NCBI GenBank assembly: GCA_964016885.1
Contig: OZ024751.1
Coordinates: 50,158,001-50,222,000 of the forward strand
Reading direction: 5' to 3'
From: Eledone cirrhosa
Lineage: Eukaryota
DNA length: 64,000 nucleotides
This document shows, piece after piece, positions 1-64,000 of the stretch. The position numbers and the translations under genes are program-made. The stretch's first letter is position 1. Each line of letters begins with the position of its first letter. The notes beneath the pieces were generated by a model. The model did not search any database. It saw only the letters and a list, made by a program, of their open reading frames with translations, and was not told the origin of the DNA.

Positions 1-238
1 AACCTGTTCCATGGGGATTGGTCTACTTTAAACTTTCCATTAATTCCTAAACAAATGAATGTGACTTAGAAAATAGTAGATAATAGCAATAATCAAGTTG
101 TCAGTCCATTAGAGGAAAAAACATTTTAACAACACAGCATCATGAATATATATATATATATATTCCATCTTAACGTTATAGTCACTTATATACTATGAAA
201 TACTGTTGGCTTCTGCTCACATTAATTTCTATATTTTC

Positions 239-305
<67 letters not shown>

Positions 306-460
306 TATATACATACAAATATGTATGTATATGTATATATAGATATAGATATAGATATAGATATATATGTATATATATATATATATATATATAGGTGTGT
401 GTGTGTATATATATATATATGTACATATATATATTATATATGTATATGTACATGTATATG

Positions 461-493
<33 letters not shown>

Positions 494-592
494 CTGTATG
501 TGTGTCTGTATGTGTGTGTATATATATGTATATATATATTATGTATATATATATATATGCAGATATAATATGCGTGTGTGTGTTTATATGTG

Positions 593-624
<32 letters not shown>

Positions 625-1235
625 GGGGGGCGGGCGTGTGCGTGTGTAAGTGTGTGTGTGTTATAACAGTAGTCTACATTATGTAGGCTTCTTTTGTCTG
701 GTTTCAGACGGGAGCAGGTAATGTTGTTAGAGATTACACAACATTTTCAGCCAAATTTTTTCTGCCAACAACTTTCGACATCGGAATAGATTTCAACTTC
801 GCCTTTCATCTTTTCAGTTTTGATATATATATAAAGTAAAATAATAATAATAATAATAATAATAACTTACAACTGAGATAACATTCTATTTCTCATCCTT
901 ATTTATTTCTAGCTTTCTCACTTTACTTCGAGATTATATTGACTTATATCTAACCTAGATGTCTGGGTGTTACAATCACACTCATAATTTTGTGGTTTCA
1001 ATTTCTGGACTGAGCGGCTCATTTTATTCCCGTTGATCCTTCTGCCATGAGCTGCGATCAGCTGGTAGTATCAGCTATGGAAAGACCAAAGGAAATAATG
1101 TTTCCTTAGTCAGATCTGACAATCGGCACCTTTCCTTTCACTGTTTTATCTGGATTAGATCTGGATTAGAATGGTCCCCATCCGTCATACTTAAACATCA
1201 GTACATTTTAAAAATGTAAAGATATGTATATATAT

Positions 1236-1280
<45 letters not shown>

Positions 1281-1431
1281 ATGTGTGTGTGTCTGTCTGT
1301 CTGTGTGTCTGTGTCTCTACGTGTGTATAAAAAATATGCAATGGTCAGAACGTGAATGAGTTTGACCACAGGAAGTGTTGGGCATGCCTAAAACAAGGTT
1401 GAAATGACACTTTCGCAGCAACAGCATATAA

Positions 1432-1467
<36 letters not shown>

Positions 1468-1542
1468 CGTGCAATTATACACATAGACACACAAATATAT
1501 ACACACACACACATATATATATGTATATATATATATATATAT

Positions 1543-2478
1543 ATATTGTTATACTTGGGGAGGGTCATATTTGTGTAATATTGCCAGAATTAATAACAGA
1601 AAACACTCACTGTTTGGTTGGTTTTCGCTTTTCGCTTCTGTGTCTTTTATATCGGTAATCTAATTTATTCGGTCCTCAATGTTGCCATTGACTGACTAAC
1701 GGTCAAAAATAATACAGATACAATATAGACACAAACACATATATATAGTTTATCAAAGGTCTTTCGTTGCACATCTGCAACATCGTCAGTGGTGCTATTG
1801 TTTCCTCCCGTTACATTGTATGTCTACGCCATTTTTATTTAGTCTGTCTATATATTTATTTATTTATTTGTTTGTTTGTTTATTTTATTTTGTCTACTTT
1901 GCGCATGCGTTTGCGTGTGTGTATAGTGTTTTGTTTGATGTGTGTTCGTGATTGGGTGACTGTGTATCGGTTAATGTATTCTATCTTTACTAGTGTGTGT
2001 TTATATGTGTTTGTTGTTATTGTGCTTGTGTATGTATTTATTTATTTATTTATCTATTTATTTATTTATTTATTTATACTTCTCTTAGGTCAGTGTTGTT
2101 TGTTTGGGTGTTGTTGTTATTCCATTCATTCTTTCTGTTTAGTCTTGGCCTTCTAAGTTCTATTTCACTGGCCTCTCTGATTTGCCTATCTGCTGGGTTA
2201 TTTCTATGTTTAGATATTATTCTAATTTCTATGTTGTCTATATTACCGTCGTGTTGTTGTCTGGCATGTTCGTATAGTACTGACCCGTTTTTTCGTCCTT
2301 TTAGTTCCCCCCAGTGTTGGTCTATCCTTTCACCTATGCTACGAGCTGTCTCGCCTATGTATGTTGTTGTCATGTTTCTGCAAGTACCCTCTGTACATCT
2401 TATGCTATAGACTACGTTTCTAGTTTTACAGTTTATCCGGGGGTTTACCTTACATATGATACATTTCCTATTAGTACA
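1543..2478 (-). mobile_element. 5'-truncated Penelope-like element, family A (GIY-YIG end plus 3' UTR/pseudo-LTR), in (TA)n
   Basis: Close match to 51086-52010. Ends at the same ...tataacaata boundary, lacks the 55-nt tail, and is flanked by (TA)n. Confidence 0.93.
2074..2478 (-). pseudogene. GIY-YIG endonuclease fragment of PLE family A
   Basis: YIGETARSIGERIDQHWGEL...REASEI...LNRKNEW, nearly identical to the C-terminus of ORF 51611-54409. Confidence 0.92.
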
Positions 2479-3202
2479 TATATATATTTGGTATATATAT
2501 ATACATATATATATTTCCTATTAGTACATATATATACATATATATATATATATATATGAGTAAATAAATGCATTCATAAGAAGTTACTGCAAGCAAGTAC
2601 ACATTTTTATTGTACAGTCTCAGCTGGAATAAGGAAGAACAGTTAATGTCTTAGCGATCATTTTTTAAATTCTATATCAAATGTGTTTTGTTTGGTTCGG
2701 GTTGGTAGGAAGCAGTCAATCTTATACAGAGAATGTTTGCTAGATATAGAACATAATGTTCTTAGCTTCATTTTCGAGCTTCGAAATCCTCAAAAAATAA
2801 ATTACCATTCCCACTGACATGAAACTACGAACAGAATAACAGAAATATTAATATTAAAATGACCATATATGGCAATGTGTAAATATCATTATAAATAAGG
2901 TTGGCATAAAAACTACATACCAGAAAAATGTGTTGATATATTTTTTGTTTTTGATTGTTTTCTTACTTTTCCTTTTTTTTTTTTTTTTTTTTTACAAACT
3001 TCAGATTTCTATTTGTTTGTTGTATTTATTTTATTTATATTTTATTCGAAATTTAGTCAAAATTCAACCAATAATACTCTGTTGTAGAATATTCTACCTT
3101 GTTCTATTGTTAATATTAATTTCGTCAGAAATACCATTGTCTTTTTGTTGACTTAATATTTAGTGAACAGACTATGATGCATCCGTACATTTCGTCCTAT
3201 GA

Positions 3203-3603
3203 AAAGTGGTTGTGTAGGTGTCATAACAAAAAGCCACCAGCCCACACTGTAAAGTGGTCGTGTATGTCTCACGACAAATAGCAACCAGCCAACACTGTAA
3301 AGTGGTCGTGTAGGTGTCATGACAAAAAACACCCAGACCACACTCTAAAGTGGTTATGTAGGTGTCACGACAAAAAGTAGTCAGCCCTCACTGTAAAGTG
3401 GTTGTGTAGGTGTCCGATAAAAAGCACCCAGTACTCATTATAAATGAGGTTGGCGTTAGGAAGGGCATCCAGCTGTAGAAACCAAACCAAAATCAGTTCT
3501 GTATTAGCAAGGCATGGTCACCGGCATAGCATTGCCCACAACAGGACAACATGTCTAACCCATGCTAGCATGGAAGAAAGGACGTAAAACAGTGATGATG
3601 ATG
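3203..3603 (+). mobile_element. SINE-like element with an internal ~48-bp tandem array and (GAT)n tail
   Basis: About 5 units of cacactgtaaagtggt(t/c)gtgtaggtgtca..aaaagc, then gttggcgttaggaagggcatccagctgtagaaac ... catgctagcatggaa..ggacgtaaaac..gatgatgatg. I recall this as an RTE-type SINE 3' end; not verified by search. Confidence 0.55.
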
Positions 3604-4017
3604 TAGAGCCATAACAAGTGCTGGTGGTTCTGCTGGTATTAATGATAATAGTAATAATTTGAACTCAGATCATAAAGGGCCGTAACTCTATGCTACAAAG
3701 TATGGCTTCTGACCCTCTACCGATACTGCCACTGAATACGATGATGATGATGCTAATGTTTCTAAGAAAGGCACAAACCAACAATTTTGGGGGAGAGTTA
3801 AAGTGGAATAAATTAACCCTTGTTCTTTATCAGTGTATTATTTTATCAACCCCGGAAGAATCAGAGGTTGACCTTGACAGAACATAAAGGGAGGTAACAA
3901 AAGTACTGCAATGCTTCATTTGATGCACTAAAACAACCCTCATTATTCATATAAAGAGTTTTAATCGAATGCAAGAACTCAGAATAGATACTCTAACACT
4001 TCAGCCAATCCACTGCC

Positions 4018-4075
<58 letters not shown>

Positions 4076-4189
4076 TTTCTTTATTAACCACTAGGGTTTA
4101 CATAAAGTAGACATTAAGGACAGTGCAGGACAATACAGGACGGTACAAATGGGCATTTCTGCGTGTAAAAAACAAAAGTATCACCTTTA

Positions 4190-4367
4190 TTTTCTACTTT
4201 TGGCATAAGGCCAGCAATAACCTTAGTGCATTACTGGTACTTTATTTTATCGACCCTGTAAGGATGAATGCAAAGTTAACCTCGGCGGGATTTGAACTCA
4301 GAGCGTAAAGGACCACAACTCTATGCTGCAAAGCATGGTGTCTGACGCTCTACCGATAGTGCCAAAC
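4190..4367 (-). mobile_element. tRNA-derived SINE (dispersed family S)
   Basis: Shares the core ggcacaaggccagca..actggtactttattttatcgaccc..aggatgaaaggcaaagttaacctcggcgggatttgaactcag with other copies. Minus strand has a B-box-like GAGTTCAAATC and an A-box-like TGGCANTATCGG. Adjacent to (AAT)n. Confidence 0.8.
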
Positions 4368-4368
4368 C

Positions 4369-4443
<75 letters not shown>
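4369..4443. repeat. (AAT)n microsatellite (another at 4019-4073)
   Basis: Direct reading. Confidence 0.98.
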
Positions 4444-5009
4444 TATGGTTTCTTTATTGGCCACAAGGGCCCAAGACGTTGGGAAGAGTACAAAGGCAAA
4501 AATACAAAAGCAAACAAGAAAGAGAAGAGTGGATGTATTTACATCGAATTATATGACAAGATCAACAAAAGATTAGACACATTACTAATTAGTCAATAAT
4601 AATAATTAGCAGATAAATATTATTAATAATTATAAAAAAAAAAATAAGTATTATCATTTTTATTATAGTCTTAATATAGAAAAGTAAATGTATGGATGTA
4701 TGTTTAAAGTTCTAGGCCCCTTAGGTAGATGAAATTTTGTATAGGGGTACAAAATTTCATGGAGAAGATCATTGATTATGTGACATTTTCTCATATTTTC
4801 TATTCACCTGGGTAATGCCTCTAGTTATTAATATTTTGGTATATTAATACACAAGCATAAGGTCACAAATAGAAACCATGACAATATATTACTTGCACTT
4901 GTGAATCCCTGGAGGAATGAAATGCAAAGGTGATACTCTGAACTCCATGTGATAAGTCTAACTGCTAATTAGTTTACTGAAACTGTACAAGATAAATCAG
5001 ATAGAAACA

Positions 5010-5085
5010 CTAACAGTGTTGAAAATATCTACGTCGGTCAAACTGGACGCCCTTTAAATAAGAATAAAAGAAGATTATTGACAAA
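5010..5085 (+). pseudogene. Ancient GIY-YIG relic of a PLE
   Basis: Translates as NIYVGQTGRPLNK, then frameshifted RIKE, matching the YxGQT.R.L..R.KEH motif. Short and degenerate. Confidence 0.45.
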
Positions 5086-6266
5086 TATTTGATCGGATTT
5101 TAACATCAAATGTCAAGAAGGTATAAACTTGTGTGATACAGAAATAGAAACCACATAATGATATGGAAAGTAGGTTCAAAAACCACAATGGAGATTTTGA
5201 GTAATCGAACTGGTTGTATACATAATGTAATATGAAGAAATGTGTGCCAATTATGGAGCCTCTGTGTTGTCAGTCAATGTAACAGAAACAGTATGTAATA
5301 GCAGCCACGTCACCCATAAATTACAATCGGCCATCTTAGCAAAAATTAGATACGGGACTGTGACAACCAGACTTCCTTTCGCCATAGATTTGTTTCCTCA
5401 GAGCTGACTAGGGACAAAACAACATCAATACATACTGAATAAACACATTAGAAAGCTTAAAATACACTGCAGCAGAATATGGCAGTCATTACTGAATATG
5501 GCTGTTGATACTGATAAAGGTATCTTGTTCCCTTAAGACGTCTTCGATTTATTGATAGATCTCCATGCTGTTGGTTTTAGCTGTAGTAGTACACACAGCC
5601 AATTATAATTTAGACAGGACGTTATTTTGCTCATGCGATTCACACTTGAATTAGAAATCAGAAGTGATGCAACAAGTACAGAAAGGAATTTTTTCATCTG
5701 CCTCTTTTATAATTCTGTTCATCCATTGCTTTGTAGTGGTATTTTATTTATCAATATGAACTAAATGTTCAGAGAGCTGGAACGAATGATGCAATGATTC
5801 TGCAAATTTGTTGCCTTTGAATACATAGATATCATTAAATATTACATCCATAATTCTGTCACCGGACAGTGGATAATACAATAAGTATTGCCATTGAAAA
5901 CCTGAAGTTAAATATAAATAATCTGTTGTGAACTATAGCTAGAGGTTTGTAAATACAAAACCAAACCCACATGAAGATTAGAAGAACAAAAGTTTGTTGA
6001 GTGTCAATAAATATAGTCGGTTGCTAGGCTAAAAGACACACTGTAGTTTCAAGTTATGACCCATATTTTGTTGAATGGATACAGCCCAAAGATGCAGATT
6101 TTTCCTCCATCTCATGGCAACTGAATGTATTGTCACTCAACATAAATTTCTGCTATGCTCTATTTCTATTGGTGCAGAGGTTGACCCTCACTATTTTCCT
6201 GGAAATCTGGATTTCACTCATATCAAAATATAGTGTAGTAAAGAATTAAAATGGATATTAATGGTT

Positions 6267-6479
6267 TCTTATATAGGCACAAGGCCAGCAATTTTGAGGG
6301 TAGGGGGAAAGTCGATTAAATCGACCCCAGTGCGGGACTGGTACTTTATTTTATTGACCTCGTGAGGATGAAAGGCAAAGTTAACCTCGGCGGGATTTGA
6401 ACTCAGATCATAAAGGGCCGTAACTCTATGCTGCAAAGCATGGCGTCCGACCCTCTACCGATACTGCCAATTCACCGCT
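6267..6479 (-). mobile_element. tRNA-derived SINE family S (most complete copy)
   Basis: Minus strand starts gcggtgaattggcagtatcggtagag (A box) ... ctgagttcaaatcccgccg (B box). Confidence 0.85.
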
Positions 6480-8166
6480 CTTTAAATGGATATTAATACT
6501 TGGTTCTGAATTTTAGTTTTGTTATTTTCATTTTTATGATTTTTTGATTTGTTGTTTTGTTCGTTTCTTCCTTTTATTTTCCTTCTGAATCTGAAATGAT
6601 GAACTAGAGAAGATTCAAGCAAGTAAGACTGTCCTGTACTCCTTCAGAGAGTTATTCTTATTATTTGTGTTTATCTGTTGGAATTCACCGATGATGTGTT
6701 GAGCCAGCTCCGGTGAGTGAGACCACTGTGGATTCAGTAAAATATCTAGTAATACGGGTTCAGTCGGTGATCCCCAGCAACGAGGATAATTGTCCCCATC
6801 TAGTTCAGTTATCTCTTGGGTTGTTTAATGATATAACATTCGTTTTGATGATGATCTTCAATTTACATTTCAAATTTCAAATTAGATATTTTCAAGTTTT
6901 GTGTTAGGGTTTCCAGTTTACAAACTAAATCTAAATTCCTTAGAATTAGAAGATTAAAAGTGTTAGTAAAGATATTAATACATATATGAAGAAATTGGTA
7001 TACATAAGAGGTCTTAAAATCTAATGATAGAGTTAGGTTTTAATTTTAGTATTAAGACTACCCTATCACACACACATACACATGGAGACTTCAGTTTGAC
7101 TTTTGTGTTCTGGGAATATTAATGTGGTTATTATATAGAGAGGCTGCGTAATATGGAAACTACTTAATATGACTGATGCAGTCGGATGGCATATGTTATC
7201 TCCATACTAGTAATTGGAGCTGGTTGGCTGAGGTTTAGATGAGAGGAGGATTGGGGTTATTTATTTTGAAGGATATTTTTTTATTTAATGTATGGCCGAT
7301 GTGCTGCATTTATGAGAGTAGGGTTGAATGATTTACATTTGCTTAGGTTCGTGCATAACATGGCTTTAGCTTATATTGCATTGGCAATGTAACATTATTG
7401 CATAAGATGCTGTCAGATGATGTAGCATGACTGGTTGCGTGATTGAAACATCACGTAGTCATGAACGCCATTGAAATATGTATCACAGCTTTATGAATAA
7501 AGTAATTTTGAACATCTACATTGAATGATCGCAATTATCCTTATTGTGCACATACGCCGTCACGGACTAACAAATTATATTTGGAGGAAAACACATGACG
7601 TTGAGTCCTTAACCCTTATTGCCTCATTATTCACTGACTAGTGGTGTGTTGCATACGCAGCCTGATTAGTCAATACGTTTACCATTATAATATATGTTTA
7701 TGTGTGTGTGTGACTGTGTATATATGTGTGTGTGTGTGTGCGTGTGTGTATATACATGTGTGTGTGAGTGTATGTATAAGTGTGTGTATGTGTGTATATG
7801 TGTGTATACGTGTGTGTGTGTGCGTGAGAGAGAGAGTGTGTATGTATATAGGAAAGTCACAGTTAGAAAACCAATGATGAGCACAACCTTTTCAATCACA
7901 GGATTATTCAAGATATTTTGCAACATGTGTGTCTGCATGTGAGCATGTGAGTGTGCATGTGTGTGTGAGCATGTGTTTATGCATGTGTGTGTGTGTTTTT
8001 GTGCATGTGTGTGTGATGTACGTGTGTGTTGTACGTGTGGGTGTATATGTATGTATGTGTATATAGCTTTTAATCTAACGTTATCTGGTGTTAAATGTAC
8101 CGCCATTATATTATATTGTTCTTCTATGTTGATTTCCTTGCTGATATTTCTTATATATAGCATATG

Positions 8167-8199
<33 letters not shown>

Positions 8200-8218
8200 G
8201 ATATGATATGTATGTATG

Positions 8219-8273
<55 letters not shown>

Positions 8274-8288
8274 ATATATATATATGTG

Positions 8289-8319
<31 letters not shown>

Positions 8320-8454
8320 ATATACATGTATATAAAAATAGGTTTGTATATATATATATATACATTATATATATTTCAATATAAACATGACAAAGATATA
8401 TATACATAAATATATATACATATATATATATATACGTATATATATATATATATT

Positions 8455-8516
<62 letters not shown>

Positions 8517-8901
8517 GAGTGTGTGAAGGCAGTGGGATAAAAAAATTACTTGCTAGATTTATTAATATATAGGTGAAGGACAGGTAAATAATAACCTTAT
8601 GCCTGAAGAATATAATAAGAAAACTAAAATGTTACGATGTCGTTCCTTTTCTTCCATCTTATATTAATGGCTTTTTCCTCCAGTTATTAGCATCTATATT
8701 AATGTATGTCTGATTTGTATTTTTAAATTTAACATTGAATTTTTTTAGATCAAATATCAATTGATATGTATACAGTATACAGTGTCATATATATGTATAC
8801 AGTATACAGTGTTATATATATATTCAAAGACTTCTTGTTAGAAGCCATTAAAACGATGTTATCCTAAGACACGAACAATAATCGATGTATACATACATAA
8901 T

Positions 8902-8933
<32 letters not shown>

Positions 8934-8949
8934 CATGTATATATACATA

Positions 8950-9014
<65 letters not shown>

Positions 9015-9386
9015 TATGTATGTATGCCTATATGCAGACTTTCACACACCTGTACATATACAAGCATAGAGCCGTATGTCGTATGATGTGTGTTGTACCT
9101 CTCCGATTACTCTCTCATACATGAATCACAATCACAATGACTTAACAATGATTCGTTTAATATAAAGAAGCCACAGAAATGCTGACATTATAAATCACAC
9201 TATTCTATTATAGTTTTCCTGTCACCAATTGAAAATTCAATAAATACTGTTATTAGCTATAGAGATCGGGGTTTGAAAAAAAATATATCGCGTTATCGCC
9301 AAACCTCAAAGAACGCTACTGAGAAAGCAATCATTTTTTTTTTTTTTGTTATTTTTACTAATACCATCTTAATATTATTTTGTTTT

Positions 9387-9715
9387 TCAATTAAATTTTG
9401 TAGCCAGCATGAGATGATGCCATTTTGTGATTTTCTCACCGGGTCTTTGCAAAGCCTCTCGCCACTGAATTAATTCCGAGTCCTCTGTGGCTTTAAAACC
9501 AAGTCTCACTTGGCCAATCATCTCATCGCTTCGCAAACGCTCGTGATCAAACACGGTAAATGTAATGCCTGTACATTGCAAAGTCTCTGGTTGCGGTGAA
9601 ATACTGAATTGAAACTTCTCGCAGAACACAGGATCCATACATTTCTTCTTAGTTTTTGTCTGGAATCTCTCTTTGATTTCACCATCCAAAGATAATTCTA
9701 CGCGAACATAAGGAT
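9387..9715 (-). CDS. Terminal coding exon of a synaptotagmin-family protein (second half of the C2B domain)
   Basis: Acceptor tttatttcag|AT CCT TAT GTT gives (D)PYVRVEL..KTKKKCMDPVFCEKFQF..TVFDHERLRSDEMIGQVRLG..QWREALQRPGEKITKWHHL..*. The DPYV, polybasic, P.F.E.F.F and IG motifs and the terminal WHxL are typical of synaptotagmin C2B. The intron splits the Asp codon (phase 1). Confidence 0.88.
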
Positions 9716-9877
9716 CTGAAATAAATAAATGGATAAATAAAAAAATTGTGAGTTGAGAATAAATGAAAAATTAAGTTCAGGCAAGATCAATGACAATAAG
9801 AAACATGAAATAATATTTCAGAAAGTAATACCATTAATACATCATCATCATCATCATCATCATGGTCATTATCATCC

Positions 9878-9940
<63 letters not shown>

Positions 9941-10894
9941 CAAAGTGTTAAAGCAATCAAATCTTAGTTTAATACATTTATTTGCTGACAATTGTTTCTT
10001 CCAGAGGTGTGTCATCGGAGCATAGGGAATGTCTAAATAGGTGATTGAAATCCTAGTCTTCAGAACATTTAGGTAGATACATAACTGTTGTCAGGACACT
10101 GTATTTGGAGAGTTTGGTCAACAGGTACAACTCAGAGTTGACCAGAACATCGTGGAATATAATATCTTGCTCATGGATACAATGCATAATTAGAAATCAA
10201 GCTCACAGCTTTACGATCACGAGCGTTAAATATCCTAACTACTAAGCCACATGCTTTCAAATGTCATTAAATACACATTTAAACACACACACACACATAT
10301 ATACATACATACATACATTATGCATACATACATAAACACACATACACACATACATACACACACACGTACATACATACATGCATGCATACATACATACATA
10401 CATACATACATACATACATACATACATACATACATACATACATACATACACATTGTCTCTGAGCACATCAATCTTTCCTGTTTATGGAGGAACATCTCAA
10501 AGGAAACTGAAATGAGTAATTAAATTAATGATGTCTCTCTTTCATCTGTCAAAAGTCTGGTTACCATTCCACAGAGATTTGCCCTTCTCCATCGTCACCT
10601 CTGCTCTCTCTCTCTCTCTATATATATATATATCTTTGTCTCTTTAACTCTCTGCTCTGTCTCTCTCCCATTTGATATATATATATATATATATATAATA
10701 CGTATACAGTTATATTTACTATATGTATGTGTATGTGTGTGTGTATGTGTGTGTGTGTGTGTATGTAACTTGTCAGAACTCTACTATTCATTCAATAGAG
10801 ATTTATTCATTATTTCAACTGGTTGACAGCCTCACACACACACACACACACACGCACACACACTCACAAACACACACACAGACAGACACCCACA

Positions 10895-10929
<35 letters not shown>

Positions 10930-11601
10930 CCTCATCTCTCTCTCCCACCTTATCTGAATTTCCCTCTCTCTCTCTCCCTCTCTATCTCTCTCTCACCTTA
11001 TCTGAATTTCTATCTCTCTCTCTCTCCCTCTCTCTCTCCCACATCTGAATTTCTATCTATCTATCTCTCCCCCTCTCTCTCTCTCTCTCTCCCACATCTG
11101 AATTTCTTTAATTTTTTTCACCTAACATTCTTACGTTCTCCGTTGCTCTATCATCTCTCTCACTGTCACTCTTAATCCCCCTCTCTCACTCAGTCTTTCT
11201 CTCACTCTCTCATTCTCTCTCATTCTCTCTCACTCTCTGCCTTTCACTCTCTCCTTCTCCTATTCTCTCACTCACTATCTTTCTCTCTATCTACCCGCCT
11301 CTCTCATTGTTCCTGTTACTTTTCTCTTCTGTCTTAAGCCTATACTAAATAATTCACTGGACATTCAACTTCTGGCTAATGCCAAAAAAGATTTTTAAAA
11401 AGCGACAGCATCACAAGGGACTAAAATACCATTAGTTACATTAATTCAATAAAATCTGTGGAGTTAGCGTTCTTTGAGGCGATTTTATTTGGTTTTGTTT
11501 TTTATAGTTCTTATTTTTTAATAACTGCTTTCTTTTATTTCTAAATTGTTCTTGTTGCTGTATCTGTTGACATTATTGTTGTATATATATATATATTGAG
11601 A

Positions 11602-11697
<96 letters not shown>

Positions 11698-11747
11698 CCA
11701 GAAAGAGGTTGTGACAGAGGTTGTAAAAGATTTATATATATATATAT

Positions 11748-11945
11748 AGTTATGTAATAAACAACATAAGGCAATTATTTCATTTACCAGTGGTTTCTTA
11801 AAAGCAAACAAATTTTGCTTTCAATCATCAGAATGAAAAAATCCTGGTGTATTTATTGGCGTTGGATTTTAAAAACAAAAATAAAATCTATATGAAAGTG
11901 AGGCTGGAAAAGGAAGAAGGAAAGGAAAAATAAAAACACACATGC
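11748..11945 (-). mobile_element. PLE pseudo-LTR fragment, family G (continues into a CA/TA tract)
   Basis: Homologous to 37532-37740. Shares the ttatgtaataaacaacataag terminus with the 20345, 38517 and 39061 elements. Confidence 0.75.
11778..11838 (-). ncRNA. Type I hammerhead ribozyme (complete core)
   Basis: Minus strand: UUUCAUU-CUGAUGA-UUGAAAGCAAA auuug UUUGCUUUUAA-GAAA-CCACUGG-UA-AAUGAAA. Stems I, II and III all pair. Confidence 0.85.
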
Positions 11946-13013
11946 AAACACACACCAACACACACACAATTATATACATACATATATATATATATATACA
12001 TGCACACATACATACACACATACATATATATACACACACACATATATATGTGTATATATATACATACACATACACATACACATACATACACAGATATATA
12101 TAAACATATCGATACATACACATACATACAAATACACAAACGTGCGTACACACACACACACATATATATACATGCATATATATACATATATACATAAACA
12201 TATATATATACATACATACACACACATACATATATATACACATATATATATATATATGTACACATACATATACATACATATATACATACACATACATACA
12301 TACACACAATCATACGTATATACACACGTACATACATACACATACTCTTACACATACACATACATATACAAATACATATACACATACATACGCATACACA
12401 TATACATACACACACACACACATATACATATATACACACACATACATATATATATGGATATGTATGTGTATGTATATATATATATATATATACATACATA
12501 CATATCCATACATACATACACATACATATACATACATATCACAAACACATACATACAAATACAAACACACACATATGTATGTGTGTAAAACTCATTCTTA
12601 GATATATTCATATGAACCTTGTTTAACTCTAAAATATATATATATACATATATACATTTACATATATATATATATATATATACCTACACACACATATACA
12701 TACACATACGTATGCATACATACATTCACACACACACACACATATAATTATATGTATATATAAGAAAGAACATAAATATTATATAAAAAACCTAAATATT
12801 GTATATATAAAAATAAAAATAAAAATAAAAATAAAAATAAAAATAAAAATAAAAAGTTGGGAATACGACAAATAATAAATTAAAAAAATATATTTTGAAA
12901 AGGGTATAAATGTTTATAGCGGATTTAGAGCACTCAACAAGTTCCTGGAGCAAATGATCAATGAAAATAAGCATTAAATCACTGTATGTAATTATGCATA
13001 TACATACACACAT

Positions 13014-13148
<135 letters not shown>

Positions 13149-13317
13149 CACACACATACACAACCACAGAAATACACACACACATACATATACGTATATA
13201 TATATATACACACACATAGCAAAAAGTCTGACCCCACGGCTGGGCTCAAGCCGTTTCTGAGGCTATTATATATATACACACAAAACCATTATATAAATCT
13301 TATACATATATATATAT

Positions 13318-13397
<80 letters not shown>

Positions 13398-14544
13398 TCA
13401 TTATAATCACGATATTCAATAACTAATTCAGACATAATTCTTTTTCTTTCTGAAAATCATTAGACATCATTTCCCAGTTAAATTTAGAACCTGAAGCAAC
13501 GAAAAATGATGTGAGATTTTTATTAGAATATTTCGAAAATTATTAAACAAAAATCATTCATTGTTATATTATCGATTTTCTTCTCTGCTATCACCCACTC
13601 CTTTCTTTTCTTTTAGTTCTCTTTAGTTTCTCTCGTATTTGCCCCCACTTTTTACCCCGATTCTGGCTTCCATCAATATAAACTATTTCTAGCAATATAA
13701 ACGGTGGAATTATTATTTTGAAAGAGAAGAAGTACATTATACCAAGCGATAAAATACCAGCCAACTACTGGGGTCGATATAATCAACTTTCCCTTCGCAA
13801 CAAACTGGCTCATCGGGTGCCAAAACTAGAAATTGTTATCTTAGTATACTAATCGTGAAAGCATCTGACAATATGCTTTGCATTAGATCTTTTCGTGTCT
13901 TACGTTCTGTCTTACGATTCTGCTATAAACTTTGTCTTCCATTTCGATAAAAGTAAATGAAATAAACCACAAGCCAGGACTGGTACTACATTTATGGAAC
14001 ACAATTGTAAGAAATCCAAAGTTGACCACGGTGTGGTTTGAATTTAGACCGCTGAGAACGGGAACAGATAAGACATGATATTTTACCCAACACTGTAAAT
14101 ACTCAAACCAAACGCTGCTAAAATATCTTTAATTATCCTTCTATTTAAAAAATAAACCTCTTCCAAGACTGAGCTGTTGCTAATTTCGTCAGTTTTATAT
14201 AGGCTACATGTGGTTTCATATGATTGCACGAATCCCGTTTGTGTATGACAATGAAGATCGCCAAATGTTAGAGACATGCTGGAAGAATTTATATACTGAA
14301 ATAGAAAACGTGAAGTCATCAGTCTGCCGGACGAACATTATTATTGTTTTAGGAAGAAGGATTAGTCAGAGTAATAACCCCCTGAACTTTGCTAAGAGCG
14401 GACAATTGATTTGAGAATAGTGTCTATAGTAACTAAACTGATAGAAAGACAATACAAAAGATGTGTGAGGCGATAGTCAGGAAAAAGAGTACAATAGACT
14501 AAAGTGATTTAATTACTACCACAATAACTCATAATTATCCCAAC

Positions 14545-14610
<66 letters not shown>

Positions 14611-14774
14611 CTCTCCCTCTCTCTCTTTCTCTTTCTCTTTCTCTTTCTCTCTCTCTTTCTCTTTTACAGAGTAATAGGGAAACGACGTAATACGACGGAT
14701 GCCGCCTGATGACGTTCATCGTCCGCTCCCAATAATTGCTGCAGGTTGGTTTTTGTTTTACTGTAAGAGCAAGT

Positions 14775-14960
14775 GGTGTTGTGTGGTGCAGTTTGGTGTG
14801 GTGTAGTGTGGTGTAGTGTGGCGTGGTATGGTGTGGTTTGGTGTGGTGTGGTGTAGTGTGGTGTGGTGGTGTGTGGTATGGTGTGGTGTGGTGTGGTGGT
14901 GTGTGGTGTCGTATGGTGTGGTGTGGTGTGGTGTGGTGAGGTATGGTGTGGTGTGGTACG
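14775..14960. repeat. (GTGTG)n pentanucleotide repeat
   Basis: Direct reading. Confidence 0.9.
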
Positions 14961-15534
14961 GTTTTGGAGGACGTGTTTGAATTTAATTTTGGCCTAGTGC
15001 AGTGTGTGTATGACGGGTGGGGCTAGTTGTAATAGTTGGGTTTGTATTTGCTTGAGTAAATGAATAGCGTGACTTTGATATAGATTTGTTTACTTTCTAG
15101 TTCAAGCATTTGACGGTCTTCGTTATATATATATATATATGCGTGTGTGTTGTGTGTGTGTTGTGTGTGTGTGTTGTGTGTCTGTGTGTGTGGTAGAGGA
15201 AAAAAACAAAGAAAAACAACACGAGGGAACAACACAATACATTACATTAAACTAATATATATTAGTTTAATGCTTGATATATTAAAATAGGAAAAGGCAC
15301 TCAATGTTTCGGGCGTTAGTCTTTCATCGAAAAAGAAAGTAGAATGATAGTGAGAGTAATAAATGGAAGAAAAAGTGAAAAATCCTTTTCAGGGGAAAAC
15401 ACGTATGTCCTTAGTCAGCCATTTTGGAAAAGTGTAGATTAGAACAGAACTTATATATTAAAGAATTATAGAGGGGAGTAAAGCATCGTAGAATTAGAAT
15501 TTCTTTTTCCCTCTTTCTCTACAGCTATCTATCC

Positions 15535-15590
<56 letters not shown>

Positions 15591-15727
15591 GTATTTGTTG
15601 TACAAAGCTGTATATATACAATGCTTTTTTTAAAAACATTTAATGCGACTTTCTCGTATTTTTATTATATATATACATATTGTATATGCTTTCATATACA
15701 CCGCTATGATATATATATATGTGTGTG

Positions 15728-15795
<68 letters not shown>

Positions 15796-16023
15796 CATAT
15801 GTAAAGAGAGAGAGGGGCAATAGAGAAAGGGAAAGAAGAAGAGAGAAAGAGTGAGAGGGGAAAATATAGACAGACAGATAGACAAAGTGAAATACACATA
15901 TACAAATATGTATTATATATGTATATACGTGAGTGTTTGTGTGAGTGTGTTTAACGTATATTCAATTCGCTCTCTCACTTTATATATATATATACATATA
16001 TATAAATATATATATATATATAT

Positions 16024-16220
16024 AACAAAGGAATTGTGGTAAGGAACCAGATGGACCATAACGCACCAGAGTATTCAATACTATGGGTAGTAGAGTGGGA
16101 AATAGGAAAAAGTATGACCCCGACGGCAGAGCTCAAGCCGTTTCGACAGCTATTTCTGGAGTTCAGAAATAGCCGTCGAAACGGCTTGAGTTCTGCCGTC
16201 GGGGTCATACTTTTTCTTAT
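16024..16220. mobile_element. Fold-back element, family D (78-nt tail plus ~55-bp inverted arms) in (TA)n
   Basis: Arms ataggaaaaagtatgaccccgacggcagagctcaagccgtttcgac../..gtcgaaacggcttgagttctgccgtcggggtcatactttttcttat. Contains the HHR 3' half GAAA-CGGC..GCCG-UC. Confidence 0.85.
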
Positions 16221-16306
16221 ATATATATATATATATATATATAGTAATAATAATAAAATTGAAGACTAAAATCCAAAGAGGGCTCGATAAGGAAAATATA
16301 TATCAA

Positions 16307-16351
<45 letters not shown>

Positions 16352-16360
16352 CATATATAC

Positions 16361-16452
<92 letters not shown>

Positions 16453-16458
16453 ATATAC

Positions 16459-16741
<283 letters not shown>

Positions 16742-17024
16742 TGTATATATATATATCCCACCCTGTGGTCAGTCCATTATAGGTTCCTAAAGTCAGTGAC
16801 TCCTGACCGTTTCCTTTCCACGTTGCTAAGCCACAGAGACCAACTTTGAAAAATCGATATGTTTTCTCTAACCAACGCGCTACTTGCAATGCTTTGTATA
16901 GTATAGAATAATACAGCCAGTACAGTGTCTTTGTATGATTTCCTGAGTTTTCCTTGTTGTCAGATTCTCTCTTTAACTATTTGTCTATTCACTCATCTAT
17001 CTACATATGCATTCCTCTGCCTCT

Positions 17025-17416
<392 letters not shown>

Positions 17417-17623
17417 TAAGAATTAAACAAGATTCAATGAATACGTCAAAGAATGAATGAGTTTTACAATAGATTGGAAGCACTCTACTGAAAAAATATT
17501 TTCCAGAGTTATTAATATTAATCCAAATATTAACAAAATAGATATTCTTGTGATCAATTAGATTTTATTATACATATTTCAGAGGTACTGAATTAGGTTC
17601 AACAGTACGTCCTCATCAGATAA

Positions 17624-17772
17624 AATAAAATGATACATGACATACCCTGACATGGTAGATGGTTAAGATTTAATCAAGGTAGAGTACCTTGATTAAGATT
17701 TAATCAAGGTAGACTACCTTGATTAAATCTTAACCATCTACCATGTCAGGTTATGTCATGTTACATTTTATT
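17624..17772. repeat. Palindrome with an internal tandem duplication of its central hairpin
   Basis: catgacata.cctgacatggtagatggttaagatttaatcaaggtag pairs with its reverse complement; ttaagatttaatcaaggtaga.taccttga occurs twice. Confidence 0.8.
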
Positions 17773-18667
17773 ATATAACCATAGTTTCTTTATATTCATA
17801 CAAAATAATGACCCTGCATCTTACGAACATTGTAATTTATCTATTTTCGTAAATTCTAATATTCAGACCCTACACCTTGTATGTTCCTCTAGTTCACACT
17901 CTGAGATACCATTAAATGTTTAATTATTCGGCCATTGAACCAAACTACCTTACACTTTTGAATTCTGAATACTTTCTTTTATAGCCTATACCTCCATAAC
18001 TGTAAATATATTACACTACGCCACCTATATTGTTAACAATAACTTCATATGTCTTTTTCTACTACCCATAAGAAACCACTAATTATCCTGCACGCACTAA
18101 ATATTGCACCAACCTTTTATGTAAACATTTAACCATTAACCCCTAGCTAAAACATCTGCAAAAGATAAGTTTTGTTCAATGTTTTCACCAAGGAATAAAC
18201 TTCTTATATTTTCTTTTAATTTCCACCAGCAAATATTGCCAACCACATAGGTAATACATTTTCATAATTACCTGTTAGTCGCGACTAGTAGCATATAATT
18301 AGACTATACCAAATAATACGTTTAAATATATATAATCACACTTTAGTTGATATTTCCACGATGATTATTACACCTAAGAAATTGTATAGACACATATATA
18401 ATTATGCAAGGTTTTGTTCGGTCAGGGCTAACCATATGTTTGCACCTGAAAAGTCCCTCTCAGTGGCACCAGAAGCCACCCATTCATACAAGTCTTCCCT
18501 CTCTATACCAGCAATGTTATCCAAGAAAAAGGTAAAGGCCGATACAGCTTGGTGCTAATAACGTCACAAGCAAACTCAGAATACGAGTGGGTGTAATAAA
18601 TACCACAAATCATCATCACATCAGTCTCCCGAGCCATTCTACCAAACCAATGCCCTCAAGACGTGAT

Positions 18668-19075
18668 TTCTACTATAGACACAAAGCCAGCAATTTAGGG
18701 AGAGGGTAAAGTCGATTAAATCGACCTCAGTGCATTACTGATGCTTTATTTTATTGACCTCTTAAGGATGAGAAGTAAAGCTAACCACAGACCGTTTTGA
18801 ACTCAGACCGTAAAGGGCCGTAACTCTATACTGAGAAGCAGAGTGTCCGACGCTCTACCGATACTGCCAATCTACCTCTCTTTATTTATTAAGATAATTG
18901 TTTCTACTTTTGGCACAAGGCCAGCAATTATCCCAGTGCATTATTGGTACTTTATTTTATCGACCCCGTAAGGATTTAAGGCAAAGTTAACCTCGGCGGG
19001 ATTTGAGCTCAGTTCATAAAGGGCCGTAACTTTATGTGCAAAGCATGGTATCCGACCTTCTATCGATACTGCCAA
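18668..19075 (-). mobile_element. Two adjacent SINE family S copies (18668-18872, 18896-19075)
   Basis: Same core as 6267-6479. Confidence 0.8.
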
Positions 19076-20167
19076 TCAATGACAGGCAAATTTGACTTCA
19101 GAAGAATGTGAACTCAAAGCAAAGAGAGCTAGACAAAATAGCGTAAAGCATTTAAAACCTACTCTAATAACTATCTCAATTCTCACACAGGTTATTCTAT
19201 TATTAATTTAATATAAACATAACTTATCTTTAAATGACAATTATATAATTACATTAGCAGTTAAATTTTAATTTTACATTAAAATTCCAAATAAATTTTA
19301 TATTTCTAATCGAACATTCTCCCAGAATTTCTGTCAACACTCATTTTGTTAACCTATTATGACATCTTTTATTCAAATTACATTAAAAACAATATAAATA
19401 CATGTATTATAACAACTGTGAATTGAATCATAAAATAAATTTTAATGGAGAATATTCTTACAATAATCTATTTCCTATGCCATACTTACTTTATTTTAAA
19501 CCTACACACTCTACACAATATATTTTTCTTATTTAAAAATATTTTCTTTATGATTTAATCTCGTTATAAATATCTATATATTTATTATCTCCTACCATAT
19601 AACATTTTATACAACTTCTCTTATTAGAAAATATATAATTTTATATATAAGTTTATTAGAAAAGTAAGTTTACCTATTGATTTATACAATTTCTCGTAAT
19701 ATGATATATCGTTTTGTAGAAACATATATTACAAAAGGCTACGCATTCTAATCCCTATATACAAACCAAATGAATTATTTTTTGTATTTTGTCAAACCAC
19801 ATAAAGTGGGAGTCTTATGATAGGATCAAGCAGAGCCGGTATATAGTTATAATTTAGCGATATAATAATTAGCTTCCTGTGGTATATTATTGTGGGAAGA
19901 AACAATTGTCAGATTATCAGTTATCAAATGCCTTGGTTTGTAAGCTAATTGTAACTATATATATATATATTGATATATATATGTGTGTGTGTGTGTGTAG
20001 GTGTGTGTGTATTAATTTGATGAAAATAACGGGAGGCCGGACTGGTTATATCTCTTTAAAGTATTATTGTTTCAAAAAACACAATATATACTTCAATGGC
20101 CTTATTATGTAAGAGCCTGGCGGCATCATCAGGTTGGGATTCATTAATTCGTTAATAAATAAAAGGA

Positions 20168-20343
<176 letters not shown>

Positions 20344-20344
20344 T

Positions 20345-20518
20345 AAGTATTTCCGTGGAAAAGGTAACGGAAAGAAGAGTGCTCTATGTATCTTATATAT
20401 AGTACAGAGCTATTTAATTATATAATAAACAACACAATATAATTATTCCATTACCCAAGGTTTCACGAAGTCAGACGATTCTATGTAATGAAATAATTAC
20501 ATTGTTTTGTTTATTACA

Positions 20519-20521
<3 letters not shown>
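20345..20521. mobile_element. Degenerate fold-back element, family G
   Basis: Tail aagtatttccgtggaaaaggtaa.ggaaagaagagt is shared with 38517 and 39061; termini taataaacaac../..gtttattacataa. Confidence 0.7.
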
Positions 20522-20562
<41 letters not shown>

Positions 20563-20708
20563 TTTTGAGTTTATGTTGGTTGTATACCAACACCTCAGTA
20601 TGCAGGCTGGAGCACTCGACGAAGTGCGCAGGTTGGTTTGGTTACTCCGGAGTAGTGTAAAATAAAGTTAAATAAAAGTCAAATGATTAAAATTTAGCTT
20701 CGTTTATT

Positions 20709-20763
20709 ACTGCTATATATATTTCAGTGACAGCCATCTTTGGCTGTGACTTCTTCAGGCAGT
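20709..20763 (-). ncRNA. Minimal type I hammerhead ribozyme (left arm)
   Basis: ACUGC-CUGAAGA-AGUcACAGCC aaagau GGCUGUcACU-GAAA-UAUAUA-UA-GCAGU. Confidence 0.88.
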
Positions 20764-20988
20764 TTGAATTAGTATGGTATAGACAAGTACATATGTTGTT
20801 TAGGTGTATAATATTGTCAATACTCTGATATGCCCAGTTCCTTGTTGGGTTGTTAATTCACTGAGGAACTGGAGTCATACCAGTCCCTCAGTGAATTAAC
20901 AACCCAACAAGGAACTGGGCATATCAGAGTATTGACAATATTATACACCTAAACAACATATGTACTTGTCTATACCATACTAATTCAA

Positions 20989-21043
20989 ACTGCCTGAAGA
21001 AGTCACAGCCAAAGATGACTGTCACTGAAATATATATAGCAGT
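20989..21043 (+). ncRNA. Minimal type I hammerhead ribozyme (right arm)
   Basis: actgc CTGAAGA agtcacagcc aaagat gactgtcact GAAA tatata TA gcagt. Palindromic minimal stem III as described for PLE HHRs. Confidence 0.85.
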
Positions 21044-21507
21044 AATAAACGAAGCTAAATTTTAATCATTTGACTTTTATTTAACTTTATTTTATATATA
21101 TATATATATATATATAATATTTACAACTAACTTCCAAATATCCATTGATTTAAATACCCCTAATTATTCAGTTTCTAAAACACTTATCTTTATGTAAACA
21201 GCAAAATGGCCTGAGAATATGTAGAAACATAAGATTTTTCATTTCTACAGATAGCAGAAGTCTATAAACTTTTCATATCGGCTGATATCTAACAACGATT
21301 ATGCAAGTTCAAGCAATTGCCTCCACATTATCCTGTATTTTCTGAAAGTGTGGCTATATTGACTGATAAACATTTAACGATTTTCTTAACATAATTATTG
21401 CCATTTAAATTCATATACTTTTAGTAACGAGAAATACACATTAAATATTTGATGGTAGTACTAAGTACATGCTTAAAAAGATTTGCATTTAAATGTAATT
21501 CGTCTGT

Positions 21508-21559
<52 letters not shown>

Positions 21560-21694
21560 GTATATGTATGTATATATGTATGTATATATGTATGCAAACA
21601 TGTATGTATATAGATGCTGTTTCAACATCTATATACATACATGTTTGAAAAGGGAAAAGCTTAGCCGTCTGTTCCCGACTGTTTATTATGTATG

Positions 21695-21726
<32 letters not shown>

Positions 21727-21727
21727 T

Positions 21728-22112
21728 AATTGGTGTGGGTTGCTTAAAGAGTCCGTATGCTCGCATCTTACAAAGTAGATAATATCACATAAGAAACGGA
21801 GAATCAGTGGTGCGTCGAATTAACGTTTATTAGGCATATTACAATCGTTTCTCTGGCGACCAGCTCGAGGCAAGAAAGATGCGATGATCGAACCTGACTC
21901 TGAAATCGCAAGATCCTCAGATACGTCTCGCTTCTTCGAAGCAGAGTTCCACTTTCGAAGAATCGAGACGTATCTGAGGATCTTGCGATTTCAGAGTCAG
22001 GTTCGAACATCGCATCGTTCTTGCCTCGAGCTGGTCGCCAGAGAAACGATTGTAATATGCCTAATAAACGTTAATTCGTCGCACCACTGATTCTCCGTTT
22101 CTGATGTGATAT
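21728..22112. mobile_element. Fold-back element (~54-nt tail plus ~160-bp arms) in (TA)n
   Basis: Mirror-image ORFs 21804-22010(-) and 21884-22090(+); arms 21782-21941 and 21953-22112. Confidence 0.9.
21969..22059 (+). ncRNA. Type I hammerhead ribozyme with extended stem II (mirror copy 21835-21925, minus)
   Basis: cgtat CTGAGGA tcttgcga ... tcgccaga GAAA cgattg TA atatg. Confidence 0.75.
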
Positions 22113-22115
22113 ATG

Positions 22116-22204
<89 letters not shown>

Positions 22205-22208
<4 letters not shown>

Positions 22209-22399
22209 GTGGCTGTTAAGATACCAGGTGGACCATAACGCACCAGAGTCCTCGTTACTTAGCGTAGTAGAGTGGGTAATATGAAAAGTGTCAGGACCCC
22301 GACGGCAGAGCTCCGGCCGTTTCAACAGTTAGATCCGAACAGAATTCGGATCTAGCTGTCGAAACGGCGCCGGAGCTCAGTCGTCAGTGTCCTGACTCT

Positions 22400-22403
<4 letters not shown>
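22205..22403. mobile_element. Fold-back element, divergent family D subfamily
   Basis: Tail ggaccataacgcaccagagt..gtagtagagtggg and arms ggaccccgacggcagagctc, as in 16024 and 37143. Confidence 0.8.
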
Positions 22404-22466
<63 letters not shown>

Positions 22467-23365
22467 TATATATATGTACATACATATATATATATATATA
22501 TACATGCATACATATATACATGCATACGGACGTACGTACATACTTACGTACATACGTACATACATACGTACATACATATGTACATACATACGTACATACA
22601 TATGTACATACATACGTACATACATATACCAACATACATACATACATATACAAATATACATATTTACAAAGATTAAGCGATAGATGAGGGAATGATAACG
22701 ATCAGATTACCGTCTATTGAATGGTTTGGAAGCCAGAAATAAGAATTTGTTGGCAACAAGACTATTTATAGATACCCAACATTCGATTGAAAAGTTCTTG
22801 TAAAATATTCACCACCACCTTAGTGAAAATATATGTACTGTATATGTGTATGAGATTCTTTGTGTGTGTGTCTGATTCTGTGTGTGTGTGTGTGAGTGAG
22901 TGTGTGTGTGTGTATGTGTGTGTATGTTGTGTGGGGGGAGGGTATGTGTGTGTGGGTGGGTGTGTGTGTGTGTGGGTGTGTGACGTAAGTCTTCTGTGTA
23001 TGCGTCAGAACCTCTGTTTGTTTATTTTCAGCTATAAATCACATTCTATAAACATTCTCACTGGCTTAATAATTAAGTTATCAATTTAGTTACTGTTGTT
23101 GTTATTGTTGTTTCTGTTATTGTTAGGGCCAAGCACAGACTTGATTGAACAAACCTATTGTCTAATGACTTACACTATAGCCATGGCTGTCCCATCATTG
23201 TCTTTATATGCCTAGAACTTTCCTTTACATTAACTATGATCTGCCTCCGATTCCCTATACGCTATACTCAACATAACCAGATTACTTCTAGAATGTTCAC
23301 CCTGGTCACTATTTGTTCTACAATCTCTTAACTTCTACAAACTCTTAACCTCGGCAAGCCCTTAA

Positions 23366-23585
23366 CCCTTTAGCATTTAAACCGACTGTATCTGGCCAAA
23401 ATTCTCTCACTTCTTTCTGTTCAAACCAGCTGAAACGGGCTGCTCATACTTATGTTAAGGTATTGTTCTCAAAATAAATAATATCAAAATCTCAGATTCA
23501 ATATTATGTAAGTTAATTATATAACATAAAGCCTTTACCATAAAAATGCAATAGTAAATATAGAGTAATGTAAATGCTAAAGGGG
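23366..23585. mobile_element. piggyBac-type MITE
   Basis: TTAA|CCCTTTAGCATTTA ... TAAATGCTAAAGGG(G)|TTAA: 14-bp TIRs starting CCC, with a TTAA target duplication. Confidence 0.8.
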
Positions 23586-23718
23586 TTAACATCTACAAGA
23601 TCTTAACCTCAGACGTTTAACTATTGTTCATCTCACTCTGAATACATAACACAGAGGAATATATTAAATCTATATGTGAATATTTTTAAAATAGCTCTCT
23701 CATCTAAGCAATATACAT

Positions 23719-23889
23719 AATTGTTTCTATTTTTTGGCACAAGGCCAGCAATTACCCAGTACATTACTGGTACTTTATTTTATCGACCCCGTAAGGATGA
23801 AAGGCAAAGTTAACCTCGGCGGGATTTGAACTCAGACTGTAAAGGGACGTAACTATGCTAGAAAGCATGGCGTCCAACCCTCAATACCA
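23719..23889 (-). mobile_element. SINE family S
   Basis: Same core as 6267-6479. Confidence 0.8.
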
Positions 23890-24147
23890 ACTTTAAGGTT
23901 TTTCTGTGTTTGATCCAGGGAATATAGCGCTTAAGTAGACAAAGTAGACATTTCCTTTGTTCAATGCTTTTATTTTTAGAGTTTGTACTGAAATAAAGTT
24001 TGGTTGTTTTAATAGCATGTACTATATATATATCATTTTTATAGTTGATATTTTTGTATCAAAATAGCATATCATTAATGCATTAGAGGTGATAAGGTAT
24101 ATGCGATACTATTTTCGATATAAGTGATCCAAATATAACCATATATG

Positions 24148-24271
<124 letters not shown>

Positions 24272-25305
24272 AGAGAGGAGGAGAGAGAGAGATAGTATAA
24301 TGTAATACATTTTCGAATACGAAAAGAGATAATTGTGTGTGTGTGCATATATATATACATACATACATACATATACACATATATGCTCGCTGAATTTATA
24401 TTTGTATTAATCTCCCGAGTCTTACTATTAACTTGTTAATAATTTTATTGACACGTTAATTGCATAAATTTATTTTAAAAACTACCTGGTTGAGTGCTTA
24501 TTCGATTTGTGCTATTTATGCAATTTTTTGCATGGTATACACATACTGAATTCATTTGCCCAAATCTGGGGGTTTTCCCTTGTGAATTCCACATGTGCTT
24601 TTACGCGGCTCTGTGTCATTCACAAATTTGGTACAGAGCAAAATACCTGTTGATAACGTGATATTCCTTGTTCGATCATTATAGCTAAAGCTTATAATTT
24701 TAAGCAGACAGTATTTTGATTTAGGTGTCATAGAAACCCTGCATTTGGATTTTAACATCAATTCCAATGGGTCCAGGTCTGTGTTTTTTTATCATTTATT
24801 TTGTTTTGACCTGTTTAGCTTGATTTGCTTTTTTTCTTAGGTGGTTGATGCTTTCTTGAACACTTTTTCAGTTTTGTATGGTATGGCCTCTTAACATATC
24901 GTTTAGCTCTGGTTTTTTAACTATGGAGCGCTTGCCACCATTATTTCTGATTTTTGCGTTTCGTTTCGCTTTTTCTACCCGCCGAAATGCGAATCTCGCT
25001 GAATTTATATATATATATATATATAAAATTTGCTTGATGAGGTAGATGTTATTGGAGAGCGGGAACAATTGGGGAGGGGCATACTAATTACACTTGTGTG
25101 TGGGGGGGGGGTATGCTTTACTATGTTTGAGACCGATGTAGAAGACCACATCCATGACCCCTTGATATTAGCCGAGAAAAAATAGCAGCTTATGTGTTAT
25201 ACTGTGATAAAAAAAAAAACTCATCTGAATTTCCTCTGAGTATCGACTATCCTAAAGACGCCTAAAGGCTCTGTGTTGATGTTAACCCGATGAAATTATT
25301 ACATC

Positions 25306-25468
25306 AGGATGAAAGGCAAAGTTAACCTCGGCGGGATATGGTCTGAGTTTAAATCCCCCCCCCCCCCCCCGAGGTTAACTTTGCCTATCATCCTTAGGGG
25401 TCGATAAAATAAATTACGAATAATGCACTGATATAATTGCTGGCCTTGTGCCAAAAATAGAAACAATT
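25306..25468 (+). mobile_element. SINE family S copy with a short inverted duplication of its own internal segment
   Basis: aggatgaaaggcaaagttaacctcggcggg faces ccgaggttaactttgcctatcatcct, followed by the plus-strand SINE 3' end. Confidence 0.7.
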
Positions 25469-25634
25469 ACATCAGCCTCCACCCACTACCAGGAATAATC
25501 AAACCCTTGAAATTCTGATTGATTCCATTTGACCAATTTTATTCCCAACATTTCAGGATCCATCTAGAAAACAAATATTCTAGTGTGATCGAACACTTGA
25601 CCAAATAATTTCAAAGCAAATTTCACTCAACTAT

Positions 25635-26295
25635 ACAGCTATGGCTGGGATGTCATCTTTTTTTAATATATATGTGTATTGTGACTGGGATGTCATCTTT
25701 TTTGTGTATATATGTGTATTATAGCTGCGATGTCAACTTTTTTGTGTGTATATATGTGTATTGTGGCTGGGATGTCATTTTTTTGTGTATATATGTGTAT
25801 TGTGGCTGGGATGTCATCTTTTGTGTGTGTATATATGTGTATTGTGGCTGGGATGTCATTTTTTTGTGTATATATGTGTATTGTGGCTGGGATGTCATCT
25901 TTTGTGTGTGTATATATGTGTATTGTGGCTGGGATGTCATTTTTTTGTGTATATATGTGTATTGTGACTGGGATGTCATTTTTTTGTGTATATATGTGTA
26001 TTGTGGCTGGGATGTCATCTTTTGTGTGTGTATATATGTGTATTGTGGCTGGGATGTCATTTTTTTGTGTATATATGTGTATTGTGACTGGGATGTCATT
26101 TTTTTGTGTATATATGTGTATTGTGGCTGGGATGTCATCTTTTGTGTGTGTATATATGTGTATTGTGGCTGGGATGTCATTTTTTTGTGTATATATGTGT
26201 ATTGTGGCTGGGATGTCATCATTTGTGTGTGTATATATGTGTATTATGGCTGCGATGTCATCTTTTTTGTGTATATATGTGTATTGTGGTTGGAA
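25635..26295. repeat. Minisatellite of 39/42-bp units with a 120-bp higher-order period
   Basis: Unit gtatatatgtgtattgtggctgggatgtca(t/c)ttttt(gt)gt; lines 25921, 26041 and 26161 begin identically. Confidence 0.95.
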
Positions 26296-26800
26296 TGTAT
26301 ATATTTTTGTACGTATATATGTCTATATGTGCATATGTGTTTGTTTATTCGAGTGTGTGCGTTTGTAAATGTGTATATAAACTTGTGTGTGTGTGTATAT
26401 GTATGTGTATGTGTGTGTGTGTGTGTCTGTGTATATATGTGTGTGTCTGTGTGTGTATGTATGTGTCTGTGTGTGTGTATGTATGTGTCTGTGAGTGTAT
26501 GTGTCTGTGTGTGTATGTTTATGCCTGTGTGTTTATATGCATGTGTCTGTATGTATGTCTATGTATGTATGTGTCTGTGTATGTATGTATGTCGAATCTC
26601 TGTAAAATACCATAAGAAATAATACCAGTACAAGAGAAACCTAAACATAGTTATCTATTCCGATCTGGATTCAATAGTTATTATATAAAAGGTGTTTCCA
26701 TGTTCACTGTTGTTAATGGAAACGGTATTACTATTATCACATATTATACACATGTAATAACTGTATTCTTATATATACATACACATACAAACATACATAC

Positions 26801-26896
<96 letters not shown>

Positions 26897-26899
<3 letters not shown>

Positions 26900-27129
26900 A
26901 AAAAGTATTACCCCGACGGCAGAGCTCTAAATTCTGGATTAAATTAGAATTTTTAGCCTGGTGAATATTCACCAGGCTAAAAATTCTAATTTAGTCCAGA
27001 AATAGCCGTCAAAACGGCTTGAACTCTGCCGTCGGGGTCATACTTTTTCTTATTTCCCACTCTACTACCCTAAGTATTGAGTACTCTGGTGCGTTATGGT
27101 CCATCTGGTTCCTTACCACAATTCCTTTG

Positions 27130-27132
<3 letters not shown>
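26897..27132. mobile_element. Fold-back element, family D (tail on the right)
   Basis: Centre gtgaatattcac; the right part is the reverse complement of the 16024 tail and arm. Confidence 0.85.
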
Positions 27133-27182
<50 letters not shown>

Positions 27183-27189
<7 letters not shown>

Positions 27190-27372
27190 GTGAGGTTTTT
27201 TTTACAAAATGAAAAATAACCGAGGTGTCCTACACGAGTGGAAGTATAAAGAAAAAGGGATGAAATCGAAAATGCAACTGAAGTCTTATTTTTTTTTTGA
27301 ATATAAATATATATATTTTTTAAAAAAATAAGACTTCAGTTGCATTTTCGATTTCATCCCTTTTTCTTTATA
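27183..27372. mobile_element. Fold-back element, family E (62-nt tail plus arms)
   Basis: Tail ttagaaagtgag..aaccgaggtgtcctacacgagtg is also at 58873; arms gatgaaatcgaaaatgca.ctg.agtc and its reverse complement. Confidence 0.8.
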
Positions 27373-28311
27373 TATATATATATATGCATATATGTATATA
27401 AATTAATAAAATAATGAATAAACAAAGAAACAGTTCCTTATATTAACAAAATTCATCATTTTACGATCGTTTCTAGGATATATATGTGTTAGAGTTGGTA
27501 TGCATATTCTATAGATCTATGTACAATATTTATACAAACTATCAGAGGGAATATACATACCTACACATATATATGCTGTCTTCAGAAATAATGATATTTG
27601 TTTATTGAAAAAAACAAAGATTCAATACAATAGGTCTGTTTGGGAACAGGTTTTGAATTGACTAATAGAGAGATAGTGATGGTCAAGATAGTAATATAGT
27701 AGTAGAAGAACCTTAAATTATGGGTAGAGGAAGGTAGATTTCAGTTTTGGATGGAAAAGAATATTATGAATGAAGGATTATTTTAGGGAAGAAAATAGGT
27801 CGTATGCTGACCTCAGGAATAATTTTATTTGTTCATTGAGTAAAACCAACAAAGATCTAATATATTCTGTCTGTTTGGTAAGAGGTTTAGAATTAACCAA
27901 TAGAAAGTTAATAATTGGCCAAATGGTAAAATAGTAGTAATTGAAGCTTATTTTAGGGGTGAAAATAGGTCAGGTCAGTAAAAGGTATACGAGCAGTTGC
28001 TGTTATAAAACAGTAATGCCAATGCAAATATCTAAGGAGACTAAAGTTTTACGATAAGAGTGTTAGTGAAAAAAATACATCTATGAAAAGAATATAAATT
28101 AATTTAATTGATGGGTATATTTATATTGATAAAATTATACTAATACATATAGATATGATAAATAAGAGTTAGATGCAGTTGAAAAGTGCTGTTAAAGATG
28201 AGGGGAAATTAAGAGAATATAAAAATAATATATATATATATATATACATATATATATACATATATACACATGCACACACGCATATACACACATATATATA
28301 TATATATATAT

Positions 28312-28355
<44 letters not shown>

Positions 28356-28895
28356 GCATATATACATACATACATATATATATACACACACATACACACT
28401 TACATATACATATAATTATTGGGGGGGGGATTAAATTTATTAGTGAGAAATAATAAATATATATAGATTTCAAGGAACATAGAGTCATAACCTGAAGTTA
28501 AAGCATTATATATGTTTACTTAATGGTATCAGTTTTAGGAAATGATAGTTGTAAGAAGGAAAGTAAAATTATGTAGTTCATCAGTAGTAGAATATTCATT
28601 ATAGGTTAACTAAATTAAAAACAGTTTATATATTAATTTCTAAAGTGTATATTAATTAGGTTTATAATATTTAAAGGTTTTTCTCAGTTTATGATTACAC
28701 GATATTATTAATTCCTGTCGCTTATTTAATAGGATATCCTTAGATTAATATACACTTTAGAAATTAATATATAAACTGTTTTTAATTTAGTTAACCTATA
28801 ATTAATATTCGACTACTGATGAACTACATAATTTTACTTTCCTTCTTACAACTATCATTTCCTAAAACTGATACCATTAAGTAAACATATATAAT

Positions 28896-29080
28896 TGTTT
28901 CTACTTTTGGCACAAGGCCAACAATTACCCAGTGTATTAAGAATATTAGTAATAATTGTCTCTAATTTTGGCACAAGGCCAGCAATTACTCAGTACATTA
29001 CTGGTACTTTTTTATCGACCCCGTAAGGATGAAAGGCAAAGTTGACCTCGGCGAGATTTGAACTCAGAATGGAAAGGGCC
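28896..29080 (-). mobile_element. SINE family S inserted in the right arm, with a 15-bp TSD
   Basis: gtaaacatatataat at 28881-28895 and 29081-29095; absent from the left arm. Confidence 0.88.
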
Positions 29081-29252
29081 GTAAACATATATAATGCTTT
29101 AACTTCAGGTTATGACTCTATGTTCCTTGAAATCTCTATATATTTATTATTTCTCACTAATAAATTTAATTTCCCCCCCCCCCAATAATTATATGTATAT
29201 GTAAGTGTGTATGTGTGTGTGTATATATATATATGTATGTATGTATATATGC

Positions 29253-29314
<62 letters not shown>

Positions 29315-29359
29315 ATATATATATATGTGTGTATATGTATGTGTGTATGTGTATATATG

Positions 29360-29436
<77 letters not shown>

Positions 29437-30072
29437 TATTTTTATATTCTCTTAATTTCCCCTCATCTTTAACAGCACTTTTCAACTGCATCTAACTCTT
29501 ATTTATCATATCTATATGTATTAGTATAATTTTATCAATATAAATATACCCATCAATTAAATTAATTTATATTCTTTTCATAGATGTATTTTTTTCACTA
29601 GCACTCTTATCGTAAAACTTTAGTCTCCTTAGATATTTGCATTTGCATTACTATTTTATAACAGCAACTGCTTGTATACCTTTTACTGACCTGACCTATT
29701 TTCACCCCTAAAATAAGCTTCAATTACTACTATTTTACCATTTGGCCAATTATTAACTTTCTATTGGTTAATTCTAAACCTCTTACCAAACAGACAGAAT
29801 ATATTAGATCTTTGTTGGTTTTATTCAATGAACAAATAAAATTATTCCTGAGGTCAGCATACGACCTATTTTCTTCCCTAAAATAATCCTTCATTCATAA
29901 TATTCTTTTCCATCCAAAACTGAAATCTACCTTCCTCTACCCATAATTTAAGGTTCTTCTACTACTATATTACTATCTTGACCCTCACTATCTCTCTATT
30001 GGTCAATTCAAAACCTGTTCCCAAACAGACCTATTGTATTGAATCTTTGTTTTTTTTCAATAAACAAATATC

Positions 30073-30210
30073 ATTATTTCTGAAGACAGCATATATATGT
30101 GTAGGTATGTATATTCCCTCTGATAGTTTGTATAAATATTGTACATAGATCTATAGAATATGCATACCAACTCTAACACATATATATCCTAGAAACGATC
30201 GTAAAATGAT
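30073..30210 (+). ncRNA. Type I hammerhead ribozyme with a ~105-nt stem II domain (mirror copy 27455-27592, minus)
   Basis: attattt CTGAAGA cagc atatatatgtgt ... acacatatatat ccta GAAA cgatcg TA aaatgat. Confidence 0.65.
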
Positions 30211-30426
30211 GAATTTTTTTACTATAAGGAACTGTTTCTTTGTTTTTTCATTATTTTATTAATTTATCTTGACTCTGATTTCCGTTTATTTTTCACCGAA
30301 AATAGTTTTTGAATACATCTCTTTTCATGATATCCGGATTACATTGAGTTCTTCATACGGATTGGACACTACCGTAAATTGTTGGTAGATTTATCTACAT
30401 ATATGTATATATACATATATATATAT

Positions 30427-30529
<103 letters not shown>

Positions 30530-30887
30530 CATACATATAACAATATACACACACACATATATATATAGAGAGAGAGAGGGGGGGGGAGAAAGAAGATAGC
30601 ACATCAAATACACTGATATACATATATATTTACTTATGTACATACATTCATTCATATAAACATTTATGAATTATATGCAAACTAATGCATGCGTATATAC
30701 ATTCATGAATGCATGCCTACACCTCATATATATATATATATATGGTTTACTGACCAAGAAAGGGAAACATTTTATTATCTGCATGGAAAAAAAAGGCTAG
30801 CAAAATTAATAGCTAATTGTAATAATCTTGAGGCAACGTTTATATATATATATATATATGTGTGGGGGGGGGGATATATATTTATAT

Positions 30888-30954
<67 letters not shown>

Positions 30955-31174
30955 ATATTAACAAATGGAAACTATATTTATAAAACCATATTTATTTCAT
31001 TATACATATTGCAAGGGCCACCAAACCAAATTATGGTGCGCTTCCATCAGCTAAAATATAATATAGGTTAGTTTTATAAATAAATATTGACATACCCTTA
31101 AAAAAATGCAACCATTCTGGTTGGAGTCTCCTGGATATATCTACATATATATATATGTGTAGGTATATATATAT

Positions 31175-31242
<68 letters not shown>

Positions 31243-31279
31243 GTGTGTGTGTGTGTGTAGAGTGTGTGAGAGAGAGGGT

Positions 31280-31360
<81 letters not shown>

Positions 31361-32014
31361 TCAGATAGATAGATAGATATTTATTTTGAGTACATAAATG
31401 TAATAACACTGTATAAAGTATTTGATTGTCTTGTTTGTTTCCTTTTTGCTTATTTTGCTTTGTTTCTTGTCGACAATTGATCTAATATGGGTGGTAACCT
31501 AATATAGGAAGTGGGAAATATTTTATTATGAAACTTTAGCAGAAAATTACAAATAATATCTTGCGTAGTTATATAGTTTACACATGTTCTATTACGTAAT
31601 TATTAGTAAATGATACTCTATATTAAGCATACTCAGGGAATGAGAAAACATAAATGACGATATCATAAAAATATAAAACCATATAACACACCTAAAGATC
31701 ATAAAACATGTTATCATGTTGTGAATAAATATGTATGTCTGTTCGTGTCTCACGCCGGGTGGATCTCAGTCAGTATGTGGAGGCAGTTAACCTCATCATC
31801 ATTACCAACAGCAGCCCTGTTTAATATATATTTCCTATGACTGATTGTCATATACCGAGGCGAGATTGATCAAGTGGTTAGATCTTACATGCTCTATACT
31901 TGAATTGGTTTCTACAACTGGGTTCCCCTCCTAACAACAGTCGCTTTACAGTTTGGTACTGAGCACATTTTCTTGTAACTCCAGCACTACCACTTTAAAA
32001 GATGAACTTTATGT

Positions 32015-32880
32015 AGTGTTGGTGGTGCTGGTGATGGTACTGATAGTGCTGGTAGTGCTGGTGGTACTGTTGGAGCTGGTAGTGCTGGTGGTACTGATGG
32101 TACTGGTGGAGCTGGTAGTGCTGGTGGTACTGTTGCACTGGTGGAGCTGGTAGTGCTGGTGGTACTGGTGGTACTGATGGAGCTGGTAGTGCTGGTGGTA
32201 CTGTTGGAGCTGGTAGTGCTGGTGGTACTGAGGGTACTGGTGGAGCTGGTAGTGCTGGTGGTACTGGTGGTACTGATGGAGCTGGTAGTGCTGGTGGTAC
32301 TGTTGGAGCTGGTAGTGCTGGTGGTACTGGGGGTACTGGTGGAGCTGGTGGTACTGGTGGTACTGGTGAAGCTGGTGGTACTGGTGGAGCTGGTAGTACT
32401 GGTGGAGCTGGTGGTACTGGTGGAGCTGGTGGTACTGGTGGTACTGGTGGAGCTGGTGGTACTGGTGGTACTGGTGGAGCTGGTAGTGCTGGTGGTTTTC
32501 GTGGTGCAGTTGCTTGTGGCAGTGGTTTCAGCTGTGTTTGTGGCGTTGGTTGTGATCTTGATGATTATGGTAGTGGTGGTGGTAATGGTGATGTTGAGGG
32601 TAGCGGTGATGGTGCTAATGGTAATGGTGAGGGTAGCGATGGTGGTGGTAATGGTGATGGCGATAGTAATGGTGATGATGAGGGTGGTGGTGGTGGTGGT
32701 GCTGCTGCTGGTGATGGTGGTGGTGGTGATGGTAATGGTGATGGTGAGGATAGTAGTGGTGGTGGTAATGGCGATGGTGAGGTGATGGTGATGGTGTTGA
32801 TAATGGTAATAGTAATGGTGATGGAGCTGGTAATCGTGCCACTGTTGCTGTTGGTCGTAGTACTGCTGTTACTGATGGTA
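32015..32880. repeat. Degenerate GGT/GCT/ACT/GAT trinucleotide-based low-complexity array
   Basis: ggtggtact/ggagctggtagtgct units, then a (ggt/gat/aat) mixture. Confidence 0.9.
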
Positions 32881-32883
32881 GAA

Positions 32884-33102
32884 ATTATTGTTTCGTATAT
32901 AGGCACAAGGCCAGTAATTTTAGGGGAGGGCAAGGTCGATTAAATCGACCCCAGTGCACTACTGGTACTTTATTTTATCGACCCCGTAAGGATGAAAGGC
33001 AAAATTAAGCTCGGCGGGATTTGAACTCAGATCATAAAGGGCTGTAACTCCATGCTGCAAAGCATGGTATCCGACCCTCTACGGATATTGCCAATCCACC
33101 GC
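32884..33102 (-). mobile_element. SINE family S (near complete)
   Basis: Same core and 5' head as 6267-6479. Confidence 0.85.
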
Positions 33103-33691
33103 GTCGGCATGTTGATGTTGTTGTTACTGCTGTTGCTGTTATGTATTGTTGGTGTTATGTATTGTTAAACTCCTTTCAAACTGAAAGCCGAATTCTCCCA
33201 TTCAGTTTATAAATGTTCTTTATGTAATCTCTACTCCACTTATTTATAGAAATAGTTTCTATTTATCATCTGATTCTCACCTTTTAGTTCTTCCTTTTAT
33301 ACAAAACTATGTTTAGGTTTACTTTCTAACATCGGAAGGGACGGGTGCCTGTGGAGGAGGCAGGAGTATTTATCTCTGTCCCTGTGTGTGTGTGTGTGTG
33401 TGTGAGTATGTGGGGGTGAATATGTGGGGAGGGAGGGGAGGGGGGGGGGGCGTGTGTGAGTGTGTGTGTGTGTGTGTGTGTGCATGAGTGTATGTGTGTA
33501 GAAATGCGGAAGCAATCATGACTGTTCTTTATTTCACAATCTTGGTTCGTTCGATCTCAAGACGTAATATTTGGCGACCGCTCGTCTGTTAGACTATATA
33601 TGTCATCAGTGGAACTAGAACATGTACCACCCCCACCCACACATACGGTTCTCCACAAAAAACACACGTTATTGGATATTGACAAACTCTT

Positions 33692-33737
<46 letters not shown>

Positions 33738-33743
<6 letters not shown>

Positions 33744-34162
33744 AATAACAGGAGGCTGGACTGGTGTAATTTCTTAAAAGGTTTAATATACTATGATCAT
33801 TTCAATGACCGGGTTCAGTATGAATCCGGTGACATCATCAGGTATTCTAAATATAACAAAGGAATATAATAGACAAAATCCATGGGGCTGAAAAGCAGAG
33901 ATATGAAGGCGGTCGAACATTTACCAGCTTCTAGCCCGGTCAGCCGCCCTCAAGTGTTGATTATTAAGTTTTCTTATGTCCTTGTGGTGAAGGGGCGTAG
34001 GTTTATAGCGTACTACTACCACCCTGTCATAGACAGGAGCCAGCGTTGAGATCAGGTTACATTCAAGCTGGTCAGGAGTGCTAGAAAGTGCCGCGAAAAA
34101 TATTTACATCGCGGTTGACCATACGGAATGACCAGTTCTATCCAGTGGTGAACTAACAAACC

Positions 34163-34165
<3 letters not shown>
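33738..34165 (-). mobile_element. Solo pseudo-LTR-like insertion in (TA)n
   Basis: Unique ~430-bp block between two (TA)n tracts with an HHR near its left end; the terminus resembles 20024-20070. Confidence 0.7.
33788..33845 (-). ncRNA. Type I hammerhead ribozyme (complete core)
   Basis: Minus strand: AUAC-CUGAUGA-ugucACCGGAUUCA uac UGAACCCGGUcauu-GAAA-UGAUCA-UA-GUAU. Palindromic stem III. Confidence 0.8.
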
Positions 34166-34207
<42 letters not shown>

Positions 34208-35129
34208 GCATTAAATGTTTTGTGCACTATTATAATATTACTTTCACATATCTTTAAATATACACCAAACATACTTAAACTTTAATATTAACAGCTCAAT
34301 AAAAAGCAAATAAGGGACAATATTAAATGTGTAAAATGTGTCACCTGGGGCGGAACACTAAAACCCTCATCGCCTACAAATAAACACCCCGTTCCGTCAT
34401 CCAGCTACGCTACTGGTAACTTTAACCCGAAATGTAAATCTTTTTACATCTCTTATGTTGATACATCCTGAGCATTCAGCTAAGTTACATAAGTGTCTAT
34501 GGAATACTTAACTACTTATTCATTCATTCAATCTATACGTCAGTAGATCGGAAAACTATAACTAATACTAATGGGTTCTTATTTATATCTATATATGACA
34601 AAACATACGTGTGTCTGTCTGACTGTTTGACCATGTCATATTCCTATTACTTTGCTTATCAAACAAAGAATATGTTCAATAGCTTGGGGAAAAAGCTTGG
34701 AAAATAATAATGTCAGAAGTCAGACAAACGTAGTGTTTTCTAGCAAGCTCCAAACAAGACAGAAATTCAATATGAACGAGTATTAATGCTGAAGTGAATT
34801 AAATCGAATGTCTTATTAGAAAACATAATTTTAAAATTACTAGAATAACTTTGGAAATTGTTTGAAAATAATAGAAAATTGAGAAAGATGAGAAATTTAA
34901 TATATTTCATTTTTACTTCAAAATTTTAGCGAATTAAGATAAATGATGTTTTTCTAGAAATATCCTACTTTAAAGATTTGGTTAGATCAAATACGTATAT
35001 GAAAAAGATGTTTCCTCCCATCTTGATAAAGTTGCTAAGCAACACAAATATAAAGTTGAAAAAAAAAGAATTTTAATATATTCAAGAGAATGGAATTTTT
35101 AGACAAGCATAATAAAATTGTGGATGGAA

Positions 35130-35460
35130 ATAGAGAAATAGAGAAATGGGGAAATGGACAAATAGATAAATAGGCAAATAGACAAATGGACAAATAGACA
35201 AATAAACGAATAGACAAATATTCAAATAGGCAAATAGACAAATGCACAAATAGACAAATTGACAAATGAACAAATAGACAAATACACAAATAGACAAATA
35301 GACAAATGGACAAATGGACAAATGGGCAAATTGACAAATTGACAAATTAACAAATGGACAAATGGACAAATGGACAAATGGACAAATAGACAAATAGAGA
35401 AATAGGCAAATAGATAAATAGACAAAGAGACAAATAGAGAAATAGACAAATGGACAAATA
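35130..35460. repeat. (GACAAAT[A/G])n octamer minisatellite
   Basis: Direct reading. Confidence 0.92.
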
Positions 35461-36109
35461 TAGTGGAAGTAGGGTATATGAAAGAGTGTATATGATGCTT
35501 TAGATCGAGGACAAGGCTAATGATTTGGAATAAAATACATAATTCACAATATGATAGAGAGGGGAGTACCTCAGTGGAGTATGTTGTATGTCAGGTTATA
35601 CTACGATATGGTCTCACATTTCGAATATCAATAAGATGGATGAAGTATCTCGTGATAGATTTGTGTGTAGTAAATACACATACAGTATTAAATTTTGTCT
35701 GGTTATCTTGTGTGATTCATTGTCTCTGTAATAGAATGGCTGGCAGAATCAATAGGACACCAAACAAATTTGTTACAAGTTTGTGTCTTTTTTTATCGGT
35801 TTAGCGATAAAATTTCGCACCGGTCGATTTTGATATCCGTCCTTCCGATTTCGATAATATTGTTTATCAACCTTACTTTGTCATCGATTCAATTGACTAT
35901 ATCTCGGCTGTAAAAAATAACGCTTTGTATCAATTCAATAAATCATTAATTTCTATCATTAGTTTCTACAAATGTTTCAAGATTACACGTTTGGCCCTAA
36001 GATACATATTTTAAGGAGGGTGGGCAATATGTATTGTATTGAAATAAATTTTACACTAATGCTTTACTAGTACTATATGTAATCAACAATAATATATATA
36101 TAATAGTAA

Positions 36110-36273
36110 TAATTGTTTCTACTTTTGGCACAAGGCCAGCAATTATTCCAGTGTATTACTCGTACTTTATTTTATCGACCCCGTAAGGATGAAAGGCAAA
36201 GTTAACCTCGGCAGGATTTGAACTCAGACCATAAAGTGGCGTAACTCTTTGCTGCAAAGCATGGCGTCCGACC
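36110..36273 (-). mobile_element. SINE family S
   Basis: Same core as 6267-6479. Confidence 0.8.
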
Positions 36274-36390
36274 CTAATAATAAATGTGAAGACTAAAATC
36301 CGAAGAGGGCTCGAAATGAAGATCCCGTTAAGGGTGAAAGCAGTGATTCTTTGCTTAAACTTTAATCTGTTATTTAAATATATATATATG

Positions 36391-36464
<74 letters not shown>

Positions 36465-36465
<1 letters not shown>

Positions 36466-37122
36466 CGGCGATGAATTAGTTTTGCGAGGTTTTTTATATG
36501 AAATCGTGTGTCGAAACAAATATTGTTATACTTGGGGAGGGTCATATTTGTGTAATATTGCCAGAATTAATAACAGAACACACTCACTGTTTGGTTGGTT
36601 TTCGCTTCCCGCTTCTGTGTCTTTTATATCGGTAATCTAACTTACTCGGTCCTCAATGTTGCCATTGACTGACCGACGGTCAAAAATAATACAGATACAA
36701 TATAGACACAAACACATATATATAGTTTATCATAAATCTTTCGTTGCACATCTGCAACATCGTCAGTGGTGTTATCGTTTCCTCCTGTTGTATTATATGT
36801 CTACGCCATTTTTATTCAGTCTCTAAATAAAAATGGCGTAGACATATAATACAACAGGAGGAAACGATAACACCACTGACGATGTTGCAGATGTGCAACG
36901 AAAGATTTATGATAAACTATATATATGTGTTTGTGTCTATATTGTATCTGTATTATTTTTGACCGTCGGTCAGTCAATGGCAACATTGAGGACCGAGTAA
37001 GTTAGATTACCGATATAAAAGACACAGAAGCGAGAAGCGAAAACCAACCAAACAGTGAGTAAGTTCTGTTATTAATTCTGGCAATATTACACAAATACGA
37101 CCCTCCCCAAGTATAACAATAT
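36465..37122. mobile_element. Fold-back derivative of PLE family A (55-nt tail plus ~297-bp arms)
   Basis: 36520-36816 pairs with 36826-37122. The sequence is the 3' pseudo-LTR of 51031-57411, with the same tail gcggcgatgaattag...tcgaaaca. Confidence 0.95.
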
Positions 37123-37142
37123 ATATATATATATATATATAT

Positions 37143-37740
<598 letters not shown>

Positions 37741-37743
37741 CAT

Positions 37744-37824
<81 letters not shown>

Positions 37825-38069
37825 CACACACATATATACATATACATATATATATATATATATGTACATATATATATATATATATACACGTGCAAATACA
37901 CATACATATACATACACACATATATATTCACATGTCCATACATACACATACACACAAATACACAAACACACACACATGTATATATATATATCTATATCTA
38001 TATATATACACACACATAATCATACATATATATACACACGTACATACACACATATATATATATATATAT

Positions 38070-38500
38070 GGCGTTAGCCTCGGTGTTTGCATAGCTACGA
38101 CTTCCTAAAACCGTGTTTCTTTAGAAATACGAAATTTCTATACATATTTGTATACAGCTCTGCTTGAAGCTAAATCACATTTCTAGTCTACTATAAGTTG
38201 AGCCACCTTATGCAGCTTCATATGCAAATGAGATCAATTACCTCATTTACACAGACGAGCAAACTATATGTTCTCAACTGTTCTCAAGTCCAGTAGTTGC
38301 AAGCGGTGGGAGGGACCATCCTGAGGAAGACCAATCAAGCGTGAGATGCATAGATGGTGGTCCCCCTTGCTTTTGCTGGACACCACCAGGGGGCGTTAGC
38401 CCTGGTGTTTGCAGAGCTACGGCTTGCTAAAACCGTGTTTCTCTAGAAATACGAAATGTCTATACATATTTGTATACAGCTATGCTTGACGCTAAATCCT
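38070..38500 (+). mobile_element. Partial tandem pseudo-LTR: ~107-bp direct repeats around a degenerate HHR
   Basis: ggcgttagcc..gctaaatc at 38070 and 38392. Between them: accatc CTGAGGA ... GAGA tgca TA gatggt (38315-38358). Confidence 0.65.
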
Positions 38501-38516
38501 ATTTATATATATATAT

Positions 38517-38667
38517 GAAGTATCTCCGTAGGAAGGGTAAAGGAAAGGAGAGTGCTCTAGGTTTGCTACAGAGCTATTTAATTATGTAATAAACAACATA
38601 AGACAATTATTCCATTCGTGAAACTTTTGGTAAATGGAATAATTGTCTAATGTTGTTTATTACATAA
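38517..38667. mobile_element. Fold-back element, family G (a related partial copy lies at 39061-39182)
   Basis: Tail, then ttatgtaataaacaacataagacaattattccatt / aatggaataattgtctaatgttgtttattacataa, with the HHR 3' half GAAA cttttgg TA aatgg. Confidence 0.78.
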
Positions 38668-38741
<74 letters not shown>

Positions 38742-38788
38742 CGTTTCTGAATTTGTTTCTTGTTGGCAACATGGCCCTCCCAAAGTAT

Positions 38789-38841
<53 letters not shown>

Positions 38842-39249
38842 GACTATCCGGGAGCTTCCAACAGAAATGGTCGCATTCTTTAAGGGTATGTCAATATTTA
38901 TTTATTTATAAAACTGATCTATATTATATTTTATCTGATGAGAGCACACCATAATTTAACTTGGTGTCCTTGAAATATGTATAATGAAATAAATATGGTT
39001 TTATAAATATAGTTTCCATTTGTTAATATATCGTATATATATATATATATATATATATATTAAGTATTTCCGTGGAAAAGGTAAAGGAAAGAAGAGTCGG
39101 TAGGAAATGTTTCTCTTAGTTCGTCTAGCTTCGTGAAACCTTGGGTAATGGAAGAATTATACTGTGTTGTTTATTACATAAATATATATATATAGTATTT
39201 TTATATGTAATTACACACTCACAAACGCACGCACAAACACACACACACG

Positions 39250-39289
<40 letters not shown>

Positions 39290-39291
39290 AT

Positions 39292-39360
<69 letters not shown>

Positions 39361-39442
39361 ATGGATACCTACTTAAAACATTTGTAATAAGCCTCCTCGA
39401 CAATTTCACGTTCAGTCTCTCTCTTTCTCTCTCTATCTATCT

Positions 39443-39496
<54 letters not shown>

Positions 39497-39498
39497 CA

Positions 39499-39586
<88 letters not shown>

Positions 39587-39762
39587 ACCCTTCTCTCAAT
39601 CAATGTAACACATTCGTGTTAATTTACATGTGGTGAAACTTTCTCTCTCTCTCTCTCGCCGCTCTCTCTTTCCTTCTTTCTCTATCTCTCTATTTATCTC
39701 TTTCTCTTCTTCCTCTCTCTCTCTATCGATCTATCTGTCTCTGTCTATCTATCTCTCCCTCC

Positions 39763-39877
<115 letters not shown>

Positions 39878-40086
39878 TTATTAAAATAACAGATTAAAGT
39901 TTAAGCAAAGAATTTTGAGATAGAGCGCTCAAAATTATTTTTGAAAAGCATTAGAAATGCGCAACCGTTAAAAACTTAAAACTAAAACTGAATACTAACC
40001 AATACTTATTAGTAATTTTTACTTATTCCTAATTAAAGTATTTTTCACTGGGAACAATTTGTCAGCATTTTCTTTTCCTTTTACTA

Positions 40087-40178
<92 letters not shown>

Positions 40179-40529
40179 TCCCATTCCTCTCTCTCTATAT
40201 ATATATAAATATCTATCTATCAATATATATAAATATCTATCTATCAATTTCTCATTTGCTTTAGTAAGGCGTTGTCGAGTTCCGGCTTCGATGCCTGTTT
40301 TGACGTAAATTTCTGTTTGACCTAAGCATATCAAATTTAGAACATAAGACTTTTGCAATTCATTCACAAAGCCATAAACTCGGCTGTCTTTATTTGCTGT
40401 AGCTGTCATCTCAATTTTGGCCTTTTTAGTTTTCTTATTATTTTGGTTTTTAAGCATCAATATGGCTTCATCTATTTTCAGAAATACAAATATGCCTGCA
40501 ATAAAATTACAGATATTTACCGTAGGAGG

Positions 40530-40865
<336 letters not shown>

Positions 40866-40981
40866 AGCATTCCACCATACGAACATACTACACTGCCAAT
40901 ACAGAGGAACAAGGCAACAACACACGCACACACACACACTCAAGCGAGACAACAACACACGCACACACACACACAACCCTA

Positions 40982-41039
<58 letters not shown>

Positions 41040-41334
41040 GAGGTTGGTAATGGCACATGGAATATATAAGAGACAGAATACTTTTTTGTGAAAAAACATA
41101 ATTTTATAAGGTAAGGAAATAATAAAGGGTATAAAAAATGACCGGTTTCGATGGGTCTGCAAATTTTATACCCTTTATTATTTCCTTACCTTATAAAATT
41201 ATGTTTTTTCACAAAAAAGTATTCTGTCTCTTATATATTCCATGTGCCATTACCAACCTCAATTTTCTCTATAACCTTCGTTTTGTGTAGAAAATTACAC
41301 TTTTCATATATACTAACCTACGCAAATCCGGAAA

Positions 41335-42531
41335 ATGGCACTGGAACAAGACAACACAACTTCAAACTCAAATATAAATGAGGAAATCATGAAAATCCTA
41401 AAAGAGATAAATGGAAAACTCACCATTCTGACAAAAAAACAGGATATACCCCAAACCACCACACCGACTGACAACCAAATTTATTTAAACGTTCAAAACG
41501 TATGCAACTCCATCGAAAAACTAATGAATACCAACACAGAACAAACGACATTGCTCCATATCAAAAACCAAATGGGACACCTCTGGAAAAAACATCTAAA
41601 AACCAGAAAATTCACTTTCTGGAATATGATAAAAAACCTCAACAAAGCTGGAATTTACCAAAAATGGATTAACTCAACACCGATAGTTTTACCACGTAAA
41701 TTCCAAATAAAGCATATTACAAACGAACCTGAACCAGAAAGAAAACTCCGTGAACAAATGTCACTCAACAGGATAAACATGGAAATAGAACTCCTAAAAT
41801 TAAGGGCCACCTCAAACGAGCAAGAGTATAAGGATACTGATAAAAATATGGAGGAAGAATGCACTAAAAAGGCCGAGGGAACAACCCTACAATATTTAAT
41901 CAAATCGTGGAAACAGGACTGCGAGAATGCAGAAACTATTTCCCTTAAACGGTGGGAAAAATCCGAAAACTGGTTCCTCAAATATGAAGAAGACTTTAAA
42001 AGGACGCATCAAACAGGTAACCCCTTTATAAAGCATTTGAACATAACAAGAACTACAACAGACACATTTACACCACCAAACCCAACACACACTAACCACA
42101 GGCACATCCCCCACCAACACAAACCAAATACGGCCAACTACACCAAAAGAAACACACCCAACCACCACAACACAGGTTTCCGTAGAAATGCCCCCTACAT
42201 AAACCAACGACGAAATAACATAGATCCAACTCACAACACACACACCACATTCCTCAGAAGAAATCCACCCAGACCACTTGAAATCACAACAGAACTTACC
42301 CACAACCACACCAGACATCACCCTCAATCCAACAAAAGACAACCCCCCAACCTCAACACTCTGTACCACAGAAATAACGCACCCAAACCACATGAACCAA
42401 CAACAGAACCCTTGCTCATCAACAACCACAACACATACCACCCCCACCACCTCATGAAACAACAAGCTACAGACCCACACGCAACAGACCAACAAAATAT
42501 AATCACACACAAAACTACATTCCTTTTTTAG
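41335..42531 (+). CDS. ORF1 of PLE family B (helical N-terminal part; His/Pro/Thr/Asn-rich C-terminal part)
   Basis: Intact 398-aa ATG-initiated ORF inside the terminal repeats, upstream of the RT frame. Function unknown. Confidence 0.75.
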   Translation: MALEQDNTTSNSNINEEIMKILKEINGKLTILTKKQDIPQTTTPTDNQIYLNVQNVCNSIEKLMNTNTEQTTLLHIKNQMGHLWKKHLKTRKFTFWNMIKNLNKAGIYQKWINSTPIVLPRKFQIKHITNEPEPERKLREQMSLNRINMEIELLKLRATSNEQEYKDTDKNMEEECTKKAEGTTLQYLIKSWKQDCENAETISLKRWEKSENWFLKYEEDFKRTHQTGNPFIKHLNITRTTTDTFTPPNPTHTNHRHIPHQHKPNTANYTKRNTPNHHNTGFRRNAPYINQRRNNIDPTHNTHTTFLRRNPPRPLEITTELTHNHTRHHPQSNKRQPPNLNTLYHRNNAPKPHEPTTEPLLINNHNTYHPHHLMKQQATDPHATDQQNIITHKTTFLF

Positions 42532-44366
42532 GGAAAAGCCTGAAATACCAGGATACTCGATGCCCCCCCCCCCCCCCCCCCCCTCAGGAGAAACCAAAAA
42601 TAATCAACCTCTCAAAGACACCTCTAACCAACACACAAATCAACATTTTAAGTAAGGGCCTGAAATTTACACCTACACCACGTAAACCAAACTTCCCCGA
42701 AATGAAGGATGACATCATGGAATACTGCCGAAAGCTGCGACTAACGGAATTCTTCCACAACGACACCAACACTGAAGACGAATCACTGGTTAGAAATAAA
42801 AGCAATTTCTGCCCACAAAAGGGAAGAAATAAAGCACTGGACACGTACTGCGAACACATCACCAACTTTCCCTATGAAAAAATTACAAATAAACACACGA
42901 AATCAAACCTATCTACACACGAATGGGAAGAATTATTCACACTTAGAAACAACCCTGAGATAACTATCAAAGAAGCCGATAAAGGCAGTACTGTTGTCAT
43001 TATGAATACGGACTACTATAGGACCCTCGCACTTAACATTTTAGAAAACAACACATACTATGAAAAAACAGAAAACTACAAACACACCAAAACAATGGGG
43101 AACCTTTTGACCTTACTGAATAAATACCGCAACAGCTTAACCACAAAAGAGTTTAACTATATAAGCCACTTCAAATGCAATACAAGCTCTTTTTACGGCT
43201 TACCGAAACTCCACAAATGTAAACCCATAAACGATGCATGTGACACCTCAACCAACAATTACATTGAACTAACACCACCAGAAGACCTAAAACTCAGGCC
43301 AATTATAGCAGGCCCTACATGTGAAACCCACAGACTTAGCAACTTTCTGGACATCCTACTGAAACCCTTTCTACAACATATACAGAGCTACATACGAGAT
43401 GACCTTGACATGCTGAAACACCTCCCTAAAACAGTAAGTGCAAATACAATTCTTGTCTCCTTTGACGTAATAAACCTCTACACAAACATACCTCACAACT
43501 ATGGAATAACAGCAGTCCAATACTGGCTTAACACACACCCATCAGAAATACCGACACGCATCAACACAGATTTTATCACTGACGGACTCCGCTTTATCCT
43601 ACAAAATAACTACTTCACATTCAATGGTTCAACATACAGACAAGTATCAGGTACGGCAATGGGCACGAAAGTAGCACCCACATATGCCAACCTAGTCATG
43701 GGATTCCATGAACAACAAATATACAGTCAGTCCCTTCTCTTATTTGGAGACTCTTTCCACACACACCTCAAAGCCAATTGGAAAAGATATCTAGACGACT
43801 GCTTTATCCTATGGCAAGAAGACATGAACTCACTTACTATGTTTAAAAACATGATAAACAACATAGATAATAACATACAATTCACAATGGAATCCAATCC
43901 TAAGGAATTAGCCTTCTTGGATATTCTCATCTCTGTAATAGACGGGAAATTAGATACAGATATATTCTATAAACCCACAGATTCCAAGCAATACCTCTTT
44001 TTCACATCAAGTCACCCAAAACATACAAAACTTAACATTCCTTACAATTTGGCCAAAAGTATATGTACCATAGTATCAGATCCACCTAAATGGGAGCAAA
44101 GACTAAAGGAACTAAAAGACACCCTTATCTTAAGAGCCTTTCCACTTGAAATAATCAACAATGGAATAGACAGGGCAAAACACCTAAATCCCCATCAACT
44201 TAACAATCCAAAACAGAAAACCACACTAAACACCCTGCCATATGTATCCACTTTCAACCCCAGAAATACCGAAATGTTTGATCACCTACACAAAAACCTC
44301 CCCATCCTACTTAAAGATGTAAAAATGAAGTCTATTCTTGAAACAAGATCCTTAAAAGATCCTTAA
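42525..44366 (+). CDS. PLE reverse transcriptase (frame open upstream of the annotated ATG at 42702)
   Basis: The upstream frame reads FLGKSLKY..KIINLSKTPLT..ILSKGLKFTPTP, followed by ADKG, FYGLPKLHK, LRPII, SFDVINLYTNI, QVSGTAMG, RYLDD, FLDI and FYKPTD. Confidence 0.92.
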   Translation, partial: FLGKSLKYQDTRCPPPPPPPQEKPKIINLSKTPLTNTQINILSKGLKFTPTPRKPNFPEMKDDIMEYCRKLRLTEFFHNDTNTEDESLVRNKSNFCPQKGRNKALDTYCEHITNFPYEKITNKHTKSNLSTHEWEELFTLRNNPEITIKEADKGSTVVIMNTDYYRTLALNILENNTYYEKTENYKHTKTMGNLLTLLNKYRNSLTTKEFNYISHFKCNTSSFYGLPKLHKCKPINDACDTSTNNYIELTPPEDLKLRPIIAGPTCETHRLSNFLDILLKPFLQHIQSYIRDDLDMLKHLPKTVSANTILVSFDVINLYTNIPHNYGITAVQYWLNTHPSEIPTRINTDFITDGLRFILQNNYFTFNGSTYRQVSGTAMGTKVAPTYANLVMGFHEQQIYSQSLLLFGDSFHTHLKANWKRYLDDCFILWQEDMNSLTMFKNMINNIDNNIQFTMESNPKELAFLDILISVIDGKLDTDIFYKPTDSKQYLFFTSSHPKHTKLNIPYNLAKSICTIVSDPPKWEQRLKELKDTLILRAFPLEIINNGIDRAKHLNPHQLNNPKQKTTLNTLPYVSTFNPRNTEMFDHLHKNLPILLKDVKMKSILETRSLKDP

Positions 44367-44856
44367 AAGTAAAAGACAACCCAAATCACTTAAACGCATT
44401 CTCACTGGACCAAATATACCCAAACCAATCCTCAACCCTACAGTTACCAAATGTGGTAGAACAAACTGTGGAACGTGCCTCTACCTCACTGAAGGACAAA
44501 CATTTACATTCAAAGATGGCCAAACATTTACAGTAAAAAACAATTTCACCTGCAACTCGGAGAACTTGATTTACGCAATAACTTGCGGTGGGTGCAAACA
44601 CAACTACATAGGACAGACGGGCACCTCATTACGCAAAAGAATGACCATCCACCGCCAACAAATCCGGGACGCTAACACAAGAAAAATCCCCTTGAGCAGC
44701 CATATTGCGAACTGCACAGGAATGACACTACCCAACTTTAAAATCTTCCCCTTCTACAAGTGCTCAGATTCGTTCACACAGCAACAAAGAATAAACAAAG
44801 AAAATCTATTCCTTAACAAATTTAAACCAAAACTAAACGGGTTATCACCCCAATAG
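44356..44856 (+). pseudogene. Zn-linker plus GIY-YIG endonuclease of family B, frameshifted off the RT
   Basis: KILKSKRQPKSL..KCGRTNCGTC..TCNSENLIYAITCGGCKHNYIGQTG..R.RM..H. Removing the duplicated 10-mer gatccttaaa (~44347) restores one RT-EN frame. Confidence 0.9.
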
Positions 44857-45500
44857 AATTGTCATAAAATATAAACACACATACGCACGGAATCACTACT
44901 ATTAAAGACCAGAGACCAATTCTGTAGAATCAGGTTTATTCGTTGACAGACCATGCCTTTGTGTGACCAACACATCCATGTTAAACCCTGCACGTGCACA
45001 CACATATATCTATATATATATGCGCACACAGAATTCACCACTGTCGGTTGCGGGGCCCAATCTACATGAAGAACTCAATGTGATCAGAATGACTTGTATT
45101 TTAATTTCACTGTCCCAACTTCTTATATTATGGAAAAAATATATGTGTCTGTATGTATATATATATATATATTTGAAGGCCATTTCTCTGTGTGTGGGTG
45201 TATGTATGTGTATATGTGTGTGTGTGTGTATGTGGATGTATGTATTGTGTGTGCGTGTGTGTGTGTGTGTATGTATGTGTGTATCTGGATGTATGCGTAT
45301 GTGTATATATATATATATATATGCGTGTGTGTGTGTGTATATATATGTGTGTGTATATGTATATATATATGTGTGTGTGTGTGTATGTTTGTATGTGTGT
45401 ATGTATATATATGTGTGTGTGTGTGTATGTATGTGTGGGGTGTGTGTGTGTGCGTGTGTGTATGTATGTGTGTATCTGGATGTATGTGTATGTATATATA

Positions 45501-45533
<33 letters not shown>

Positions 45534-45997
45534 GTGTGTGTGTATGTGTATATATGTGTGTGTGTGTGTATGTATATGTATGTGTGCGTGTATGTATGTG
45601 TGTATATGTATATATATATATATATATATGTATATGTATATGTATATGTATGTATGTGTGGATGAAGGTATGTGTGTATATATAGGTGTAAGTGCACTAA
45701 ATCCCTTTCTATCACGCTCCACTCTCCTACCCACCACAGGAAGATATGTGTATGTATATTGCTTCCACCCCCTCACTGACCAGCAGCTGGCCAGTTGACG
45801 ATTGCTAAATCTGACCTTTATAAAATAACCCACACCCCAAATAACTTCTCATTCACTACCAGAAAGGGACACAGCAGTCAACCTGTTGTTGCTACCTAGA
45901 TGAAAACTGCTATGAAATCCCACAATGAATTTTATACTTGAATTTTCAAACCTCAAATTTTAACTCATCGTATTATTAATTTTTCTTAATATTAATC

Positions 45998-46045
45998 AAC
46001 ATTTGAAAAGATGGCTTTTGCAGACCCATCGAAACCGGTCATTTT
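45998..46045 (+). ncRNA. Hammerhead-like motif in the family B pseudo-LTR (variant or degenerate core)
   Basis: at TTGAAAA gatgg..ccatc GAAA ccgg TC at. Stem II, GAAA, palindromic stem III and GUC are present; the 5' core has two deviations from CUGANGA. Confidence 0.6.
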
Positions 46046-46181
46046 TTATACCCTTTATTATTTCCTTACCTTATAAAATTATGTTTTTTCACAAAAAAGT
46101 ATTCTGTCTCTTATATATTCCATGTGCCATTACCAACCTCAATTTTCTCTATAACCTTCGTTTTGTGTAGAAAATTACACT

Positions 46182-46687
<506 letters not shown>

Positions 46688-46717
46688 TATGTATATATAT
46701 ATAGATAGATAGATAGA

Positions 46718-46750
<33 letters not shown>

Positions 46751-46753
46751 TTA

Positions 46754-46802
<49 letters not shown>

Positions 46803-47189
46803 AATGAATATATATATGTGTGTGTGTGTGTATATATATATGTGTATGCATATATATATGTATCTATATATACAAGTATGTATATAAATTGTTGAATAAA
46901 CCCATGTGTACTTTCTTCCTGTAAATATTTTTCTGAGTTTTCCTTCTTCGTACTCTCATTTACTTTTCTATTTCTCCTTTTATATCTCAGCCTATCTCCT
47001 GATGAAGAGCTAACATCTGAAACATTACGATTATTTTCCTACTATATCAAGCGTTAAACTAATATATATCATCATTCTACTGTAATGTTCTCCTGTGTTG
47101 TTTTTCTCTGGTGACTTTTCGAATGGAACAGCTCTAGTCATGTACAATGCAATTCTATAATAAAAGAATATATATATATATTGATATAT

Positions 47190-47257
<68 letters not shown>

Positions 47258-47303
47258 ATATATTGATATATATACACAGTATATATTGATATATCTACAC
47301 ACA

Positions 47304-47361
<58 letters not shown>

Positions 47362-47460
47362 CTTTTTTTTTAATGTAGGTGTAAACCGTGTTCGGCACCC
47401 AATTAGCGTAATTCCAAAGTGAAGTCGTGTCGACACAATGATGACTGCTACCTGGCATGG

Positions 47461-47531
<71 letters not shown>

Positions 47532-47533
47532 GA

Positions 47534-47610
<77 letters not shown>

Positions 47611-47884
47611 GGGAGAGAGATCAGTTTAACATATCTGTATTTCCGTTACGTGTGTTTCATTTATGGTCCAGTTCAAAATTATTCATATTTCCATAACATG
47701 AATAAGTAGCCATAGATAACGACAAGAATTGAACTTTATTTATCGACATTGGACGGATGATAAACAAAGTTAACCCTAGCAGGATTTGAACTTAGATTAC
47801 AAGGAGCCGTAAAAAAATACTCAATATTATTTTGTTTGACACTCTATTACTTCAGTGAATTCATCACCGGAGTTTATCAAGCCA

Positions 47885-48444
47885 TACACAAGTGTGGATG
47901 GACGCAATAATATTAATTCAAATACATATACATACATACAAACTTACGTAAATGCATGTGAGACATGGACGTGGTTCCGAAGTCTAAAATATAAACACCC
48001 ACAACTACACCAGAACACATGACAGTACAATAAATATTCTGAAGCTTAAGGGAATCTCTGCTATATAAATTTGAGTCTAGCTGACGTATTTGACATTCTC
48101 AGTGGGAACATAGGAAGGCTTTGTATTAAATACTAAACCAAGTAGATGTAAAGAAGAATCCCGGAAGAATAGACTACGTGCTAGCCAGGATAGAAGAAAA
48201 CAACAGCAACAGCTTCAGAAATTCTACTGTTGATAAGCATGACAGAATGAGGCACTAAGATGTCAGAATTTAAGGAAATGATGCCCCATCATATCTCTTG
48301 CCGTGTTGACAAGATGGAGATAATTACAAGAATATAAATGTGTACGAGAACTGTTCTACAGGGAAATAAACTTACACAAGTGTGGATGGACGCAATAATA
48401 CTAATTCAAATACATATACATACATACAAACTTACGTAAATGCA
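47885..48444 (+). mobile_element. Degenerate LINE (possibly RTE) fragment 47957-48372 between 72-bp direct repeats
   Basis: tacacaagtgtggatggacgcaataata..cttacgtaaatgca at 47885-47956 and 48373-48444. The insert begins CETWT, which resembles the RTE post-RT motif; the rest is too decayed to translate. Confidence 0.5.
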
Positions 48445-48517
48445 CGTATGTGTAAATAAATACATATACAATATACACACACACACTCACAAACATAGGC
48501 AAATATATATATACATA

Positions 48518-48560
<43 letters not shown>

Positions 48561-48568
<8 letters not shown>

Positions 48569-48784
48569 TAAAATAACAGATTAATGTTTAAGCAAAGAAT
48601 CTGCTTTCACCCTTAACGGGATCTTCAGAAGATCCCGTTAAGGGGGAAAGCAGCGATTCTTTGCTTAAACTTTAATCTGTTATTTTAATAAATATTTGCT
48701 CTACGGTTCTTATATATTTGATATATATTTATCCTTATCGAGCCCTCTTTGGATTTTAGTCTTCAAATTTATTATTATTATTAC
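48561..48784. mobile_element. Fold-back element, family F (~89-nt tail on the right); fragments at 16243-16305, 36277-36380, 39873-39913 and 60551-60626
   Basis: Arms centred on atcttcagaagat; HHR-like CUGAAGA-UCCC guuaa GGGU-GAAA-GCA..UGC-UU on the minus strand (48586-48630). Confidence 0.85.
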
Positions 48785-48810
48785 TATATATATATATATA
48801 TATATATATA

Positions 48811-50735
48811 CGGTAAATTTCTTTAAGTCGTTTGGAAGCCTCGACAATGCAAATGGGTAAATCTCCGGGTAACAAGATCCGGTGGTGGAGAGAGAGATGT
48901 AAGTGGGTGTACGTTGAGATGCGTGGCGTGTATAAGACATGTAGAGGAATGAAGGAAAGAGCATAAAGGATAAAATTAAAATAACAACACGAGAGAGAGT
49001 TACCTTGGGATAGATTTAATTGTCCCTATATATTTCGGATTCTTATCCCTCAACTGGGGTTTTTTCCGGGGTGGGGGAAAGGTTGTCTGTCGGAAAGGTG
49101 CGAAACGCGTCCTCCGCTGTTCGTTGTTTTGAATATCTGAGGTATTCAGCAGAGCGCGCGTGCGCGTGAAATGGGGTCGGTCGGGCAGAGGTCAGCGGCC
49201 GAAGTAGTTCTTTCAATTGTAGGAGTGGGGTGGCGCTAGCTGTCAGTCCATTCTCTGCCTGTTTGTTAAATGTTACTGTCTGTGTGTGTGCGTGTGTTGT
49301 TGTCTCGCTTGAGTGTGTGTGTGCGTGTGTTGGTGCCTTGTTCCTCTGTATTGGCAGTGTAGTATGTTCGTATGGTGGAATGCTACTGTGTGTGTGTGTG
49401 TGCGTGTGTGTGTTGTTGTCTCGCTTGTGTGTGTGTGCGTGTGTGTGTTGTTGTCTCGCTTGTGTGTGTGTGCGTGTGTTGCTGCAGCGTTTGTTAACTT
49501 AAACCAAGCACTTCATTTCGCTTCTCTCAAATCGATTGTTTATTTGTGGTTCTAGGCGTTTCATCCAAAGTGCTTCCTTGATACGTAACGTGCCGACGTT
49601 TCTTTCAGTCGCTAGAATTGTGACAATGGGCCTTCCGTCTTTGTTTCCGCATTTGTCTATGTGTTTCCGGAAAGACGAGGCCCTGGTTTTAGTGTGTTCC
49701 TTGATCCGGATGTGCAAAGGTCAGATTGTGCTACCTATATAGTATTGGTTGCACTTGTTACATTCTATCTTATACACGACGTATGTGCGTAGGCAACAGT
49801 TCGCATGGCGTATCGGGCAGTCTCTGAGGGAGCACGCGTCAGTTGATTTCCCGGGTTTCCTGGAGAGACATCTTCGCAGGGAGGGGCCCGAGTGGGCCAA
49901 GTAGATGTCGAGGCCCTCCCTCCGTATAGCCTTGCGGATAGCGTTGGTGGTATTCTCGCCCAGGTGTGGCATTTTAAGGAAGCACTTGCCTTGGGTACCT
50001 CTGTCTCTTGTGTCTGGTGTCTCCTACTCTGTCTGTGAGCGAGGTAGTGTACCCGTTCGTCTCCAGCACCTCGAGGAATCGCTTGGTATGAGTGACACCA
50101 CTCGCGGGATCGCTGCATCTGTTTTTGATTCGCGCGATCTCGTTCGTGATGTATCCTCTTTTGGCACTGTTAGGGAGGGCGGACTTGTAGTGAACGAACA
50201 GGTCCCTGCAGGCTGCCTTTCGGTAGAAGTTGCAGTGGATCCTTCCCTGTTCCGTGAATTTGATTCGGAAGTCGAGGAGGGCAAGTGACCCGTCTTCATT
50301 GGGGTGTTCAACACTGAAGTCAAAAAAACGATGTCATCCCAAACACTATCAGGAACATCCGCTTACCAGTAAGCCTACGTACACCAGCTTTCCAAAACAA
50401 CACTAACCGCATATATCGCACGTGTATTAAACAGATCCTGAGACATCTCAACCGCCAATTACACGTCCATAAGCGGACACTCTCAGAGCGGACACATCGA
50501 CTGTCAATAGCACCCGGCGACTTACTCCTGAAAATCACTAAAGCAATCGACCAGTGCTACCACTCCAGAGTCCAATACGAGAAAAAACGGCTCAAGCGAA
50601 AATATGAGTGGATCTTGTCGAAACGCCACAACGAGAACATCGACACTAACCCATTTACATTGTCGAGGCTTCCAAACGACTTAAAGAGATTTACCTTATT
50701 ATTCCACAATGCTTCAAGCAAACTTCAATACTCTC
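48811..50735 (-). mobile_element. Rearranged, 5'-truncated PLE, family C (Nematis-like)
   Basis: Minus strand 50320 to 49499 reads FSVEHPNEDGSLALLDF..FYRKAA..HYKSALP..CSLRDCPI..CLRTYVVYKIECNKCNQYYIGSTI*PLHIRIKEH..LRIKEAL..P.IN, with one frameshift and one stop. The pLTR end at 48812-48858 recurs inverted at 50649-50695, followed by a 40-nt tail. Clade assignment is from recalled motifs. Confidence 0.88.
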
Positions 50736-50747
50736 ATATATATATAC

Positions 50748-50818
<71 letters not shown>

Positions 50819-51610
50819 GATAATGCATTTTGGTTCCTGAGGTTTCCCGAACCACCATCCACAGAATTTTAACGGAAAAGTTGCAATATCGGAAGGAGAC
50901 CTTACTTTTGGGATTGCCTTCGTATATATAGGAAAATATTCAGGACCCCGACGGCAGAACTCAAGCCGTTTTGACGGCTATTTCTGGACTATATATATAT
51001 ATATGATATATATATATATATATATATATAGCGGCGATGAATTAGTTTTGCGAGGTTTTTTATATGAAATCGTGTGTCGAAACAGATATTGTTATATTTG
51101 GGGAGGGTCATATTTGCGTAATATTGCCAGAATTAATAACAGAACACACTCACTGTTTGGTTGGTTTTCGCTTCTCGCTGTCTTTTATATATATATATCT
51201 GCGATCTAACTTACTCGGTCCTCAATGTTGCCATTGACTGACCGGCGGTCAAAAATAATACAGATACAATATAGACAAACACTTATATATATAGTTTACA
51301 TAAATCTTTCGTTGCACATCTGCAACATCGTCAGTGGTGTTATATTCATTGTTCCTCCTGTTGTGTTGTATGTCTACGCCATTTTTTTGTTCAGTCTGTC
51401 TATATATTTATTTATTTATTTGCTTGTTTGTTTATCTTATTTTATTTTGTCTTCTTTGCGCATGCGTTTGCGTGTGTGTATAGTGTTATGTGTGATGTGT
51501 GATGTGTGACTAGTGTGTATAGTGTTGTCTGCTGGGTGACTAGTGTGTGTTTATGTGCTTGTGTATGTATTTATTTATCTTATTTTATTTAATTTAATTT
51601 ACTTATTTAT

Positions 51611-54517
51611 TTATACTTCTCTTAGGTCAGTGTTGTTTGTTTGGGTGTTGTTGTTGTTCCACTCATTCTTTCTGTTTAGCTTTGGTCTTCTAATTTCTAT
51701 TTCACTGGCCTCTCTGATTTGCCTATCTGCTGGGTCATTCCTATGTTTAGATATTATTCTAATTTCTATGTTGTCTATGTTACCGTCATGATGTTGTCTA
51801 GCATGTTCGTATAGTACTGACCCGTTTTTTCGTCCTTTTAGTTCCCCCCAGTGTTGGTCTATCCTTTCACCTATGCTACGAGCTGTCTCACCTATGTATG
51901 TTGTTGTCGTGTTTCTGCAAGTACCCTCTGTACATCTTATGCTATAGACTACGTTTCTAGTTTTACAGTTTATCCGGGGGTTCACCTTACATATGATACA
52001 TTTCCTATTGGTACAGTGGGTTTTCTTAAAAGGGTAGGTTTTGCTGATCAGGGATTTTATGGTGGTTCCTGGCTTTTCTACCACCTTTATTTTTAAGTGG
52101 GTCTTTCTCAGGGCCTTTCTACACTGGTTAGCTAATTTCCCTCCAGGGGTGGCGTCCACAAACATGACACTCTGATATCTCTGGTTGTCGTACCATGATG
52201 TGGCCTTCCCTATCTTATGTCTAGCCCTATCTAAGCTATTCCATGATTTGCTCCTGTATAGTGGGCAAATTCCTTTCATGTCCAGTTCTATGAGGGTCTT
52301 ATACTTTTCCATGGCTCCTTCGTATACTCTGACTCTGTCTCTTTGGTTGTAGCCAGAGAACTGCATGCGGTTGATGAAGTGTTGGATGTGTCCTTCCATT
52401 TCTGTTGGGTCGCACATGCTGGACACATTCTTCATCACTCGTACCAAATCTGCGATCAGAATATTAAACTTAGCACTACTGGACATTGCTGAGTTTTTGA
52501 GTATCAGGTATTTGGAGGCCATGGGTTTAGCATAGTGTGAGTGGAGAATTTGGGCTCTCTCGTCTATAGTGTTAATCCAGAGTTCTGTGTCTAATACAGG
52601 TAGTCTATTGTTAGGGTGTTTGGAAGGGAAGTCTATAGTTACAGTTATACTCTGGTGTATGGAATTAGCTATCTGCTGGATGCTTTCCATCGTGCTACGT
52701 TCTAAATCAAACTTGTTAGTGCTCTCTAGTGGGGGTGTTCTTATAACTATATTGATATCGTCTACATAACGAGAGTACATGATGAGGTCTATGGAGCCTT
52801 CATTAAGGAGATCTTTAAGTCTCCTTTCCCACCATACCATGAAAAGGTTGGCAACATCGCCAGCTATGCTGACGCCGATGGCTGCTCCCTCATTTTGGGT
52901 GTAGATTTTCTCATTGAACTTAAATATGTGGCCCTTTAGGGTAGTTTTGATACTAGCCCCTATTGCATGTGCGACCATTTTTCTTACCTGATCAGTGTTT
53001 TGGGGGGTCCGTATAGCTTTGGTCCACCCAATCCACCTTCCTATGGGAGTCTTTTTAGCCATTGAGGTTATGGTGGGGGGTCTACCTCTTATAGGTCTAC
53101 TAGGGCAGAAACATCTAAGGTCATGGCTGTCTAGGTAGTCAGTGTCGTAGGTAAGTCTAAGTAGGAGGCCCAGTTCGTCTGTGTCGACGTCGCAGAACTC
53201 CACCTCACTCTCAATGATCATCTCCACACATCTTTTCACAGCAAAATCAATGTTAATGGATGGGTACAGTGACACCACATCCATGCTGCCTATTATGCAG
53301 TTGGATAGGCTCCTGTTTTTGTTGCACTCACTGATTCTGCTGAGGAGGTCCTCTGTACTTTCACATACATCTGGGGACATCTTGATTATGGGGCGTATAA
53401 CCATTGAGAGGAAGTAGGAGATCCTGTAGTTGCTAGCTATATTAGCTCCGCATACAGGTCTTGTTGGTGGTCCTATTGTCGGGTCGTCGACTGTCTTGTG
53501 GTCTTTGCGGAGCCCATACAAGGGTGGTATGCCATTGTTAGACGCCTGGAAGTTGTTGGCAGTGCGTCTGCTTGGCTTTAGGATGTCAGTCCACATCATC
53601 ATGTGAGCGTTGAGGATTTTTTCTCTCCCATCGTGTGTTAGTTGTGCAACTTCGCTCGTGTTGGTGATGTGGGGTTGCATTGCCTCGATGTAGTTCGGCA
53701 TGCTATCTATTGACATCCTACCAGACTTATCTGTGGGTAGACACACTACCTCACCATCCCTTGTGCGCTGCTTGAGGCTAACCAAGCCTTCTACAGGTTT
53801 TATCCCAAGTTGTTGGGCCTCTGGTCTGCTCTGTCTCATAGTGTACCTGTCTACTACTTGTCTAATCTTATTTCTAGCTATGGTGAACTGTGCCTCCGTC
53901 TCGTCATCTATTTGTTGTGGTATGCAAACTCTTTTATTAAAGGGTAACCTCGTAGGATAGATATTACCCATCTTATATGTTTTGTCAGCTGGGTTGAAAA
54001 ATAGTTTCTCTAAGGGGTTGTCGTTATTTCTATCGTCATAGTTGTGTGTGTTGCTATTATTGTTATCATGGTGGTTGTTGTTGTTTCTATCCTTAGCATT
54101 AATATTATTATTGTTATGATTGCTAGATGTATTGTTGTTTACTTCACCGTTATTGTTGTTGTTACTGCTATTTCTACCATTGTGGTTGTTACTATTATTA
54201 TGTTTCTTGTTTTTGTTGATGTTGCTACATGTACTATTTCCATTATTACCACTGTGGTTATTGTTGTTGTTGTTGTTCGTATTGTTACCGTTATTACTAC
54301 TGTGGTCACTGTTGCTGTGTCTGTGGTTAACGTTTCTATTATTATTATTATTGTGGTTGTTGTTGTTCTGTCTATCGCTAGTATTATTACCATTATCACT
54401 ATTTCTCACTTTCCTGCCATTGTTATGGTTATGGCTGTTATTTCTATACCCAGAGTTATTGTTTATATTACTACTACCGTTATTATTGTTGTTGTTGTTT
54501 ACCTTTGCATTCCAACG
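51611..54517 (-). CDS. PLE RT-GIY-YIG polyprotein, 5'-truncated at the inversion junction
   Basis: The frame stays open beyond the track's GTG start (54409) up to the junction (RWNAKVNNN..). Motifs TDKS, LYGLRKDHK, TRPV, SMDVVSLYPSI, QNEGAAIG, RYVDD, PVLD, HYAKP, CxxxxCxxC and VVYSIRC..YIGET.R..ER..QH. No internal stops. Confidence 0.93.
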   Translation of the reverse strand, partial: RWNAKVNNNNNNNGSSNINNNSGYRNNSHNHNNGRKVRNSDNGNNTSDRQNNNNHNNNNNRNVNHRHSNSDHSSNNGNNTNNNNNNNHSGNNGNSTCSNINKNKKHNNSNNHNGRNSSNNNNNGEVNNNTSSNHNNNNINAKDRNNNNHHDNNNSNTHNYDDRNNDNPLEKLFFNPADKTYKMGNIYPTRLPFNKRVCIPQQIDDETEAQFTIARNKIRQVVDRYTMRQSRPEAQQLGIKPVEGLVSLKQRTRDGEVVCLPTDKSGRMSIDSMPNYIEAMQPHITNTSEVAQLTHDGREKILNAHMMMWTDILKPSRRTANNFQASNNGIPPLYGLRKDHKTVDDPTIGPPTRPVCGANIASNYRISYFLSMVIRPIIKMSPDVCESTEDLLSRISECNKNRSLSNCIIGSMDVVSLYPSINIDFAVKRCVEMIIESEVEFCDVDTDELGLLLRLTYDTDYLDSHDLRCFCPSRPIRGRPPTITSMAKKTPIGRWIGWTKAIRTPQNTDQVRKMVAHAIGASIKTTLKGHIFKFNEKIYTQNEGAAIGVSIAGDVANLFMVWWERRLKDLLNEGSIDLIMYSRYVDDINIVIRTPPLESTNKFDLERSTMESIQQIANSIHQSITVTIDFPSKHPNNRLPVLDTELWINTIDERAQILHSHYAKPMASKYLILKNSAMSSSAKFNILIADLVRVMKNVSSMCDPTEMEGHIQHFINRMQFSGYNQRDRVRVYEGAMEKYKTLIELDMKGICPLYRSKSWNSLDRARHKIGKATSWYDNQRYQSVMFVDATPGGKLANQCRKALRKTHLKIKVVEKPGTTIKSLISKTYPFKKTHCTNRKCIICKVNPRINCKTRNVVYSIRCTEGTCRNTTTTYIGETARSIGERIDQHWGELKGRKNGSVLYEHARQHHDGNIDNIEIRIISKHRNDPADRQIREASEIEIRRPKLNRKNEWNNNNTQTNNTDLREV

Positions 54518-54519
54518 TA

Positions 54520-56886
54520 TATAAGATGGGTAATATCTATCCTACGAGGTTACCCTTTAATAAAAGAGTTTGCATACCACAACAAATAGATGACGAGACG
54601 GAGGCACAGTTCACCATAGCTAGAAATAAGATTAGACAAGTAGTAGACAGGTACACTATGAGACAGAGCAGACCAGAGGCCCAACAACTTGGGATAAAAC
54701 CTGTAGAAGGCTTGGTTAGCCTCAAGCAGCGCACAAGGGATGGTGAGGTAGTGTGTCTACCCACAGATAAGTCTGGTAGGATGTCAATAGATAGCATGCC
54801 GAACTACATCGAGGCAATGCAACCCCACATCACCAACACGAGCGAAGTTGCACAACTAACACACGATGGGAGAGAAAAAATCCTCAACGCTCACATGATG
54901 ATGTGGACTGACATCCTAAAGCCAAGCAGACGCACTGCCAACAACTTCCAGGCGTCTAACAATGGCATACCACCCTTGTATGGGCTCCGCAAAGACCACA
55001 AGACAGTCGACGACCCGACAATAGGACCACCAACAAGACCTGTATGCGGAGCTAATATAGCTAGCAACTACAGGATCTCCTACTTCCTCTCAATGGTTAT
55101 ACGCCCCATAATCAAGATGTCCCCAGATGTATGTGAAAGTACAGAGGACCTCCTCAGCAGAATCAGTGAGTGCAACAAAAACAGGAGCCTATCCAACTGC
55201 ATAATAGGCAGCATGGATGTGGTGTCACTGTACCCATCCATTAACATTGATTTTGCTGTGAAAAGATGTGTGGAGATGATCATTGAGAGTGAGGTGGAGT
55301 TCTGCGACGTCGACACAGACGAACTGGGCCTCCTACTTAGACTTACCTACGACACTGACTACCTAGACAGCCATGACCTTAGATGTTTCTGCCCTAGTAG
55401 ACCTATAAGAGGTAGACCCCCCACCATAACCTCAATGGCTAAAAAGACTCCCATAGGAAGGTGGATTGGGTGGACCAAAGCTATACGGACCCCCCAAAAC
55501 ACTGATCAGGTAAGAAAAATGGTCGCACATGCAATAGGGGCTAGTATCAAAACTACCCTAAAGGGCCACATATTTAAGTTCAATGAGAAAATCTACACCC
55601 AAAATGAGGGAGCAGCCATCGGCGTCAGCATAGCTGGCGATGTTGCCAACCTTTTCATGGTATGGTGGGAAAGGAGACTTAAAGATCTCCTTAATGAAGG
55701 CTCCATAGACCTCATCATGTACTCTCGTTATGTAGACGATATCAATATAGTTATAAGAACACCCCCACTAGAGAGCACTAACAAGTTTGATTTAGAACGT
55801 AGCACGATGGAAAGCATCCAGCAGATAGCTAATTCCATACACCAGAGTATAACTGTAACTATAGACTTCCCTTCCAAACACCCTAACAATAGACTACCTG
55901 TATTAGACACAGAACTCTGGATTAACACTATAGACGAGAGAGCCCAAATTCTCCACTCACACTATGCTAAACCCATGGCCTCCAAATACCTGATACTCAA
56001 AAACTCAGCAATGTCCAGTAGTGCTAAGTTTAATATTCTGATCGCAGATTTGGTACGAGTGATGAAGAATGTGTCCAGCATGTGCGACCCAACAGAAATG
56101 GAAGGACACATCCAACACTTCATCAACCGCATGCAGTTCTCTGGCTACAACCAAAGAGACAGAGTCAGAGTATACGAAGGAGCCATGGAAAAGTATAAGA
56201 CCCTCATAGAACTGGACATGAAAGGAATTTGCCCACTATACAGGAGCAAATCATGGAATAGCTTAGATAGGGCTAGACATAAGATAGGGAAGGCCACATC
56301 ATGGTACGACAACCAGAGATATCAGAGTGTCATGTTTGTGGACGCCACCCCTGGAGGGAAATTAGCTAACCAGTGTAGAAAGGCCCTGAGAAAGACCCAC
56401 TTAAAAATAAAGGTGGTAGAAAAGCCAGGAACCACCATAAAATCCCTGATCAGCAAAACCTACCCTTTTAAGAAAACCCACTGTACCAATAGGAAATGTA
56501 TCATATGTAAGGTGAACCCCCGGATAAACTGTAAAACTAGAAACGTAGTCTATAGCATAAGATGTACAGAGGGTACTTGCAGAAACACGACAACAACATA
56601 CATAGGTGAGACAGCTCGTAGCATAGGTGAAAGGATAGACCAACACTGGGGGGAACTAAAAGGACGAAAAAACGGGTCAGTACTATACGAACATGCTAGA
56701 CAACATCATGACGGTAACATAGACAACATAGAAATTAGAATAATATCTAAACATAGGAATGACCCAGCAGATAGGCAAATCAGAGAGGCCAGTGAAATAG
56801 AAATTAGAAGACCAAAGCTAAACAGAAAGAATGAGTGGAACAACAACAACACCCAAACAAACAACACTGACCTAAGAGAAGTATAA
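54520..56886 (+). CDS. Second, more truncated copy of the same RT-GIY-YIG ORF
   Basis: Translation is identical to the minus copy from YKMGNIYP onward. The first five residues in the track (TTG start at 54505) come from spacer sequence. Confidence 0.9.
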   Translation, partial: YKMGNIYPTRLPFNKRVCIPQQIDDETEAQFTIARNKIRQVVDRYTMRQSRPEAQQLGIKPVEGLVSLKQRTRDGEVVCLPTDKSGRMSIDSMPNYIEAMQPHITNTSEVAQLTHDGREKILNAHMMMWTDILKPSRRTANNFQASNNGIPPLYGLRKDHKTVDDPTIGPPTRPVCGANIASNYRISYFLSMVIRPIIKMSPDVCESTEDLLSRISECNKNRSLSNCIIGSMDVVSLYPSINIDFAVKRCVEMIIESEVEFCDVDTDELGLLLRLTYDTDYLDSHDLRCFCPSRPIRGRPPTITSMAKKTPIGRWIGWTKAIRTPQNTDQVRKMVAHAIGASIKTTLKGHIFKFNEKIYTQNEGAAIGVSIAGDVANLFMVWWERRLKDLLNEGSIDLIMYSRYVDDINIVIRTPPLESTNKFDLERSTMESIQQIANSIHQSITVTIDFPSKHPNNRLPVLDTELWINTIDERAQILHSHYAKPMASKYLILKNSAMSSSAKFNILIADLVRVMKNVSSMCDPTEMEGHIQHFINRMQFSGYNQRDRVRVYEGAMEKYKTLIELDMKGICPLYRSKSWNSLDRARHKIGKATSWYDNQRYQSVMFVDATPGGKLANQCRKALRKTHLKIKVVEKPGTTIKSLISKTYPFKKTHCTNRKCIICKVNPRINCKTRNVVYSIRCTEGTCRNTTTTYIGETARSIGERIDQHWGELKGRKNGSVLYEHARQHHDGNIDNIEIRIISKHRNDPADRQIREASEIEIRRPKLNRKNEWNNNNTQTNNTDLREV

Positions 56887-57162
56887 ATAAATAAGTAAAT
56901 TAAATTAAATAAAATAAGATAAATAAATACATACACAAGCACATAAACACACACTAGTCACCCAGCAGACAACACTATACACACTAGTCACACATCACAC
57001 ATCACACATAACACTATACACACACGCAAACGCATGCGCAAAGAAGACAAAATAAAATAAGATAAACAAACAAGCAAATAAATAAATAAATATATAGACA
57101 GACTGAACAAAAAAATGGCGTAGACATACAACACAACAGGAGGAACAATGAATATAACACCA

Positions 57163-57190
57163 CTGACGATGTTGCAGATGTGCAACGAAA
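57163..57190 (+). ncRNA. Hammerhead-like core in the family A pseudo-LTR (also in the 1543, 36465 and 51086 arms)
   Basis: CTGACGA t GTTGCA gatg TGCAAC GAAA is invariant in all copies. I could not identify a convincing stem I. Confidence 0.5.
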
Positions 57191-57403
57191 GATTTATGTA
57201 AACTATATATATAAGTGTTTGTCTATATTGTATCTGTATTATTTTTGACCGCCGGTCAGTCAATGGCAACATTGAGGACCGAGTAAGTTAGATCGCAGAT
57301 ATATATATATAAAAGACAGCGAGAAGCGAAAACCAACCAAACAGTGAGTGTGTTCTGTTATTAATTCTGGCAATATTACGCAAATATGACCCTCCCCAAA
57401 TAT

Positions 57404-57452
<49 letters not shown>

Positions 57453-57454
57453 AT

Positions 57455-57502
<48 letters not shown>

Positions 57503-57928
57503 CATGTGTATATAATATATATATATATATATATATAAGGGCATACTGCGTTTCGGGTGATCTACTGGTTTTTAGCACTACATTTAGCCAATGTCCGGAA
57601 TGAGGCCAGCCTAGTGAGAGAGATGATCTTTATTTATTTAATTGATTCAGTGACGGTATGATGTGAAAGTCTTTTGTCATTCAGTGTGTCTGATAAACTG
57701 AACGACCAGCTCATGAATTATTAGTCTGTAATTAGTTAAGAATTCCACAGACACGTGCACCTTTAAAGGAATTGCCATGCAAAAATCAATGTATTGTACG
57801 TGTGCGTGTGTTGGTGCCTTGTTCCTCTGTATTGGCAGTGTAGTATGTTCGTATGGTGGAATGCTACTGTGTGTGTGTGCGTGTGTTGTTGTCTCGCTTG
57901 TGTGTGTGTGCGTGTGTTGCTGCAGCAA

Positions 57929-58004
57929 TGGATTGTACGTGTAATTCAAAGGTCCCTTCTTGTCACATGACAAGAAGGGACCTTTGAATTACACGTACAA
58001 TCCA
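57929..58004. repeat. Perfect ~37-bp-arm palindrome next to a family C 3' UTR fragment (57797-57926)
   Basis: tggattgtacgtgtaattcaaaggtcccttcttgtca ca tgacaagaagggacctttgaattacacgtacaatcca. Confidence 0.92.
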
Positions 58005-58872
58005 TCAAACAGACTTCCACACTGTTTCTGTTTACCAGATTTCATTCACAATTCACATGCTTGAGTCAACTCATGTATATAGTAAAGAAAGTCGTGAAGA
58101 TATATTCAAATTGACTTTGACTGCATAACCCTGACTGGTGGTGCTGGTGGTGTTGCTGGTGTGGTGGTGTTTGTAATGGTGGTATTGGTGGTGTTGCTTG
58201 TGTTAATGTTGCTGATGAGGTGGGGTGGGGTGATGTTGGTGGGGGAGATCCAGATTGCCACGTAGAGAGATCAAACTCAGAACCTCATGATTGTAAAGTG
58301 AACTTAGTAATCATTCACCCACGTCAACGCTAACGCCAACAATATTTCATTAGTTTCAATGTGGCGAGGTGGACAGGTGGAAATTATGAAATAGCTGTCA
58401 TCTTGAATGTTCCTTTACCAATATTTTCTTTTCACATGATCTTTATTTTGACAAATGGATGGAAAAAACACTTTATTGTATTTATTTGTCATTGTCATTT
58501 TTCGTCTTGTGCTTTTTTTTTTTTTTTTTCAAGAATCTACTTCAAGACAAAAATATCAATGTATTTGCATTTTGCGCTAGTTTCAAAATATTTTTATTTA
58601 CTTTGGCTCACAATGATCAGACGTTTGCGCATTGGATTGCCTAAAATCCCGTTGCTAAGACGACCTTCCCGAAAGTAAATATCTGAATCGATATAGTATG
58701 TGTGTTATCAGAAAGATTATAGCTAAAAGCAACTAGAAAACTATACGGACGGAGTCTGGTGTGTACGTTTTTAATATAGAACTTACAGCGCAAATAGATT
58801 ATTGACCAACAATACAAACACATGAAGACGTATATGCACATGCAATGACATATATATATATATATATATATA

Positions 58873-59113
58873 TTAGAAAGTGAGTTTTTTTTTTTGGGGG
58901 GGGGGGTACAAAATGAAAAATAACCGAGGTGTCCTACACGAGTGAAAGTATAAAAAAAAACATGAAATCGAAAATGCAGCTGGAGTCAGACCCTCCATCT
59001 CAACACTACTTTTAAAAAGCAGAAGTACTGCGAAACCGGTAAAGGAACCAAATAAATATATATATATTTTTTTAAATAAGACTCCAGCTGCATTTTCGAT
59101 TTCATCTTTTTTT

Positions 59114-59120
<7 letters not shown>
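58873..59120. mobile_element. Fold-back element, family E, asymmetric copy with an HHR 3' half
   Basis: Same tail and arm ends as 27183; contains gcag aagta ctgc GAAA ccgg TA. Confidence 0.78.
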
Positions 59121-59149
<29 letters not shown>

Positions 59150-59401
59150 AAACGCCCATATACAATAAAACCTCATATACATATATATATACATATGTGT
59201 ACTTGAGTCTATGTCAATACATACATAAATGTATGCAGACACATACGTAAATACTAATCACACACGCAGCCATAAAATTACTAATAATACACACATTCAC
59301 ACTCACACACATACTTAAAACTATATATATATATGTGTGTGTGTATCTATATATACATATATATACCTATTGATTCATATATATATCTATATAAATATAT
59401 A

Positions 59402-59493
<92 letters not shown>

Positions 59494-59798
59494 CTATTGA
59501 TTCATTCACATACTTATGCACAAATCCTTCGAACTTTCTTGTACCAAACAAAAACATCTTGACACTTGGTGACCGTCTCCTATTGTACGAAAGAACGTTT
59601 AAATACATCTCAAAGACATTTTATATATAAATACATATACCCTGTCAGGCATATATATATATATATGTGTGTGTGTGTGAGTGTGGGTGTGTGCATACGT
59701 ACGCATGTGTCAGTGTGTGTGTGCTCGTACAAGTGTGTATTGTCAAAAACATACACATCCATATATAGCGTCAAAATCATCATCATCATCATCATCGA

Positions 59799-59824
59799 TT
59801 GCCGTGCGTTTTCTCTGCCACCAC

Positions 59825-59861
<37 letters not shown>

Positions 59862-60039
59862 GATTGCCGTCCGTTTTCTCTGCCAGTGGGTGTTTAAAAT
59901 ACCATTGCACTTGAAACTTTCAAACGGAATGAGCACTTAAAATGTAAAAGCACGGGGTAGAATTTAATTTCTCAAAAGAAACGAGGCAGTACTTTCGAAG
60001 TTTCAACTGTGGTGCACGCCCACATATATACACACACAC

Positions 60040-60111
<72 letters not shown>

Positions 60112-60292
60112 TTCTTTTGATAAATTAAATTCTACCCCGTGCTTTTACATTTTAAGTGCTCATTCCGTTTGAAAGTTTCAAGTGCCATCGTATTTTAAAC
60201 ACCCACTGGCAGAGAAAACGGACGGAAATCGATGATGATGATGATGGTGGTGGTGGTGGTGGTGGTGATGACGACGATGACGATGATGATGC

Positions 60293-60323
<31 letters not shown>

Positions 60324-60341
60324 GGCAGAGAAAACGGACGG

Positions 60342-60344
<3 letters not shown>
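59799..60344. repeat. Inverted repeat with a (TA)n tract in the centre
   Basis: 59799-59981 pairs with 60111-60344 (the arms differ in CAT/CAC repeat length); ~42 unique nt then CA/TA in the middle. Confidence 0.88.
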
Positions 60345-60406
<62 letters not shown>

Positions 60407-60409
<3 letters not shown>

Positions 60410-60531
60410 AATAAGGGCGCTGCGGAGTTGCAAATGGGTTACATATGAAAAAAGTTTGTCCTTCATCAGTGATCTTCCAAATGCCTATGATAGTTGGAAG
60501 ATCACTGATGAAGGACAAACTTTTTTCATAT
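60407..60531. mobile_element. Small fold-back element (~45-nt tail plus ~30-bp arms) in (TA)n
   Basis: atatgaaaaaagtttgtccttcatcagtgatcttccaa / ttggaagatcactgatgaaggacaaacttttttcatat. Confidence 0.8.
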
Positions 60532-60622
60532 ATATATATATATATATATAGTAATAATAATAAATGTGAAGACTAAAATCCAAACCAGCGATTCTTTGCT
60601 TAAACTTTTATCTGTTATTTTA

Positions 60623-60739
<117 letters not shown>

Positions 60740-61340
60740 TATATTTATACGTATCTATACGGAGATGGTGTAAAGAATTTACAATGTTTTGTTTGCCTTT
60801 AAGATAGATGTAATTTAACTATAGCGTCATCTTGAAAGTCTTTGATGTTAGCTGATAAGACATTCTTGCAAGCTGGGCCTATACTCATCGTTTGTGTGAG
60901 TTCATTCATACAGAACATCTATAAGCCTTTGGCTTGAACAAAATATCAAAGAATGTACAAATGAAGCAACCTCTGCGTCAGGAACGTGAATAAGAGAGGA
61001 GAAAGAGCAAAGGAAATGAAGAAGACCTCAATGGCAGAGAGTACGTAGGAGTGAAAAAGTGGCAAAGAGAAATAGAAGGAGGAAGCAACGAAACATAGAG
61101 AGAGGGAGAGAAAGAGGGGGATGAGTGAGGAAGAGGCAGAGAGAAACGAAGTAGAAAAAAGGGGTCCTTTACACACAGAGAAATAGAGTGAGCGAGATGA
61201 GAAGAAATGAAAAGAGGCACAAAGAGAGAACAAGAGAGAGAAGAAAGAGAGGGGAAAGTCAGAATTACAAGAGGGATTGAGAGAGGGATGAGGAGTGATT
61301 AGAATTTGTAGATATATGTGTGTGAGTGTATGTATGTGTA

Positions 61341-61419
<79 letters not shown>

Positions 61420-62471
61420 TCTATCTTTATTTTCCCCTAAGTGTTGAAATATTAGTCCGCCTCATAGTCCTGACGGACAGAATTCTGAAGCCCCTGCCTG
61501 AGAGGATGGCATGGGAGACATACTATGTAAACTAAAATCCGAAAGACATACAGAAGAGCGAGCATAAACGTTGTAGTTTGATATGCTAGTGCAATCGACC
61601 TCAAAACTCATTATATCGCCTTAAAGAAAATCAAATAAGCGGCACTATTGATGTTGCAATCCTAGATATATTATGTATACTAGCAGAAAACCCACCCGAA
61701 GGGTGGTTTTCTGCTAGCATGTGTAGTGTGTATATTGATATTATACGCAGGTATATATACATGTAGATATGATACATCAAATAAAATCGTAATTGACAAT
61801 ATATAATACATAGAAATTGAACGAAGATTGCGTTACACTGTCTTGTTTGATCAGTAACGTAATCCATGATACATTAAAAAAGACAATATTATATATAAAC
61901 TGCATTAGGAGAAAATTAGTGACAGAAATATATGAATATTTATTTAAACGATCGCTAACCGGAAGTGTTGACATTTGAAAATGTTAAAGAAGTGAATCTT
62001 TAAATAAGTAATAAAATATATTTAATAAACAGCTACGAAATTTAGTAGATAAATTATGTAATATTCATTCATTATTTATTCAAAGTAATCCAACTTATTT
62101 TACTAAGGGGATCAAAAATTATAAACCGTACGCAGTCCCGCGCTTCTTACTTTATTATAGTTTAGATTTTTTTTAAAATTGGGATGTTTAATGCTAGAAG
62201 GCTTTGGCTAAGGAATGGGCCAAGTAGTTATAGGTGGTTGAAGATTAACAAGGATATAAGCTATGATACTCTTAAGTTTCGTTGGCCAAGAACAAGAAAG
62301 TAAAAACTATTTTAAAATATTGGGTTGTAACATAAATTCCCGCCGTTGTTATTATTTGTTTAATAACAAAAACGGTGGGAATTTATGTTATAACCTAATA
62401 TATTTATATTACTGAACACCACAAGGATATGGTCCGAACGTGGAAGAGCCGAACTCCCACTGTCATCGCCT

Positions 62472-62783
62472 CTATCTCTCTCGCCCTCCCCATCTCTCTG
62501 TATGGTGGGCAAATAGGGTCCCACGTGCTGGCCTCCCCACAGTCCCGGCGGACAGAATGGAGAAGGTGTTTCCCTGGAGGATGATAAGAGAGATGCGCTG
62601 GAAGAGCCATTCCAACTCGCGATGCTCACACCTGGCCAGCTCAGCGCCTATGGTGGGGAGTAGGGAGGTATTCCTAGAGCCAAGGACACCAGAAGTCTCC
62701 ACTGCCAAGGGCACGATCGCAAACCTGTCGGAGAGCGACCAGTAGTTGGAGAGTTTGGCCTCCTCAGCCCGACGTGTAGCAGA
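62472..62783 (-). pseudogene. C-terminal restriction-like endonuclease region of a CRE-clade non-LTR retrotransposon
   Basis: AEEAKLSNY.SL..RFAIVPLAVETSGVLG..EWLFQRISLIILQGNTFSIL resembles the recalled CRE pattern AE..K..KY..L...F.P.A.ET.G..G ... L.QRIS..IQRGNA. GC-rich island. Confidence 0.72.
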
Positions 62784-63863
62784 TATACCTATATTTCATC
62801 TGAGATCAACTGGGGTTAAACAATTACCACAAATTAACAACCGTAGCCACAAGCCCTTTTGATGCATTCCCCTTTGATTTCGATAATATATATTCACTTA
62901 TTTGGCCAGCTAAACATTTGACTCATTCAATTCTTAAACCAATAGAAATTAGTATTGGTGCTCTGAAATAGCGATGTATATATGAATGTATGTATAGTAT
63001 ATTTGATAATATACGTTATGTTTATTTAAAAACATTTAGAAGACCAATCTCTATGAATTTTAAAGTAGTGACTACGTGATGTACTTCGTCTTGGCAAAAA
63101 CAAAGCGGAGTAATGGACGTTAGTACCGTTTCTCACTTGTAAGTGGTTGTCAAGACTACACACCCCTTCGCTTCTGCCGAAATAAACATACAGTATATTA
63201 TCAAATATACTATACGTACATTTTTAAACCAACGTATTTCAACTAACAAAGCGATAGTGTCAGATTATGATACACGATTTAGTAGAGTTGTTTCTTCAGT
63301 TCAATAGACAAAGTGTCAATTTGCTTGTGTGTGTGAGTATGTGTGTGTGCGTGCGTATGTGTGTAAGTGTGTGTGTAAGTATGTATGTAAGTGTGTGTGT
63401 ATGTATGTTATCGCTTTATTCTTTATTATCATTTTCCACTTACCCACAACGCAACGAACGAAAGCAACAAGGACCGTTTCCCTCATGATTTCAAACACTC
63501 TCAGCAAAACACAACCGATCGGAAAGTTAGATTCTCTGTCGCCCTACGGCAATTGAATTTACCAAACATTGCTATTTGAAATGTTGTCCTAATCATACAC
63601 GCATTTACTTCTATTACTTTTTTGGCTAGTAACACAGCTAGAAATAGAAACATTATTACAAGATTATGGAGAATATAAATTATGAATAAAATGATTTATT
63701 GCTCTTTCCTTTATATTCATTTTCATTTCATTGTTATTAATATTTTTATTACAAGCAATCCAAGCATAATAATAATCTTGACTTGGTCATCTGTTGTTCA
63801 ATACTGTCTCAAAGAGTTCAAATAAATAGGTTCCTGGATGGATTTGGAATCGAAATATTCTAC

Positions 63864-63906
<43 letters not shown>

Positions 63907-64000
63907 TATTTTCCGTTGTGTTGTAATATAAATATTACACACAGTAGATTATCAGCTCACGTAGAGTTTGCTCGACGGTTCCAGTTGTAGTTCCAAAAGT

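Follow-up and report, generated by a model that had tools for sequence, protein, structure and literature searches.

A likely Nematis-related lineage of Penelope-like elements with a C-terminal endonuclease and a conserved insert at the IFD position of telomerase, from a locus of Eledone cirrhosa

Can a Penelope-like element (PLE) whose GIY-YIG endonuclease (EN) lies at the C-terminus carry a domain at the site where telomerase has its insertion in fingers domain (IFD), and is such a domain related to that of telomerase? The question is raised by a locus of Eledone cirrhosa (contig OZ024751.1), where the window, the whole stretch of 64,000 nucleotides that was analysed, contains a PLE termed here family A. 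PLEs and telomerase reverse transcriptases (TERTs) are sister groups. The telomerase IFD is described as two bracing helices linked by the TRAP, which is largely beta sheet and touches template and primer (PMC10055720). Canonical PLEs are reported to lack an IFD, Naiad elements to have one of ~20 aa and Chlamys elements one of 20-40 aa, and IFD-like regions occur sporadically in Coprina (PMC8557442).

Family A is present as two inverted arms, 51086-53978 and 54519-57411, of 2893 nt each, which are 100% complementary and separated by 540 nt. The surrounding DNA is rich in microsatellites. The copies of family A and their parts are the following:

51086..53978, minus strand: left arm, an inverted copy of 54519-57411, 2893 nt, 100% identical
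51030..51085, minus strand: 3' tail of ~55 nt found in the left arm only, after which (TA)n follows
53979..54518, minus strand: 5' extension that only the left arm has, comprising the conserved RW motif followed in frame by ~180 aa rich in Asn
54526..56886, plus strand: open reading frame (ORF) of the right arm (P0001), encoding RT, thumb, linker and GIY-YIG; 786 aa, stop-free, 5'-truncated
57110..57411, plus strand: pLTR, terminating in (TA)n
57163..57197, plus strand: minimal type-I hammerhead-like motif, with core, 6-bp helix II and short helix III
36460-37122: head-to-head pair of solo family A pLTRs that share ~90% identity with the main copy, carry the tail on the left arm and are flanked by (TA)n on either side
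1543-2478, minus strand: 5'-truncated family A copy in (TA)n, with EN and 3' end kept

The left arm encodes the protein of the right arm plus a 5' part beginning at the RW motif. Full-length relatives of family A measure ~1000-1200 aa and reach upstream of RW, and both arms are therefore 5'-truncated. The Asn-rich stretch of ~180 aa sits in an N-terminal loop that is mostly 17-70 aa long in relatives. A shorter N/S/G-rich stretch occupies this site in the Octopus vulgaris relative, and N-rich inserts resembling it are found in Penelopes of Adineta vaga (PMC3846280).

Contigs of runs X1 and X3 likewise include the 5' part at 53979-54518, and the element depth in the X3 contigs climbs towards the 3' end, which is the expectation for a high-copy, 5'-truncated family. 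No listed contig piece crosses the arm junction at 54518/54519. An assembly artefact as the source of the inverted pair is rated unlikely, because the asymmetric tail and the (TA)n ends recur at 36460-37122. The two arms at this locus form a young inverted pair that is 5'-truncated and bordered by (TA)n at both ends. Its inverted arms, tail, (TA)n flanks and hammerhead-like motif fit the anatomy of PLEs, for which inverted pLTRs with a tail (PMC3846280) and minimal ribozymes (PMC4209133) are on record. The hammerhead-like motif, one per pLTR, was recognised by pattern, and the loose pattern alone is not specific (50 matches vs 19.5 expected). The Rfam search gave no hammerhead match. When three copies were folded as monomers, helix II appeared in two of them, with weak z-scores. 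In the copy at 1543-2478, helix III appears by eye to have G-C where the other copies have G-U.

Element DNA from positions 54000-56900 of the window was also met in runs X1-X6: for three organism labels it was near-identical (64-84% of words), and for seven more it reached 20-45% of words. This sharing across labels may reflect either close relatives or horizontal spread. Two further PLEs lie in the window:

41317-44856, plus strand: family B, a Neptune-type PLE with a frameshift near 44356-44366 and a separate 404-aa frame upstream (41317-42531)
49499-50333, minus strand: frameshifted fragment of a third PLE family, covering thumb, linker and EN; the linker is short and Nematis-like

A hairpin of ~80 nt is located at 57926-58007, just downstream of family A, and the stretch adjoining it is also present at 49314-49488. 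According to the ORF list, a minisatellite-like array spans 25609-26368, its repeat unit measuring some 38-40 nt.

The feature that sets family A apart lies in its RT, between motifs A and B':

55216..55602, plus strand: span from the Asp of motif A to the Gln of motif B', 128 codons
55288..55500, plus strand: insert of ~70 aa, residues 255-325, with predicted helices 264-274, 277-282, 301-305 and 309-312 plus coil
55387..55431, plus strand: basic loop of the insert, residues 288-302, with P290, R292, G296 and P299 conserved
52997..53209, minus strand: second, identical copy of the insert, in the left arm

The original prediction gave the distance between the two motifs as 128 codons in family A and 59 in family B, and the same values were measured here, from Asp231 (55216) to Gln359 (55600-55602) in P0001 and in the family B protein P0002 (42396-44363). 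The insert segment that it quoted is likewise in the translation, which contains TDKS, GLRKDHK, GAAIG and HYAKPMA, followed by a C-terminal GIY-YIG. For a wider view, 267 family A proteins (P0001, 120 listed relatives and 146 further ones) were aligned to the family profile, on which the count of spans rests in preference to a regex biased to 110-165. All rows that span both motifs (200/200) have an A-B' distance of 117-153 residues, in a sample that disfavours insert-less close relatives because the queries themselves carry the insert. The corresponding distance is 57-61 in family B relatives (112 measurable of 120), ~78-84 in Naiad-type and ~54-57 in Hydra-type loci, both assigned by motif, and ~115 in human TERT, as counted by eye in Fig S1 of PMC8557442.

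Residues P290, R292, G296, P299 and W316 of the insert are conserved at 82-92% (R292 in 90%), and the best-conserved stretch takes in a hydrophobic helix, E266-L273, and W316. Only one Cys is partly conserved (63%). The mean information of the insert is 1.65 bits, vs 1.88-2.39 in the flanking core blocks, and identity to the O. vulgaris relative is 72% over the insert region and 68% overall. The insert is conserved, not due to chance and diagnostic of a clade. Unrelated inserts are known at the same site in A. vaga Pen3/Pen5a and in Coprina, and the IFD has been lost in some Naiads, so that a tolerated loop expansion without function might be envisaged for family A as well. This is scarcely credible, given a near-fixed length, a confident predicted fold and residues that stay near-invariant while RT identity among the insert-bearing rows goes down to ~20%.

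The insert is predicted to be ordered. Its pLDDT is 85-97 in the AlphaFold2 model of the whole protein, and an excised piece of 114 residues reached a mean of 92.5. The insert model consists of short helices and coil and lacks any strand longer than two residues; predicted helices 241-254 and 326-346 bracket it, in agreement with the definition of the TERT-type IFD as lying between motifs A and B' with two flanking helices. The placement of the insert at the IFD position, claimed in the original prediction, is thus borne out: it lies between the helices that flank the TRAP, its span is kept in every one of the 200 spanning rows, and neither disorder nor lack of conservation was found. The insert is at the TRAP position of the telomerase IFD with a different predicted fold, as the model is helix and coil and the TRAP is largely beta sheet.

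The likeness to the IFDs of TERT and Naiad that had also been proposed found no support beyond position. The best fold matches of the whole model are TERTs (Z 14-15), which is expected from the known sister relation of PLEs and TERTs. With the insert-only model, the 50 best structural matches included no TERT, 0/48,161 chains reached Z>=5 (best 4.7) and Foldseek returned nothing at E<=0.001, absences that leave a difference or novelty of fold undemonstrated. A profile comparison by hhalign against nine Naiad-type inserts gave a probability of 0.5%. Homology of the insert to the telomerase IFD is unlikely. In its full form, such homology would mean a domain shared with TERT and Naiad/Chlamys and kept from the PLE-TERT ancestor; this would suit the common site between flanking helices, the similar length (128 vs ~115 in human TERT, by eye), the TERTs at the head of the whole-model matches and a grouping of family A with Naiad that topology tests do not reject. 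We consider it very improbable in view of the predicted fold and the hhalign result, and because Naiad cores score far under canonical PLE cores. Pfam had nothing on the insert and gave only weak RVT_1 and GIY-YIG matches for the protein, and the only matches among PDB sequences were distant bacterial RTs. The RVT_1 score of P0001 is 21.8 bits vs a Pfam cut-off of 29.6, and 10/49 full family A proteins match RVT_1 at E<=0.01. Such low scores may be the reason that the lineage has been overlooked.

What the insert does can be approached through its charge. The loop formed by residues 288-302 has a positive net charge in 200/200 rows (mean +4.1), and acidic residues prevail in the first half of the insert (mean -3.7). 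Following established PLE biology, the GIY-YIG domain would nick (TA)n DNA, the RT would prime cDNA at the nick on an RNA ended by pLTR and hammerhead, and a second priming or a template switch would write the inverted arm. Between the two TRAP-flanking helices, the insert would present its conserved basic loop to the primer-template as a clamp or an RNA-binding patch, a role suggested by the TRAP-equivalent position together with the basic loop. By analogy with telomerase, the chances that the insert clamps or binds RNA to steady the primer-template duplex may be put at about even. As the main rival reading, the insert might instead be a module that has a structural part to play or docks the N-terminal domain, the linker/EN or a host factor. 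The presence of helix E266-L273 and W316 in the best-conserved stretch, the acidic first half and the double use of the TERT TRAP as a protein hub (PMC10055720) all point in this direction. A loop that is basic in every row, the retention of R292 in 90% and a site that in TERT lies next to the duplex weigh against such a module, which we regard as somewhat unlikely.

The other domains of the family A protein combine unusual and familiar traits:

54766..55002, plus strand: DKS and KDHK motifs, replacing DKG and PK(I/L)HK of canonical elements
56482..56532, plus strand: short Nematis-type Cys linker (C653, C658, C661, C669), identified by eye against Figs S2 and S7 of PMC8557442
56539..56832, plus strand: C-terminal GIY-YIG EN, with CCHH and catalytic R, E and N assigned by residue conservation

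DKS is present in 124/137 rows of family A and K-D-H in 150/159. A divergent subgroup (P0376, P0389, P0390, P0407, P0413, P0419, P0430, P0451 and P0458) has the insert, with a span of 128-159 aa, together with mostly canonical DKG and PKxHK motifs. Because of this pairing, the insert is a better marker of the clade than the odd motifs are. KDHK is common to the main family A subgroup and the Hydra clade, possibly by convergence. In the linker, the spacer between C661 and C669 is 7 in 122/190 rows. The EN model matches the fold of I-TevI (1ln0; Z 10.5, rmsd 2.1 over 88 residues), and its near-invariant C680, C685, H723 and H728 were assigned to the CCHH by eye from Fig S2 of PMC8557442. A C-terminal EN was found in 151/200 family A rows, and most of the others end too early to reach it; only four of the 49 rows without EN continue for >330 aa beyond motif C, and the Cys linker is seen in three of them. 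An upstream YIG match in 2/63 long proteins, which might have indicated an N-terminal EN, was set aside since the records are multi-stretch.

To which PLEs does family A belong? Reference groups of Hydra, Naiad, Neptune, Poseidon and Nematis type were labelled by motif, by eye against Figs S1, S2 and S7 of PMC8557442. The tree comprised 51 rows and 385 columns after removal of the insert columns (of 71 rows chosen, 3 fell below the motif cut and 17 more were left out). The insert-bearing rows form a single clade (25/25, support 100/100) on a long stem of 1.57, separate from the Neptune-type (9 rows, 93/96), Poseidon-, Hydra- and Naiad-type groups. In this tree, which contains a single Nematis-type RT and no Athena, Coprina, Chlamys or TERT, the clade is sister to the Nematis-type row L188 (89/91). 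AU tests on a 25-row subset rejected neither family A with Naiad (p 0.199) nor family A with Hydra (p 0.261). The RT phylogeny called for by the original prediction, run here with look-alikes assigned by motif, yields a separate clade that nests in none of the groups sampled, with a weak deep placement in view of the two unrejected joins.

Profile scores point the same way. With the core profile, the Nematis-type row came first (107.5 bits), followed by the best Neptune (100.9), Naiad (<=28) and Hydra (<=8). With the thumb profile, two Nematis-type pieces scored 31 and 28 vs <=15 for others, and with the EN profile a Poseidon-type piece (50.5 bits) and the Nematis-type row (49.9) tied. On these sequence comparisons, the closest kin of family A appear to be Nematis. 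The nearest named protein is from O. vulgaris (68% identity), and the named hosts of insert-bearing relatives are three: an octopus (O. vulgaris), a sea cucumber (Holothuria leucospilota) and a jellyfish (Sanderia malayensis). No additional Nematis-type or family A locus was found in 225 further genome searches; viral-contig scans found nothing, and the family C fragment, used as query, retrieved no homolog. The ESM Atlas gave mostly unnamed clusters and one, mostly nematode, that scored 0.97. Several prokaryote assemblies (loci L122-L231) hold many animal-type PLEs of Naiad, Neptune and Poseidon type, probably as host contamination.

Family A shares with canonical PLEs bearing a C-terminal EN the single ORF with TERT-like RT, the C-terminal GIY-YIG with CCHH and the inverted pLTR with a hammerhead-like motif (pattern-based), and departs from their lack of an IFD (128 vs 57-61). 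It has the short Cys linker of Nematis, by eye, without the short A-B' span, and neither the long Cys-rich linker nor the RT grouping of Neptune, a group that is paraphyletic in the published phylogeny. Naiad/Chlamys membership fails on the N-terminal GIY-YIG, as the EN of family A is C-terminal (151/200 rows), and EN-minus Coprina/Athena membership on the presence of an EN. Hydra membership, raised by KDHK, was rejected on CCHH, motif B, the absence of an IFD in that clade and profile scores.

The lineage might still be a subclade of Nematis, or of a paraphyletic Neptune, already held in Repbase/Dfam as generic Penelope, with only the insert unremarked. The Nematis-type linker, the sister position in the tree, the top profile scores and the mostly nematode ESM Atlas cluster (0.97) would agree with this; moreover, family A appears high-copy in one run set, and repeat libraries therefore probably contain members. 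Conversely, the rows C_remanei and Pristionc of Fig S1 and three Nematis rows of Fig S7 in PMC8557442 are free of the insert and read LYTN and LAMG, vs LYPS and G(G/A)(A/P)IG in family A. GGAIG, GGPIG and RKDHK have 0 matches in the supplement of that paper, as far as the text on eight of its nine PDF pages shows, and the stem is long (1.57). A known Nematis subclade is for these reasons unlikely. Among the selected canonical sequences of Fig S1 in PMC8557442, no row with a C-terminal EN shows such an insert, and the available parts of PMC7943196, PMC6515669 and PMC13159263 contain nothing on this lineage. Searches of the openly accessible literature found no description of family A.

It is likely that family A is a Nematis-related PLE lineage with a C-terminal EN and its own insert at the IFD position. 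The suggestion of a poorly described clade joining an IFD-like domain to a C-terminal EN holds in that family A falls outside the Neptune-, Poseidon-, Hydra- and Naiad-type sets and has its EN at the C-terminus; the IFD likeness is supported with respect to position. The whole reading, to which we give a fair degree of confidence, is a young, 5'-truncated insertion of a PLE from a deep C-terminal-EN lineage, likely sister to Nematis, whose insert at the TRAP position is predicted to be a small helical subdomain, likely arose separately from the IFDs of telomerase and of Naiad, and likely touches template and primer. The current scheme has eight PLE clades (bioRxiv 10.64898/2026.07.22.740005). 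More tentatively, family A could represent an unnamed ninth major clade, widespread in marine invertebrates, whose independently evolved subdomain of ~70 aa, without a PDB match, serves at the TRAP site as a primer-template clamp and would be a convergent IFD within the group that is sister to the telomerases; we lean somewhat against this stronger version. The lineage breaks the rule that elements with a C-terminal EN lack an IFD, with an insert of about TERT length and a fold predicted to be different. It supports repeated, independent gain at the IFD site, a possibility left open by Craig et al. (PMC8557442), and offers intact natural ORFs for the study of an IFD-position domain outside telomerase.

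Among known systems, Nematis (PMC8557442) has the same C-terminal GIY-YIG with CCHH, a short Cys linker and similar pre-linker and thumb motifs; family A differs in its A-B' span (117-153 vs ~60), LYPS, G(G/A)(A/P)IG, mostly DKS/KDHK, a long separate stem and ORFs of ~1000-1200 aa. With the Hydra clade it shares KDHK at motif 1, YPS at motif A, DK(S/T), the RW motif, (TA)n targets, hammerheads and aquatic invertebrate hosts, but that clade lacks IFD and CCHH and has a divergent motif B, whereas family A has the insert, CCHH and a conventional motif B' (PMC8557442). Pen3_Av and Pen5a_Av of A. vaga resemble family A in the C-terminal EN, an insert between RT motifs 3 and 4, in-frame Asn-rich insertions and the inverted pLTR with tail; they belong to the Penelope/Poseidon group, and their insert is short, Cys-rich and confined to two rotifer families (PMC3846280). 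In Naiad/Chlamys elements, too, extra sequence separates RT3(A) from RT4(B), and the targets are microsatellites. Their EN is N-terminal, their IFD ~20 or 20-40 aa and canonical hammerheads are mostly absent (PMC8557442), in contrast to the C-terminal EN, the insert of ~70 aa predicted to be helical and the hammerhead-like motif of family A. The IFD of TERT (IFDa-TRAP-IFDc; PMC10055720) is matched in position between two flanking helices, in similar length and in basic residues; its TRAP is largely beta sheet and partners with the TEN domain and TPP1, whereas the family A insert is predicted to be helix and coil.
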